Of a stretch of DNA of 40,857 nucleotides, positions 1 to 40,857 are shown piece by piece. The notes beneath the pieces were generated by a model. It was not told the DNA's origin and did no database searches. It saw nothing but the letters and a program-made list of their open reading frames with translations. The stretch's first letter is position 1. Every line of letters begins with the position of its first letter. The translations under genes and the position numbers were made by a program. The DNA comes from an uncultured Fibrobacteria bacterium (lineage in GTDB: Bacteria; Fibrobacterota; Fibrobacteria; UBA5070), in the NCBI GenBank assembly GCA_964469025.1, contig CAYXXL010000001.1, positions 1 through 40,857 on the forward strand, given 5' to 3'.

Positions 1-566
1 CCCAGGGTGAGGAGGATGTTGGCCGGCTTGATGTCGCGGTGGATGATGCCCCGGTCGTGGGCCAGCGCCAGGGCGTCGCAGATCTGGGACAGGATGGGCA
101 CGATCTCCGCCACCGTGTAGGGACCCTTCTGGCGAAGCCGCTCCAGGACCGAGATCCCGTCCACGTATTCCATCACGATGTAGATGCCCGTCTCGTCCTG
201 CTCCAGCTCGTAGATCTGCACGATGTTGTAGTGCGAAAGCTGGGCGATGGCGCGCGCCTCGCGGAGGAACCGGTGCAGCACCGTGGTGCTCTTCATGTAC
301 TTGGACAGGATCCGTTTGATGGCCACCTTGCGGTTCAGTCGGCTGTCGCGCGCCGACCACACCTCGCCCATGCCGCCCTTGCCGATCATGACCAGGTCCT
401 TGTACCGGTCGGCGTTGCGCGGCTTGGGGGGGACGGGCGGAAGTTCCGGCGCCTGGCGCGGTTCCGCGTTCGCGAGCTGCTGGAGCGAACCGGACACCCG
501 CTCCCCGCAGAACATGCAGTACACGGAATCGCCGTCGATCCGGCGATGGCAGAACGGGCAGACCAT
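1..566 (-). CDS. Ser/Thr protein kinase with N-terminal zinc ribbon; 5' part only, gene runs off the left edge
   Basis: Open-ended, so absent from the ORF track. Translating the minus strand from ATG 566-564 gives MVCPFCHRRIDGDSVYCMFCGERV (zinc ribbon). It continues with IGKGGMGEVW (Gly-rich loop), RKVAIKRI (VAIK Lys) and IIHRDIKPANILL (HRD catalytic loop). The start lies 2 nt after the stop of the upstream gene. Confidence 0.85.
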   Translation of the reverse strand, partial: MVCPFCHRRIDGDSVYCMFCGERVSGSLQQLANAEPRQAPELPPVPPKPRNADRYKDLVMIGKGGMGEVWSARDSRLNRKVAIKRILSKYMKSTTVLHRFLREARAIAQLSHYNIVQIYELEQDETGIYIVMEYVDGISVLERLRQKGPYTVAEIVPILSQICDALALAHDRGIIHRDIKPANILLTL

Positions 567-568
567 TT

Positions 569-2242
569 TCACGCCGCGGCCTCCTGGATGGATCTCTTGG
601 TCTTGACGAACACGCCCTGGGCGCGGGCCGCGAGCGGATCTTCCCTGTGGATGTGTTCGAGCGCGAGCTTGACGCGGTCGCGGGCCTCGCCGATGTTGTC
701 CTGCTCGGCCAGGACCCTGGCCTCGGCCAGCCGTTCCTCGAACCAGACCACCATGGCCTCGATCCAGGATGCGACATCCTCCGCGGAGGCCGGAAGCAGG
801 GGGGCCAGCTCCCGGCACCTGCGCACCCGGTCCTGCGCCGATGACAATTTCCGTTCCCGGGCGAGTTCGGCGGCCTCGGCCACCAGGCGCGTGCAGGCGC
901 CCAGGTTCTCGGCCAGGCGTTTGTACACGGCGGGCGTGAGGATGCCCAGCGCGCGCGACACCTCGCCCACCAGGGGCAGGGCGATCTGGACCGTCTCCCA
1001 TCTGCCCTGGCGCCAGGTCTCCTCCAGGAGGTGGCTGACCTTCAGGAGGACTCCGGCTCCGTGCTCTGCGTCCTGTGCCTCGAATTCCGATCCGAGGAGG
1101 CGCAACCGCTGGATCTCGCGCGCCACCGAATCCCAGCTTCCCGCCAGGAGTGCCAGGAACACCTGCTCCAAGGCGAGCTTCCCCTGGTCGTCCAGGTTGG
1201 CACCGCAGCACCCGCACATCCCATGGCGCTGGTGCTGGCGGTTCCCGCAGGCGTCGCAGGTGCGGAAGAGGTCGCGCAGGTCGGACCCGCAGTTGCCGCA
1301 GTAGGGGTTGTCCTCGGCCGCGAAGACGCCGCATTCGGGGCACCTCCCGTCGCGCGCCCTGGTGCGCCGCCCGCCCACGGCGGCCAAGGCGTCGCGCATC
1401 TCCTCCATGGAACGCCAACGGTCGGAATGGGAAGCGGCGAGCGCTCCGGAGAGGATCTCCCGCAAGGAGACGGGTATGGCGGGATCGTCCGCCGGTCCCG
1501 TATGTCCCAGAAGGCACGCGCGCAGGAGCATGCCCAGGCTGAAGATGTCGTCCGAGATCTGGGGGGTCAGGGGCTGCAGGTCGGGGGCGTCGAATTCGGT
1601 GTGCCGCAGCGGCAACTCGGGAATCTCGATGCGCACGAAGGAATGCAGTCGCGGCCTGCACTGCGTGTCCAGCATGACGCGGGCCGTGGTGAGGTTCCCG
1701 TGCACCACGCCCTGCTGGTGGGCGTACATCAGGGCGTCCGCGAGATCCACTCCCAGGCGCAGGACCTCCTGGAGTCCGATGCGCCCTTCGGCGACCAGTC
1801 GGTCGCGCAGGCTGCGCCCTTCCACGTACTCGATCACGGCGTAGGGTCCATCCTTGTCCGATCCCTCCTCGAACACCGCCGCGATGCCGGGATGCCGCAA
1901 CCGCGCGGAGGTCCGCAAGGCGCGCAGGAAGGCGGAGAGTCCATCCTGGCTCGTGAGGATGCCCCTGCCCGGCCTCCGGATGAGGACCTGGCGTCCCAGG
2001 CGCAGGTCGCGGGCGAGGTCCACGGTGGCGTGGTCGGAGGTCCAGAGCCGTTCGATGGCGGAGTACCGCTCGGCACCGGACAGCAGCACGGGATTGCGCC
2101 CGCGGCGGCGCTCCCCCGTCTCTTCCCGGAACGTCCCGCCCAGGGGCAGACCGCAATGCTTGCAGTACACCCCCTCCGGGGGAAGCTCCTTCCCGCATTG
2201 CTTGCAGTAGTAGGATTCCTGTCGGATCACTGGAGCACCCAT
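569..2242 (-). CDS. Zinc-ribbon pseudokinase (kinase fold with degenerate catalytic motifs, internal double zinc ribbon, helical C-terminus)
   Basis: ORF 569..2269. I prefer ATG 2242 (MGAPVIRQESYYCKQCGKELPPEGVYCKHCG) over the TTG at 2269. It aligns residue by residue with the neighbouring kinase, but the catalytic motifs are lost. There is no GxGxxG, QVLIRR replaces VAIK, VVHGNLTTARV replaces HRDxKxxN, and HSF replaces DFG. The sequence later has CPECG..CGNCG and CDACG..CGCCG. Confidence 0.75.
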   Translation of the reverse strand: MGAPVIRQESYYCKQCGKELPPEGVYCKHCGLPLGGTFREETGERRRGRNPVLLSGAERYSAIERLWTSDHATVDLARDLRLGRQVLIRRPGRGILTSQDGLSAFLRALRTSARLRHPGIAAVFEEGSDKDGPYAVIEYVEGRSLRDRLVAEGRIGLQEVLRLGVDLADALMYAHQQGVVHGNLTTARVMLDTQCRPRLHSFVRIEIPELPLRHTEFDAPDLQPLTPQISDDIFSLGMLLRACLLGHTGPADDPAIPVSLREILSGALAASHSDRWRSMEEMRDALAAVGGRRTRARDGRCPECGVFAAEDNPYCGNCGSDLRDLFRTCDACGNRQHQRHGMCGCCGANLDDQGKLALEQVFLALLAGSWDSVAREIQRLRLLGSEFEAQDAEHGAGVLLKVSHLLEETWRQGRWETVQIALPLVGEVSRALGILTPAVYKRLAENLGACTRLVAEAAELARERKLSSAQDRVRRCRELAPLLPASAEDVASWIEAMVVWFEERLAEARVLAEQDNIGEARDRVKLALEHIHREDPLAARAQGVFVKTKRSIQEAAA

Positions 2243-2538
2243 AGTGCCCAATTTTGGGCGCTCTGGCAAAGACCGGGATCGTCACGACCGCCGGAATACC
2301 CTGGGATCATGTGCCGCCAGGGGAAACTGGACGTCTCTACAGGCGTGTTTTTCGAATTCTCCGACACGGATCCTTCCGCACGTGGTCGGCCCGGAGAGAT
2401 CCTCGCCCGAGGTACCACCCGTCCACTCTACCGCTTCGGCGTCCGTTTGGCCCCTGTCGGTTGGTCGCCCATTCCCCCCATTGGAATCACTACCATTTTC
2501 CGTGTTCACCGGATTCACCGAACAAGGGACGGGACCCA

Positions 2539-3093
2539 ATGCGCAAGATCGGATTGACCTTGACGGCCCTGCTGGTCGTGACCGGCTGCAAGGGCGTGGA
2601 GACGGGAACCCCGGTGGACCGGATCCTGGAGATCGGGACCCAGGCGGAAATGGACCTGGCCGACAACGCCGCCCGGCGCGAAGCCTCCAAGGACCTATCG
2701 GAGATGGTGAAGCTGGGCCAGGAGGAGTCGGCCATCATCGACTCGGCCACCGACCGGATCAACCGGATCCTGGGCGGCAAGTACCACCGACTGCCGGTGG
2801 CGTTGGGTCCCTGCACCGACAGCATCCCGGTGGTGTTCGGCCACGGTTCCATCGGGGTTCCCGACTTCCACAAGGGCGAGTTCCGCATCAACCTGCAGGT
2901 TTCGGGAACGGAAAGGCATCCCCTGCCCGACGGAACCTTCTTCCAGCTCGTGGCCCTGGACTCCGCGGGCAAGGTCCTCTTCTCCAAGGACGCCGACATG
3001 GTGGACTCCCTCAAGGTGGGCGACAGTCTTTACGCCGGGGGCATGTTCCGGGCGACGGAGATCAAGGGGCTGAGGGCGGTCGCGGCGCGGTAG
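2539..3093 (+). CDS. Lipoprotein, unknown function
   Basis: Internal ATG of ORF 2254..3093 gives MRKIGLTLTALLVVTGCKG, a signal peptide plus lipobox (VTGC). The upstream part of the ORF has no coding-like features. Confidence 0.65.
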   Translation: MRKIGLTLTALLVVTGCKGVETGTPVDRILEIGTQAEMDLADNAARREASKDLSEMVKLGQEESAIIDSATDRINRILGGKYHRLPVALGPCTDSIPVVFGHGSIGVPDFHKGEFRINLQVSGTERHPLPDGTFFQLVALDSAGKVLFSKDADMVDSLKVGDSLYAGGMFRATEIKGLRAVAAR

Positions 3094-3108
3094 CGCCAGG
3101 CGGCTTGG

Positions 3109-3368
3109 GCCTTCGGCCATTGCGCTGCGCTTGGTTTACAGGGGCCAGCCGCGGCCCCTGTACCCGGCGGCCAAAGGAGCCGTGCGCTCGGCTCCTTTGG
3201 AATCCTGAGCGCCAGGGGGTTCAGACTCTCCGGGCGTCCCTTCCGTGTTTCTCCATCGGCCCGCATGGGCCGATGGCCAGCCTGGACGCCCTCCGAATAG
3301 CTTCACCCCCTGGACCCCTGCCGGTTTCTGCCGGGCTCGCATTGGCCCCTTTCGGGGCCTCGCTCGGC
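3109..3368. repeat. Composite GC-rich palindromic repeat, copy A
   Basis: 3109-3165 matches 8740-8798 and 3317-3368 matches 8798-8848 (copy C). About 150 bp in between is extra sequence. Perfect hairpins: tacaggggcc/ggcccctgta (3137-3162), ccaaaggagccg/cggctcctttgg (3171-3200) and ccatcggccc/gggccgatgg (3253-3276). The reverse complement of 3137-3205 aligns with copies B and D. Confidence 0.7.
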
Positions 3369-3422
3369 GGGGTTGGTTCCTGGTTGGGTTACGAACGCCG
3401 TCAGCCTGTCGCGGCCAACGGT

Positions 3423-3869
3423 TCACAGCAATCGCGATTCCATCGGCTCGAACTGCTGGAGAAAATGGTCGAACGTGACGTCCGTGATGTTCAGGTCGCT
3501 TTTGGCGCTGCCCTGGCGGGCTTGGTTTCTGGCTCGGCACTCCTCGATGGATGTGTCCAGGACCACCCAAGTGAAAGGCAGTCCCAACTCCGCCAGCCGT
3601 TCCTCCATCCGGGATCGCGAAGCCCGCGTCCAAAACCCGTAGTCCAGGATCACGGGCGTGCCAGATCTTGCCGCAGGGATCCAGATCGACTCGAACAGGA
3701 CCAGGAGATCCGTCAGATGCGTCGGGAACTCACTCGCCGGTGGATCGGACCCGAACAAGACGGACATCCATTCGTCCGGAGAGAACCGAAGCGCGCCGAA
3801 CTCCCGCTCCAACGCCTTCGCCCGCGTGGTTTTGCCCGACCCGATGAACCCGTGCATCAGGAAAATCAC
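3423..3869 (-). CDS. Small P-loop kinase-like ATP-binding protein (AAA_33-like)
   Basis: 148-aa ORF with a GTG start. MIFLMHGFIGSGKTTRAKAL is a strand followed by Walker A. Size and layout fit small nucleotide or shikimate/gluconate-type kinases. Confidence 0.7.
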   Translation of the reverse strand: MIFLMHGFIGSGKTTRAKALEREFGALRFSPDEWMSVLFGSDPPASEFPTHLTDLLVLFESIWIPAARSGTPVILDYGFWTRASRSRMEERLAELGLPFTWVVLDTSIEECRARNQARQGSAKSDLNITDVTFDHFLQQFEPMESRLL

Positions 3870-3875
3870 CGGGGC

Positions 3876-3953
3876 TCACCCACGGAATGGATCATCGGAC
3901 TCCGCCCGCCGAATCGCACCCGCGATTGCGCCCTTCCCCGCCAAAGGACTCAT
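3876..3953 (-). pseudogene. Remnant of a GNAT 5' end (25 codons then stop) immediately upstream of the P-loop kinase gene
   Basis: ATG 3953 gives MSPLAGKGAIAGAIRRAESDDPFRG-stop. This parallels VSPLAGEGAIAGAIRQAESGDLPAIL at the start of the GNAT at 7919. The stop lies 6 nt before the kinase GTG. Confidence 0.6.
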
Positions 3954-3972
3954 GCCGGAAAAACTACACCGC
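3891..3972 (-). repeat. 82-bp leader repeat, copy 1 (GNAT 5' end plus about 19 bp upstream)
   Basis: Hand alignment with 7857-7938 gives 72 of 82 identical positions with no gaps. Confidence 0.85.
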
Positions 3973-4156
3973 GAGGTGATCGGAGATGACGTCCGGTTCT
4001 TTCATCCGACGCAATTTTCCGTTAGTGAGTGTGGGAATTCCAGGAACCCAAGGGGGCTCAGCGATCTACGGTGGCCGATCATCCGATCGGAATAGTGCTT
4101 CCCCGAGACGGGTTGCGCTGTGGCACGTGGCGCATGCGCGGGGCTTTCTTTGCGCC

Positions 4157-6685
4157 TCAGCTCATTCCCGTGGTGGCCTTCAATTCCAAGCCGTCGCGGT
4201 ACAGGCGTGCCACAAAAATCTTGTCAGGCGATTTTTGGTCCTGGGAACGGATCACGTTCAAAACACCCACATCAACCAGCTTTGGAAGGATGTCCGTCTC
4301 CAAGAATTGGGCGATTATCTGCTTCTTGCCCTTGGAAAGGTTGTGTTGTAAATGCGCAACAAATTCCTGCAGCGAGGATGCAGGCTTCGCACCCTTCATC
4401 GCCTCGAGATATTCACGAAGCTCGAGGTACTCGTCAGTCAGGTCTTTTACTCGCTTGCGGCTTGCCTCTTCAATCCCTGCGCGAAGACTGGGATAGCGCA
4501 GGATGCGATCACCTCTAACATCACCGGACGATTCCGCTTCGGCCTTCCAGCTGCGTTCCACCATCTGCATGATGGTGCGAGGGAACAATCGTTCCTGGGA
4601 ATCCTGGATACGATTCAGTATGTAATTGGCGGTATAGGCGCGTTTCCCCTTCTCGATCTTCTCGCCCCACAATGGAAAAAGGGCACGACGCAACTCCGTG
4701 ATGTCTCCCGAGATGGACGATGGATCCTTCAGCATCTCCTCGCATGCCGGATCCCGTCGGACCACCTTTAGGACCAGTCTCCAAAGATCACGTTCCTCGA
4801 AGCGAAGGGTGCGCGTGATCGGCTCCAGATGGCTGCGATTCTGCATCTTGACCGCTAACCATATGTCCTCTCGAAGAAAGACCTTGAACTGAACTCTCTT
4901 AAGCCGTGTGCGCCACTGGGCAAGCAATTGGAGCAGGCCGACAACATATCGATCCCTGCGCGGAGTCCAATCCTCTGGATTGGTGTTCTGGAATCCAGTA
5001 TCCAGCCCATCAAAGACCAGGCACAGACCCTGTGTACCCGACATCAGATGCTTGTCTGCGGCCTTCAGCAGATCCTCTGCTTCCAAGGCGGCATCCCTGG
5101 ACTTCAGCAACGGAATGATCGTCTTGTAACCGGGCTCATCCCAGAAAGACTCTAACTTGGGACGCATCGGTCGCCTGACGCTTGCCAAGAGAACCGGTTT
5201 GATGTCTGCTTGATGGCGAACAATCGCTTGTAGGCACCAGTAGATCCAGAAAACATCATGGGCTCCAGAGTTTACAAGTCCGGAATCCTTCTCGATCTTC
5301 TCGAAGTGATCCTTGCTTAGAAAGGGCGCTTCCGCCAAATCCGCACGAGGTGACAAACCCACCAGATATTCGACATCGAAAGGAACCGGAAGGAGATCTC
5401 GATTGCGACTGGGGTTTGTCAGGTACTTCCATAGAAAGCTCTTGCCCGCACCCTTGGCTCCGATGACCAGATGGATGGAACGATCCACAGCCGCCCGGGC
5501 ATCCTCGGAATCGATTAAGGTCTCCTCGATTTCTTGAAGCGACAGGTTTTCGCCGTAGCCGAAGCGCTCCGACAGGTTTGAGGCCTGAAGGATGCGACGT
5601 CGTTCGATGACTCGCTCAGGTCCAGTGTCTTCGGTCTTGCCTAATGCCCCCGCAAGCACCTGTGACAGATTACGGAATATGTCCTGCGGGCCCACCGCAC
5701 CCAAGGGAAGGGGGATCTTGTTCGCACTCCACACCCTGGCGTCCTGATCTATTCCCTCTTCCAAAATCACGATGGATGACTCGCCGGACTCCTCATCCGT
5801 TGACTCGCGGGCATCCAGCAGTTCGGCATTCAATCGTTCGATCATCCGCTTCAAACGAGGATTTCCGTCCTTGCCAGGCAAAACCAGGCTGGGCACGAAA
5901 ATCAGCGTAGGAACTGCACCCCGTGCCTTGCGCGTCTTCACGAAAGCATCACGAATGACCCTCACACCGTCCCAGATCTGATCGGACACCGGAAGGAAGA
6001 CGACAATCGCGTCGGCAACATGGAACATCGCTGTTGCAGATAGAGCAGTGAAGCCTGTCCGGCAATCCAGGAACAGCGCATCGCGCTCCGGACTCGACAA
6101 TTCCTCCAACAGGCGCCGCAACGGATTCGGGCGCTCCGGCTCATATGCATGCCAAAGACCGACTCCCAACTCCTCGAGCTGCGCCAGATAGACCTCGTCG
6201 AGCCTTCCGGCCGGCAGGATCTCGATGCGTCCACCTTCGGAGCCGAGGGATTCGGGAACAGTCAACATTTGGCTGACTGCATCCAGGCTTCCCGGAAATG
6301 GCTGGCTGGCTGCCTCGGACAGCAGAGCCATTGATCCCTTCTCCACGACATCGGATGCGTACCCGAATAGCTGCGCTAGACCGGGTGCTTCGAGATCCAA
6401 ATCCACAATCCCGATCTTGCGGCCTTGACGAGCCAGCAGTGCCGCTACGTAGCCCAATGCGGTGCTGCGGCCTGCACCACCCTTGAAGCCATAGAACGCC
6501 ACAATCGGAGTCTTCTGCTCGTTCACAGGATCGATTTCAGAAGATGCTTTCTTTTCGATTGGTTGCATTTGCAAGATGTCGAAGAAACTCGCCGGACTGA
6601 ACATGGCGGGCACCGCCGACTCAGCAGGAGCCAGCTCTTCGCGAGCCTCCAGAACCTGACCAGCTTTTTTCCGAGTCATGGTCAT
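4157..6685 (-). CDS. 842-aa double P-loop protein: ParA/MinD-like module with KGGxGR Walker A, NACHT/STAND-like NTPase module, helical C-terminal region
   Basis: ORF 4157..6715. I prefer ATG 6685, which has GGAGG upstream and overlaps the stop of the upstream gene as ATGA.
- Module 1: VAFYGFKGGAGRSTALGYVAALLA (6461-6490), IVDLDLEAPGL and LFLDCRTGF.
- Module 2: Walker A VIGAKGAGKS (5438-5461) and Walker B LCLVFDGLD (5000-5026).
- No recognisable effector domain.
- Hand-counted GC is 45-57%. Confidence 0.8.
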   Translation of the reverse strand: MTMTRKKAGQVLEAREELAPAESAVPAMFSPASFFDILQMQPIEKKASSEIDPVNEQKTPIVAFYGFKGGAGRSTALGYVAALLARQGRKIGIVDLDLEAPGLAQLFGYASDVVEKGSMALLSEAASQPFPGSLDAVSQMLTVPESLGSEGGRIEILPAGRLDEVYLAQLEELGVGLWHAYEPERPNPLRRLLEELSSPERDALFLDCRTGFTALSATAMFHVADAIVVFLPVSDQIWDGVRVIRDAFVKTRKARGAVPTLIFVPSLVLPGKDGNPRLKRMIERLNAELLDARESTDEESGESSIVILEEGIDQDARVWSANKIPLPLGAVGPQDIFRNLSQVLAGALGKTEDTGPERVIERRRILQASNLSERFGYGENLSLQEIEETLIDSEDARAAVDRSIHLVIGAKGAGKSFLWKYLTNPSRNRDLLPVPFDVEYLVGLSPRADLAEAPFLSKDHFEKIEKDSGLVNSGAHDVFWIYWCLQAIVRHQADIKPVLLASVRRPMRPKLESFWDEPGYKTIIPLLKSRDAALEAEDLLKAADKHLMSGTQGLCLVFDGLDTGFQNTNPEDWTPRRDRYVVGLLQLLAQWRTRLKRVQFKVFLREDIWLAVKMQNRSHLEPITRTLRFEERDLWRLVLKVVRRDPACEEMLKDPSSISGDITELRRALFPLWGEKIEKGKRAYTANYILNRIQDSQERLFPRTIMQMVERSWKAEAESSGDVRGDRILRYPSLRAGIEEASRKRVKDLTDEYLELREYLEAMKGAKPASSLQEFVAHLQHNLSKGKKQIIAQFLETDILPKLVDVGVLNVIRSQDQKSPDKIFVARLYRDGLELKATTGMS

Positions 6686-7134
6686 GCCTCCACCATCGCG
6701 AGAACGATGTCGCAAAGATCCAACTCTTCCTGTGCTTCAGGGAGGGAAAGATTTTCCATCCCGTAGCGCAGGCTGTAAGGACGTTCCGGTTCTTTGGATT
6801 TTATCCTGTTCCAAACATTCCCTGTCAACGGCGATTCCTTCCCCAGTGTGATGCATAGTCGCGGCCAAACCGCTTCCTGGGAAAGTCCGCCCAGATCATG
6901 CCCGTTTTTCCCTTTGAAGATCTTGTCCCAAAGGTCCGGATGCTTGTCTTTGAAGGTGCTCAAGCGGGAACAATGGTAGAGCCCAAGAATTCTTGCCTTG
7001 AACGCGCACTCCAGGGCAATCTGGGCCAGATAGGCCGCAGGTATCGGCTTCGTCGCGTTTTGCAAGGCGACTGCTCCGTGATAGGTGTTGCGCGCATGTC
7101 TGAGGAGGTGCGCTTTGTCCAAGATAGCGGTCAA
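6682..7134 (-). CDS. 150-aa HEPN-like protein, first gene of the two-gene operon
   Basis: TTG start at 7134 with GGGGGAG 8 nt upstream. Pattern LECAFKARILG ... KNGHDLGGL ... YSLRYG mirrors EKALKA ... THDLGKL ... FRY of the MNT-partnered HEPN at 8867-9266. An N-terminal RHARNTYH could be read as Rx6H. The stop overlaps the next start. Confidence 0.6.
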   Translation of the reverse strand: MTAILDKAHLLRHARNTYHGAVALQNATKPIPAAYLAQIALECAFKARILGLYHCSRLSTFKDKHPDLWDKIFKGKNGHDLGGLSQEAVWPRLCITLGKESPLTGNVWNRIKSKEPERPYSLRYGMENLSLPEAQEELDLCDIVLAMVEA

Positions 7135-7361
7135 GATTGCTTCTCCCCCTCATGCCCTGGAATTCGCTTGTGGGCGAGGGCGGGTCTCATCATTGCGGAT
7201 CTCCTTCCGTCCTGTCAACGAGGGACAACGGAAGCATGGAATTTAGGCCACGGGTTTCCTTCCGGATAGGCAGGTTCTCCATCATTTTCACGAAAATTCC
7301 AGTCCTTCACTGGTCCAGCCGCCTTCTGGGGCTATCAGGCCGCGCTCCCTACACCCAGAAT

Positions 7362-7422
7362 GGACAGTGCCACAACCCGCCCGCCCTGCCGAAAGCACGA
7401 CGGGCAGTGGGCTGGACTGTCC
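7362..7422 (-). other. Compound imperfect hairpin between the GNAT stop and the operon promoter region
   Basis: Outer arms are GGACAGT (7362-7368) and ACTGTCC (7416-7422). Inner arms are CCTGCCG (7385-7391) and CGGGCAG (7401-7407), which pair with one bulged base. No U-run follows, so this is not a canonical intrinsic terminator. Confidence 0.35.
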
Positions 7423-7448
7423 TTGGGTTGGCTCAATTGGATGTAGGG

Positions 7449-7919
7449 TCACAGCCGGAGTTCGTAGCCCTGCTTGGAGTCGGGATTGAAGCCCGCCGCC
7501 TCGTAGAACATATGGGCCTCCGATCGCTTCTTGCTGCTCTGGAGCAACACCTTGTAGCAGTCGTGCGCCTTGGCGATGGAGACGGCCTCGGCCATCAGGC
7601 GCGTTCCGTGCTTGAGCCTTCGAAATCCATCCGCGACGACCACGTTCTCGATCACCCCGAAGGGACGTCCGGATCTTGTCAAGTTGGGGATGATGGAAAG
7701 ATTGCAGGTCCCGACGACACCGGAAGGTCCATCCACGACCAAGTAGACCAGATTCCGACTGCCACGGATCTCGTTCCAGAGAGTCGCTGCCTTTGCCGGG
7801 TCCAACGGATCATCGTCGGGATTGAGCTGGGCATAGAGTGCCAGGATCGCCGGCAAATCACCGGATTCCGCCTGCCGGATCGCACCCGCAATTGCGCCCT
7901 CTCCCGCCAATGGACTCAC
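7449..7919 (-). CDS. GNAT family N-acetyltransferase
   Basis: ORF 7449..8084, trimmed to GTG 7919 because the duplicated copy has ATG at the homologous position. The fold pattern includes FGVIENVVVADGFRRLKHGTRLM (acetyl-CoA binding region) and FYEAAGF at the C-terminus. Confidence 0.75.
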   Translation of the reverse strand: MSPLAGEGAIAGAIRQAESGDLPAILALYAQLNPDDDPLDPAKAATLWNEIRGSRNLVYLVVDGPSGVVGTCNLSIIPNLTRSGRPFGVIENVVVADGFRRLKHGTRLMAEAVSIAKAHDCYKVLLQSSKKRSEAHMFYEAAGFNPDSKQGYELRL

Positions 7920-7938
7920 GCCGGAAAAGCTACACCGC
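7857..7938 (-). repeat. 82-bp leader repeat, copy 2 (authentic GNAT 5' end)
   Basis: See 3891-3972; 72 of 82 positions are identical. Confidence 0.85.
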
Positions 7939-8001
7939 CAGCCAGTCGGCGAGCGAAAGCGAGCCGCCCGCGACGACGGCGGGGGTCCGCGGGGAATCCA
8001 A

Positions 8002-8059
8002 GGGGCCACGCGGTCGGCCCCTTGGCCGGGGTACAGGGGCCCGGCGGCCCTTGTACATC
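8002..8059 (+). repeat. GC-rich palindromic repeat, copy B
   Basis: 56 of 58 positions are identical to 9654-9711. Hairpins: ccaaggggcc/ggccccttgg (7998-8025, perfect 10 bp) and gtacaggggcc/ggcccttgtac (8031-8056, one mismatch). Confidence 0.85.
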
Positions 8060-8113
8060 GAGGCTGCACCGCCAGGCGCAACAAAGCCCCGCGCAGCGAA
8101 AGGTCCCCGTACG

Positions 8114-8713
8114 TCAGGACGGAAACCCGCAGAACGGATCATCCTTCCCGTCCTCGTTCCAGACGTGCTCGAGCGCAGCCGCGACCTTGCGGGCGACTTC
8201 CGGTCGGATCTTGTCCGCCACGAACCCCAGCGCCATGTCGATCCCCGCGGTGATCCCGGACGAGGTCCAGAACTTGCCGTCCACGACCCAGGGCGCCTTG
8301 CGGATCCAGCGGACCTTTGGTCCCTGCGTCACCACCCAGTCCCACGCCAACTTGTTGCTGGTCGCCTCGCGGCCATCCAGCAACCCCGCCCGGGCCAGCA
8401 GGGCCGATCCGGTGCAGACGCTCAGGACCGTTCCCGCCTTCTCGACAATCCCTCGCAGGAGATCCAGGAAGGGCGCATCCTCCACCAGTCCCCGCGTCCC
8501 GAGTCCACCGGGCACCAGCAGGATGTCGCTTTCCAGGACCTCCTCCACCGGCTGGGTGTCCACCCTGGCTCCAGTGGAACTGGTCACCAGTCCCCCGTTG
8601 CGAGAGTGGTAGGAGATGCAGAACTGCCCCTCCAGCTTGGAAAACACCTCGGTGGGGCCCATGGCATCCAACGTCGTGAACCCGTCGAAAAGAAGGACAT
8701 GGATGTGTTGCAT
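8114..8713 (-). CDS. DJ-1/PfpI family protein (class I glutamine amidotransferase-like fold)
   Basis: 199 aa with an ATG start. Diagnostic stretches are MQHIHVLLFDGFTTLDAMGP, LLVPGG, the nucleophile elbow VLSVCTGSALLA, and TSSGITAGIDMAL. Confidence 0.8.
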   Translation of the reverse strand: MQHIHVLLFDGFTTLDAMGPTEVFSKLEGQFCISYHSRNGGLVTSSTGARVDTQPVEEVLESDILLVPGGLGTRGLVEDAPFLDLLRGIVEKAGTVLSVCTGSALLARAGLLDGREATSNKLAWDWVVTQGPKVRWIRKAPWVVDGKFWTSSGITAGIDMALGFVADKIRPEVARKVAAALEHVWNEDGKDDPFCGFPS

Positions 8714-8739
8714 GCGAGACCCTCCTCAAGGGAGAAAAT

Positions 8740-8848
8740 GCCTTCGGCCGTGGCGCTGCACTCGCTTCGCACAGGTGCCTGCCGCGGCCCCTGTACCCCT
8801 GCCGATCTCTGCCGGGCTCGCGTTGGCCCCTTCGGGGCCTCGCTCGGC
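8740..8848 (-). repeat. GC-rich palindromic repeat, copy C (inverted relative to B and D)
   Basis: Collinear with the two ends of copy A. Its reverse complement aligns with B and D around GGGGTACAGGGGCC. It contains a ggcccc-ttc-ggggcc hairpin. Confidence 0.7.
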
Positions 8849-8866
8849 TGGACGGTTTCTCGACGC

Positions 8867-9266
8867 CTACGACTGCATTCCGCCCGGAAGATCGCCGTGT
8901 ACTCGACTGTACAAGGCCTGCAAAGAGACGACAATTTCCCTTCGTGGAAGCGGATCGCTGTCTTCGGGCAATCCGTCGTATCGAAATTGGACCGCGAACG
9001 AAGTCCAACGGGTCAAAGGCCATAGCGGCGCAGGGTCTACACCCAATCTTTCGAGAATCGGAATCAACTTCCCGAGATCATGCGTCGGTGGATATTCTCC
9101 GCCGAGCCGTGAAATCCAAGCCTTCAACGCCTTTTCCGTAGGCCTGCTGCGCATGAAATTCGAAAATCTCCTCGGCGAGTTCCTTGGAATATTCGAAGAT
9201 TTCGAGAGCCCGGAGATCCTTCCGACCCATCTCCAGGATGGACTCCCATTCCTCAGACATGCCCAT
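8867..9266 (-). pseudogene. HEPN domain protein (MNT partner, TA toxin-like) interrupted by a frameshift
   Basis: Two overlapping ORFs in different frames: 9078..9266 (..EIFEFHAQQAYGKGVEGL) and 8867..9154 (..TEKALKAWISRLGGEYPPTHDLGKL..FRYDG). Removing 1 nt within 9137-9140 restores FHAQQA-x-EKALKAW. The start overlaps the MNT gene by 14 nt. Confidence 0.7.
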
Positions 9267-9600
9267 GCAGGAGGCGTCTTTCGCGCAAGGCGCGGGCGAT
9301 CACGTGGTTGAGGGAATTTCGTCGCGCTTGGACCTCCTGCGGCGTGTAGAGCAGAAGGTCGACGCCCATGGGAAGCACGGAAAGTTCCCGGTAGATCCGG
9401 CCCAGGATTTCGTATCCGGGAGACCCTCCCAACGCATCCTTCCCAGCCACGATCAGAAGATCCATGTCCGAACCAGGATGGCTGTCACCCCGAGCTTGCG
9501 ACCCGAAAAGGATGATGGCCTCCGCTTCGAGATGCGCCAGCACTGCCCGGACGACCAGATCGAGTTCCATCTGCGTTGCGGTGGCCATGGCCGAAAACAT
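9253..9600 (-). CDS. Nucleotidyltransferase (MNT-type antitoxin-like)
   Basis: 115 aa. ILFGSQARGDSHPGSDMDLLIV is the GSxxRG..D.D minimal nucleotidyltransferase signature. It sits upstream of the HEPN gene and overlaps it. Confidence 0.8.
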   Translation of the reverse strand: MFSAMATATQMELDLVVRAVLAHLEAEAIILFGSQARGDSHPGSDMDLLIVAGKDALGGSPGYEILGRIYRELSVLPMGVDLLLYTPQEVQARRNSLNHVIARALRERRLLHGHV

Positions 9601-9653
9601 ACACCGGCGCTCCGCTTGGACCTGCGGTCGTCGCGCTTCGCTTGCTTCGCACC

Positions 9654-9711
9654 GGGGTCACGCGGTCGGCCCTTTGGCCGGGGTACAGGGGCCCGGCGGC
9701 CCTTGTACATC
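9654..9711 (+). repeat. GC-rich palindromic repeat, copy D
   Basis: 56 of 58 positions are identical to copy B. Hairpin gtacaggggcc/ggcccttgtac at 9683-9708. It lies between the hemW stop and the MNT start. Confidence 0.85.
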
Positions 9712-9749
9712 CAAAGCCGCGCCGCGAGGCGAAAGGCCGACAGGAATCC

Positions 9750-10874
9750 TCATCCCGACAACTCCACCGCGATTGCGTCCAAAACCAGCCACCCGTCGCC
9801 CACCAGGCGGACCCGTTCTTCCACCACTTCCACATGCCCGGCGGCGATACGCCTCGCGATGGCCGCACGAGGCATTTTCCTGGGGAATTCCCGCGCGAGC
9901 CGTTCCATGTCCACGCCCCGCGCCTGCCGCAGGCCCAGGAACCACTCCTCGGTCCAGCGCTGCTCCGTGTCCAAGTCCTCCGCGATCAGGCCCTCCAGCG
10001 GAAAGCCCTGGTCGGCCCAGTCGTACCACGCGGAAAGTCCCCTGGGGTTGCGCCAGCGAAGGTGCGGCGTGTATCCGTGCGCCGCGTTTCCCGCGGCGAG
10101 CCATGCCGAACCGGTGTCCCAGTAGGCCTCGTTGTGGCGGCATTCCTCGCCCGGCATGGCGAAATTCGAGACCTCGTAGCGTTGGATTCCGGTGGCGGCC
10201 AGCCGTTGGACACCCCGGAAATACATGTCCGCGTAGAGGTCCTCGTGTGCCTCCGACAGCCTTCCGGCCTCGTGCTCCTTCCAGAAATCGGTTCCCGGTT
10301 CCAAGGTCAGACCGTAGAACGACACGTGCGAGGGCTTCCACGAAAGCAAAGCATCCAGCGACGACAGGAACTGTTCCAGCGTCTGTCCCGGCAGCGCGAA
10401 GATGAGGTCCGCGCTCCAGCGAAGGCCCGATGCGGCCACGAGGTCCAGCGCCTCCCGGGCCTGGTCGGCGTCGTGGGCGCGGCCCATGCGGGAAAGCAGG
10501 GCGGGCTCGAAGGACTGCACGCCCAGCGAGATCCGGTTCACGCCAAGGTCTCGGGCCACCTCCAGCTTGCCCGGCGTCAGCGAGAGGGGATTCGCCTCCA
10601 TGGACCACTCGGCGGCGGCGTCTAGTCGGAAATTGTCCAACACGGCGCGGCACAGCCGTTCCAGGCCCGCCTCGGAAAGGGCCGAAGGGGTTCCGCCTCC
10701 GAAGAACACCGACCGGATCGGACCGGTCGCCTGGCTCCCCCGCAGCTCCAGTTCCCGCTCGATGCGATCCAGCCACTGGGGTTCCTCCCGACCGCGGTCC
10801 GCCCACGAGGCGAAGTCGCAGTAGGCGCACTTCCGCTCGCAGAAGGGAACGTGGACGTAGAGGGACTGGGTCAA
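9750..10874 (-). CDS. hemW: Radical SAM family heme chaperone HemW (HemN-like)
   Basis: YVHVPFCERKCAYCDF (CxxxCxxC), FFGGGTPS and HNEAYW. ORF 9750..11129 is trimmed to TTG 10874, 1 nt after the ftsZ stop. The longer N-terminus overlaps ftsZ. The start is uncertain. Confidence 0.8.
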   Translation of the reverse strand: MTQSLYVHVPFCERKCAYCDFASWADRGREEPQWLDRIERELELRGSQATGPIRSVFFGGGTPSALSEAGLERLCRAVLDNFRLDAAAEWSMEANPLSLTPGKLEVARDLGVNRISLGVQSFEPALLSRMGRAHDADQAREALDLVAASGLRWSADLIFALPGQTLEQFLSSLDALLSWKPSHVSFYGLTLEPGTDFWKEHEAGRLSEAHEDLYADMYFRGVQRLAATGIQRYEVSNFAMPGEECRHNEAYWDTGSAWLAAGNAAHGYTPHLRWRNPRGLSAWYDWADQGFPLEGLIAEDLDTEQRWTEEWFLGLRQARGVDMERLAREFPRKMPRAAIARRIAAGHVEVVEERVRLVGDGWLVLDAIAVELSG

Positions 10875-10875
10875 A

Positions 10876-12228
10876 TCACCCGCGCTGGCGCAGGTAGGCG
10901 GGCGTGTCGATGTTTTCGTCCATGGCGTCGTCCAGGTCGGGCACGAAGATCCCGCGCGGGCGGTTCTGGGAAAGGGGCGCCACCGCCACCTGCGACCCCG
11001 AAGGCTCGCGGCGGGCGGCGGGTCGCGGTGCGGGAGCGGCCACCGGCATGGACCCCGAAGGGCGTTGGGCCCGGATGGTCCCGGATCCTTCCTGGGTCGC
11101 GGGCTGCTGCTGCCACGGGCTCCAGGCACCGGTGTTGCCCGGTTGGGCCGGGACCTGGGGCTGCGCTTGGGGCTGCTGGCGCCACGATGCCGCGGGCGCG
11201 GGCTGCGATGCCTGCGAGGGGGCCGCGTACGTCGGCATGCCGTTGGTCTGGGGCAGATTCTGCATGTCCGGATCGAATCCGGTGGCGATGAGGGTGACGC
11301 GGAACTCGTCAGTGGCGTCGTCGTCCCCGAATCCGAAGATGATGTTCTCCTCGTTTTCCTCGCCCATGGCGTCGCGGAAATATTCCATGACCTCGTTGAT
11401 CTCGTGGGCCAGGATGGAACCTCCGGTGATGTTCACCAGCATCCCGGTGGCCCCGCGGATGTCCACGGCGTCCAGGAGCGGGCAGTGCAGGGCCTGCTCG
11501 GCGGCCATGCGTCCGCGGTTCTCGCCGCTCGCGCTTCCGGATCCCATCAGGGCCTGGCCGGAATTGCGCATGATCGCGGAGACGTCCGCGAAGTCCACGT
11601 TCATGTCGCCCGGACGCAGGATCATCTCGGAGATGCCGCGCGCGGCGTTGTACAGCACGTCGTCGGCGGTGCGGAAGGCTTCGCGCATGGTCATGTTCTT
11701 GGCCGCCACGGACAGCAGCCGCTGGTTGGGGATCACGATGATGGTGTCCACGCTGGCGCGCAGGAGTTCCAGGCCCTGGCGGGCGTTGCGCTTGCGCACG
11801 GCTCCTTCCCAGTCGAAGGGCCTTGTGACCACGGCCACCGTGAGGATGCCCAGTTCGCGGGCGATTTCCGCGACCACGGGTGCCGCGCCGGTGCCGGTGC
11901 CACCGCCCATCCCGGCGGTGATGAACACCATGTCGGCGCCCTTGAGCCGCTCGGCGACCTCCTCGGCGCTCTCCTCCATGGACTGGCGTCCCCGGTCGGG
12001 GTTGGCCCCCGCGCCCAAGCCGCGGGTGGTGTTGGTCCCGATCTGGATCTTCACGTCGGCCAGGTTGCGTTCCAGCACCTGAAGATCCGTGTTCACGGAG
12101 ATGAATTCCACGCCGCGCAGGCCGGCCTCGATCATGCGGTTGACGGCGTTGCCGCCGGCTCCCCCGACGCCCACGACCTTGATGCGGGCGGGGCTCGACT
12201 CGCGGATGCTTTCGAGTTCGAAGTTCAT
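10876..12228 (-). CDS. ftsZ: Cell division protein FtsZ
   Basis: VVGVGGAGGNAVNRM, GLGAGANP, FITAGMGGGTGTGAAP, a long P/Q-rich linker and the C-terminal DIPAYLR-like DTPAYLRQRG. AGGAGA lies upstream of the ATG. Confidence 0.97.
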   Translation of the reverse strand: MNFELESIRESSPARIKVVGVGGAGGNAVNRMIEAGLRGVEFISVNTDLQVLERNLADVKIQIGTNTTRGLGAGANPDRGRQSMEESAEEVAERLKGADMVFITAGMGGGTGTGAAPVVAEIARELGILTVAVVTRPFDWEGAVRKRNARQGLELLRASVDTIIVIPNQRLLSVAAKNMTMREAFRTADDVLYNAARGISEMILRPGDMNVDFADVSAIMRNSGQALMGSGSASGENRGRMAAEQALHCPLLDAVDIRGATGMLVNITGGSILAHEINEVMEYFRDAMGEENEENIIFGFGDDDATDEFRVTLIATGFDPDMQNLPQTNGMPTYAAPSQASQPAPAASWRQQPQAQPQVPAQPGNTGAWSPWQQQPATQEGSGTIRAQRPSGSMPVAAPAPRPAARREPSGSQVAVAPLSQNRPRGIFVPDLDDAMDENIDTPAYLRQRG

Positions 12229-12281
12229 GGTGGTTCTCCTGTGGTGGTTCTGCGTGAGGGTTCTTTATGTGTCGGAATTTG

Positions 12282-13532
12282 TCAGAAGTATCGGGATACC
12301 CAGCGCGACATGCGCTGGAAGACGTCCTTGAGGCGGTCGCCCCCCGGCCCGCCCTGGGCCTGGTTGCCGGAACCGCCGGCGTCGGCACGCCCGTAGAGCA
12401 CGAGTCCCACGCCGGTCGCGTGCTTGGGAGTGGATGCGGATTCGACCAGCCCGCCGAAGCCGCGCGGGGCGCCCAGACGCACCGGAAGCCCGATCACGTG
12501 GCTCGCGAGTTCGGCCGCTCCGGGAAGGAGCGAGCCCCCTCCCGTGAGCACCACTCCGGCTCCCAGCTGGACCTGCGAGCCCAGGGCCCGCAGTTCCGCG
12601 CCCACCCCTCGGTAGATCTCGACCATGCGGGGCTCGATGATGGCCGCCAGTTCCAGGCGGGTGAGTTCGCGCTGGTCCAGCGCGCCCACCCCGGGAACCA
12701 CGAAGCACTCCTCGCGCGCCACCAGGGCCTGCATCGCGCAGCCGTGCTTCTTCTTCACCTCTTCGGCCCGCCCCTTGGGCACCTTGAGCCCGTAGGCGAC
12801 GTCGGTGGTCACCAGATCCCCCCCGATGGGGAGCGAACTGGTGTGGCGGATGCAGGACCCCGTGAACAGGGCCAGGTCGGTGGTGCCCCCGCCGATGTCC
12901 ACCATGGCCACTCCCATCTCCTTCTCGTCCTCGTCCAGGACCGCGATGGAGGAGGCCAGGGGTTCCAGGACGATGTCCGCGACGCGCAGCCCGGCCCCTT
13001 CCACGGCCTGCAACAGGCTCTGGACCTTGGCGACGTCCCCGGTCACGATGTGGACCTCGCCTTCCAGGCGGACTCCGGTCATGCCCACGGGGTCCAGGAT
13101 CCCGGGCTGTTCGTCGACCACGAACGTCTGCGGAACCACGTGCAGCATCTTGCGGCCGGGAGGCAGCGGAACGGCTTGGGCGGCCTCGATCACCCGGTCC
13201 ACGTCCATCTGCGCGATGACACCTCCCTTGCGGCTCACGGCGATCACTCCGCGGCTGTTCTTGGCCTGGATGTGCGCGCCCGCGATGCCCACGAACACGT
13301 CCTGGACGTCCACGCCGCTCATGAGCTCCGCTTCTTCCACCGCCTTGCGGATGCTTTCCACGGTCTTCTGGATGTTCATGACCACGCCTCGGCGCAGTCC
13401 CGTGCAGACCTCGGTTCCCACGCCGATGATGTCCACCCGGCCGTCCTTCCCGACTTCCCCGATGATGGCGCAGACCTTGGTGGTCCCGATGTCGAGCCCG
13501 GTCACGATCCGGCCTTGGGTCTGGGATCGCAT
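12282..13532 (-). CDS. ftsA: Cell division protein FtsA
   Basis: Internal ATG 13532 with GGAGGAG upstream gives MRSQTQGRIVTGLDIGTTKVCAIIGEV. The sequence also has VDIGGGTTD. Confidence 0.93.
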   Translation of the reverse strand: MRSQTQGRIVTGLDIGTTKVCAIIGEVGKDGRVDIIGVGTEVCTGLRRGVVMNIQKTVESIRKAVEEAELMSGVDVQDVFVGIAGAHIQAKNSRGVIAVSRKGGVIAQMDVDRVIEAAQAVPLPPGRKMLHVVPQTFVVDEQPGILDPVGMTGVRLEGEVHIVTGDVAKVQSLLQAVEGAGLRVADIVLEPLASSIAVLDEDEKEMGVAMVDIGGGTTDLALFTGSCIRHTSSLPIGGDLVTTDVAYGLKVPKGRAEEVKKKHGCAMQALVAREECFVVPGVGALDQRELTRLELAAIIEPRMVEIYRGVGAELRALGSQVQLGAGVVLTGGGSLLPGAAELASHVIGLPVRLGAPRGFGGLVESASTPKHATGVGLVLYGRADAGGSGNQAQGGPGGDRLKDVFQRMSRWVSRYF

Positions 13533-14374
13533 CACGCTCCTCCTTCCGCGCGGCGCAGGGCCACGCACGACCCGTGCCGCAGGTCGATCTCCGAGAAGAG
13601 GGCGGCGCGATCCCCCAGCTCCCGTCGCAACGCCACCCACCGGGCCAGCGCGCGTTTCCAATCCTCGGGACGCACGAGGAGCCGGGGAGAACCCGCTCCC
13701 CCGTCTAGTTCGATGCTGCCGTCGCGGAAGACCCACGCCTGGGCGAAATCCGTCCAGCCCTCGGCCTCCATCCGCCCGATCGCCACCAGGGCAGGCGCGA
13801 GCAGGGCTGGAGACAGGCGGCCTCCGGAAACGTCCCCGGACAGCAGGTGCGGCAGGACCGCATCGCCGCGTCGGGGGAGCACGGTGCCGTCGGCGGCGAT
13901 CCAACGCCCGGTTCCCAGGTCCGCCACGGGAATCCTTTCCCGGATCTCCAGGCGGACGCCGTGCGGCCACCGGCGATGGGCCTTCGCATCCAGGATCCAA
14001 GGGTCGGCGAGCAGGCGGTCGCGGGCCTTCGACAGGTCTTGCCGCGCCAGGCTCGTCCCCCAGACCAGTCCCGAGGACACCGCCACCCCTCCGGGGTCTT
14101 CGCGGTGCGCCCCGCGGACTTCCACGGCGGCAAGACCCGTCCAGCGCGGGTCCGTGGCGAGCTTCCAGGCGACGGAGATCGCCGCGACGCCCGCGGCGGC
14201 CACGAGGATCGAGACGAATGCCTTGACGAAATTCGACTTCGCCTTGGCCGCGAACCGCGACCGGGCGACGGATCGGTTGGACTGGCGGGTGACCTCCTGG
14301 ATCCTGGCGTTGGTGCCTTGCCGTGGTGTCAGCGTCCCGGACGGCGGCCGGTGCAGGACGGATGGGCCGATCAC
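13532..14374 (-). CDS. ftsQ: Cell division protein FtsQ (TM plus POTRA)
   Basis: GTG 14374 overlaps the murC stop (GTGA). The TM segment is FVSILVAAAGVAAISVAW. The POTRA-like stretch is VEVRG...LLADPWILDAKAHRRWPHGVRLEIRERIPVA. The start is tentative. Confidence 0.75.
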   Translation of the reverse strand: MIGPSVLHRPPSGTLTPRQGTNARIQEVTRQSNRSVARSRFAAKAKSNFVKAFVSILVAAAGVAAISVAWKLATDPRWTGLAAVEVRGAHREDPGGVAVSSGLVWGTSLARQDLSKARDRLLADPWILDAKAHRRWPHGVRLEIRERIPVADLGTGRWIAADGTVLPRRGDAVLPHLLSGDVSGGRLSPALLAPALVAIGRMEAEGWTDFAQAWVFRDGSIELDGGAGSPRLLVRPEDWKRALARWVALRRELGDRAALFSEIDLRHGSCVALRRAEGGA

Positions 14375-15732
14375 GGGGTCGCCTCCACCATGTCTGCGGC
14401 CCAGGAGCCCACGTCGCCCGCGCCCACGAACAGCAGGTTCCACGCGCCGGATCTGGCGGCGGCCCGCAGGCGGGACACGGCCTCTTCCCGCCCCGATACG
14501 AGCTCCACCGCCGAACCGACCGACGCGCGGGACACGATGGCTTCCGAGGAGGAGCCCTGGTCGGGGGTTTCGCGCGCCGCGTAGACCGGAGCCACCAGGG
14601 CCAGGTCCGCGTGCCCCAGCGCCCGCGCGAATCCTTCCGCGAAATGGGCCGTGCGCGAGTAGAGGTGGGGCTGGAAGACCAGGCCGATCCGGCGCTCGGG
14701 CGAGGACTCGCGGAGCGCCTGGAGGGTGGCCTCGATTTCGGTGGGGTGGTGGGCGTAGTCGTCGTAGACGGGATTGCCCAACACGGTCCCCACTAGGTCC
14801 AGCCGGCGGCGCGCGCCGCGAAAGCCCTCGAGCGATCGGGCGGCGGTCGCGGGGTCCACGCCCTCGATGGAGGCCATCGCCATCGCCGCCAGTGCGTTTT
14901 GGCGGTTGTGCCGTCCGGGGATCCCCAGGACCAGCCTGGCGACGGAACGCCCCCCGGAAAGGACCTCGGTGAAACCGTCGGGCGTTTCCACCCCCCGCAG
15001 GTCGGCGGCGTCGGAAAAACCGTACGTCAGGACCTGGACGGGGGATGCCTGGCGCAGGGAAAGGGAGCCCGGATCGTCGGCACAGAGGACCGCGCGGCCG
15101 TGGAAGGGCAGGCGTGACAGGAACTGTTCGAAGGCCCCGCGCAGATCGGCGAGGTCCCTGTAGCAGTCCAGGTGGTCTTCTTCCAGGTTGGTCACCAGGG
15201 CCGTGTCCGGGTGGAGTCGCAGGAAGGTCCGGTCGAATTCGTCGGTCTCCACCACCAGCGGTCCCGCGGCGTCGGACCGCAGGACGTCGCGGGGATCGGT
15301 CGGGACCCCGCCGGGGAGAACGCAGGGATCCATTCCGGCCTCCCGGAGGATCCGTCCCAGCATGAGCGTGGTGGTGGTCTTGCCGTGGGTGCCCGCGACG
15401 CAAAGCGATCTCGAGGAGCGGGTCGCCTCGCCCAGGGCTTCGGCTCGGCGGACCACCAGGACCCCCGCCGCCCGGGCCGCGACCACCTCGGGATGGTCGG
15501 TGCCCACCGCGCTGGATCGCACCACCAGGTCGGAAGCCGCGGCGAGCTTCGGGTCGTGCCCCGCGCGGGCGTCGACCCCCAGGGAACGCAGCCACCGCAG
15601 GTTGTCCGATTCCTGTCGATCGGTCCCGGTCACGCGAAATCCCCTGGTCGCGTGCCAAGCGGCCAGCGGAGCCATTCCCGCGCCGCCGATCCCGGTGAAG
15701 TGGAGTCTCGGAAACAGGTGGAGGGGAATCAT
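14371..15732 (-). CDS. murC: UDP-N-acetylmuramate--L-alanine ligase
   Basis: MIPLHLFPRLHFTGIGGAGMAPLA and the P-loop VAGTHGKTTTT. ATG 15732 overlaps the murG stop (ATGA). Confidence 0.93.
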   Translation of the reverse strand: MIPLHLFPRLHFTGIGGAGMAPLAAWHATRGFRVTGTDRQESDNLRWLRSLGVDARAGHDPKLAAASDLVVRSSAVGTDHPEVVAARAAGVLVVRRAEALGEATRSSRSLCVAGTHGKTTTTLMLGRILREAGMDPCVLPGGVPTDPRDVLRSDAAGPLVVETDEFDRTFLRLHPDTALVTNLEEDHLDCYRDLADLRGAFEQFLSRLPFHGRAVLCADDPGSLSLRQASPVQVLTYGFSDAADLRGVETPDGFTEVLSGGRSVARLVLGIPGRHNRQNALAAMAMASIEGVDPATAARSLEGFRGARRRLDLVGTVLGNPVYDDYAHHPTEIEATLQALRESSPERRIGLVFQPHLYSRTAHFAEGFARALGHADLALVAPVYAARETPDQGSSSEAIVSRASVGSAVELVSGREEAVSRLRAAARSGAWNLLFVGAGDVGSWAADMVEATP

Positions 15733-16808
15733 CCGATCCCCCTTCGCGCTGCGTCGGCCACGGCGTCGGCGATGCGGTTCGCGCAATCCGGCCGCGCGAA
15801 GGACAGCATGGCGCGGGAGGCCGAGGATCGCCGCTCCCGGAGCCGTTCCACCGCGCGGACCGCGTCCCCCACCGAGTAGCCGGATTCCGTCAACACCGCC
15901 GCCGCACCCGCGGACTCGAATTCGCGCGCGTTGATCTCCTGGTGGTTTCCCGTCGCCGACGGGAAGGGGACGAGCACGGAAGGCAGTCCATGGAGGGCGA
16001 GTTCGGCCAGGGTGCTCGCGCCGGAGCGGGTCAAGGCCAGGTCGGCCGCACCGAAAGCGCCGTAGACGTCGGACACGAAGGCCTCGACCTTGGCCTGGGG
16101 CAGCCCTTCCGCGGCTTCGCGCGCCCTCGCGAGCCCTTCGGCGCCCGTCTGCCAGAGGATGCGCCAGCCCCGTTCCACCAGGGCGCGGATCTCCGAGGCC
16201 AGGATGCGGTTGACTCCCCGCGCGCCCTGGCTGCCGCCGATCACCACCAGATACTTGTCGGAATCCGTCAAACCAAGGGCCACCCTCAGATCGTTGCGCT
16301 TCCTTCCATCCAGGGGCCGGACGGGATTGCCCACCGCCTCGGCGCCGTGCAGTCGCGCCGCCCCGGCCGGAGAACCGGCGAAGACGCGATCGGCCAACCT
16401 GGCCAGGAGCCGATTGGCGACTCCGGGGTAGCTGTTGGATTCGTGGACGAGGAGAGGGATCCCCGACATTCTCGCCGCGAACCCGGTCGGAAGGCTCACG
16501 TAGCCGCCGGTCGCGAATACGGCCCCCGGCGCCTCCTGGCGGATCGCGGTCTTCGCCGCGGAAAGGGAGATCAAGAAGGACGCGGGCAGGCTGGCGTTGG
16601 TCCACCATCGGGATCGGCGCAGCGGGACGGCCCGCACCCCGCGAAACCGGTAGCCCGCGTCCAGGGACCACTTCTCCTCGGGACTGCCGGGTCGACCCAC
16701 GACCACGATTTCCGCGTCGTGCCGCTCCTGGAGGGCGCGCCCCACGGAAAGGGCCGGAAACACGTGCCCTCCCGTTCCTCCGCAGGCCAATGCCACCTTC
16801 AGGCCCAT
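15729..16808 (-). CDS. murG: UDP-N-acetylglucosamine--N-acetylmuramyl-(pentapeptide) pyrophosphoryl-undecaprenol GlcNAc transferase
   Basis: MGLKVALACGGTGGHVFPALSV. The ATG start at 16808 overlaps the ftsW 3' end by 10 nt. Confidence 0.93.
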   Translation of the reverse strand: MGLKVALACGGTGGHVFPALSVGRALQERHDAEIVVVGRPGSPEEKWSLDAGYRFRGVRAVPLRRSRWWTNASLPASFLISLSAAKTAIRQEAPGAVFATGGYVSLPTGFAARMSGIPLLVHESNSYPGVANRLLARLADRVFAGSPAGAARLHGAEAVGNPVRPLDGRKRNDLRVALGLTDSDKYLVVIGGSQGARGVNRILASEIRALVERGWRILWQTGAEGLARAREAAEGLPQAKVEAFVSDVYGAFGAADLALTRSGASTLAELALHGLPSVLVPFPSATGNHQEINAREFESAGAAAVLTESGYSVGDAVRAVERLRERRSSASRAMLSFARPDCANRIADAVADAARRGIG

Positions 16809-17986
16809 GCAGCCCTCCGCGCGGTGGTGGTGGACATTCCGGAACGGGTTTCCGCGGGTCCGGTTTCCTCGCCGACGCTCCCGGATTCCGTCTCGCGGCG
16901 GGAGAGGTTCACGAGCAGTCCCAGCGCGATCATGGAGAACGTGAGGTTGGAACCCCCGTAGCTCAAGAACGGCATCGGGAGACCCGTGGTGGGGATCAGG
17001 CGGGTGCAGACCATGGCGTGCAGCGCAGCGTACAGGCCAAGGGCGCTGGAGAGACCCACGGCCAGCAGGCGGTGTTCGCGGCTCTTGGAAAGCAGGGCCG
17101 TGCGCAGCCCGCGCCAGACCACGAGAAGGAACAGGCCCAGTATGGAAAGGGTCCCCAGAAGTCCCAGCTCCTCGCCCAGGACCGCGAAGATGGTGTCGGT
17201 GTAGGGCTCGGGCAGGTGCAGGAGCTTGGCCGTCCCGCGGCCCAGCCCCACGCCCAGGATCCCGCCGTTCCCCAAGGCCACCACCGCCTGGAGCGATTGC
17301 AGGGCCGATCCCCTGGCGTGGTCCTCGGGGTGCAGGAACGCCGCCACCCGAGCCATGCGGTAGGGTTGCAGGACCATGATGCCCGAAAGGCCCGCGAAGG
17401 CCGCTCCGCCCATGGCGGCGATGTGCTTCCACGACATGCCCGCCGCGACCAGGATGGCGAAGGAGATCATGGCCAGGGCGGTGGCGGTGGAGAAGTTGGG
17501 CTGCAGCAGGATCAGCCCGCACATCAGTGCGGTCTTCCAAAGTGCGGGAGCGAGTCCGGTCCAGCTGTCCATCCGGGCGTCCTTCCGGGAGGCGGCCCAG
17601 GCCAGGTGCAGGATGAGCGCCAGCTTGGCGAATTCCGACGGCTGCAGGGAGAACATGGCCAGACTGATCCATCTCTTGGCCCCGTTCACCGCGCCCACAG
17701 AACGCGACGCCACCGTGAACGCCAACAGCCCGATGGCGATCCAATAGCCCACCCTGGAACCGGTGCCCAGCCAGGACGGGCGCACGAGGTAGGCGGCCAG
17801 GAAGGCCACCAGCCCCACGCCCAACCGGACCAGGTGGTCGTGCAGGACGTGTTCTTCTCCCCAGCTCCACCGGATCACCGTGTAGCCCGACGACGCGCTG
17901 TAGATCATGGCGGTCCCGACGGCCACCAGTCCCAGCGCCGCGGCCAGCAGGATCCAATCCGGCTGTTCTGGGGAAGCGTGTTTCAT
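16799..17986 (-). CDS. ftsW: SEDS family lipid II flippase/peptidoglycan polymerase FtsW
   Basis: MKHASPEQPDWILLAAALGLVAVGTAMIYSAS and SLQPSEFAKLALIL, with multiple TM segments. ATG 17986 overlaps the upstream stop (ATGA). Confidence 0.9.
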   Translation of the reverse strand: MKHASPEQPDWILLAAALGLVAVGTAMIYSASSGYTVIRWSWGEEHVLHDHLVRLGVGLVAFLAAYLVRPSWLGTGSRVGYWIAIGLLAFTVASRSVGAVNGAKRWISLAMFSLQPSEFAKLALILHLAWAASRKDARMDSWTGLAPALWKTALMCGLILLQPNFSTATALAMISFAILVAAGMSWKHIAAMGGAAFAGLSGIMVLQPYRMARVAAFLHPEDHARGSALQSLQAVVALGNGGILGVGLGRGTAKLLHLPEPYTDTIFAVLGEELGLLGTLSILGLFLLVVWRGLRTALLSKSREHRLLAVGLSSALGLYAALHAMVCTRLIPTTGLPMPFLSYGGSNLTFSMIALGLLVNLSRRETESGSVGEETGPAETRSGMSTTTARRAAWA

Positions 17987-18897
17987 GCGTCCAGGAACTC
18001 CTCGGCGAAGGCCTGGCCCCTGCGTCCCACACCCAGTCCCTCCACCTTGGGAAAGCATCCGGGGCTGAACAGGATCTGTCCGCCCGACGCCGTGCATTCC
18101 AGGGCGAGCCGGGCGGAGGTCGCGAGGTCCTCGGCGATGCGGACGTCCACCAGGCGCGACCAAGCGGTCGAGATCCATTCCGGGCTTCCGGGGAGGAGCA
18201 CGACGCGCGAGGCTCGCATCCGCACCGCGTCCAGAAGCTCGAATCCCGCGTTGAAGCCGGGTCCGCCCGTCACCAGCGTCACGGGTTGGTCGAATGCCGA
18301 CAAGGCACGGTCGAGTCCCTCGGAGGTGCAGCTCGCGCTGTCGTCGAACAGGGTGGCTCCGCGGTTCAGCCCCGCCCACTGCAGGCTGTGGGAGGGACCT
18401 GTCCAGGCGTAGACGAGTTCGCGAAGGGTCCTGGTCTCGACACCCCAGCTGAGGGCCGCCGCCACCGCGGGAAGTACCGCTTCCAGATGGCGTTTCCCGG
18501 GAATGCGCAGGTTCCGCACCGGCCCAAGCACGTGCGCCTTGCCCTGGTCGGCCGCGATGAGCAGCCCGTGTCGGAGATAGCTCCCTCGCCAGACCGGTCG
18601 GTTCGTCGACCAGCTCCAATCCAGCGCCGCGGACCCGGGAAGATCGCGGTCGCCGGCGGCGCGGACGCCGGGGAATCCTTCCAGGTCGGGCCGGATGTCG
18701 TCGGCCTCCACCAGGAAATCCGCCGACGCCGGGATCGGACGCCCCCCCGGGACCTCCACGACTTCCGGTGGTCGGTGTCCCGCCGGGATCCCCTCGGCGA
18801 GTCTGCGCAGGAGGTGGGCGCAGGCGAAACGGAGTTCGGATCCGGACACCACCGCGGTGCGGGGGAGGCGCGAAACGGAGGTCGAGACAACGGTCAT
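17983..18897 (-). CDS. MurD-like protein lacking the central ATP-binding domain (304 aa; probable non-catalytic relic)
   Basis: It occupies the murD slot. The C-terminal half aligns with E. coli MurD: PGKRHLEAVLPAVAAAL vs SGQHNYTNALAALALA, FDDSASCT vs INDSKATN, and LFSPGC vs LLSPAC. No GxNGK[ST] P-loop is present, and the N-terminal GxGxxG is degenerate (VVSGSELRF). Confidence 0.6.
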   Translation of the reverse strand: MTVVSTSVSRLPRTAVVSGSELRFACAHLLRRLAEGIPAGHRPPEVVEVPGGRPIPASADFLVEADDIRPDLEGFPGVRAAGDRDLPGSAALDWSWSTNRPVWRGSYLRHGLLIAADQGKAHVLGPVRNLRIPGKRHLEAVLPAVAAALSWGVETRTLRELVYAWTGPSHSLQWAGLNRGATLFDDSASCTSEGLDRALSAFDQPVTLVTGGPGFNAGFELLDAVRMRASRVVLLPGSPEWISTAWSRLVDVRIAEDLATSARLALECTASGGQILFSPGCFPKVEGLGVGRRGQAFAEEFLDA

Positions 18898-20297
18898 GCT
18901 TTCTCTCCAGGTGTGACGGTTTCGGTCGAGACGAGACGATGGACCAGGGTGTCCAGGCGAAGGCCGTGGGAAGCCTTGACGAGCACGGCGTCGCCGCTCT
19001 CCGCCTCCGCGAGCACGGCGCGCTCGAGGGTTTCCTTGTCGGCGAAATGCCGGACCTTGTCCGGGGACATCCCGGAAGCCAAGGCGGATTTCGCGATGTC
19101 CCGGGCCTTGGGGCCCAGGCACCACAGCGCGTCCAGGGCCATCTCCCCCGCGTAGCGTCCGATGGCTTCGTGCATTTCGCGCGAGGCCACGCCCAGTTCC
19201 AGCATGTCGCCGAGCACCGCGATCCGGCGACCGCGCACCTCCATGCCGGCCAGGATGGAAAGGGCCGAACGCACCGAAGGTGGATTGGCGTTGTAGCAGT
19301 CGTCGATGACGCGGATGCCGTTGTGCTCCAACACGTTCATCCGCCCCGGCACCGCCTGGAAGGTCTCCAGTGCGTCTCGGATCTCCCCCTTCGCCACGTG
19401 GAGTTCCAGGCCCACGGCGATCGCGGACAGGGCGTTGTAGACGTTGTGCGTCCCCGGCACCGGCAGGCGGAAACGCGTGCGCCCGATGGTGAACGAGCCC
19501 CGTCCCATCCCGTCGAATTCGAGATTCGCCGGTCGGACCTGTCCCTTGCGCAAGCCGAACCCGAGCACCCTGAACCGCGCGTTCGTTCGCAGCCTCTGGA
19601 GATGGGGATCGTCGGCGTTCACCACCAGCGTTCCTCCCCGGCGAAGGCCGGCCGTCACCGCGAGTTCCTCCTTGCGCACCTTCTCCAGCGTCTGGAAGAA
19701 CTCCATGTGCTCGTGCCCGATGTTGGTGAGCACCGCGATGGTCGGGGCCAGGGCGCGGGAGAGGGGCGCGAGCTCGCCGGGGCCGGACGTGCCCAGCTCG
19801 ACCACGGCCGAGCGGTGCCGGTCTCCGATCCCCAGGAGCGTGAGCGGCACGCCCACCCGGTTGTTGAGGTTGCCCTCGGTGCGCAGGACCGGTCCGCGCG
19901 ACTCCAGAACCCGGGCCACCATCTCCTTGGTGGTGGTCTTGCCGTTGGATCCCGCGATCGCGATCCTGGGTATCCGGTGCCGTTGGGCGTGCCGTCCCGC
20001 AACGCGCAGGAAGGCATCGTGCACGTCGTCGACGGGCAGGTAGACGCCCACTTGACGGAAATTGTTATCTAGCCATTTTCGTTCCACCACGGCGGCGATC
20101 CCCCCCTTCTCGAAGGCGTTCTGCACGAAATCGTGCCCGTCGAACCTCTCGCCCTTCAGCACCCAGAACACCTGACCCTTGGCGAACGTCCTGGAGTCGG
20201 TGCCCACCGCGATCCTGCGGTCGGCTCGCGGAATCGGCCTGCCCCGGGGGGTCGTTCCCAGCCATTCCACCAGTTCGGACCATCTCAGGACCGGCAT
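18894..20297 (-). CDS. murF: UDP-N-acetylmuramoyl-tripeptide--D-alanyl-D-alanine ligase
   Basis: Internal ATG 20297 gives MPVLRWSEL... The sequence has FWVLKGERFDGHDF and the P-loop IAGSNGKTTTKEM. Confidence 0.92.
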   Translation of the reverse strand: MPVLRWSELVEWLGTTPRGRPIPRADRRIAVGTDSRTFAKGQVFWVLKGERFDGHDFVQNAFEKGGIAAVVERKWLDNNFRQVGVYLPVDDVHDAFLRVAGRHAQRHRIPRIAIAGSNGKTTTKEMVARVLESRGPVLRTEGNLNNRVGVPLTLLGIGDRHRSAVVELGTSGPGELAPLSRALAPTIAVLTNIGHEHMEFFQTLEKVRKEELAVTAGLRRGGTLVVNADDPHLQRLRTNARFRVLGFGLRKGQVRPANLEFDGMGRGSFTIGRTRFRLPVPGTHNVYNALSAIAVGLELHVAKGEIRDALETFQAVPGRMNVLEHNGIRVIDDCYNANPPSVRSALSILAGMEVRGRRIAVLGDMLELGVASREMHEAIGRYAGEMALDALWCLGPKARDIAKSALASGMSPDKVRHFADKETLERAVLAEAESGDAVLVKASHGLRLDTLVHRLVSTETVTPGEKA

Positions 20298-21751
20298 GCC
20301 GACCCCTCCCTGGCCGCCAGAGCGGCGGACAATTCCTGTACATCGTCGAAATGGCTCTTCCGGGTTCCCACGACCTGGTAGTCCTCGTGTCCTTTTCCGG
20401 CCACCACCAGGAAGTCGCCCGGCTCCAGCAGGGCCGCCGCCGTGGCGATGGCCTCCCGGCGGTCGGCGATCCGGATCGACCGGGAGCCTCCCGGGATTCC
20501 GGCGCAGACTTCGTCGAGGATGGACTCCGGGTCCTCCGTCCGGGGATTGTCGGAGGTCGCCACGGCGAGGTCGGCGATGCGCGCGGCGATTCCACCCATC
20601 AGGGGGCGCTTGCCCTTGTCGCGATCGCCGCCGCAGCCGAACACGCAGACGAGCCGACCGGAAACCAGGGGTCGCAACCCCTCCAGGAGCCGTTCCAACG
20701 CATCGGGGGTGTGGGCGTAGTCCACGGCTCCCCGGAACACGCCCGAACGCACCACCTGGCATCGTCCCGGCACGCGCGTGTCCTTCGCCGCACGGCGCAC
20801 GGCCTCGGGTTCCAGGCCAAGCTCCAAGGCCGCAGCCGCCACGCCCGCAAGGTTCCGGGCGAAGACCTCTCCCACCAGGGGACTCTCCAATTCCAGATCG
20901 CCGTCCCTGGACGCCAGTCGGAACCGATTCCCGTCCAGGTCGACGCTCAGGTCCAATATCCGCCAATCGGCGGTCGGATCGCCGAGGGAGACCCCCCGGC
21001 AGCGGGATCCCGTGCGGCCCGCCAGGATCCGTCCCCAGGGGTCGTCGACGTTGACGACCGCGATGCCGTCCGGGGCCAGGTGGCCGGAGAACAGGAGCGC
21101 CTTGGCCTCGAAGTACTCCTCCATGCCGTGGTGGTAGTCCATGTGGTCGCGCGACAGGTTAGTGAAGATCGCCGCCTTCGCGCGGATGCCGCCCAACCGG
21201 CCCTGGTGGAGGGAGTGGCTGGAAACTTCCAGCACCAGGGACTTCGCCCCGGCCGCGGCGGCCTCGGCGACGAATTCCCACAGGGCGACCGCGTCCGGTG
21301 TCGTCATGGACGAAGCGCTTTCCCCGCCCGGGTGCCTTCGGACCACGGTGGAGGAAAGGGCCGGCGCCAGCCCGGCTTCGCGGAACACCGCTTCGGCGAG
21401 GTAGCACGAGCTGGTCTTGCCGTTGGTGCCCGTGACGGCCAGCACGAGCATGTCGCGGTCGGGCTCGCCCGCGAGCACCCGGCAGATCGGGCCCGTGGCG
21501 TCCGGCACCGAGTCCACCAGGACGCGTCCCGGCAGGTGCGCCAATTCCCGTCTGTCCGTCAGGACCGCCGCGGCCCCGGAAGCCAGGGCCTGGTCGGCCC
21601 AATCGTTCCCGTCCCGGACGGTTCCGCGCACCGCGCAGAAGAGGCACCCGTCCCGCGCCGTCCGCGAATCCAGGCTCGCCCGGGAGATTTCGGGGTCGTT
21701 TCCGGACGTCGCGACGATGCCCGCGCGGTCCAGGAGTCGGGAAAGCCTCAT
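20285..21751 (-). CDS. murE: UDP-N-acetylmuramoyl-L-alanyl-D-glutamate--2,6-diaminopimelate ligase
   Basis: MRLSRLLDRAG..., the P-loop VTGTNGKTSS and the DAP-type DNPR motif (TSDNPRTEDP). ATG 21751 overlaps the ftsI stop (ATGA). Confidence 0.92.
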   Translation of the reverse strand: MRLSRLLDRAGIVATSGNDPEISRASLDSRTARDGCLFCAVRGTVRDGNDWADQALASGAAAVLTDRRELAHLPGRVLVDSVPDATGPICRVLAGEPDRDMLVLAVTGTNGKTSSCYLAEAVFREAGLAPALSSTVVRRHPGGESASSMTTPDAVALWEFVAEAAAAGAKSLVLEVSSHSLHQGRLGGIRAKAAIFTNLSRDHMDYHHGMEEYFEAKALLFSGHLAPDGIAVVNVDDPWGRILAGRTGSRCRGVSLGDPTADWRILDLSVDLDGNRFRLASRDGDLELESPLVGEVFARNLAGVAAAALELGLEPEAVRRAAKDTRVPGRCQVVRSGVFRGAVDYAHTPDALERLLEGLRPLVSGRLVCVFGCGGDRDKGKRPLMGGIAARIADLAVATSDNPRTEDPESILDEVCAGIPGGSRSIRIADRREAIATAAALLEPGDFLVVAGKGHEDYQVVGTRKSHFDDVQELSAALAAREGSACRS

Positions 21752-23331
21752 CCCGGGGCCTCCGATCCGGCGATGTCGCGCATCCGCTTCTGCTGGGCGG
21801 AATCCGACCGCCCGTGCGGCTGTCCCAGCCAGGCGTGGAGGGTTCCCGGCGCGTCCACGGAACCGGCTCCCCAGGGCAGCGCCGGGTCCTCGAGCGCGAA
21901 CCGCGCGATGCGCGCGAAGGCCGGTGCCGCCGCGAGTCCGCCCGTGTGGCCGTTCGCGGTGGGGTCGTCCAGCACCACCAGGCACACCAGTGCGTCGGGC
22001 TTCAAGCCGACGATCCCCACGAAGGACGCCATGAAGTGGTCCTGGAAGTACTTTCCGGTGGAAGCGTCCACCTTCTGCGACGTTCCCGTCTTCCCCTCCA
22101 CTTCCTGTCCCGCGATTTCCGCCAGGCGCCCCGTGCCGCTGTCCACCACGCGCCCCAGGGCGGCCAGGACCATGTCGGCCGAACGCCGCGTCACCGCGCG
22201 CCGCACCGGGCGGGAGGGAAACCGCTGGACGGTGTCCCCCTGCGCGTCCACGAGCGCCCGCACCAGGCGGGGACGCACCAGCACCCCGCCGTTGGCGATG
22301 GCCGCGTAGGCGGAAGCGAGCTGGAGAGGGGTGACGGTCACTTCCTGCCCGATCGCCAGGGTCGGAAGCGTCCGGACCGACCACTGGTCCACGGTCCTCA
22401 GGATTCCGCCCTCCTCGCCGGGGATCTCCACTCCCGTCGGGGTCCCGAACCCGAAGTCCCGCGCGGCCCGGTAGAGCCGCTCCGGACCCACGCGGGTCGC
22501 GATCTGGGCGAAGCACACGTTGCTCGACTTCTCCAGGCACCACCCGACGTCGAAGGTGCCGACCTCGGCGTGGGCGTCGTGGATGGGGGCCGAGCCGTCT
22601 CCCGGATTCCAGTAGGGCCCCACGGTGAACAGGGTGGAGAGGTCCACCGATCCGGCATCAAGGGCCGCCGAGAGGGTCACGGCCTTGAAGGTCGACCCCG
22701 GCTCGTAGGTGCGGTTGACGATCCCCGCGTCCACGCGTCCCTGGAGCATCTCCTGGCGGTTCCCGGGAGCGGGCAGGGACGCCGCGGCGGCGATGTCGCC
22801 CGTTCCGGCTTCCAGGACCAGCGCCACCCCTCCCGCCGCCTTGTGCGAAGAGACGGCGTCGGCCAGGATCTTCTCCACCTCGGCCTGCAGTCCGGGCCGC
22901 AGGGTCGTGACCACGGAGAGTCCTTCCCTGGCGCCGTCGCCGTCCTCGTCGAAGCCGGGCCACGGCTTGCCACGACCGGTCCTGCGAGCCACCTTCCAGC
23001 CCGCCGTCCCGCGCAGCTGCCTGTCCCACCTGTATTCCAACCCCATCAAGCCGGATCCGTCCCGGCCGACCACCCCGAGGATGGGGAGCGCGAGCGAACC
23101 CCACGGCCATTCCCGACGCCCGTCCGGACCGTCGGCGGCCAGCACCGATCCGTCGGTGCCCAGGATCTCGCCGCGCGGTGCTGTCAATATCTGTCGCATC
23201 CTGGTCTGGGCCCTGGCGACCTCCCGGAGTTCCTTCGAGCGCACCACCTGGATCCAGAACAGCCTCCCGGCCAGCACCAGGAAGAGCAGGGTGAACAGTC
23301 CCCGCAACAGGCGGATCCGGGAATCCTTCAC
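21748..23331 (-). CDS. ftsI: Peptidoglycan D,D-transpeptidase FtsI (class B PBP)
   Basis: N-terminal TM segment, STFK (SxxK), SSN (SxN) and KTGT. The GTG start overlaps the upstream stop (GTGA). Confidence 0.9.
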   Translation of the reverse strand: MKDSRIRLLRGLFTLLFLVLAGRLFWIQVVRSKELREVARAQTRMRQILTAPRGEILGTDGSVLAADGPDGRREWPWGSLALPILGVVGRDGSGLMGLEYRWDRQLRGTAGWKVARRTGRGKPWPGFDEDGDGAREGLSVVTTLRPGLQAEVEKILADAVSSHKAAGGVALVLEAGTGDIAAAASLPAPGNRQEMLQGRVDAGIVNRTYEPGSTFKAVTLSAALDAGSVDLSTLFTVGPYWNPGDGSAPIHDAHAEVGTFDVGWCLEKSSNVCFAQIATRVGPERLYRAARDFGFGTPTGVEIPGEEGGILRTVDQWSVRTLPTLAIGQEVTVTPLQLASAYAAIANGGVLVRPRLVRALVDAQGDTVQRFPSRPVRRAVTRRSADMVLAALGRVVDSGTGRLAEIAGQEVEGKTGTSQKVDASTGKYFQDHFMASFVGIVGLKPDALVCLVVLDDPTANGHTGGLAAAPAFARIARFALEDPALPWGAGSVDAPGTLHAWLGQPHGRSDSAQQKRMRDIAGSEAPG

Positions 23332-24533
23332 GGTCGCACCTCGGCGAGGGAGGTGTCCGGTTCCGGGAGGCGGAACTGGCGCAGGGGCCTGCGGTACCCG
23401 TACAAGGCGGCCCGCGCGGCCACCCCGGAAGGCTGGCGCTCTGCGCGGACGGCGGCCTGCATCTGGACCAGGCTGTCGCCCAGCCTCCGGCCATCGGCGC
23501 GGGCCGCCTCCAGCCCCTTCTCCAGCTCCACGTGCCTGGTCTGGCGCCAGACGCAGCCCACCATCACGGAGCCCACGAGGCCCACCATCACCATGGCGAC
23601 CAGGATTCCCGCCAAGGCGACGCCTCGGCGCTTCTCCACCACGCGCAATTGCGCCGAACGGGCCCGCGAGTTCGCGGCGACTTCGTCGGCGGACGGTTTT
23701 TCCAGGCGGACCACCCAGTCGCCCTTCCGATCGGGGCGGTTTCCGTAGAGGTCCCGCCGGGGGTCGGGGTCGTCCCCGATCAATCCTCGCAGGAGTCCCT
23801 TGACCAGGCGATCTTCCACGGAATGGTAGGTGAGCACGGCCAGGCGTCCTCCCGGCGCCAGGCGCTCCCAGGCCGAGGGGAGTGCCTCCTCGATCTCCTC
23901 CAATTCCCGGTTCACCAGCATCCGCAGAGCCATGGCCAGGCGGGCGAGTTCGCGGGGGCGGTCGCGCATGCCGCGGGGGAAGGCGGAAAGCAACGCGGCT
24001 TCGAGGTCGTCCGACACCAGGTCTCGGGTGGCGGCGATCCCGGAGAGGTGGCGGGCGACGGTGCGGGAGCGCGGCACGTCCGCCAGGTCGGACAACCGGC
24101 GCCCCAGGTCTTCGCTGTCGGATTCCGTCAGCACGGCGCGGAGATCGAATTCCTCCCCGCGGTCCATCCTGAGGTCCAACGCGACGCCCGGTCGGATGGT
24201 GAACCCGCGCTCGTCCTCGTCGATCTGGCGGCTGGACACCCCGAAGTCGAACAGGAAACCCGCCGCTCCTCCGGTGGCCTCCACCGCGGCCAGCTTCGAG
24301 AAGGCCGTGTGGACGCAGGTGAACCTCGCGTCGTGCGAAAGGCGGGCCGCGGCTTCGCGCAGGGCGTCTGCGTCCCGGTCCAATCCCACCACGCGGGCCT
24401 GGGGCGGCAACCTGGCGAGAAGGGCCTCGCTGTGGCCTCCGTCGCCGAGCGTGCAGTCTATGACAGTTCCTGTCACACCCTCGGCCAGCAGCGCGGAGAT
24501 GCGCCCGGCCAGCACGGGGACATGGCGGATCAC
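23328..24533 (-). CDS. rsmH: 16S rRNA m4C1402 methyltransferase RsmH fused in frame to an FtsL-like TM/coiled-coil tail
   Basis: GTG 24533 overlaps the mraZ stop. The RsmH part is HVPVLAGR..DCTLGDGGHS..SRARSAQLRVVEKRR (about 303 aa). With no stop it continues into GVALAGILVAMVMVGLVGSVMVGCVW plus ELEKGLEAARADGRRLGDSLVQMQAAV (98 aa, about 23331-23624). Confidence 0.8.
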   Translation of the reverse strand: MIRHVPVLAGRISALLAEGVTGTVIDCTLGDGGHSEALLARLPPQARVVGLDRDADALREAAARLSHDARFTCVHTAFSKLAAVEATGGAAGFLFDFGVSSRQIDEDERGFTIRPGVALDLRMDRGEEFDLRAVLTESDSEDLGRRLSDLADVPRSRTVARHLSGIAATRDLVSDDLEAALLSAFPRGMRDRPRELARLAMALRMLVNRELEEIEEALPSAWERLAPGGRLAVLTYHSVEDRLVKGLLRGLIGDDPDPRRDLYGNRPDRKGDWVVRLEKPSADEVAANSRARSAQLRVVEKRRGVALAGILVAMVMVGLVGSVMVGCVWRQTRHVELEKGLEAARADGRRLGDSLVQMQAAVRAERQPSGVAARAALYGYRRPLRQFRLPEPDTSLAEVRP

Positions 24534-24979
24534 GAATCCCCCTCGGGGACCTGCAGGGTGTCCAGGAAGCCGTCGAATCCGGGAGCGTCGGTGCCCAGGA
24601 CCTCGGATTCGAATCGGGAAGGATGCATGAGCGAAACGCGGTCTCCCTCGCCCACGAAGGTGACGCGGGTTTCCAGGGAGGCCCATTCCATCAGGCGCGG
24701 AGGGATCCCCAAGCGGTTCTGTTCGTCGAGCTCCGACGTGGCTGCCATCGCCGTCATGCGGCGGATGGAGGCGGCCAGTTCCACCGTCCGCTCCCGGGAT
24801 TGGAGGGATCGGAGGAGCCGCTCGAAGGACGGCGCGTCGAACAGCAAAAGCGTTCCCTTTGGACCCGGGACCACCACCACCTTGCCGTCTGCCGAAGCAG
24901 GGAGCTCGCGACGCAACTCGCGGGGCAGGTTCGTCCTGCCCTTGGCGTCAATCGCGACGGTGCTGTGGCCGTAAAACAC
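24530..24979 (-). CDS. mraZ: Transcriptional regulator MraZ
   Basis: 149 aa with a GTG start. FYGHSTVAIDAKGRTNLPRELRREL and EQNRLGIPPRLMEWASL give two SpoVT/AbrB-like halves typical of MraZ. It is the first gene of the dcw cluster. Confidence 0.92.
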   Translation of the reverse strand: MFYGHSTVAIDAKGRTNLPRELRRELPASADGKVVVVPGPKGTLLLFDAPSFERLLRSLQSRERTVELAASIRRMTAMAATSELDEQNRLGIPPRLMEWASLETRVTFVGEGDRVSLMHPSRFESEVLGTDAPGFDGFLDTLQVPEGDS

Positions 24980-24999
24980 TCCCTATTTCCTCCAGAACA

Positions 25000-25025
25000 A
25001 CCCGCTTTTACCCACGGGCACCCAC
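25000..25025 (-). promoter_or_regulatory. Putative MraZ operator: three direct hexamer repeats with 10-bp phasing
   Basis: On the mraZ sense strand the sequence reads GTGGGT gccc GTGGGT aaaa GCGGGT. The repeats occupy 25025-25020, 25015-25010 and 25005-25000, which is 21-46 nt upstream of the mraZ start. Confidence 0.5.
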
Positions 25026-25100
25026 AATTAATACCAATTCACTGCTCCCCCCCGCAAGAGAGGCCCATGAACCATGCGGTTGTATCGATGGGTTTGGGGG

Positions 25101-25200
25101 AATTCCACATTCATTTTATCTATATAATGTTGTATTTTGCGAATTAACTACTACATCTAGCACATAAGCGATTTAGTCACCCTTGATTCAACGGAAATAC
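25101..25200. promoter_or_regulatory. AT-rich core of the mraZ / 25277-gene divergent intergenic region (likely promoters)
   Basis: A hand count gives 31 G+C in these 100 nt, against about 65-75% elsewhere. It contains TATAAT at 25123-25128 on the + strand. No convincing -35/-10 pair could be assigned. Confidence 0.4.
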
Positions 25201-25206
25201 CCCACG

Positions 25207-33118: not shown

Positions 33119-36100
33119 ATGCGCACCCTTCGGGATCTCCTGGAAGATCGGGCACTGTTCCCATCCCTTCGCGCTTTGGCACCCTCGCCGGCGGGGATCC
33201 GTGTCGCCGGATTGGACGGATCGGCACCTGCCGTGGCGATCGCCCTGAACCACCTGTCCCGGGGCACCAGCGCCCGTACCTTGGTCCTGGCCCCGGATGC
33301 GCGCGAAATGGAACGGCTGCGGGACGATCTCGGTGCTCTCCTGGGCGACGATTCCGTGTTGCCCTTCCCCACCCTGGAGCTCAAGCCCTACGAATGGCGC
33401 CGCCCTTTCGGGGCGGCCCTGGAGAGTCGGCTCACCACCCTGGACGCATTGCGGAAACCGGGTCCGGCGCTGGTGGTGGCCACCCACGCGGCATTTGGCC
33501 AGAAGCTGTCGGAACCGGGCGCACTGGGACGCGAGGCCCTGGTGGTGCGCAAGGGCGGCCTTTCCGATCTGCGCGATCTGCGGCTTTCCCTGTCCCGACT
33601 GGGTTACCGGGAGGAACCGCTTTGCGAGGAGATGGGCACCTTCTCCGTCCGCGGGGGGATCGTCGACATCTTCGGGTACGGGATGGACAACCCGGTGCGC
33701 ACGGAACTTCTGGGCGACGAAATCGAAACCCTCCGCGCCTTCGACCTGTTCACCCAACGCAGCCTGCAAGACCTGGAAGAGGCCGAAATCCTCCCGCTGG
33801 ACGAGGGCCTTCCCGACCAGGAGGCGTTGCAGAACGGCCTTCTCCGGATCCTGGAGGCCTTTCCCGGGGAGGACCGGCGCTTCGAACTGGAGCGGCAGCG
33901 CCTGGAGGACGAAGGAGACCGGTTGGGTTGGCCCTGGCAAAGGCCCTTCTTCGCGCCGCTGGACTGGACCCTCCTGGACCATCTGGGCGCCGGCGCGGCC
34001 GCCTTCGTCTTCGGAAGCGTCGAAAGGATCCAAGGCGAACTCCTGGCACAGGCCGTCGCGGCCCATCGGTCGGCCCTAGAAACGGGCCATCTGGTGGCGG
34101 AACCGGAAGCGATATGGTTTTCTCCGGAGGAGGCGAGGGAACGCGTCCTGAGGACGGATTCCGTCCGATTCGAGGATTTCGTGGGCGACTCGGACGCGCT
34201 GCGCGTGGACTGCAAGGTGCAGGAGAGGGTGGGTTCGGGAATCGCGGAGGCGGGCGAACGCATGCGCGAACTCGCCCGCGTCGGAATCCGCCTGTCGCTG
34301 ATTTCGGTGAACCAGGGCCAGGCGGCCCGGCTGGAGGAACTCGTCCGCGACCTCCCGATCGAAGGAATCGCGGTGGGGCACCTCTCCGCGGGCTTCGCCA
34401 TTGCGCAGGACGGTCAGGCCTGGTGGACCGACCACCAGATCTTCCACCGATTCGCCCGGCGCGTACGCAAGGGACGCTCGCGGGGCACGGCGAGCCTTCC
34501 CGACGTGGAATCGCTCCAGAAGGGCGACTTCGTGGTCCACGAGATCCACGGCGTGGGCAAGTACCTGGGCATCGAGCGCATCGTCGCCGCCGGACAGGAA
34601 GTGGATGTGCTGGTCCTCCAGTACGACGGCAAGGACCGCCTGCGCATGCCCGTCGCGGAGATGGCCCGGTTGCAGCGGTACGGCAGCCGCGAAGGCGACC
34701 CGCCCGCCCTGCACAAGCTGGGAGGCAGGACCTGGGACGTCCTGCAGGAAAAGACACGCAAGGCGGTGCAGGAGATGGCGCGGGAACTGGTGGAGCTCTA
34801 CGCCAGACGATCCATCGCCGAACGCGACCCTTTCCCCGTGGACGACCACTTCCAGGCGGAATTCGAGGATTCGTTCCCCTGGGACCTCACTCCGGACCAG
34901 GCCCGCGCCGTGAGCGAGGTCAAGGGAGACCTGGAAGGTCGCCACCCCGCCGACCGCCTGGTGTGCGGCGACGTCGGATTCGGCAAGACCGAGGTCGCCG
35001 TGCGCGCCCTCTTCAAGGTGGTCATGGGGAGGCGCCAGGCCGCCATCCTCGCCCCCACCACGTTGCTCGCTTCCCAGCACGCCGCCACGTTGCAGGACCG
35101 CTTCGCGGACTGGCCGATCCGGGTCGAACTGCTCAACCGCTTCGTGCCGCCCAAGGAACAGAAGAGGATCCTGCAGGACGTCCAGGACGGCAAGGTGGAC
35201 GTGGTGGTGGGCACCCACCGGGTCCTGGCCAAGGACGTCAAATTCCGCGACCTCGGACTCCTGGTGCTGGACGAGGAGCAGAAGTTCGGCGTCAAGCAGA
35301 AGGAGCGTCTCAAGGAGATGCGCCACGACGTGGACGTGCTCACCCTCACCGCCACGCCCATCCCCCGCACCTTGCACATGGCCCTCACCGGCGCGAGGGA
35401 CATCTCCATCATCTCCACGCCGCCGCGAAACCGCCTGCCCGTGGAGACTCGGGTGCGCAACTACCACGACGAATCCCTGGCCGAAGCCGTCCGCGACGAA
35501 ATCGGCCGCGGAGGGCAGGTGTTCGTCGTGGCCCCCAGGATCGACGGACTGGAGGCGCTGGCCACCACCATCGAGGAGACGGTTCCCGAGGCCCGCGTGT
35601 GCGTCGGCCACGGCCAGATGGAAGAGGACGAACTGGAACAGGTCATGTCGGCCTTCCTGGCACGGGAGTTCGACGTCCTGGTCTCCACGACCATCGTGGA
35701 GTCCGGGCTGGACATCCCCACGGTGAACACCATCTGCGTGGTGGACGCCCACAAGTTCGGGCTCTCCCAGATGCACCAGCTGCGCGGGCGCGTGGGCCGC
35801 TCCGACATCCACGCCTTCTGCCACCTCTTCGTACCCGACCTGGAGCGGCTCCCGCAGGACGCCCGCCGCAGGCTCCAGGCCCTGGAACAGTTCACCGATC
35901 TGGGTTCCGGATACGCCATCGCCATGCGCGATCTGGAGATCCGCGGGGCGGGCAACCTCTTGGGCCACAAGCAGCACGGATTCGCCGCGGCGGTCGGCTT
36001 CGAGACCTACTGCCGCATCCTGAGGGAGGAGGTGGAACGCCTCACCGGGGCGGAACCTCCCAAGGCCCCGCTGGAACCCCGCATCGAACTGGATGGCGCC

Positions 36101-36532
36101 GCGTTCCTGCCGGAGGAATACATCGAGGATTCGCACACCAGGCTGCAGGTCTACCAGCGCATCGCGCGGTCCCGGACCCTCGCGGAAGTGGATCGGATGG
36201 CGGTGGAGCTGCGCGACCGCTTCGGACCCATCCCCGATCCCGCGGCCATGGTTCTGCGCATGATGCTCTGCCGCCTGGCCGCCCGAACGGCGGGGGTGGC
36301 GATCGGGGGCATCGCGAGGGGTCGGGCCATCCTCGAGTTCGACGACGCCTGGCGGACGGATCTCCCCACGTTGAAGGAGCGCTGCAACGTGGTCAAGCCG
36401 AAGCTGGAATGGCTCGCACAGACCTCGCCTCTGCGACTGGTGGCCGACCTGACCGGCCACCCTCCGCCCGCGCAGCAACTGGAATTCCTGGCTCTGCTGC
36501 GGAAGCTCTCCGGCGAAACGGAGAAGGGATGA
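33119..36532 (+). CDS. mfd: Transcription-repair coupling factor
   Basis: 1137 aa. FSVRGGIVDIF, VHEIHGVGKYLG (CarD-like), CGDVGFGKTEVA (Walker A), the DEEQKFG box and the TRG motif region. Confidence 0.95.
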   Translation: MRTLRDLLEDRALFPSLRALAPSPAGIRVAGLDGSAPAVAIALNHLSRGTSARTLVLAPDAREMERLRDDLGALLGDDSVLPFPTLELKPYEWRRPFGAALESRLTTLDALRKPGPALVVATHAAFGQKLSEPGALGREALVVRKGGLSDLRDLRLSLSRLGYREEPLCEEMGTFSVRGGIVDIFGYGMDNPVRTELLGDEIETLRAFDLFTQRSLQDLEEAEILPLDEGLPDQEALQNGLLRILEAFPGEDRRFELERQRLEDEGDRLGWPWQRPFFAPLDWTLLDHLGAGAAAFVFGSVERIQGELLAQAVAAHRSALETGHLVAEPEAIWFSPEEARERVLRTDSVRFEDFVGDSDALRVDCKVQERVGSGIAEAGERMRELARVGIRLSLISVNQGQAARLEELVRDLPIEGIAVGHLSAGFAIAQDGQAWWTDHQIFHRFARRVRKGRSRGTASLPDVESLQKGDFVVHEIHGVGKYLGIERIVAAGQEVDVLVLQYDGKDRLRMPVAEMARLQRYGSREGDPPALHKLGGRTWDVLQEKTRKAVQEMARELVELYARRSIAERDPFPVDDHFQAEFEDSFPWDLTPDQARAVSEVKGDLEGRHPADRLVCGDVGFGKTEVAVRALFKVVMGRRQAAILAPTTLLASQHAATLQDRFADWPIRVELLNRFVPPKEQKRILQDVQDGKVDVVVGTHRVLAKDVKFRDLGLLVLDEEQKFGVKQKERLKEMRHDVDVLTLTATPIPRTLHMALTGARDISIISTPPRNRLPVETRVRNYHDESLAEAVRDEIGRGGQVFVVAPRIDGLEALATTIEETVPEARVCVGHGQMEEDELEQVMSAFLAREFDVLVSTTIVESGLDIPTVNTICVVDAHKFGLSQMHQLRGRVGRSDIHAFCHLFVPDLERLPQDARRRLQALEQFTDLGSGYAIAMRDLEIRGAGNLLGHKQHGFAAAVGFETYCRILREEVERLTGAEPPKAPLEPRIELDGAAFLPEEYIEDSHTRLQVYQRIARSRTLAEVDRMAVELRDRFGPIPDPAAMVLRMMLCRLAARTAGVAIGGIARGRAILEFDDAWRTDLPTLKERCNVVKPKLEWLAQTSPLRLVADLTGHPPPAQQLEFLALLRKLSGETEKG

Positions 36533-38991
36533 CGCGCGCACCGGAACTCCTTTCCCCCGCGGGGAGTTGGGACTGCGCCAGGGCCGCGGTGGAAAACGGC
36601 GCCGACGCCATCTACTTCGGAACCGAGTCCTTCAACGCGCGGATGCGGGCTGACAATTTCCGACTCCAGGATCTTCCCGAGCTCGCGGCCTGGCTGCACG
36701 GAAGGGGCGTTCGCGCCTACCTGACCTTCAACACCCTGGTGTTCGCGTCCGAGATGGCGGAAGCCGAGCGGTTCCTGCGCGCCGCGATCGCCGCGGGTTT
36801 GGACGCCGCCATCGTGCAGGATGTGGGCGTCTGCCGCCTGATCCGCGAAATCTCTCCCGACTTCCCCATCCACGGCAGCACCCAGATGACCATCGCCAGC
36901 GCCGCCGGTGCCCGCCTCGCGCGGGAACTGGGGTGCTCCACGGTCGTGCTCGCCCGGGAAAACACCCTTCGCGAAATGGCGCGCATCCAAAGGGATCTCG
37001 CTTCGGAACCCGTCGCGCTGGAGGTGTTCGTCCACGGGGCGCTCTGCGTCGCCTACTCCGGCCAGTGCCTGACCTCCGAGGCCCTGGGAGGCCGGTCCGC
37101 CAACCGCGGCGTGTGCGCCCAGGCCTGCCGCATGCCCTACGAGCTTCTGCGCGACGGGGAATCCGTGGATTTGGGCGATCGCAGGTATCTCCTGTCTCCG
37201 CAGGACCTCGCCGGGATCGACCTCGTGCCCGAGCTGGTCCGGCTGGGCATCCGATCGTTCAAGATCGAAGGGCGTCTCAAGCAGCCCTCCTACGTGGCGT
37301 CCATCACCAGGCTCTACCGGCAGGCCATCGACATGGCCATGGCCGCCGAAAGCTCCGGACGGACTCCCGCACCGTCCGACGCGGCCACCCGCTACGAAAT
37401 GGAAATGGCCTTTTCGCGCGGTCTGCACACGGGTTGGTTGGGAGGTATCGACAACCGTACCCTGGTCCACGCGCGCTACCCCAAGAAGAGGGGAGTTTTC
37501 CTGGGGACCGTCGACCGGAAGGTTGGACAGGAGGTTTCCTTGCGCCCCCTGGCACCGCTCAAGCCGGGGGACGGGGTGGTGTTCGACGCGAACCGGCCCG
37601 AATCGCGTGAGGAGGGCGGCCGGATCTGGGAGGTCCGCCCGGATGGGGATTCGATCTGGCTTTCCTTCGGGGACGGAGCCATCGACTGGTGCCGCGTGGA
37701 GACCGGCCAGAAGATCTGGAAGACCTCCGACCCGCTCTTGGAACGTGAACTCGAGAAGACCTGGAACACGCGGGAACTCGCCTTTCGGCGACCCGTTCGG
37801 GCCCGCGTGAGCGGTCGGGTCGGGGAACCCCTGGCCCTGGAACTGTGGACCGACGACGGAGCCACCGTCCGCGCCCGCACGGCGCAGCTCCTGGAGCCGG
37901 CCCTGCACCGGCCCCTGGAGGCCGCCTACCTGGAGGCCCAGATCGGGCGCCTGGGGGGGACGCCGTTTCGCCTGGTCGGGTTGGAGACGTGCATCGTCGG
38001 CGAAGTGATCGTTCCCGTGCGCTCCCTGAACGAGGTGAGACGCCAAGCTGTGCAGGACTTGTCGGAAATGCTGCGCAGACCGAGGATGTGGTCGACGCGG
38101 CCCGAATCGGTTCGCGTTCCCGCGAGGAGACCCCCAGCAGCGGCGGCCACCCCAGAACTGGTGGTGCTGGTCCGGTCCGAGGCGCAGATGGAGGTGGCCG
38201 CCGCGCTCGGGGTGCGCACACTGTACCTGGAATTGGAGTTTCCGGTGCGCTACCCCAAGGCTGTCGCGCGCTGGCGGGAACTGGCTCCGGGACGCGAGAT
38301 CTGGGCGGCACCTCCGCGGATTTCCAAGGCCGGAGAGGAAGAGATCCTGCGCCAGGTCCAGTCGGGGGGCGCCGACGGCGTGCTGGCCCGGTCCTGGGAC
38401 CACCTGGAGTACTTCTCGCCGCGCACGCGCCTGCGCGGCGACTTCTCCCTGAACGTCGCCAATGCACGGTCGGCATCGTGGTTCCTGGACCGGTTCGGCC
38501 TGGAGGGTCTGACGATCTCCTACGACCTCACCGCCGGGCAGGTCCTGGACCTGGCGGAGTCCTCGGACCCGTCCCGGCTGGAGCTCACCCTCCACCAGCA
38601 CATGCCCATGTTCCACATGGAGCATTGCGTGTTCTGCGCCTTCCTCTCGGACGGCGTGGACTTCCGCGACTGCGGCCGCCCCTGCGAAAAGCACGAGGTG
38701 CGCCTGCGGGACCACTTGGGCGCCGCCCATCCCGTGAAGGCCGACGCGGGTTGCCGCAACACGGTGTTCAATGCCCGCGCCCAGACGGGGGCGGAGTTCG
38801 CCGGATCCTTCATTTCGGCCGGACTGCGGCGGTTCCGCGTCGAATTCCTGGATGAAAACCCGGCCGAGATGGAACTCTGCCTGGACCGCTACCGCCGCTT
38901 GCTCTCCGGGGAGATCGACGGCTCGGGGCTCTGGCGCGAACTCAACGCCACCGGCCAGCTCGGGGTGACGCGGGGGACGCTGGAGCGCTGA
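36529..38991 (+). CDS. U32 family peptidase-like protein (long form, 820 aa)
   Basis: ATG 36529 overlaps the mfd stop (ATGA). MTRAPELLSPAGSWDCARAAVENGADAIYFG and EVFVHGALCVAYSGQCLTSEALGGRSANRGVCAQACR are typical U32 signatures. It is only the last 820 codons of ORF 33061..38991. Confidence 0.85.
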   Translation: MTRAPELLSPAGSWDCARAAVENGADAIYFGTESFNARMRADNFRLQDLPELAAWLHGRGVRAYLTFNTLVFASEMAEAERFLRAAIAAGLDAAIVQDVGVCRLIREISPDFPIHGSTQMTIASAAGARLARELGCSTVVLARENTLREMARIQRDLASEPVALEVFVHGALCVAYSGQCLTSEALGGRSANRGVCAQACRMPYELLRDGESVDLGDRRYLLSPQDLAGIDLVPELVRLGIRSFKIEGRLKQPSYVASITRLYRQAIDMAMAAESSGRTPAPSDAATRYEMEMAFSRGLHTGWLGGIDNRTLVHARYPKKRGVFLGTVDRKVGQEVSLRPLAPLKPGDGVVFDANRPESREEGGRIWEVRPDGDSIWLSFGDGAIDWCRVETGQKIWKTSDPLLERELEKTWNTRELAFRRPVRARVSGRVGEPLALELWTDDGATVRARTAQLLEPALHRPLEAAYLEAQIGRLGGTPFRLVGLETCIVGEVIVPVRSLNEVRRQAVQDLSEMLRRPRMWSTRPESVRVPARRPPAAAATPELVVLVRSEAQMEVAAALGVRTLYLELEFPVRYPKAVARWRELAPGREIWAAPPRISKAGEEEILRQVQSGGADGVLARSWDHLEYFSPRTRLRGDFSLNVANARSASWFLDRFGLEGLTISYDLTAGQVLDLAESSDPSRLELTLHQHMPMFHMEHCVFCAFLSDGVDFRDCGRPCEKHEVRLRDHLGAAHPVKADAGCRNTVFNARAQTGAEFAGSFISAGLRRFRVEFLDENPAEMELCLDRYRRLLSGEIDGSGLWRELNATGQLGVTRGTLER

Positions 38992-39227
38992 ACACGGAGG
39001 CGTGGTGAACTGGAGAGTCCACTGCATTTCGCCGCCTCCGCCCGAACCACCAGCGACGCCCTTCCCCCACGATTAGATTCGCGGTTCCACCTCTTTGGGA
39101 TCCGGAACCACTCCAACCGAGATTCTTTGAAGGCAAGTGAGGTCCGAAGTCCGTTTGAAGTCGCTCGTTGTATGGTCGATATGGTGGAGTCGCCGGGGCG
39201 GATGTCCCCAGTATCAGGGAGGAATCG

Positions 39228-40857
39228 ATGCTCAAGCACTTCATGCAATTCACGATTCCGCTGGCCGCCCTGACCGCAACCCTGCCTGCCGCAGCACCCA
39301 ATCCCGACCAGCCACCGAGCGAAAGCACGATTTCCGGCATTCCCTGGGGCATGGGAAACGCACAGTGGGGAAAGCAGCTCTTCTGGGACAAGGGCGACAC
39401 CTCCAAGTTCTCCGACATGCGGGCGAGCGCCGACAAGCTGGTCTCCCAGGGAACGGCTCCGGTGATGAGCGCGGTCTGCTGGGCGGGTTCCAACCGCTGG
39501 GGCGATACCTCCTCCACCCATCCCGGGGCCATGAACACCGACCCCTCCTGGATCGCCTATACCTACTGGGAATACGCTCACGACAGCCTCACACCGGTCA
39601 ACAACTCCGGGCAATACATCGCACCGCTGGGTTCCAGCTCCGATGTCGGGTGGATCGCCCCGGCCCAGCCCCTTCCCGCCTCCAATTGCCCCGCCGGAAT
39701 GAAGGCCTGCGTCTGGGGCGACTGGGCCGCCGAACGCGTCGCACGGCTGTGCCAGGCCACCCACATGGTGGGCCTCGCCGCCGCCGACTACGTGGACGGA
39801 ATGCCCGGCTACACCGCGAACCAGATCGACTTCAGCCCCCGGGTGATCCAGGCCTTCGAGGACTCCACCGGCATCGCCGTCCCGGGCAGCACCGTCGCGG
39901 CGCAGGCCTCCTACATCAACCAGAACCTGATCTCCCGGTGGGCCGACTTCTGGGACGATTCCTGGGCACACTTCTACTCCCAGACGGCCCGCAGGATCAA
40001 GCTCTACACCGGCGTGGAGCCGCTGATCCAAGCCCAGTGCGCCTGGAACGTCCCCGAGCGCCGTTGGATGGGCGTCGATTTCCGTCGCTACTTCAGGATG
40101 CTCCCCAACCCCAAGGACTGGTACTTCGGGATCGAGATGCAATGCGACAACGACCGCGCCATCTCGAGCCCGGGCACCCTCATCGGGACCTTCGGCACCT
40201 ACTGCGCCTGGGAACCCTCCATGCCCCTGGGAGCCAAGCTGAACATCGACAACGGCTACCTCGTCGACGGGCTCAATCTGGCCCACATTCCATTGCGCGA
40301 TACCCTCTCGGAATACAACACGCAGTGGTTCCTGATCGGTTACGCCCATGTCGCCGGTCGCGACGGCAACGTCCGGCGTGCCGCCCAGGCCTTCCAATAC
40401 GGCTACAACGACCAGGTCGACAGCGCACGTCCCGGGGTCACCCCAGCCATCTGGGCGCACATCCCCAGGCGGGTGTACGGACCGGGATTCTACTACTCGG
40501 ACACCATGCTCCGCGCGGTCGAGAACAGGGGCACATATATGACCCTGCCTGCGGCAGCCGACACCGCCTGGATGCATGCTCCCTACGGGTACTTCGTCAC
40601 CGACGCCGCCGTGGACAGCCTGAAGCCCGCCGCCATCCCCACCTGCTGGATCGTTCCCCCCGACGGCCTGTTGACCAACGCGGAACAAGCCAAGCTCCTG
40701 AAGTACGCCCCCATCGTCAGCGCGGACTCCGCGGCCAAGGTCTCGCCCATCCGCGCCTCGGGCAAGGCGAAGGCCTGGGGCTTCGTGGACCAGGACAGCT
40801 CCCTGGTGGTGGTGGTGACCAACACGGATACGGTCAAGGCCCTCTATACCGTGACCG
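39228..40857 (+). CDS. Secreted hypothetical protein, 3' end beyond the window
   Basis: Open-ended, so absent from the ORF track. GGGAGG lies upstream of ATG 39228. MLKHFMQFTIPLAALTATLPAAAPNP is a signal peptide. The frame stays open to 40857 with Trp/Tyr-rich composition, suggestive of a carbohydrate-active or binding protein. The 599-aa minus-strand ORF over it is a shadow frame. Confidence 0.65.
   Translation, partial: MLKHFMQFTIPLAALTATLPAAAPNPDQPPSESTISGIPWGMGNAQWGKQLFWDKGDTSKFSDMRASADKLVSQGTAPVMSAVCWAGSNRWGDTSSTHPGAMNTDPSWIAYTYWEYAHDSLTPVNNSGQYIAPLGSSSDVGWIAPAQPLPASNCPAGMKACVWGDWAAERVARLCQATHMVGLAAADYVDGMPGYTANQIDFSPRVIQAFEDSTGIAVPGSTVAAQASYINQNLISRWADFWDDSWAHFYSQTARRIKLYTGVEPLIQAQCAWNVPERRWMGVDFRRYFRMLPNPKDWYFGIEMQCDNDRAISSPGTLIGTFGTYCAWEPSMPLGAKLNIDNGYLVDGLNLAHIPLRDTLSEYNTQWFLIGYAHVAGRDGNVRRAAQAFQYGYNDQVDSARPGVTPAIWAHIPRRVYGPGFYYSDTMLRAVENRGTYMTLPAAADTAWMHAPYGYFVTDAAVDSLKPAAIPTCWIVPPDGLLTNAEQAKLLKYAPIVSADSAAKVSPIRASGKAKAWGFVDQDSSLVVVVTNTDTVKALYTVT

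What the first reader, a model, noticed from the sequence alone, without database searches (positions are those of the whole stretch)
3876..3972. An 82-bp GNAT leader (upstream region plus the first 21 codons) is duplicated in front of an unrelated gene, a footprint of cargo swapping
3891-3972 and 7857-7938 are direct repeats with 72 of 82 identical positions and no gaps. At 7919 the repeat starts the intact GNAT (VSPLAGEGAIAGAIRQAESGD...). At 3953 it encodes MSPLAGKGAIAGAIRRAESDD, then diverges and stops after 25 codons, 6 nt before the GTG of the P-loop kinase. The two copies bracket the GNAT body and the low-GC operon. Either recombination between leaders moves cargo, or a second GNAT was truncated when the kinase or the operon inserted. 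The remnant mini-ORF could also act as an upstream ORF coupled to the kinase gene.
Basis: seen in the sequence. Interest (0 to 1): 0.6.

Follow-up and report, generated by a model that had tools for sequence, protein, structure and literature searches.

The report
Stump of a deleted GNAT gene
The duplicated 82-96 bp "leader" is real, but it is the leftover front end (promoter box, start codon, 21 codons) of a second acetyltransferase gene whose body was deleted, an ordinary scar in a shuffled gene island that probably still switches on the kinase gene behind it.

Summary
The repeat is real: 72/82 identical without gaps, extending to 96 nt (3891-3986 vs 7857-7952). There are only two copies in the genome, and independent assemblies show the same sequence.

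Copy A is not a mobile leader. It is the 5' stump of a second GNAT gene. It holds a Bacteroidetes-type -7 promoter box (TAGTTTTT) 5 nt before the ATG, then 21 codons. At a GAT(GAT) microhomology these join a 19-nt stump of a DJ-1/PfpI gene's 3' end. That stump supplies 'DDPFRG' and the stop 6 nt before the AAA_33 kinase GTG.

- Four related metagenome contigs still carry an intact GNAT (88% identical) at this position, fused to a longer 41-nt DJ-1 stump before the same kinase. A 427-nt deletion there would give copy A.
- A same-genus genome lacks window 3370-7441 entirely.
- In every other lineage found, the leader precedes only the GNAT.
- Copy A is no closer to copy B than to leaders of other lineages, and their longest exact run is 11 nt. 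Ongoing cargo swapping between the copies is therefore not supported.

The stump probably still acts as promoter plus leaderless mini-ORF for the kinase. This is inferred, not tested. It is ordinary gene decay and of low interest.

The parts
3891..3986 (-). Copy A: the 5' stump of a second GNAT gene. It runs from about 33 nt upstream of the start through the first 21 codons. The -7 box TAGTTTTT is at 3966-3959, the spacer CCGGC at 3958-3954, and the ATG at 3953-3951.
   Evidence: 72/82 and 80/96 identity to copy B. 86-87% identity to GNAT leaders of L049 and L050-L053. Motif position.
3876..3953 (-). Mini-ORF of 25 codons plus stop: MSPLAGKGAIAGAIRRAESDDPFRG*. Codons 1-21 come from the GNAT. 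Codons 20-25 and the stop come from DJ-1.
   Evidence: Translation. Junction analysis.
3878..3896 (-). 19-nt stump of the 3' end of a DJ-1/PfpI gene (GATGATCCATTCCGTGGGT). It matches 16/19 positions of window 8144-8126. Relatives carry longer versions: 41 nt in L050-L053 and about 58 nt in L045.
   Evidence: Local alignments. BLAST of L050 533-573 against window 8165-8125 gives 92.7%.
3423..3869 (-). Intact AAA_33 P-loop kinase of 148 aa with a GTG start. It is the gene behind copy A.
   Evidence: Pfam PF13671, 8.1e-26, covering positions 2-142 of the 143-position model. Homologues begin at the same residue.
3987..4120 (-). 134-nt spacer of unknown origin, between the end of the stretch shared with L045 and copy A.
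   Evidence: No match in the own genome, the genus or any fetched locus. Boundaries.
4157..7134 (-). Low-GC two-gene operon: a 150-aa HEPN-like protein and an 852-aa ParA-like plus STAND-like NTPase (PDC-M28B+C fusion). It is bracketed by the two leader copies. A sigma-70-like promoter match lies at 7218-7189.
   Evidence: PADLOC PDC-M28B 3.8e-27 and PDC-M28C 1.3e-23. Pfam, GC, promoter scan.
3370..7441 (.). 4,072-nt segment absent from the syntenic locus of a same-genus genome (G004). There the GNAT stop is followed within about 25 nt by the REP element.
   Evidence: blastn of the window against L024: 1-3369 and 7442-8739 are collinear and adjacent.
7857..7952 (-). Copy B: the leader of the intact GNAT. 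The -7 box TAGCTTTT is at 7932-7925, the spacer at 7924-7920, and the GTG at 7919-7917.
   Evidence: The same leader is conserved before the GNAT in G004, L049 and L050-L053.
7449..7919 (-). Intact GNAT N-acetyltransferase of 156 aa.
   Evidence: Pfam Acetyltransf_1, 8.6e-13. Orthologues at 86-90% identity.
8114..8713 (-). DJ-1/PfpI gene. Its 3' end (8165-8125, ...WNEDGKDDPFCG...) is the source sequence of the stump in front of the kinase.
   Evidence: Pfam DJ-1_PfpI, 2.6e-22. Alignments.
3109..3371 (.). GC-rich REP-like element that forms the downstream border of the kinase module. It is shared by G004, L045 and L050-L053.

Best explanation
**What it is.** Copy A is a gene stump. A second GNAT gene once stood intact directly upstream of the kinase. 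It was fused at its end to a short leftover of a DJ-1/PfpI gene's 3' end, and that leftover carried the stop codon 6 nt before the kinase start. This arrangement still exists in related bacteria.

**How it arose.** In the window's lineage an internal deletion of about 427 nt removed GNAT codons 22-156 and the front of the DJ-1 leftover. The two ends joined at a GAT/TGAT microhomology. What remains is the GNAT's promoter box, its start codon and 21 codons, now reading in frame into the DJ-1 leftover (DDPFRG, stop).

**How the two copies came together.** The resident intact GNAT (copy B) and the low-GC defence-candidate operon now lie upstream of the stump. They form a 4.1-kb block that a same-genus relative lacks. 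The island is built of small modules bordered by REP elements and arranged differently in each lineage. The two leader copies are therefore a by-product of that shuffling plus gene decay. They are not a working recombination site.

**What it probably still does (inferred).**
- The stump keeps an intact Bacteroidetes-type -7 box 5 nt before an ATG.
- Transcription should therefore start at or next to the ATG, giving a leaderless mRNA.
- Ribosomes would translate the 25-codon mini-ORF, stop 6 nt before the kinase GTG and re-initiate there.
- This would give the kinase its own expression, independent of the operon upstream.
For: **Intact gene at the same place in relatives.**
- Contigs L050-L053, from four JGI samples, carry leader, intact 162-aa GNAT (88% identical), a 41-nt DJ-1 3' copy (93% to window 8165-8125), then the kinase with the identical start GGTGATTTTCCTGATGCACGG.
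- Deleting 427 nt there reproduces copy A's layout, including the shift into the DJ-1 reading frame.

**Shared derived character.** The window and L050-L053 kinases begin MIFL. L045 and more distant homologues begin MIYL, MIHL or MVYL.

**Nested stumps give the direction of change.** The DJ-1 leftover is about 58 nt in L045, 41 nt in L050-L053 and 19 nt in the window.

**Not a fresh copy of B.** Identities over 90 nt are A-B 74, A-L051 75 and A-L049 74, whereas B against the others is 80-81. Informative sites group A with L049/L051 4 (+1) times, with G004 twice and with B once.

**The leader is tied to the GNAT.**
- It precedes the GNAT in G004, L049 and L050-L053.
- No other full copy was found in the own genome, in the 10 genomes of the genus, in a pattern scan of 241 million metagenome records, or in a scan of 185,579 species genomes.

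**Empty site.** G004 is collinear on both sides and lacks 3370-7441.

**Promoter.**
- TAnnTTT[GT] lies 12-17 nt before the first ATG/GTG of 28 of 1,874 likely coding ORFs. The control is 8 of 33,757 internal ATG/GTG codons, about 63-fold lower.
- Both leader copies carry the box at -13.
- The extended form GTGTAnnTTT[TG] also precedes a tRNA gene, an mnmG-like gene, the MNT gene at 9604 and a DUF4160-like gene on C4.
- TAnnTTTG is the known -7 box of Bacteroidetes (PMC7366714).
Against: - **L045 conflicts with the simplest history.** It is the closest relative for the kinase (88%) and for the end of the 852-aa gene (94%). It has the operon next to the kinase with no GNAT stump, only a longer DJ-1 leftover. 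The order of events that put the operon, copy B and the stump in one locus is therefore unresolved, and more than one recombination between lineages is needed. Similarity along the kinase is also mosaic.
- **Thin phylogenetic signal.** Placing copy A with the L049/L051 leaders rests on only 4-5 sites in 90 nt.
- **Weaker promoter match.** Copy A shows no obvious -33 TTTG, and the box ends in T rather than G.
- **The open mini-ORF proves little.** A 25-codon open frame in GC-rich DNA is not evidence of selection.
Confidence: 0.7

Rival explanations
1. Promoter duplication in place. After the low-GC operon, with its terminator-like end, was inserted between the GNAT and the kinase, a short copy of the resident GNAT's promoter and leader was placed in front of the kinase by template switching. 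It was kept because it restored kinase expression.
For: L045 shows the operon directly upstream of the DJ-1 leftover and kinase, without any leader. This could be the state before duplication. Copy A keeps the -7 box, and its start codon is ATG instead of GTG.
Against: - Copy A is no closer to copy B than to leaders in other lineages. It shares 4-5 sites with L049/L051 against B.
- The window's kinase 5' end and DJ-1 leftover carry the derived states of L050-L053, not those of L045.
- The 134-nt spacer that came with copy A has no source in the genome.
Confidence: 0.12
2. Single-crossover (Campbell-type) integration. A circular DNA carrying leader, GNAT, operon and spacer recombined once with a chromosomal leader that already stood before the kinase. 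This duplicated the leader on both sides of the insert: a one-off cargo gain through the leader.
For: - The two copies are direct repeats that exactly bracket the GNAT body, operon and spacer.
- The upstream end of the repeat (3986) coincides with the start of unique spacer DNA. The downstream end (3891) coincides with the deletion junction.
- The DJ-1 3' end is likewise duplicated around the GNAT module in L050-L053.
Against: - The same-genus empty site (G004) has leader and GNAT followed by REP. It does not have leader, stump and kinase, so the insert boundaries seen by comparison (3370/7441) are not the repeat boundaries.
- The copies differ at 16 of 96 positions.
- There is no recombinase gene nearby.
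- No circle or deletion variant could be looked for.
Confidence: 0.1
3. Active cargo swapping. The leader is a reusable recombination site that repeatedly exchanges the gene behind it.
For: What lies downstream of the GNAT differs in every lineage: REP in G004, MNT-HEPN in L049, the kinase in L050-L053, and the operon in the window.
Against: - The variation is behind the GNAT, not behind the leader. The leader is followed by the GNAT in all five other lineages.
- There are only two copies in the genome.
- The longest exact run between them is 11 nt, which is poor substrate for homologous recombination (the length requirement is from established knowledge of RecA-dependent recombination).
- No integrase lies nearby.
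- Three other assemblies show only the one arrangement.
Confidence: 0.05
4. Chance similarity, a generic repeat, or a mis-assembly.
For: None beyond the high GC content of the region.
Against: - E=1.7e-23 within the genome.
- No overlap with the REP family.
- No Rfam family, and no unusual folding.
- Identical sequence in independent assemblies.
Confidence: 0.01

Closest known systems
Gene remnants (pseudogene stumps) left by microhomology-mediated internal deletion in bacterial accessory islands
   Same: The 5' end is homologous to an intact gene. An intact copy stands at the same position in relatives. The homology breaks sharply at a 3-6 nt microhomology. Decay is reciprocal: relatives keep the GNAT but their kinase carries a stop codon.
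   Different: The stump keeps promoter and start codon. It reads in frame into a second stump (the DJ-1 3' end), so it forms a tidy 25-codon ORF ending 6 nt before the next gene.
Bacteroidetes-type promoters (-7 box TAnnTTTG; PMC7366714) with leaderless or very short-leader mRNAs
   Same: Both copies carry TAG(C/T)TTTT 5 nt before the start codon. The same motif at the same distance is about 63-fold enriched before gene starts in this genome.
   Different: The organism is labelled Fibrobacteria, not Bacteroidetes. The last base of the box is T, not G. No transcription start has been mapped.
Upstream ORFs and translational coupling by termination-reinitiation in operons
   Same: A short ORF ends 6 nt before the start of the downstream gene. 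This spacing was inherited from an older DJ-1-kinase gene pair.
   Different: The ORF is a chimera of two gene stumps. It is not a conserved leader peptide, it is found in one lineage only, and it has no attenuator structure.
Attachment-site duplications flanking integrated islands (attL/attR)
   Same: Direct repeats made of a gene end bracket foreign, low-GC DNA.
   Different: There is no integrase. The repeat is only 83% identical. The boundaries seen against the empty site do not coincide with the repeats. One repeat is demonstrably a deletion scar.

Membership tests
Gene remnant (5' stump of a GNAT gene) | Significant nucleotide homology to the 5' end of an intact gene | tested here: met
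   72/82 and 80/96 identity to copy B (E=1.7e-23), and 86-87% to the leaders of L049 and L050-L053.
Gene remnant (5' stump of a GNAT gene) | Reading frame cut short relative to the intact gene | tested here: met
   25 codons against 156. Homology ends after codon 21.
Gene remnant (5' stump of a GNAT gene) | Intact gene at the same position in relatives | tested here: met
   L050-L053 carry an intact GNAT, the DJ-1 leftover and the same kinase start. A 427-nt deletion gives copy A.
Site-specific recombination site or cassette junction (att/attC-like) | Recombinase or integrase gene associated with the site | tested here: not met
   ORFs in 1-12 kb are kinases, a 279-aa ORF with no Pfam match, the PDC-M28-like operon, GNAT, DJ-1 and HEPN/MNT. 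None is a recombinase.
Site-specific recombination site or cassette junction (att/attC-like) | The same site found in front of different cargo genes | tested here: not met
   The leader precedes only the GNAT elsewhere. No further copies were found in the genome, the genus, JGI metagenomes or 185,579 species genomes. The two collection scans needed exact pattern matches, so diverged copies could be missed.
Site-specific recombination site or cassette junction (att/attC-like) | Identical core shared by the two copies | tested here: not met
   The longest exact run is 11 nt, and 16 of 96 positions differ.
Generic GC-rich palindromic (REP-like) repeat of this genome | Many copies, hairpin-forming, intergenic | tested here: not met
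   Only two copies. Folding is no better than shuffles, with z of +0.75 and +1.6. REP copies lie elsewhere.
Bacteroidetes-type -7 promoter with leaderless start | TAnnTTTG-like box at the genome's usual distance from the start codon | tested here: met
   The box is at -13 in both copies. The genome-wide peak is at -12 to -17: 28 of 1,874 starts against 8 of 33,757 internal codons.
Bacteroidetes-type -7 promoter with leaderless start | Mapped transcription start at or next to the start codon | not testable with these tools
Regulatory leader peptide or attenuator | Conserved upstream ORF with alternative terminator/antiterminator structures | tested here: not met
   Other kinase homologues lack it. 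There is no Rfam hit and no stable structure.

The most novel reading that the evidence does not exclude
The modules of this island (DJ-1, GNAT, kinase, MNT/HEPN, PDC-M28-like operon) may be exchanged between lineages by recombination at short conserved gene-end sequences. The 96-nt GNAT 5' leader and the 41-nt DJ-1 3' end would then act as integrase-free cassette junctions, each leaving a duplicated gene end around the inserted module.
Probability: 0.07. Interest if true: 0.55.

Novelty: already known. Interest (0 to 1): 0.2.

Why it matters
The main value is in correcting the reading. The duplicated leader is a deletion scar, not a mobile element, so it should not be counted as a new recombination system.

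Two smaller points have some use:
- It is a clean, datable example of how an accessory gene can keep or gain its own promoter and translational coupling from the wreck of its upstream neighbour. The organism appears to use Bacteroidetes-style -7 promoters and leaderless starts.
- The comparison of five lineages shows that this region, next to the cell-division gene cluster, is a hot spot. Small REP-bordered modules, including a candidate defence operon, are gained, lost and reordered there.

Tried and rejected
- **Sequencing runs:** No test was possible for deletion or circle variants or for transcription.
- **Target-site duplication or terminal repeats** at the 3370/7441 boundaries and at the operon ends: none of 8 nt or more in direct orientation.
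- **Origin of the 134-nt spacer (3987-4120)** and of 7135-7448: no match in the genome, the genus or any fetched locus.
- **Known RNA family or special fold in the leader:** none. The 4165-3860 region folds no better than shuffles, so a strong terminator after the operon is not shown.
- **Sigma-70 promoter in the leader:** none by consensus scan. The only match lies before the 150-aa gene.
- **Kinase context in more distant relatives:** variable (after aconitase, after lexA-like, among small ORFs). It does not help to polarise the events.
- **Near relatives of the 150-aa and 852-aa proteins:** only the same strain was found in other assemblies.
- **24/26-nt match on contig C4:** considered as a possible third copy. 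It is only the shared promoter-start motif before a DUF4160-like gene.

Full report
**1.

All genes here are on the minus strand. Windows 3891-3972 and 7857-7938 match at 72 of 82 positions without gaps. The ungapped match extends to 96 nt, 3891-3986 vs 7857-7952, at 83%.

Copy A finds copy B in the 3.08-Mb assembly at E=1.7e-23 and finds no other full copy. Copy B opens a 156-aa GNAT at GTG 7919. Copy A opens MSPLAGKGAIAGAIRRAESDDPFRG* at ATG 3953. Its stop is at 3878-3876, 6 nt before GTG 3869 of a 148-aa AAA_33 kinase.

Between the copies lie the GNAT body and a 53-58% GC operon: a 150-aa gene and an 852-aa gene that matches PADLOC PDC-M28B and PDC-M28C. Three other assemblies are 100% identical across the region, so it is not a mis-join.

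**2. What relatives show.** Five arrangements were found.

- **(i) G004**, a same-genus genome labelled Fibrobacteria bacterium. It is collinear with the window on both sides but lacks 3370-7441. Its GNAT stop is followed almost at once by the REP element.
- **(ii) L049.** The order is DJ-1, GNAT (90% identical), MNT, HEPN.
- **(iii) L050-L053**, from four samples.
  - The leader is followed by an intact 162-aa GNAT (88% identical).
  - This GNAT has no stop of its own. It runs into a 41-nt copy of the DJ-1 3' end (93% to window 8165-8125).
  - Next comes the kinase with the identical start GGTGATTTTCCTGATGCACGG. That kinase carries an in-frame TAG.
- **(iv) L045.** The end of the 852-aa gene (94% identical) is followed by about 58 nt of degenerate DJ-1 3' sequence, then the kinase (88%), with no GNAT leader.
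- **(v) The window itself.**

**3. What copy A is.**

The last six codons of the mini-ORF (DDPFRG, stop) are the DJ-1 C-terminus (KDDPFCG). Window 3896-3878 matches 8144-8126 at 16 of 19 positions. Copy A is therefore a GNAT 5' end (to codon 21) joined to a DJ-1 3' stump at the shared GAT(GAT).

Taking arrangement (iii) and deleting 427 nt, from after GNAT codon 21 to the second GAT of the DJ-1 stump, gives exactly this layout. It also gives the shift into the DJ-1 reading frame.

Two further observations tie the window's module to arrangement (iii):
- Both share the derived kinase start MIFL. L045 and more distant homologues have MIYL, MIHL or MVYL.
- The DJ-1 stumps form a nested series of about 58, 41 and 19 nt. 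This gives the direction of change.

**4. Copy A is not a recent copy of copy B, and the leader is not mobile.**

Over 90 aligned nt, A-B is 74, A-L051 is 75, A-L049 is 74 and A-G004 is 69. B against the others is 80-81. The few informative sites group A with L049/L051 (4, plus 1 three-state site) rather than with B (1). The longest exact run between A and B is 11 nt.

The leader precedes only the GNAT in every other lineage. Nothing further turned up in the own genome, the genus, a pattern scan of JGI metagenomes (only arrangement iii) or a pattern scan of 185,579 species genomes (only G004). No recombinase lies nearby.

What varies between lineages is the DNA behind the GNAT, not the DNA behind the leader.

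**5. What the leader contains.**

The upstream part is a promoter box. In this genome TAnnTTT[GT] sits 12-17 nt before the first ATG/GTG of 28 of 1,874 likely coding ORFs. Before internal ATG/GTG codons the figure is 8 of 33,757.

Both copies have TAG(C/T)TTTT at -13, that is, 5 nt before the start. The extended form GTGTAnnTTT[TG] also precedes a tRNA gene, an mnmG-like gene, the MNT gene (9604) and a DUF4160-like gene on contig C4. This explains the 24/26 partial hit there. TAnnTTTG is the known -7 box of Bacteroidetes (PMC7366714).

With 5 nt to the start codon, the mRNA should be leaderless or nearly so. No Rfam family matches the leader, and it shows no unusual fold.

**6. Likely function (inferred).**

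Copy A keeps the box, has ATG where all GNATs have GTG, stays open for 25 codons, and ends at the old DJ-1 stop 6 nt before the kinase GTG. The simplest reading is that the stump now serves as the kinase's own promoter and as a short upstream ORF that hands ribosomes to the kinase.

**7. What remains open.**

The order of events that brought copy B, the operon and the stump together is unresolved.
- Against G004, the block 3370-7441 looks like one insertion ending at the REP element.
- L045 has the same operon beside the kinase with a longer DJ-1 stump and no leader.
- Similarity along the kinase is mosaic: it is closest to L045 in 3840-3700 and mixed elsewhere.
- In L053 the module's far flank matches another contig (C109) of the window's genome.

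Several recombination events between lineages, probably at REP elements, are needed. A single-crossover integration at the leader, or an in-place promoter duplication, cannot be excluded. They are listed as rivals.

**8. Verdict.**

The truncated-second-GNAT reading is supported, with a better mechanism: internal deletion of a GNAT that already preceded the kinase. The cargo-swapping reading is not supported. This is ordinary gene decay in a variable island, with a plausible but untested promoter-salvage role.

Noticed in passing
window 8125-8165 and 3878-3896; L050 533-573; L045 about 537-592: The 3' end of the DJ-1/PfpI gene is duplicated in front of the kinase, in three lineages, with three different lengths and left junctions. 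This implies an older DJ-1-kinase gene pair into which the GNAT module was later inserted.
   Followed up: partly
whole genome G000 (for example C6:3688, C7:14656, C99:7654, C1:32977): A Bacteroidetes-like -7 box TAnnTTT[GT] lies 12-17 nt before start codons, about 63-fold above control. It also lies before a tRNA gene. This suggests widespread leaderless or very short-leader transcripts in this Fibrobacteria-labelled MAG. No paper in the library links this motif to Fibrobacter.
   Followed up: partly
window 9604 (MNT start), 7935 and 3969; C4:14594: Four small accessory genes (MNT, GNAT, the GNAT stump and a DUF4160-like gene) share the extended start module CGGTGTA(G/T)nTTTTC, then a 4-nt gap, then ATG or GTG (5 nt from the 8-nt box to the start).
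   Followed up: partly
L049 7395-8624 versus window 8867-9600: The MNT-HEPN pair sits downstream of the GNAT in L049 but upstream of DJ-1 in the window. The modules are permuted between lineages.
   Followed up: no
L050-L053 (kinase codon 83): Decay is reciprocal. Where the GNAT upstream of the kinase is intact, the kinase carries an in-frame TAG in all four contigs. In the window the kinase is intact and that GNAT is gone.
   Followed up: yes
L050 1055-1537; L053 5532-6044: A very AT-rich 160-aa ORF is inserted between the kinase and the REP element in the L050-L053 lineage only.
   Followed up: no
window 7189-7218 (minus strand): The only sigma-70-like promoter match in 3300-8200 (TTGACA, 18 nt, AATGAT) lies before the low-GC 150-aa gene. 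This fits a foreign origin for that operon.
   Followed up: no
window 3440-3890 versus L045 and L053: Similarity along the kinase gene is mosaic. The 5' 30 nt are like L053, 3840-3700 is almost identical to L045, and the 3' half is mixed. This points to recombination between lineages within the gene.
   Followed up: partly
L053 1-5452 versus G000 contig C109 2914-8395: The far flank of the GNAT-kinase module in L053 is 88% identical to a different contig of the window's genome. There, the REP element is followed by a reading frame I read by eye as the C-terminal part of a type I restriction HsdR; this was not checked with a family search. REP elements mark rearrangement breakpoints.
   Followed up: partly

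What the first reader, a model, noticed from the sequence alone, without database searches (positions are those of the whole stretch)
4157..7134. Low-GC two-gene operon: HEPN-like protein coupled to a ParA-like + STAND-like double NTPase, a candidate uncharacterised defence system
**Seen in the sequence**
- The 150-aa gene has a TTG start with GGGGGAG upstream. Its stop overlaps the ATG of the 842-aa gene (ATGA at 6682-6685, GGAGG upstream). They therefore form one translationally coupled unit.
- The small protein carries the helical pattern LECAFKARILG ... KNGHDLGGL ... YSLRYG. The MNT-partnered HEPN in this same window shows the matching pattern EKALKA ... THDLGKL ... FRY.
- The large protein joins a ParA/MinD-type module (FKGGAGRST, IVDLDLEAPGL, LFLDCRTGF) to a second P-loop module. 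That module has Walker A GAKGAGKS and a NACHT-style Walker B LCLVFDGLD. About 200 helical residues follow.
- I can recognise no nuclease, protease, TIR or SIR2 domain inside the large protein.
- Hand-counted 60-mers inside the operon are 45-57% GC, against 63-75% in the flanks.
- The operon sits among TA and cassette-like genes.

**Inference.** The large protein is an NTP-driven sensor or switch and the HEPN-like protein is an RNase effector, giving an abortive-infection-type logic.

I do not recognise this gene pair as any named defence system.
Basis: partly seen in the sequence, partly recalled or inferred. Interest (0 to 1): 0.9.

Follow-up and report, generated by a model that had tools for sequence, protein, structure and literature searches.

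The report
HEPN plus double-ATPase defence candidate (PDC-M28)
This two-gene operon is real and widely conserved, but it is a fused-gene variant of an already catalogued, still untested anti-phage candidate (PADLOC PDC-M28), pairing a small HEPN-type protein with a large protein carrying two different ATPase modules.

Summary
In detail: two translationally coupled minus-strand genes (150 aa; 840/842 aa), all quoted motifs, and a GC dip (0.53-0.60 against 0.64-0.72). The large protein is a ParA/Soj-fold 'KGGVGR-motif variant' ATPase, with its P-loop Lys replaced by Arg, fused to a 'Sll1717-family' AAA+ ATPase with Orc1/Cdc6-like fold. These modules equal PADLOC PDC-M28B and PDC-M28C. The small protein matches no library directly. 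Its family is homologous to PDC-M28A, and its model (pLDDT 96) resembles AF0298/TT1696/sacsin-type HEPN domains. It lacks Rx4-6H but keeps the alternative His plus Arg seen in the AbiV class. The pair is conserved: 77 of 80 species genomes, 8 of 8 extra metagenomic loci and 3 of 3 reciprocal look-ups, nearly always with the genes abutting. So this is a B-C-fused, A-diverged variant of a catalogued but untested candidate, and PADLOC's A model would miss it. A defence role is plausible: the pair is embedded in, or abuts, BREX loci twice and sits next to hsdR once. It is not shown. Most neighbours are non-defence genes, 16 Nostocales loci are groEL-linked, and no phage carries it. The best model is an NTP-gated HEPN RNase effector; the RNase activity and the trigger are inferred.

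The parts
6682..7134 (-). Gene A: 150-aa HEPN-like protein (AF0298/AbiV-type, no Rx4-6H). Invariant residues: E42 (7011-7009), C43, K46, G78-H79 (His codon 6900-6898), R118-P119 and R123-Y124 (Arg codon 6768-6766).
   Evidence: ORF. TTG start and Shine-Dalgarno sequence. 78 relatives. Invariant columns. AF2 model pLDDT 96.1. Foldseek top hits are HEPN domains. Relatives hit Pfam HEPN and PADLOC PDC-M28A. hhalign to the PADLOC-recognised clade gives 92% probability, E = 6e-7.
4157..6685 (-). Gene BC: fused double ATPase. It is 842 aa from the ATG at 6685; the more probable start is the ATG at 6679, giving 840 aa.
   Evidence: AF2 model pLDDT 85.2.
5834..6511 (-). Module B (residues about 59-284): ParA/Soj-fold 'KGGVGR-motif variant' ATPase. 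The P-loop K68-GGAG-R73-ST is at 6461-6484. Switch motif D95-L-D97-L-E-A-P-G and Walker B D207-CRTG are present.
   Evidence: NCBIfam NF047398, 133.6 bits against a cutoff of 90. PADLOC PDC-M28B, E = 3.7e-27. Foldseek match to Soj 1wcv, E = 1.4e-6, TM 0.75 on the target. [KR]GGxGR[ST] in 69 of 70 loci and DxDxEAPG in 70 of 70.
4160..5497 (-). Module C (residues about 397-842): Sll1717-family AAA+ P-loop ATPase. Walker A G409-AKGAGK-S416 is at 5438-5461 and Walker B D559-GLD follows. The C-terminal part is helical, and its final helix-helix-strand-strand pattern looks like a winged helix by my own reading of the secondary structure; I did not test that separately.
   Evidence: NCBIfam NF047389, 105.8 bits against a cutoff of 75. 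PADLOC PDC-M28C, E = 1.4e-23. Foldseek match to Orc1/Cdc6 2qby_A, E = 1e-4. Weak Pfam ORC-CDC6-like and AAA_16 hits. Secondary structure.
7189..7218 (-). Candidate sigma-70-type promoter (TTGACA-18-AATGAT), 55 nt upstream of the TTG start of gene A, inside the 314-nt intergenic region 7135-7448.
   Evidence: It is a single consensus match and no more than the shuffled sequence gives, so it is only a candidate.
7857..7952 (-). Direct repeat D1, copy 2. It covers the upstream region and the first codons of the GNAT gene (…AIRQAESGD…).
3891..3986 (-). Direct repeat D1, copy 1 (83% identical to copy 2). It lies upstream of the AAA_33 gene and encodes a decayed remnant of the GNAT N-terminus (…AIRRAESDDPFRG*). 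With copy 2 it bounds a 3966-nt unit (GNAT + A + BC) that coincides with the low-GC segment.

Best explanation
The locus is a two-gene conflict module. It is the B-C-fused, A-diverged form of the PADLOC candidate system PDC-M28.

Shown here:
1. Gene A encodes a small all-helical HEPN-fold protein of the AF0298/AbiV class. The canonical Rx4-6H motif is absent. A His in the helix-2/3 insert (H79), the motif Arg (R123) and a helix-2 Glu (E42) are invariant.
2. Gene BC encodes a ParA/Soj-fold ATPase whose P-loop Lys is always Arg (KGGxGR[ST]). It is fused to an Orc1/Cdc6-like AAA+ ATPase with canonical Walker A and B.
3. The two genes are abutting or overlapping partners in almost every genome that has either one.

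Inferred mechanism:
- A forms a HEPN dimer that acts as an RNase effector or toxin, by analogy with AbiV, a metal-independent rRNase.
- BC holds A inactive.
- The AAA+ module, with its likely winged-helix C-terminus, senses an invader-derived signal (a nucleic acid or a protein).
- The ParA-like module, an ATP-sandwich dimerisation switch slowed by the Lys-to-Arg change, converts nucleotide state into release or activation of A.
- RNA cleavage then arrests growth, giving an abortive-infection outcome.

My confidence in the identity and architecture is about 0.9. My confidence in the defence/RNase mechanism is about 0.45. The confidence score given for this explanation blends the two.
For: Identity:
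- PADLOC PDC-M28B at 3.7e-27 and PDC-M28C at 1.4e-23 on the large protein.
- NCBIfam AAA_KGGVGR and Sll1717, both above their curated cutoffs.
- 22 of 42 small-family members hit PDC-M28A (per-protein values).
- Profile-profile homology between the window clade and the PADLOC-recognised clade: 92% probability, E = 6e-7.
- The split A-B-C form exists in L080.

Folds:
- Small protein model pLDDT 96; top PDB hits are 1ufb, 4nqf, 2q00, 2hsb, 1wol, 3o10, 1o3u and Csm6.
- Large protein matches ParA/Soj and then Orc1/Cdc6.

Coupling:
- The small gene is found in 75 of 80 loci by iterated HMM, always directly upstream on the same strand, and in 77 of 80 after re-inspection.
- 8 of 8 extra loci have it, and 3 of 3 reciprocal look-ups hold.
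- In 65 of 70 junctions the ATPase start lies -4 to +20 nt from the small gene's stop.
- Mantel r = 0.96 between the two proteins' distance matrices.

Conflict role:
- The pair is embedded inside a BREX/Pgl locus in L091 and abuts one in L094/L095.
- It lies next to hsdR on a Nostoc plasmid.
- PDC-M28 was nominated because of embedding in BREX, DISARM or type I RM systems (10.1101/2024.01.29.577857).
- In the window, the unit is low in GC and bounded by direct repeats.

RNase plausibility:
- AbiV is an rRNase whose nearest structures are AF0298, TT1696 and sacsin (10.1101/2024.05.05.592566).
- An alternative His plus Arg active site has been proposed for this HEPN class (PMC3710099).
Against: - There is no experimental test of PDC-M28 or of any homologue; the source paper calls the PDCs untested, and no paper mentions PDC-M28, KGGVGR or Sll1717.
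- The small protein itself hits no Pfam, PADLOC or NCBIfam model.
- The Foldseek E-values for the HEPN fold are weak (0.02-0.5, TM 0.47-0.64).
- Rx4-6H is absent, and PF05168-type HEPN domains include non-catalytic nucleotide-binding forms.
- Most nearest neighbours are not defence genes.
- 16 Nostocales loci share a conserved groEL-linked position, which suggests long vertical retention.
- No copy was found in sequenced phages, and only one full-length copy in 72,556 plasmids.
- Arg in place of the P-loop Lys may mean the ParA-like module does not hydrolyse ATP. MinD/ParA-like domains in other conflict systems were predicted to be inactive (PMC7159879).
- The Mantel correlation is inflated by shared phylogeny.
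Confidence: 0.55

Rival explanations
1. It is a toxin-antitoxin or addiction module with no dedicated anti-phage sensing. The HEPN protein is a toxin, and the ATPase continuously neutralises it through a nucleotide-dependent conformational change or a modification. This is what was proposed for the HEPN + ParA/Soj dyads described in 2013.
For: Anantharaman et al. 2013 proposed exactly this logic for MAE_18760-family HEPN + ParA/Soj pairs (PMC3710099). The genes here are tightly coupled. The pair occurs as a solitary insert in unrelated contexts. It lies beside another TA pair (MNT/HEPN) in the window. AbiV itself behaves like a type III TA system.
Against: An 840-aa protein with two NTPase modules is far more machinery than antitoxins usually need. 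The gene order is HEPN first, whereas the 2013 text places the ATPase in the position that MNT occupies in MNT-HEPN modules. The module is rare on plasmids, where addiction modules tend to be common. Three loci have the ATPase without a recognisable small gene. TA and abortive-infection functions are not mutually exclusive.
Confidence: 0.2
2. It is a cellular, non-conflict function. The HEPN-like protein is a non-catalytic nucleotide-binding or adaptor partner that regulates a ParA-type positioning or assembly ATPase, as MinE, ParB or McdB do for their ATPases. The function may be linked to proteostasis or development in multicellular bacteria.
For: There is conserved groEL - A - BC synteny in 16 Nostocales loci, with ureD downstream in 5. 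Most neighbours are housekeeping genes. Rx4-6H is absent, and PF05168-type HEPN domains such as the one in KNTase bind nucleotides rather than cleave RNA. ParA/MinD ATPases typically work with small partner proteins. The distribution is skewed towards filamentous cyanobacteria, Myxococcota and Ktedonobacteria.
Against: The pair is embedded in or abuts BREX loci twice and lies next to hsdR once. The phyletic distribution is patchy, with deep divergence (24-49% identity) and differing neighbours in nearly every non-Nostocales genome. The window copy sits in a low-GC unit bounded by repeats. His, Arg and Glu are invariant at the positions proposed as the alternative HEPN active site.
Confidence: 0.12
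3. It is an accessory or modulator of BREX or restriction-modification systems rather than an autonomous system.
For: In L091 the pair lies between pglX and brxC/pglY, on the same strand as the BREX genes. In L094/L095 it follows brxD and the Lhr-like helicase. On the Nostoc plasmid it lies next to hsdR.
Against: The large majority of loci, including this window, have no BREX or RM genes within the flanks examined. According to the PADLOC authors, embedded genes are typically independent systems.
Confidence: 0.06

Closest known systems
PADLOC phage defence candidate PDC-M28 (three-gene cassette A>>B>>C; Payne et al., bioRxiv 10.1101/2024.01.29.577857)
   Same: It has the same three protein families. 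Module B hits PDC-M28B (3.7e-27) and module C hits PDC-M28C (1.4e-23). The small-protein family hits PDC-M28A in 22 of 42 members, and it is profile-homologous to the recognised clade. The gene order A then B then C is the same. Some instances are embedded in BREX or lie next to type I RM.
   Different: B and C are fused into one 840-aa protein here, as in at least 72 of the 80 best loci. The window's A protein and its clade fall outside the PDC-M28A model (E >= 0.01 or no hit), so an automated call would fail. PDC-M28 itself is untested.
[quoted passage not shown]
   Same: It is a small helical HEPN domain. Its nearest solved structures are the same ones reported for AbiV: 2HSB, 1UFB and 3O10. 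It belongs to the class that lacks the canonical motif His but keeps the Arg and has an alternative conserved His N-terminal to it. 4 of 42 relatives hit Pfam HEPN_AbiV weakly.
   Different: AbiV is about 200 aa, is controlled by an adjacent RNA (abiV2), and has no ATPase partner. Sequence similarity to the window protein is below detection. RNase activity has not been shown for this family.
HEPN (MAE_18760 family) + ParA/Soj-like ATPase dyad predicted as a TA system (Anantharaman et al. 2013, PMC3710099)
   Same: It is a small HEPN gene paired with a SIMIBI/ParA-type ATPase gene. Examples come from Microcystis and other cyanobacteria. It was predicted to be a conflict or TA module.
   Different: The MAE_18760 family is listed as conserving Rx4-6H and as having Schlafen, Toprim-NTD and RES-NTD fusions. 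The present family lacks Rx4-6H and shows none of those fusions. Here HEPN is upstream, and the ATPase carries a second AAA+ module.
MNT-HEPN type VII toxin-antitoxin systems (for example MntA-HepT)
   Same: A HEPN-fold small protein is paired with a nucleotide-using partner encoded by an abutting gene. A PF05168-type HEPN of this kind lies 1.7 kb away in the same window.
   Different: The partner is a double P-loop ATPase, not a minimal nucleotidyltransferase. The gene order is reversed. There is no Rx4HxY motif.
ParA/MinD/Soj deviant-Walker-A ATPases
   Same: The fold matches (TM 0.75 to Soj on the target). The signature N-terminal basic residue, the DxD switch and the Walker B Asp are all present.
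   Different: The P-loop Lys is universally Arg (KGGxGR[ST]). The module is fused to an AAA+ module. There is no ParB- or MinE-type partner.

Membership tests
PADLOC PDC-M28 | A protein matching the PDC-M28B model | tested here: met
   PDLC04559, E = 3.7e-27, residues 50-284; PDLC04560, E = 1.1e-13.
PADLOC PDC-M28 | A protein matching the PDC-M28C model | tested here: met
   PDLC04561, E = 1.4e-23, residues 397-796.
PADLOC PDC-M28 | A protein matching the PDC-M28A model | tested here: not met
   The window protein has no hit at E <= 1. Its closest relatives give E >= 0.01 or no hit. Homology to the recognised clade is nevertheless supported: 22 of 42 family members hit the model, and hhalign gives 92% probability, E = 6e-7.
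PADLOC PDC-M28 | Three separate genes in the order A>>B>>C (CAS_00115) | tested here: not met
   B and C are one ORF in the window. The split form is seen in L080. The cassette definition comes from supplement file 8.
NCBIfam NF047398 KGGVGR-motif variant AAA ATPase | Score above the curated cutoff (90 bits) | tested here: met
   133.6 bits, residues 59-244.
NCBIfam NF047389 P-loop ATPase, Sll1717 family | Score above the curated cutoff (75 bits) | tested here: met
   105.8 bits.
HEPN superfamily | HEPN helical-bundle fold | tested here: met
   The AF2 model has pLDDT 96.1. The top 8 PDB matches are all HEPN domains, with probability 0.96-1.0, although E is 0.02-0.5 and TM 0.47-0.64.
HEPN superfamily | Rx4-6H catalytic motif | tested here: not met
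   R123 is followed by Y-G-M-E-N-L, with no His within 4-6 residues. The family consensus is RYGxE. The alternative H79 plus R123 arrangement matches the AF0298/AbiV class described in PMC3710099.
HEPN superfamily | Pfam PF05168 match | tested here: inconclusive
   The window protein has no hit. 15 of 42 relatives hit at E <= 1, with a best value of 9.9e-7.
ParA/MinD (SIMIBI) ATPases | Deviant Walker A KGGxxK[ST] with a P-loop lysine | tested here: not met
   The sequence is KGGAGRST. The Lys is replaced by Arg in 69 of 70 loci and R73 is invariant.
ParA/MinD (SIMIBI) ATPases | ParA/Soj fold and a Pfam ParA match | tested here: met
   Foldseek match to Soj, E = 1.4e-6, TM 0.75 on the target. 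Pfam PF10609 scores 30.0 bits against a cutoff of 27.1, over residues 62-116 only.
STAND / NACHT NTPases | A match to a STAND-type model above its threshold | tested here: not met
   AAA_16 scores 15.9 bits against a cutoff of 32.6, and the window protein has no NACHT hit. The only C-module match among the top 50 Foldseek PDB hits is Orc1/Cdc6 2qby_A, E = 1e-4. Only 2 of 64 relatives carry a precomputed NACHT hit, whereas many carry ORC-CDC6-like.
MNT-HEPN toxin-antitoxin | An adjacent minimal nucleotidyltransferase partner | tested here: not met
   The partner is the double ATPase. The MNT gene in the window belongs to a different HEPN gene.
MAE_18760 HEPN + ParA/Soj dyad (Anantharaman 2013) | The HEPN protein belongs to the MAE_18760 family (Rx4-6H conserved) | not testable with these tools
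   The family's sequences are not held. The absence of Rx4-6H argues against identity.
Validated anti-phage defence system | Experimental protection against phage | not testable with these tools
   The source paper describes the PDCs as untested. No paper mentions PDC-M28, KGGVGR or Sll1717.

The most novel reading that the evidence does not exclude
The module is an autonomous abortive-infection system of a mechanistically new type. A ParA-type dimerisation switch with an arginine-substituted P-loop is fused to an Orc1/Cdc6-like AAA+ sensor, and together they gate an AbiV-class HEPN RNase that uses a non-canonical His/Arg active site. The system is widespread in filamentous cyanobacteria, Myxococcota and Ktedonobacteria, and current defence-finder models miss this clade.
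Probability: 0.35. Interest if true: 0.7.

Novelty: new variant of a known kind. Interest (0 to 1): 0.5.

Why it matters
If the module is shown to defend against phage, it would turn one of the 145 untested PADLOC candidates into a characterised system. It would add a ParA-like switch fused to an Orc/Cdc6-like AAA+ module as a new way of controlling a HEPN effector. It would also give a functional test of the proposed alternative HEPN active site that lacks Rx4-6H.

There is a practical point too. The fused form, and the window's clade of A proteins, escape the current PADLOC A model. Censuses of defence systems in Myxococcota-like, Verrucomicrobia and Thermoanaerobaculia genomes therefore under-count it. 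The profiles built here would close that gap.

Stable retention next to groEL in Nostocaceae, alongside BREX embedding elsewhere, makes this a useful case for asking how conflict modules become fixed in a lineage.

Tried and rejected
- A word-indexed homologue search with the small protein found only the protein itself. The exhaustive HMMER search was needed to find relatives.
- A PDB sequence-profile search with the small family found nothing meaningful. The same search with the large family found only the MinD/ParA P-loop region and nothing for module C.
- hhalign between the small family and the window's MNT-partnered HEPN aligned only 12 columns (E = 0.05).
- I tested whether the 96-nt repeat and the junction palindromes are a riboswitch, a leader or attC-like elements. 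There is no Rfam hit at gathering threshold and only chance hits in a permissive scan. By eye there are no convincing GTTRRRY/RYYYAAC cores. I dropped the integron idea as unsupported.
- I looked for phage carriage and found none. The viral structure library gave no significant match.
- A literature search for PDC-M28, KGGVGR and Sll1717 returned no papers. The supplement of the 2013 HEPN paper does not hold the MAE_18760 sequences.
- I considered a NACHT/STAND assignment for module C and rejected it in favour of Orc1/Cdc6-like AAA+.
- I considered whether AAA_33 or GNAT is a third component. Neither recurs among the neighbours of relatives, so I rejected that.

Full report
**1.

The minus strand carries a 150-aa ORF (6682-7134, TTG start) and an 852-aa ORF whose ATG at 6685 gives 842 aa. 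GGGGGAG lies 8 nt upstream of the TTG. The small gene's TGA (6684-6682) overlaps the ATG at 6685.

There is one correction. GGAGG (6691-6687) is 1 nt from that ATG but 7 nt from the next ATG at 6679. The 840-aa start chosen by public gene callers is therefore more likely. Either start leaves the genes coupled.

GC in 400-nt windows is 0.53-0.60 across about 4000-7800, against 0.61-0.72 outside.

**2. The large protein**

Pfam gives only a marginal ParA hit (30 bits, residues 62-116) and sub-threshold AAA_16, AAA_22 and ORC-CDC6-like hits. Two curated libraries are decisive.

| Library | Module B (N-terminal) | Module C (C-terminal) |
|---|---|---|
| NCBIfam | KGGVGR-motif variant AAA ATPase, 133.6 bits (cutoff 90), residues 59-244 | P-loop ATPase, Sll1717 family, 105.8 bits (cutoff 75) |
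| PADLOC | PDC-M28B, 3.7e-27, residues 50-284 | PDC-M28C, 1.4e-23, residues 397-796 |

An AlphaFold2 model built on 30 relatives has pLDDT 85. Its best PDB fold matches are ParA/Soj/MinD-type ATPases (Soj 1wcv, E = 1.4e-6, TM 0.75 on the target). The only match to the C-terminal module among the top hits is Orc1/Cdc6 (2qby_A, E = 1e-4). Module C is therefore an AAA+ of the Orc/Cdc6 type rather than demonstrably NACHT. The helix-helix-strand-strand pattern at its C-terminus suggests a winged helix; that is my reading of the secondary structure and was not tested separately.

Across 70 homologous loci:

- The first P-loop is [KR]GGxGR[ST] in 69, so the canonical lysine is always arginine.
- DxDxEAPG is present in 70.
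- The second Walker A, GxKGxGK[ST], is canonical in at least the 68 listed.

The alignment of 30 relatives shows these residues, and many C-terminal ones, to be invariant.

**3. The small protein**

It hits nothing in Pfam, PADLOC or NCBIfam. A word-indexed search finds only the protein itself. An exhaustive HMMER search finds 78 relatives of about 150 aa, 40 of them at E <= 1e-10.

The invariant columns are Y35, E42, C43, K46, F73, G78, H79, R118, P119, R123 and Y124. There is no Rx4-6H motif.

I scanned each member of a 42-sequence family alignment separately:

- 15 hit Pfam HEPN PF05168 (best 9.9e-7) and 4 hit HEPN_AbiV.
- 22 hit PADLOC PDC-M28A (best 6.7e-17).

The AlphaFold2 model is very confident (pLDDT 96.1, pTM 0.90, all helical). 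Its top eight PDB matches are all HEPN domains: TT1696, 4NQF, SSO P95883, AF0298, ST0689, sacsin and TM0613, followed by Csm6. Foldseek probabilities are 0.96-1.0, although E-values are weak (0.02-0.5).

This matches a class described by Anantharaman et al. (PMC3710099). In AF0298-like HEPN-T proteins and in AbiV, the motif His is missing and the Arg is kept. A second conserved His N-terminal to the motif, plus a helix-2 acidic residue, could form an alternative active site. AbiV has since been shown to be a metal-independent rRNase, and AF0298, TT1696 and sacsin are its nearest structures (10.1101/2024.05.05.592566). RNase activity for the present family remains an inference.

**4. The pair is a conserved module**

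A scan of one genome per species found at least 518 relatives of the large protein. I examined the best 80 loci. They come from many Cyanobacteria, Myxococcota, Ktedonobacteria, Verrucomicrobia, Thermoanaerobaculia, Sorangium and others.

Every hit was on the same strand, just upstream of the ATPase. No hit fell anywhere else among all six-frame ORFs of at least 40 aa.
- Re-inspection of the five negative loci found one diverged copy and one copy cut by a contig end. Three loci have no recognisable partner, so the final count is 77 of 80.
- Profile-profile comparison of the window clade with the cyanobacterial clade supports homology independently of my iteration (92%, E = 6e-7, 133 columns, with the E-C-x-x-K, G-H and R-Y motifs aligned).
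- In 65 of 70 junctions, the nearest in-frame start of the ATPase lies -4 to +20 nt from the small gene's stop.
- Distance matrices of the two proteins correlate (Mantel r = 0.96, 0 of 999 permutations reach it; r = 0.63 among distant pairs). Shared phylogeny inflates this, so it is supporting evidence only.
- Eight further metagenomic loci all carry the small gene. One of them is a copy that the public gene caller missed.
- Three small-protein homologues found independently of the ATPase are each followed by an RGGAGRT/DLDLEAPG ATPase.

A split A (140 aa) - B (447 aa) - C (535 aa) form exists in L080. At least 72 of the 80 loci are fused.

**5. Relation to what is known**

PDC-M28 is one of 145 'phage defence candidates' that Payne et al. 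added to PADLOC. They were chosen because at least one instance is embedded in a BREX, DISARM or type I RM locus, and the authors state they are untested (10.1101/2024.01.29.577857). It is listed as the three-family cassette CAS_00115, with a count of 121.

No paper in the library mentions PDC-M28, KGGVGR or Sll1717. Public records name these proteins 'MinD-like ATPase', 'AAA family ATPase', 'ParA family protein' or 'hypothetical protein'.

PADLOC's A model recognises the split form and the cyanobacterial and Ktedonobacteria members (6.7e-17 to 3e-6). It does not recognise the window protein or its clade. Because B and C are also fused, an automated run would not call this locus. I therefore class it as a new variant of a known but uncharacterised kind.

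The 2013 HEPN survey also predicted a HEPN (MAE_18760 family) + ParA/Soj dyad as a TA system. That family is listed as retaining Rx4-6H, so it is probably a different one. I could not test this because the sequences are not held.

The KGGVGR domain also pairs with other partners. On Rhizobium plasmids it sits with an MqsA-like protein.

**6. Is it a defence system?**

Evidence for:

- In L091, a fused relative from the window's clade (35% identical) sits inside a BREX/Pgl locus, between the PglX methyltransferase and BrxC/PglY, on the same strand.
- In L094/L095 the pair directly follows PglZ, BrxD and an Lhr-like helicase.
- On a Nostoc plasmid it lies next to hsdR.
- In the window, the unit is low in GC and bounded by 96-nt direct repeats. 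One repeat copy carries a decayed remnant of the GNAT 5' end. This points to acquisition or rearrangement by recombination.

Evidence against, or neutral:

- Among 124 nearest neighbours, the commonest families are GroEL (16, all Nostocales, upstream on the same strand), UreD (5), PIN (5), a class II tRNA synthetase (4) and LigT (4).
- Only a minority of neighbours hit PADLOC models: mad2 (5), PD-T4-2_B (2) and a few single hits.
- Other window-clade contexts are unrelated, mostly housekeeping genes.
- Sequenced phages have no copy, and 72,556 plasmids hold one full-length copy.

That is partly met in Nostocaceae and not met elsewhere.

**7. Most likely mechanism**

The architecture and the coupling are shown. 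The rest is inferred.

- A forms a HEPN dimer that acts as an RNase effector through H79, R123 and E42.
- BC sequesters or gates it.
- The Orc/Cdc6-like AAA+ module senses an invader-derived ligand.
- The ParA-like module acts as a nucleotide-dependent dimerisation switch. Its Arg P-loop probably slows or abolishes hydrolysis. Kaur et al. predicted that MinD/ParA-like domains in other conflict systems are inactive (PMC7159879).
- Activation of A would arrest growth.

The rivals are a plain TA or addiction module, a cellular ParA-partner function, and a BREX/RM accessory role.

**8. Verdict**

The finding is real and was read well by the first stage. It is not an unrecognised system. It is the B-C-fused, A-diverged form of the catalogued, untested candidate PDC-M28. 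Its HEPN is of the AbiV/AF0298 class, and its second ATPase is Orc/Cdc6-like rather than NACHT. Interest is moderate at 0.5. The module is widespread, mechanistically unexplored and directly testable, but it is not categorically new, and its genomic-context support for defence is mixed.

Noticed in passing
window 3891-3986 and 7857-7952: A 96-nt direct repeat (83% identical) bounds a 3966-nt unit (GNAT + HEPN-like gene + double ATPase) that coincides with the low-GC segment. The copy upstream of AAA_33 encodes a decayed remnant of the GNAT N-terminus (AIRRAESDDPFRG*). This suggests insertion or duplication by recombination. There is no Rfam match.
   Followed up: partly
window about 3109-3371, 8002-8059, 8740-8851 and 9620-9711: Related GC-rich palindromic elements (for example ACAGGGGCC..GGCCCCTGT; D2 is 97% identical between its two copies) sit at the junctions between same-strand cassette-like genes: radical SAM | MNT-HEPN | DJ-1 | GNAT+module | AAA_33. 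They look REP-like. I found no convincing attC cores and no Rfam family.
   Followed up: partly
window 8867-9266 (-): The MNT-partnered HEPN gene appears to be frameshifted near 9135. The N-terminal 62 aa (…EFHAQQA) and the C-terminal 95-aa ORF (TEKALKAW…THDLGKL…FRY) are in different frames. It could be a pseudogene or an assembly error.
   Followed up: partly
L016, L018, L025, L027, L030, L035, L040, L043, L045, L048, L050, L053, L062, L074, L082 (about 3400-5230 upstream of the pair): In Nostocaceae the pair sits in a conserved position directly downstream of a groEL (Cpn60) gene on the same strand, with ureD downstream in several genomes. This implies long vertical retention in that family.
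   Followed up: partly
L091 773-20544; L094/L095 1-8155: Fused relatives of the window's clade are embedded in, or directly abut, type-2 BREX/Pgl loci (NERD-kinase, PglX, BrxC/PglY, PglZ, BrxD, Lhr-like helicase).
   Followed up: yes
L088 4489-6866 (Rhizobium phaseoli plasmid pRphaN831c): A KGGVGR-variant ATPase of 624 aa, with a different C-terminal region, is coupled by a 1-nt overlap to an MqsA-family antitoxin-like protein instead of a HEPN protein, and lies next to SbcCD-like genes. The KGGVGR module seems to be a reusable partner in several small conflict-type modules.
   Followed up: partly
window 6572-6604 (large protein residues 28-38): A short, nearly invariant N-terminal peptide (M-F-S-x-A-S-F-x-D-V-L, with F34 invariant) precedes the ParA-like module and is flanked by low-confidence linkers (pLDDT below 50 at residues 1-21 and 45-55). 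It may be a docking or regulatory peptide.
   Followed up: no
L085 about 1350-1790; L092 7632-8543: In L085 the small HEPN-like gene was missed by the public gene caller. In L092 the small protein is 303 aa, with a roughly 135-aa N-terminal extension of unknown nature.
   Followed up: partly
L009, L067, L070: These three loci have the double ATPase without a recognisable small HEPN-like gene upstream. The ATPase can therefore persist alone, or with an unrecognised partner.
   Followed up: partly
window 33020-33092 (+): A tRNA gene (Rfam RF00005, 75.3 bits). It is the only Rfam match at gathering threshold in the window.
   Followed up: no

What the first reader, a model, noticed from the sequence alone, without database searches (positions are those of the whole stretch)
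5000..6490. Arg replaces the signature Lys in the ParA-like Walker A (KGGAGRST) while the second P-loop in the same polypeptide is canonical
The reverse complement of 6461-6490 reads GGC TTC AAG GGT GGT GCA GGC CGC AGC ACC, which is GFKGGAGRST. ParA/MinD proteins normally carry KGGxGK[ST]. Here the second Lys, which contacts the phosphate, is Arg, while the N-terminal signature Lys is kept. The downstream module keeps an orthodox GAKGAGKS (5438-5461) and hhhhDGLD (5000-5026). One chain therefore carries an atypical, possibly slow or regulatory nucleotide-binding dimerisation module together with a conventional NTPase. The KGGxGR variant is, to my knowledge, a recognised but functionally uncharacterised ParA/MinD subgroup. 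Its fusion to a STAND-like module is what stands out.
Basis: partly seen in the sequence, partly recalled or inferred. Interest (0 to 1): 0.6.

Follow-up and report, generated by a model that had tools for sequence, protein, structure and literature searches.

The report
Arg-P-loop ParA fused to ORC-like ATPase
The unusual arginine in the ParA-like ATP-binding loop is real and conserved, but it is the known hallmark of a recently described, still untested candidate anti-phage system (HINPO / PADLOC PDC-M28), of which this two-gene operon is a trimmed, fused variant.

Summary
The ORF at 4157-6715(-) reads GFKGGAGRST, then GAKGAGKS and CLVFDGLD. The Arg is not an error or a one-off: it is invariant in 59/59 full-length homologues, and the identical protein is on record from several sources.

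The N-terminal module passes NCBIfam NF047398 (KGGVGR-motif variant ATPase) and folds like Soj/ParA. The C-terminal module passes NF047389 (Sll1717 family) and folds like Orc1/Cdc6, ending in a winged helix.

A 150-aa HEPN-fold gene (6682-7134) sits directly upstream, 2 nt from the likely ATG, and is conserved upstream in more than 50 related loci.

The pair matches PADLOC candidate PDC-M28 (B and C fused). It also matches the "HINPO" system of Li, Burroughs and Aravind (bioRxiv, October 2026), whose ParA clade is defined by this Arg plus a PG motif.

The fusion is the commonest layout, so it is not what stands out. What differs is that this clade lacks the N-terminal inactive nucleotidyltransferase domain. 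Function is untested. The operon sits in a low-GC island and is patchy among relatives. Interest is moderate to low.

The parts
6682..7134 (-). Small HEPN-fold protein (150 aa), the PA-HEPN1 / PDC-M28A-like partner and putative RNase effector. Invariant residues in its family are E42, C43, K46, H79, R123 and Y124.
   Evidence: - A homologue lies directly upstream of the ATPase gene in more than 50 related loci (alignment A3).
- 12/38 family members hit Pfam HEPN PF05168, best E 1e-6.
- The AF2 model has pLDDT 93.4.
- The top 11 Foldseek PDB hits are all HEPN proteins, TM 0.43-0.63, but E-values are only 0.04-0.4.
- hhalign of the family profile against a PDC-M28A-positive protein from the same genus gives probability 98.6%, E 1e-15.
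- The window's own protein gives no direct Pfam or PADLOC hit.
4157..6679 (-). Fused double ATPase gene. It is 840 aa from ATG 6679-6677 (M13). The ORF is open back to TTG 6715, giving 852 aa. The stop codon is at 4157-4159.
   Evidence: - ORF and translation.
- The database protein P0002 starts at M13.
- GGAGG at 6687-6691 lies 7 nt before this ATG (read).
- The HEPN stop codon TGA at 6682-6684 is 2 nt upstream.
5636..6511 (-). ParA/MinD-like module of the KGGVGR / ConB2 type, about residues 69-360.
   Evidence: - NF047398: 133.6 bits against a cut-off of 90, residues 69-254.
- PADLOC PDC-M28B: E 3.8e-27, residues 60-294.
- Foldseek: Soj 1wcv, TMt 0.78.
6461..6490 (-). Deviant Walker A GFKGGAGRST. 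K78 is the signature (trans) position. R83 replaces the P-loop Lys.
   Evidence: - Sequence.
- R83 is present in 59/59 sequences. Position 78 is R in 43 and K in 16. G79, G80, A81 and G82 are invariant.
6380..6403 (-). DLDLEAPG (residues 105-112): the switch-I/sensor aspartates followed by the PG motif characteristic of the clade.
   Evidence: - D105, D107, E109, A110, P111 and G112 are invariant in 59/59 sequences.
- The PG motif is named as a ConB2 hallmark in bioRxiv 10.64898/2026.10.19.760177.
6053..6079 (-). Walker B of the ParA-like module, ALFLDCRTG (residues 213-221).
   Evidence: D217, C218, R219 and G221 are invariant in 59/59 sequences.
4160..5485 (-). ORC/Cdc6-STAND-clade AAA+ module (about residues 411-852). 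It ends in a predicted winged-helix domain (about residues 775-840; 4196-4393).
   Evidence: - NF047389 Sll1717 family: 105.7 bits against a cut-off of 75.
- PDC-M28C: E 1.3e-23.
- 36/59 family members hit Pfam PF24389 ORC-CDC6-like.
- Foldseek hits: Cdc6/Orc1 2qby, 2v1u and 1fnn, and SSO1545 2fna.
- Secondary structure of the model.
5438..5461 (-). Canonical Walker A of the second module, GAKGAGKS (residues 419-426).
   Evidence: G419, K421, G422, G424 and K425 are invariant in 59/59 sequences.
5000..5023 (-). Walker B of the second module, CLVFDGLD (residues 565-572).
   Evidence: D569 and L571 are invariant. G570 and D572 are each present in 58/59 sequences.
6572..6604 (-). Conserved N-terminal peptide MFSPASFFDIL (residues 38-48). 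It aligns with the linker that follows the iNTase domain in the longer relatives. No iNTase domain precedes it here.
   Evidence: - M38, F39, S40, A42, F44 and V47 are invariant or nearly so.
- Alignment with the longer forms.
- The stop-to-stop frame is only 859 aa, so there is no room for a 90-120-aa domain.
4001..7000 (.). Low-GC island that holds the operon.
   Evidence: GC is 0.546-0.562 here. The flanks are 0.646 and 0.607-0.655, and most of the window is 0.67-0.72.

Best explanation
**What it is.** The locus is a horizontally acquired two-gene candidate immunity (anti-phage or anti-mobile-element) operon. It is of the HINPO / PADLOC PDC-M28 kind. The first gene encodes a small HEPN-fold protein. 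The second encodes one polypeptide that joins a ConB2-type ParA-like module (Arg in the P-loop) to an ORC/Cdc6-STAND-clade AAA+ module with a C-terminal winged helix.

**Proposed mechanism (inferred, not shown).**
1. The ORC/Cdc6-like module with its winged helix senses invader DNA, or a state caused by the invader. It uses its orthodox Walker A/B site as a conventional ATP switch.
2. The ParA-like module keeps everything needed to bind Mg-ATP and to form a nucleotide-sandwich dimer. These are a basic residue at the trans 'signature' position, a Ser/Thr after the P-loop, both switch aspartates, and the Walker B Asp.
3. It carries Arg where the phosphate-contacting Lys normally sits. It therefore most likely acts as a slow-hydrolysing, long-lived ATP-dependent dimerisation or multimerisation switch, not as a fast ATPase.
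4. Assembly of the double ATPase then blocks the invader directly, or releases or activates the HEPN protein as an RNase that causes dormancy or abortive infection, or does both.

**How this clade differs.** The B and C genes of the three-gene form are fused. The N-terminal inactive nucleotidyltransferase domain of typical HINPO ParA proteins is absent. Any input through that domain is therefore missing.
For: **Shown here**
- Domain identity of both modules and of the HEPN partner.
- Invariance of R83, D105, D107 and D217, and of the second site (G419, K421, G422, G424, K425, D569).
- Tight coupling of the two genes. The gap to M13 is 2 nt, an SD sequence lies 7 nt upstream, and the alternative ATG (M11) overlaps the stop as ATGA.
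- The small gene is conserved directly upstream in more than 50 loci across Cyanobacteriota, Myxococcota, Chloroflexota, Acidobacteriota and Verrucomicrobiota.
- A genome of the same genus carries the split three-gene form. It hits PDC-M28 A, B and C (E 4e-12, 5e-51, 1.7e-49) and sits directly beside an IetA defence gene.
- Its A protein matches our HEPN family profile at 98.6% probability.
- Distribution is patchy: 9/296 genomes of the phylum and 3/41 relatives.
- GC is about 55%, against about 65% in the immediate flanks and 67-72% over most of the window. This points to an accessory, transferred element.

**From the literature**
- ConB2 ParA is defined by the Arg-for-Lys change and the PG motif. 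The HINPO architecture, including fused forms, and the sensor/switch/effector model are described in bioRxiv 10.64898/2026.10.19.760177.
- PDC systems are untested candidates found embedded in BREX, DISARM and type I RM loci (bioRxiv 10.1101/2024.01.29.577857).
- BcsQ, a natural SIMIBI protein without the P-loop Lys (RGGVGTT), holds ATP in a stable sandwich dimer with weak ATPase activity (PMC7840130; PMC9178275).
Against: - No member of this system has been tested for defence, ATPase, dimerisation or RNase activity. The whole mechanism is inference.
- The canonical HEPN Rx4-6H arginine is not conserved in the partner family. The window has K-x4-H and the cyanobacterial forms have TNPGH, so RNase activity is uncertain.
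- Foldseek E-values for the HEPN model are weak, 0.04-0.4. The window's own HEPN protein has no direct Pfam or PADLOC hit.
- Arg at this position could still support hydrolysis when a partner stimulates it. The conserved catalytic aspartates argue that some turnover is selected for.
- The window's island holds no undisputed defence gene next to the operon. The neighbours are a GNAT, a DJ-1/PfpI protein, an AAA_33 kinase and a broken MNT/HEPN pair.
Confidence: 0.6

Rival explanations
1. The ParA-like module is itself the primary effector. Guided by the ORC/Cdc6-like DNA sensor, it polymerises on invading DNA and blocks its replication or packaging. The HEPN protein is only a back-up suicide effector. 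This is the model preferred by the authors of the HINPO preprint.
For: - The model is stated in bioRxiv 10.64898/2026.10.19.760177.
- The fusion gives fixed 1:1 stoichiometry of sensor and ParA module.
- A slow-hydrolysing Arg P-loop would favour persistent assemblies (precedents).
Against: - In F ParA, K120R fails to reach the ATP* state and does not polymerise.
- The HEPN gene is retained and translationally coupled in nearly all loci examined. This argues that it is core, not optional.
- There is no experimental evidence either way.
Confidence: 0.2
2. The pair is a toxin-antitoxin-like addiction module that stabilises a mobile island. The HEPN protein is the toxin and the double ATPase is its neutraliser or regulator. 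It has no dedicated immune role.
For: - The operon lies in a low-GC island together with other TA-like genes: a GNAT, an AAA_33 kinase and a broken MNT/HEPN pair.
- 96-nt direct repeats bracket the segment.
- HEPN proteins are common TA toxins (PMC3710099 and PMC13000451, listed).
Against: - An 840-aa double NTPase with two conserved active sites is far more machinery than known antitoxins need.
- The split form sits beside IetA in a relative.
- The family was originally picked up embedded in BREX, DISARM or RM loci.
- No integrase or mobility gene is seen in the island.
Confidence: 0.12
3. It is a housekeeping or mobile-element maintenance function. The ParA-like module positions or partitions DNA and the ORC/Cdc6-like module initiates replication of an integrated element.
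For: ParA and Orc1/Cdc6 are the nearest structural relatives of the two modules.
Against: - There is no ParB, parS, origin-like repeats or replicon genes nearby.
- The gene is present in only 9/296 genomes of the phylum.
- The P-loop Lys, which partition ParA proteins need for their cycle, is replaced.
- The constant partner is a HEPN protein.
Confidence: 0.04
4. The Arg marks a decayed, non-functional pseudo-ATPase domain, or is a sequencing artefact.
For: Lys-to-Arg changes at this position inactivate hydrolysis in model ParA proteins.
Against: - R83 and the surrounding G79, G80, A81 and G82 are invariant in 59/59 sequences at 32-49% overall identity. D105, D107 and D217 are invariant too.
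- The identical protein has been assembled repeatedly.
- All three codon positions would have to be wrong.
Confidence: 0.02

Closest known systems
[quoted passage not shown] ConB2 clade of ParA. Li, Burroughs and Aravind, bioRxiv 10.64898/2026.10.19.760177 (22 Oct 2026). Computational description only.
   Same: - An upstream HEPN gene.
- A ParA module with Arg in place of the Walker A Lys and a PG motif after the DxD.
- An ORC/Cdc6-STAND-clade AAA+ partner, which the authors note is sometimes fused to the ParA component.
   Different: - The window's protein and its clade have no room for the N-terminal iNTase domain. The FYGF motif is at residue 74 (residue 62 from M13), against about 128 in the cyanobacterial fused forms.
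- They carry GGAGR, not GGVGR.
- They form their own branch of the ParA-domain tree, support 100/99.
PADLOC-DB v2 phage defence candidate PDC-M28 (genes A, B, C). Payne et al., bioRxiv 10.1101/2024.01.29.577857. Untested.
   Same: - Residues 60-294 hit PDC-M28B (E 3.8e-27) and residues 407-656 hit PDC-M28C (E 1.3e-23).
- The HEPN family is profile-homologous to a PDC-M28A-positive protein.
   Different: - B and C are one polypeptide here.
- The window's A-like protein does not reach the PDC-M28A HMMs.
- A three-gene rule would probably miss this locus.
NCBIfam NF047398 (KGGVGR-motif variant AAA ATPase, a domain model) and NF047389 (P-loop ATPase, Sll1717 family)
   Same: Both models are passed above their curated cut-offs (133.6 against 90, and 105.7 against 75).
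   Different: - The names are descriptive only and no function is attached.
- The NF047389 match covers only profile positions 172-424 of 454.
BcsQ (cellulose secretion; Walker A RGGVGTT) and the F-plasmid ParA/SopA K120R mutant
   Same: Both are SIMIBI/ParA-fold proteins without the P-loop Lys. Both still bind ATP and hydrolyse weakly or not at all. BcsQ forms a stable ATP sandwich dimer.
   Different: - Their biology is unrelated (secretion-system assembly and plasmid partition).
- BcsQ has Thr, not Arg, and has also lost the water-activating Asp. The present family keeps D105 and D107.
Soj/ParA/MinD partition and positioning ATPases
   Same: - The fold (Soj 1wcv, TMt 0.78).
- A deviant Walker A with an N-terminal basic residue, the switch aspartates and Walker B.
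   Different: - Arg replaces the catalytic Lys.
- There is no ParB or MinE-type partner.
- The module is fused to an AAA+ module, has a HEPN partner, and is accessory and horizontally transferred.

Membership tests
ParA/MinD (SIMIBI) superfamily | ParA/MinD alpha/beta fold | tested here: met
   - The AF2 model has pLDDT 87.4.
- Top Foldseek PDB hits are Soj, ParA, the delta protein, McdA, FleN and MinD. Soj 1wcv gives TMt 0.78.
ParA/MinD (SIMIBI) superfamily | Deviant Walker A with an N-terminal signature Lys (xKGGxxK[ST]) | tested here: met
   K78 is present here. The position is always basic in the family (R in 43/59, K in 16/59).
ParA/MinD (SIMIBI) superfamily | Canonical P-loop Lys before [ST] | tested here: not met
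   R83 is present in 59/59 sequences. This is the defining deviation of the KGGVGR/ConB2 subgroup.
ParA/MinD (SIMIBI) superfamily | Switch-I aspartates and Walker B aspartate | tested here: met
   D105, D107 and D217 are invariant.
ParA/MinD (SIMIBI) superfamily | ATP-dependent sandwich dimer | not testable with these tools
   No multimer prediction or biochemistry was available.
NCBIfam NF047398 (KGGVGR-motif variant AAA ATPase) | Score at or above the curated cut-off of 90 bits | tested here: met
   133.6 bits, residues 69-254, profile positions 2-185 of 190. The genome-level search gave 136.9 bits.
NCBIfam NF047389 (P-loop ATPase, Sll1717 family) | Score at or above the curated cut-off of 75 bits | tested here: met
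   105.7 bits. The best stretch covers only residues 547-828, profile positions 172-424 of 454.
PADLOC PDC-M28 | B component (ParA-like) | tested here: met
   PDLC04559, E 3.8e-27.
PADLOC PDC-M28 | C component (AAA+/ORC-like) | tested here: met
   PDLC04561, E 1.3e-23.
PADLOC PDC-M28 | A component (small protein) matched by its HMM | tested here: not met
   - There is no hit at E <= 0.1 and none in the whole genome.
- Homology is seen only at profile level: hhalign 98.6% to a PDC-M28A-positive protein.
PADLOC PDC-M28 | Three separate genes A, B and C | tested here: not met
   B and C are one ORF.
HINPO system | Upstream HEPN (PA-HEPN1) gene | tested here: met
   - 12/38 family members hit Pfam HEPN.
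- The top Foldseek hits are HEPN structures.
- Identity with the authors' PA-HEPN1 could not be checked because their alignments are not held.
HINPO system | Inactive Pol-beta nucleotidyltransferase domain N-terminal to ParA | tested here: not met
   - At most 73 residues (61 from M13) precede the first strand and most of them are predicted disordered.
- The open frame is 859 aa at most.
- The longer relatives carry about 90 extra residues that are absent here.
HINPO system | ConB2 ParA: Arg for the Walker A Lys, plus a PG motif downstream of sensor-1 | tested here: met
   R83 and DLDLEAPG are present, all invariant.
HINPO system | ORC-CDC6/STAND-clade AAA+ component, downstream or fused | tested here: met
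   - 36/59 family members hit PF24389.
- Foldseek gives Orc1/Cdc6 hits.
- The component is fused here.
STAND NTPases (NACHT, NB-ARC and similar, with tripartite architecture) | C-terminal superstructure-forming repeat sensor (TPR, WD40, LRR) | tested here: not met
   The protein ends in a winged-helix-like domain at residue 852. No repeat domains are seen in Pfam or in the model.
STAND NTPases (NACHT, NB-ARC and similar, with tripartite architecture) | Central STAND-type NTPase signature models | tested here: inconclusive
   - Only 2/59 family members hit NACHT and 1/59 hits nSTAND5, which maps to the ParA part.
- The module is better described as ORC/Cdc6-like.

The most novel reading that the evidence does not exclude
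**The Arg as an adaptive change.** The invariant Arg P-loop may not be a mere loss of activity. It may be an adaptive change that turns the ParA fold into a near-non-hydrolysing, ATP-latched (or alternative-nucleotide-sensing) dimerisation device. This device would be wired in cis to an ORC-like DNA sensor.

**A minimal core.** The clade without the iNTase domain may represent a minimal, self-sufficient core of the system: a HEPN protein plus one polypeptide. It could establish a new mechanistic class of abortive-infection switch.
Probability: 0.25. Interest if true: 0.6.

Novelty: new variant of a known kind. Interest (0 to 1): 0.35.

Why it matters
- **What would be new.** ParA/MinD ATPases are textbook positioning machines. 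Their wholesale recruitment into immunity was proposed only in late 2026 and has no experimental support for this branch.
- **Why this variant suits experiments.** It needs only two genes and about 3 kb, and it lacks the enigmatic iNTase domain. That makes it a convenient minimal construct.
- **Questions it could answer.**
  - Does the system defend against phage or plasmids?
  - What does a naturally Arg-substituted P-loop do to the ATP cycle of a ParA fold?
  - Is the HEPN partner, which lacks the canonical Arg of the Rx4-6H motif, an active RNase?
- **For annotation.** Rule-based tools that expect three genes and the PDC-M28A HMM will probably miss fused loci like this one.

Tried and rejected
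- **PDC-M28A search.** I searched the genome and the upstream ORF for the PADLOC PDC-M28A model and found no hit. Homology appeared only through a family profile.
- **Word-indexed homologue search with the 150-aa protein.** It found only the protein itself. The family had to be collected from the flanks of ATPase homologues.
- **Profile of the small protein against PDB sequences.** It returned only chance-level hits. Structure comparison was needed.
- **Literature search for 'KGGVGR', 'KGGxGR', 'Sll1717' and 'PDC-M28'.** It found nothing.
- **The genome search centred on a locus id.** A handle was obtained first.
- **First tree script.** It failed on a file path and was rerun.
- **Supplement of the preprint.** It is not held. 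I therefore could not check whether the authors already list forms without the iNTase domain.
- **Promoter and terminator scan.** It gave nothing above the shuffled expectation. There is one promoter-like site at 7218-7189(-), upstream of the HEPN gene.
- **Readings considered and rejected.**
  - Partition ParA: there is no ParB and distribution is patchy.
  - Classical STAND/NLR: there is no repeat sensor.
  - Pseudo-ATPase relic: the active-site residues are invariant.
Full report
**1. Observation**

The window holds one long ORF on the minus strand at 4157-6715, 852 aa from a TTG.
- The reverse complement of 6461-6490 reads GFKGGAGRST (residues 76-85).
- GAKGAGKS is at 5438-5461 (residues 419-426).
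- CLVFDGLD is at 5000-5023 (residues 565-572).

The most likely start is ATG 6679-6677 (M13, 840 aa).
- GGAGG at 6687-6691 lies 7 nt upstream of it.
- The database copy of the protein starts there.

The Arg codon CGC differs from AAG or AAA at all three positions. The identical protein is on record from NCBI/Logan/ENA (2 contigs) and JGI/IMG (4 contigs).

**2. The Arg is a fixed family character**

A word-indexed search found 62 full-length relatives of 815-874 aa at 32-49% identity, plus the protein itself. In an alignment of 59 of these sequences:
- G79, G80, A81, G82 and R83 are invariant.
- D105, D107, E109, A110, P111 and G112 (DLDLEAPG) are invariant.
- D217, C218, R219 and G221 (Walker B) are invariant.
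- In the second site, G419, K421, G422, G424, K425, D569 and L571 are invariant.

The 'signature' position 78 is always basic. It is Arg in 43/59 sequences and Lys in 16/59, so the window's Lys is the minority state.

Everything needed for Mg-nucleotide binding is under purifying selection. Only the P-loop Lys is systematically replaced. A decaying pseudo-ATPase would not look like this.

**3. Domain identities**

N-terminal module:
- NCBIfam NF047398 'KGGVGR-motif variant AAA ATPase' matches residues 69-254 at 133.6 bits (cut-off 90).
- Pfam gives ParA, AAA_31, CbiA and MipZ matches on the N-terminal part.
- 57/59 family members hit CbiA and AAA_31.

C-terminal module:
- NF047389 'P-loop ATPase, Sll1717 family' matches at 105.7 bits (cut-off 75).
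- 36/59 family members hit PF24389 ORC-CDC6-like.

Structure:
- An AlphaFold2 model built on the 59-sequence alignment has mean pLDDT 87.4.
- Foldseek against the PDB puts the N-terminal module with Soj, ParA, the delta protein, McdA, FleN and MinD. The best is Soj 1wcv, TM 0.78 normalised to the target.
- It puts the C-terminal module with Orc1/Cdc6 (2qby, 2v1u, 1fnn) and the archaeal AAA+ protein SSO1545 (2fna).
- The last 70 or so residues are predicted as a winged-helix-like unit.
- There is no C-terminal repeat sensor. 'ORC/Cdc6-STAND-clade AAA+' is therefore more accurate than 'STAND'.

**4. The partner gene**

A 150-aa ORF at 6682-7134(-) ends with TGA, 2 nt before M13. The alternative ATG (M11) overlaps that stop as ATGA.

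The ORF has no direct Pfam or PADLOC hit, and the word-indexed search found only the protein itself. I therefore collected ORFs from the flanks of ATPase homologues.
- An HMM built from four upstream proteins found a homologue on the same strand, ending just before the ATPase gene, in more than 50 loci.
- In the 38-sequence alignment, E42, C43, K46, H79, R123 and Y124 are invariant.
- 12/38 members hit Pfam HEPN PF05168 (best E 1e-6) and 2 hit HEPN_AbiV.
- The AF2 model has pLDDT 93.4.
- Its top eleven PDB matches are all HEPN proteins: TT1696, AF_0298, 4nqf, ST0689, SsR10, sacsin HEPN and TM0613. TM-scores are 0.43-0.63 and E-values are a weak 0.04-0.4.

The fold assignment is sound. Catalytic competence is open, because the Arg of the canonical Rx4-6H motif is not conserved. 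The window has K-x4-H and the cyanobacterial forms have TNPGH.

**5. What system this is**

PADLOC models match the two halves of the ATPase separately.
- Residues 60-294 hit PDC-M28B (E 3.8e-27).
- Residues 407-656 hit PDC-M28C (E 1.3e-23).

A genome of the same genus (locus L092) carries the split three-gene form.
- Proteins of 125, 443 and 494 aa hit PDC-M28 A, B and C at E 4e-12, 5e-51 and 1.7e-49.
- The trio lies directly downstream of an IetA defence gene.
- Its A protein matches our HEPN family profile by hhalign at 98.6% probability, E 1e-15.

PDC systems are 145 untested 'phage defence candidates' derived by guilt-by-embedding in BREX, DISARM and type I RM loci (bioRxiv 10.1101/2024.01.29.577857).

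A preprint of 22 October 2026 describes the same system more specifically (Li, Burroughs and Aravind, bioRxiv 10.64898/2026.10.19.760177).
- Within ConB2 it defines the HINPO system. This has an upstream HEPN gene, a ParA with an N-terminal inactive Pol-beta nucleotidyltransferase (iNTase) domain, and a downstream ORC-CDC6/STAND-clade AAA+ protein, 'in several cases ... directly fused'.

The window's R83, DLDLEAPG, HEPN partner and ORC-like module fit this description.

**6. How the window differs**

In the retrieved loci:
- The cyanobacterial, Chloroflexota and some Myxococcota fused proteins are 864-932 aa. Their FYSFKGGVGRT motif is at about residue 128. It is preceded by a domain of about 90 residues, which fits the iNTase domain of the preprint.
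- The window's protein and its close relatives are 843-857 aa. Their FYGF[RK]GGAGR[TS] motif is at residue 55-83. It is preceded only by a short, basic, low-confidence stretch and a conserved peptide MFSxASFxDhL. That peptide aligns with the linker after the extra domain in the long forms.

The stop-to-stop frame here is 859 aa, so the domain cannot be hidden upstream.

On a maximum-likelihood tree of the ParA part, the short forms make one well-supported branch (100/99). Its members come from Myxococcota, Verrucomicrobiota, Acidobacteriota and Riflebacteria.

The exhaustive representative search gave the following.
- 105 cluster representatives match at E <= 1e-30.
- About 17 full-length representatives are of this short type.
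- A larger set of about 850-920-aa proteins is offset by +50-60 residues.
- A further set of about 745-800-aa proteins starts almost at the ParA strand.

Forms without the iNTase domain are therefore recurrent. The preprint's main text does not mention them, and its supplement is not held.

**7. How common the fusion and the domain are**

- 518 loci in the species-representative genome set encode a relative.
- Of 82 ORFs analysed, 78 are fused, two are split (447 and 450 aa) and two are cut by contig ends.
- In 201 sampled genomes of the phylum of the Anabaena genome (Cyanobacteriota), 27 carry the KGGVGR domain above the cut-off. About 28 of the 38 ORFs have the fused size (870-955 aa) and 7 have the split size (458-483 aa).
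- In the window's own phylum only 9/296 genomes carry the domain. The window's is the only fused one of this size. The others are about 450-480 aa, or 1029-1176 aa with other architectures.

Together with GC of 0.55-0.56 over 4001-7000, against about 0.65 in the immediate flanks and 0.67-0.72 over most of the window, this points to horizontal acquisition. A pair of 96-nt direct repeats at 3891-3986 and 7857-7952 (83% identical) brackets the operon plus the body of the neighbouring GNAT gene.

**8. Mechanism**

Shown here:
- The architecture, the conservation pattern, the gene coupling, and the accessory, transferred nature of the operon.

Inferred:
- The ORC/Cdc6-like module with its winged helix senses invader DNA and cycles ATP conventionally.
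- The Arg-P-loop ParA module binds ATP and dimerises or multimerises but hydrolyses slowly, so it acts as a latch.
- The HEPN protein is the effector or back-up effector.

Precedents for the middle step:
- F-plasmid ParA K120R binds ATP but does not hydrolyse. It also fails to reach the ATP* state.
- BcsQ (RGGVGTT) keeps ATP in a stable sandwich dimer with weak ATPase activity.

The conserved D105 and D107 suggest that some stimulated turnover is still selected for. None of this has been tested for any member of the system.

**9. Verdict**

- The feature is the catalogued hallmark of a described, untested system, and the fusion is the norm.
- What is modestly new is a fused clade without the iNTase domain. 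Three-gene detection rules would probably miss it, and it would make a compact experimental model.
- Earlier notes of this scan on similar loci reached the PDC-M28 assignment independently. I re-derived that assignment here and added the link to the HINPO preprint.

Noticed in passing
window 3891-3986 and 7857-7952: 96-nt direct repeats, 83% identical, bracket the HEPN-ATPase operon plus the body of the GNAT gene. They look like a footprint of cassette insertion or recombination.
   Followed up: partly
window 3138-3371, 8002-8059, 8771-8851, 9654-9711: Several GC-rich repeat families of 25-58 nt (88-97% identical) lie at the borders of the island's modules.
   Followed up: no
L092 2336-6528 (genome G006, same genus): The canonical split three-gene PDC-M28/HINPO trio (125, 443 and 494 aa, Walker A KGGLGR) has an N-terminal extension of about 125 aa on the ParA protein. 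It lies directly downstream of an IetA homologue (E 4e-134).
   Followed up: yes
proteins P0126, P0131, P0136, P0138, P0145, P0154, P0159, P0184 and P0190: A third class of fused ParA-ORC proteins of about 760-800 aa. The ParA strand starts at residue 3-7, so there is no N-terminal region at all.
   Followed up: no
protein P0064: A 1239-aa relative combines the ParA-like domain with NACHT (PF05729) and an FGE-sulfatase domain (PF03781). This is another ConB2-type architecture.
   Followed up: no
window 8867-9154 (-): A 95-aa ORF hits Pfam HEPN (E 2.7e-5) over only part of the model. It appears to be the truncated HEPN half of an MNT/HEPN pair, as another first-stage note says.
   Followed up: partly
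window 3423-3869 (-): A 148-aa AAA_33 P-loop kinase-like gene (E 8e-26) lies just downstream of the operon on the same strand. A GNAT gene (7449-8084) and a DJ-1/PfpI gene (8114-8713) lie upstream.
   Followed up: no
window 6572-6604 (-), residues 38-48: The peptide MFSPASFFDIL is nearly invariant and is modelled with pLDDT of about 88. It corresponds to the linker after the iNTase domain in the longer forms. Its role is unknown.
   Followed up: partly
genomes G149, G159, G191, G222 and G224 (same class): KGGVGR-domain ORFs of 1029-1176 aa occur, sometimes two per contig about 10 kb apart. Their architecture was not examined.
   Followed up: no
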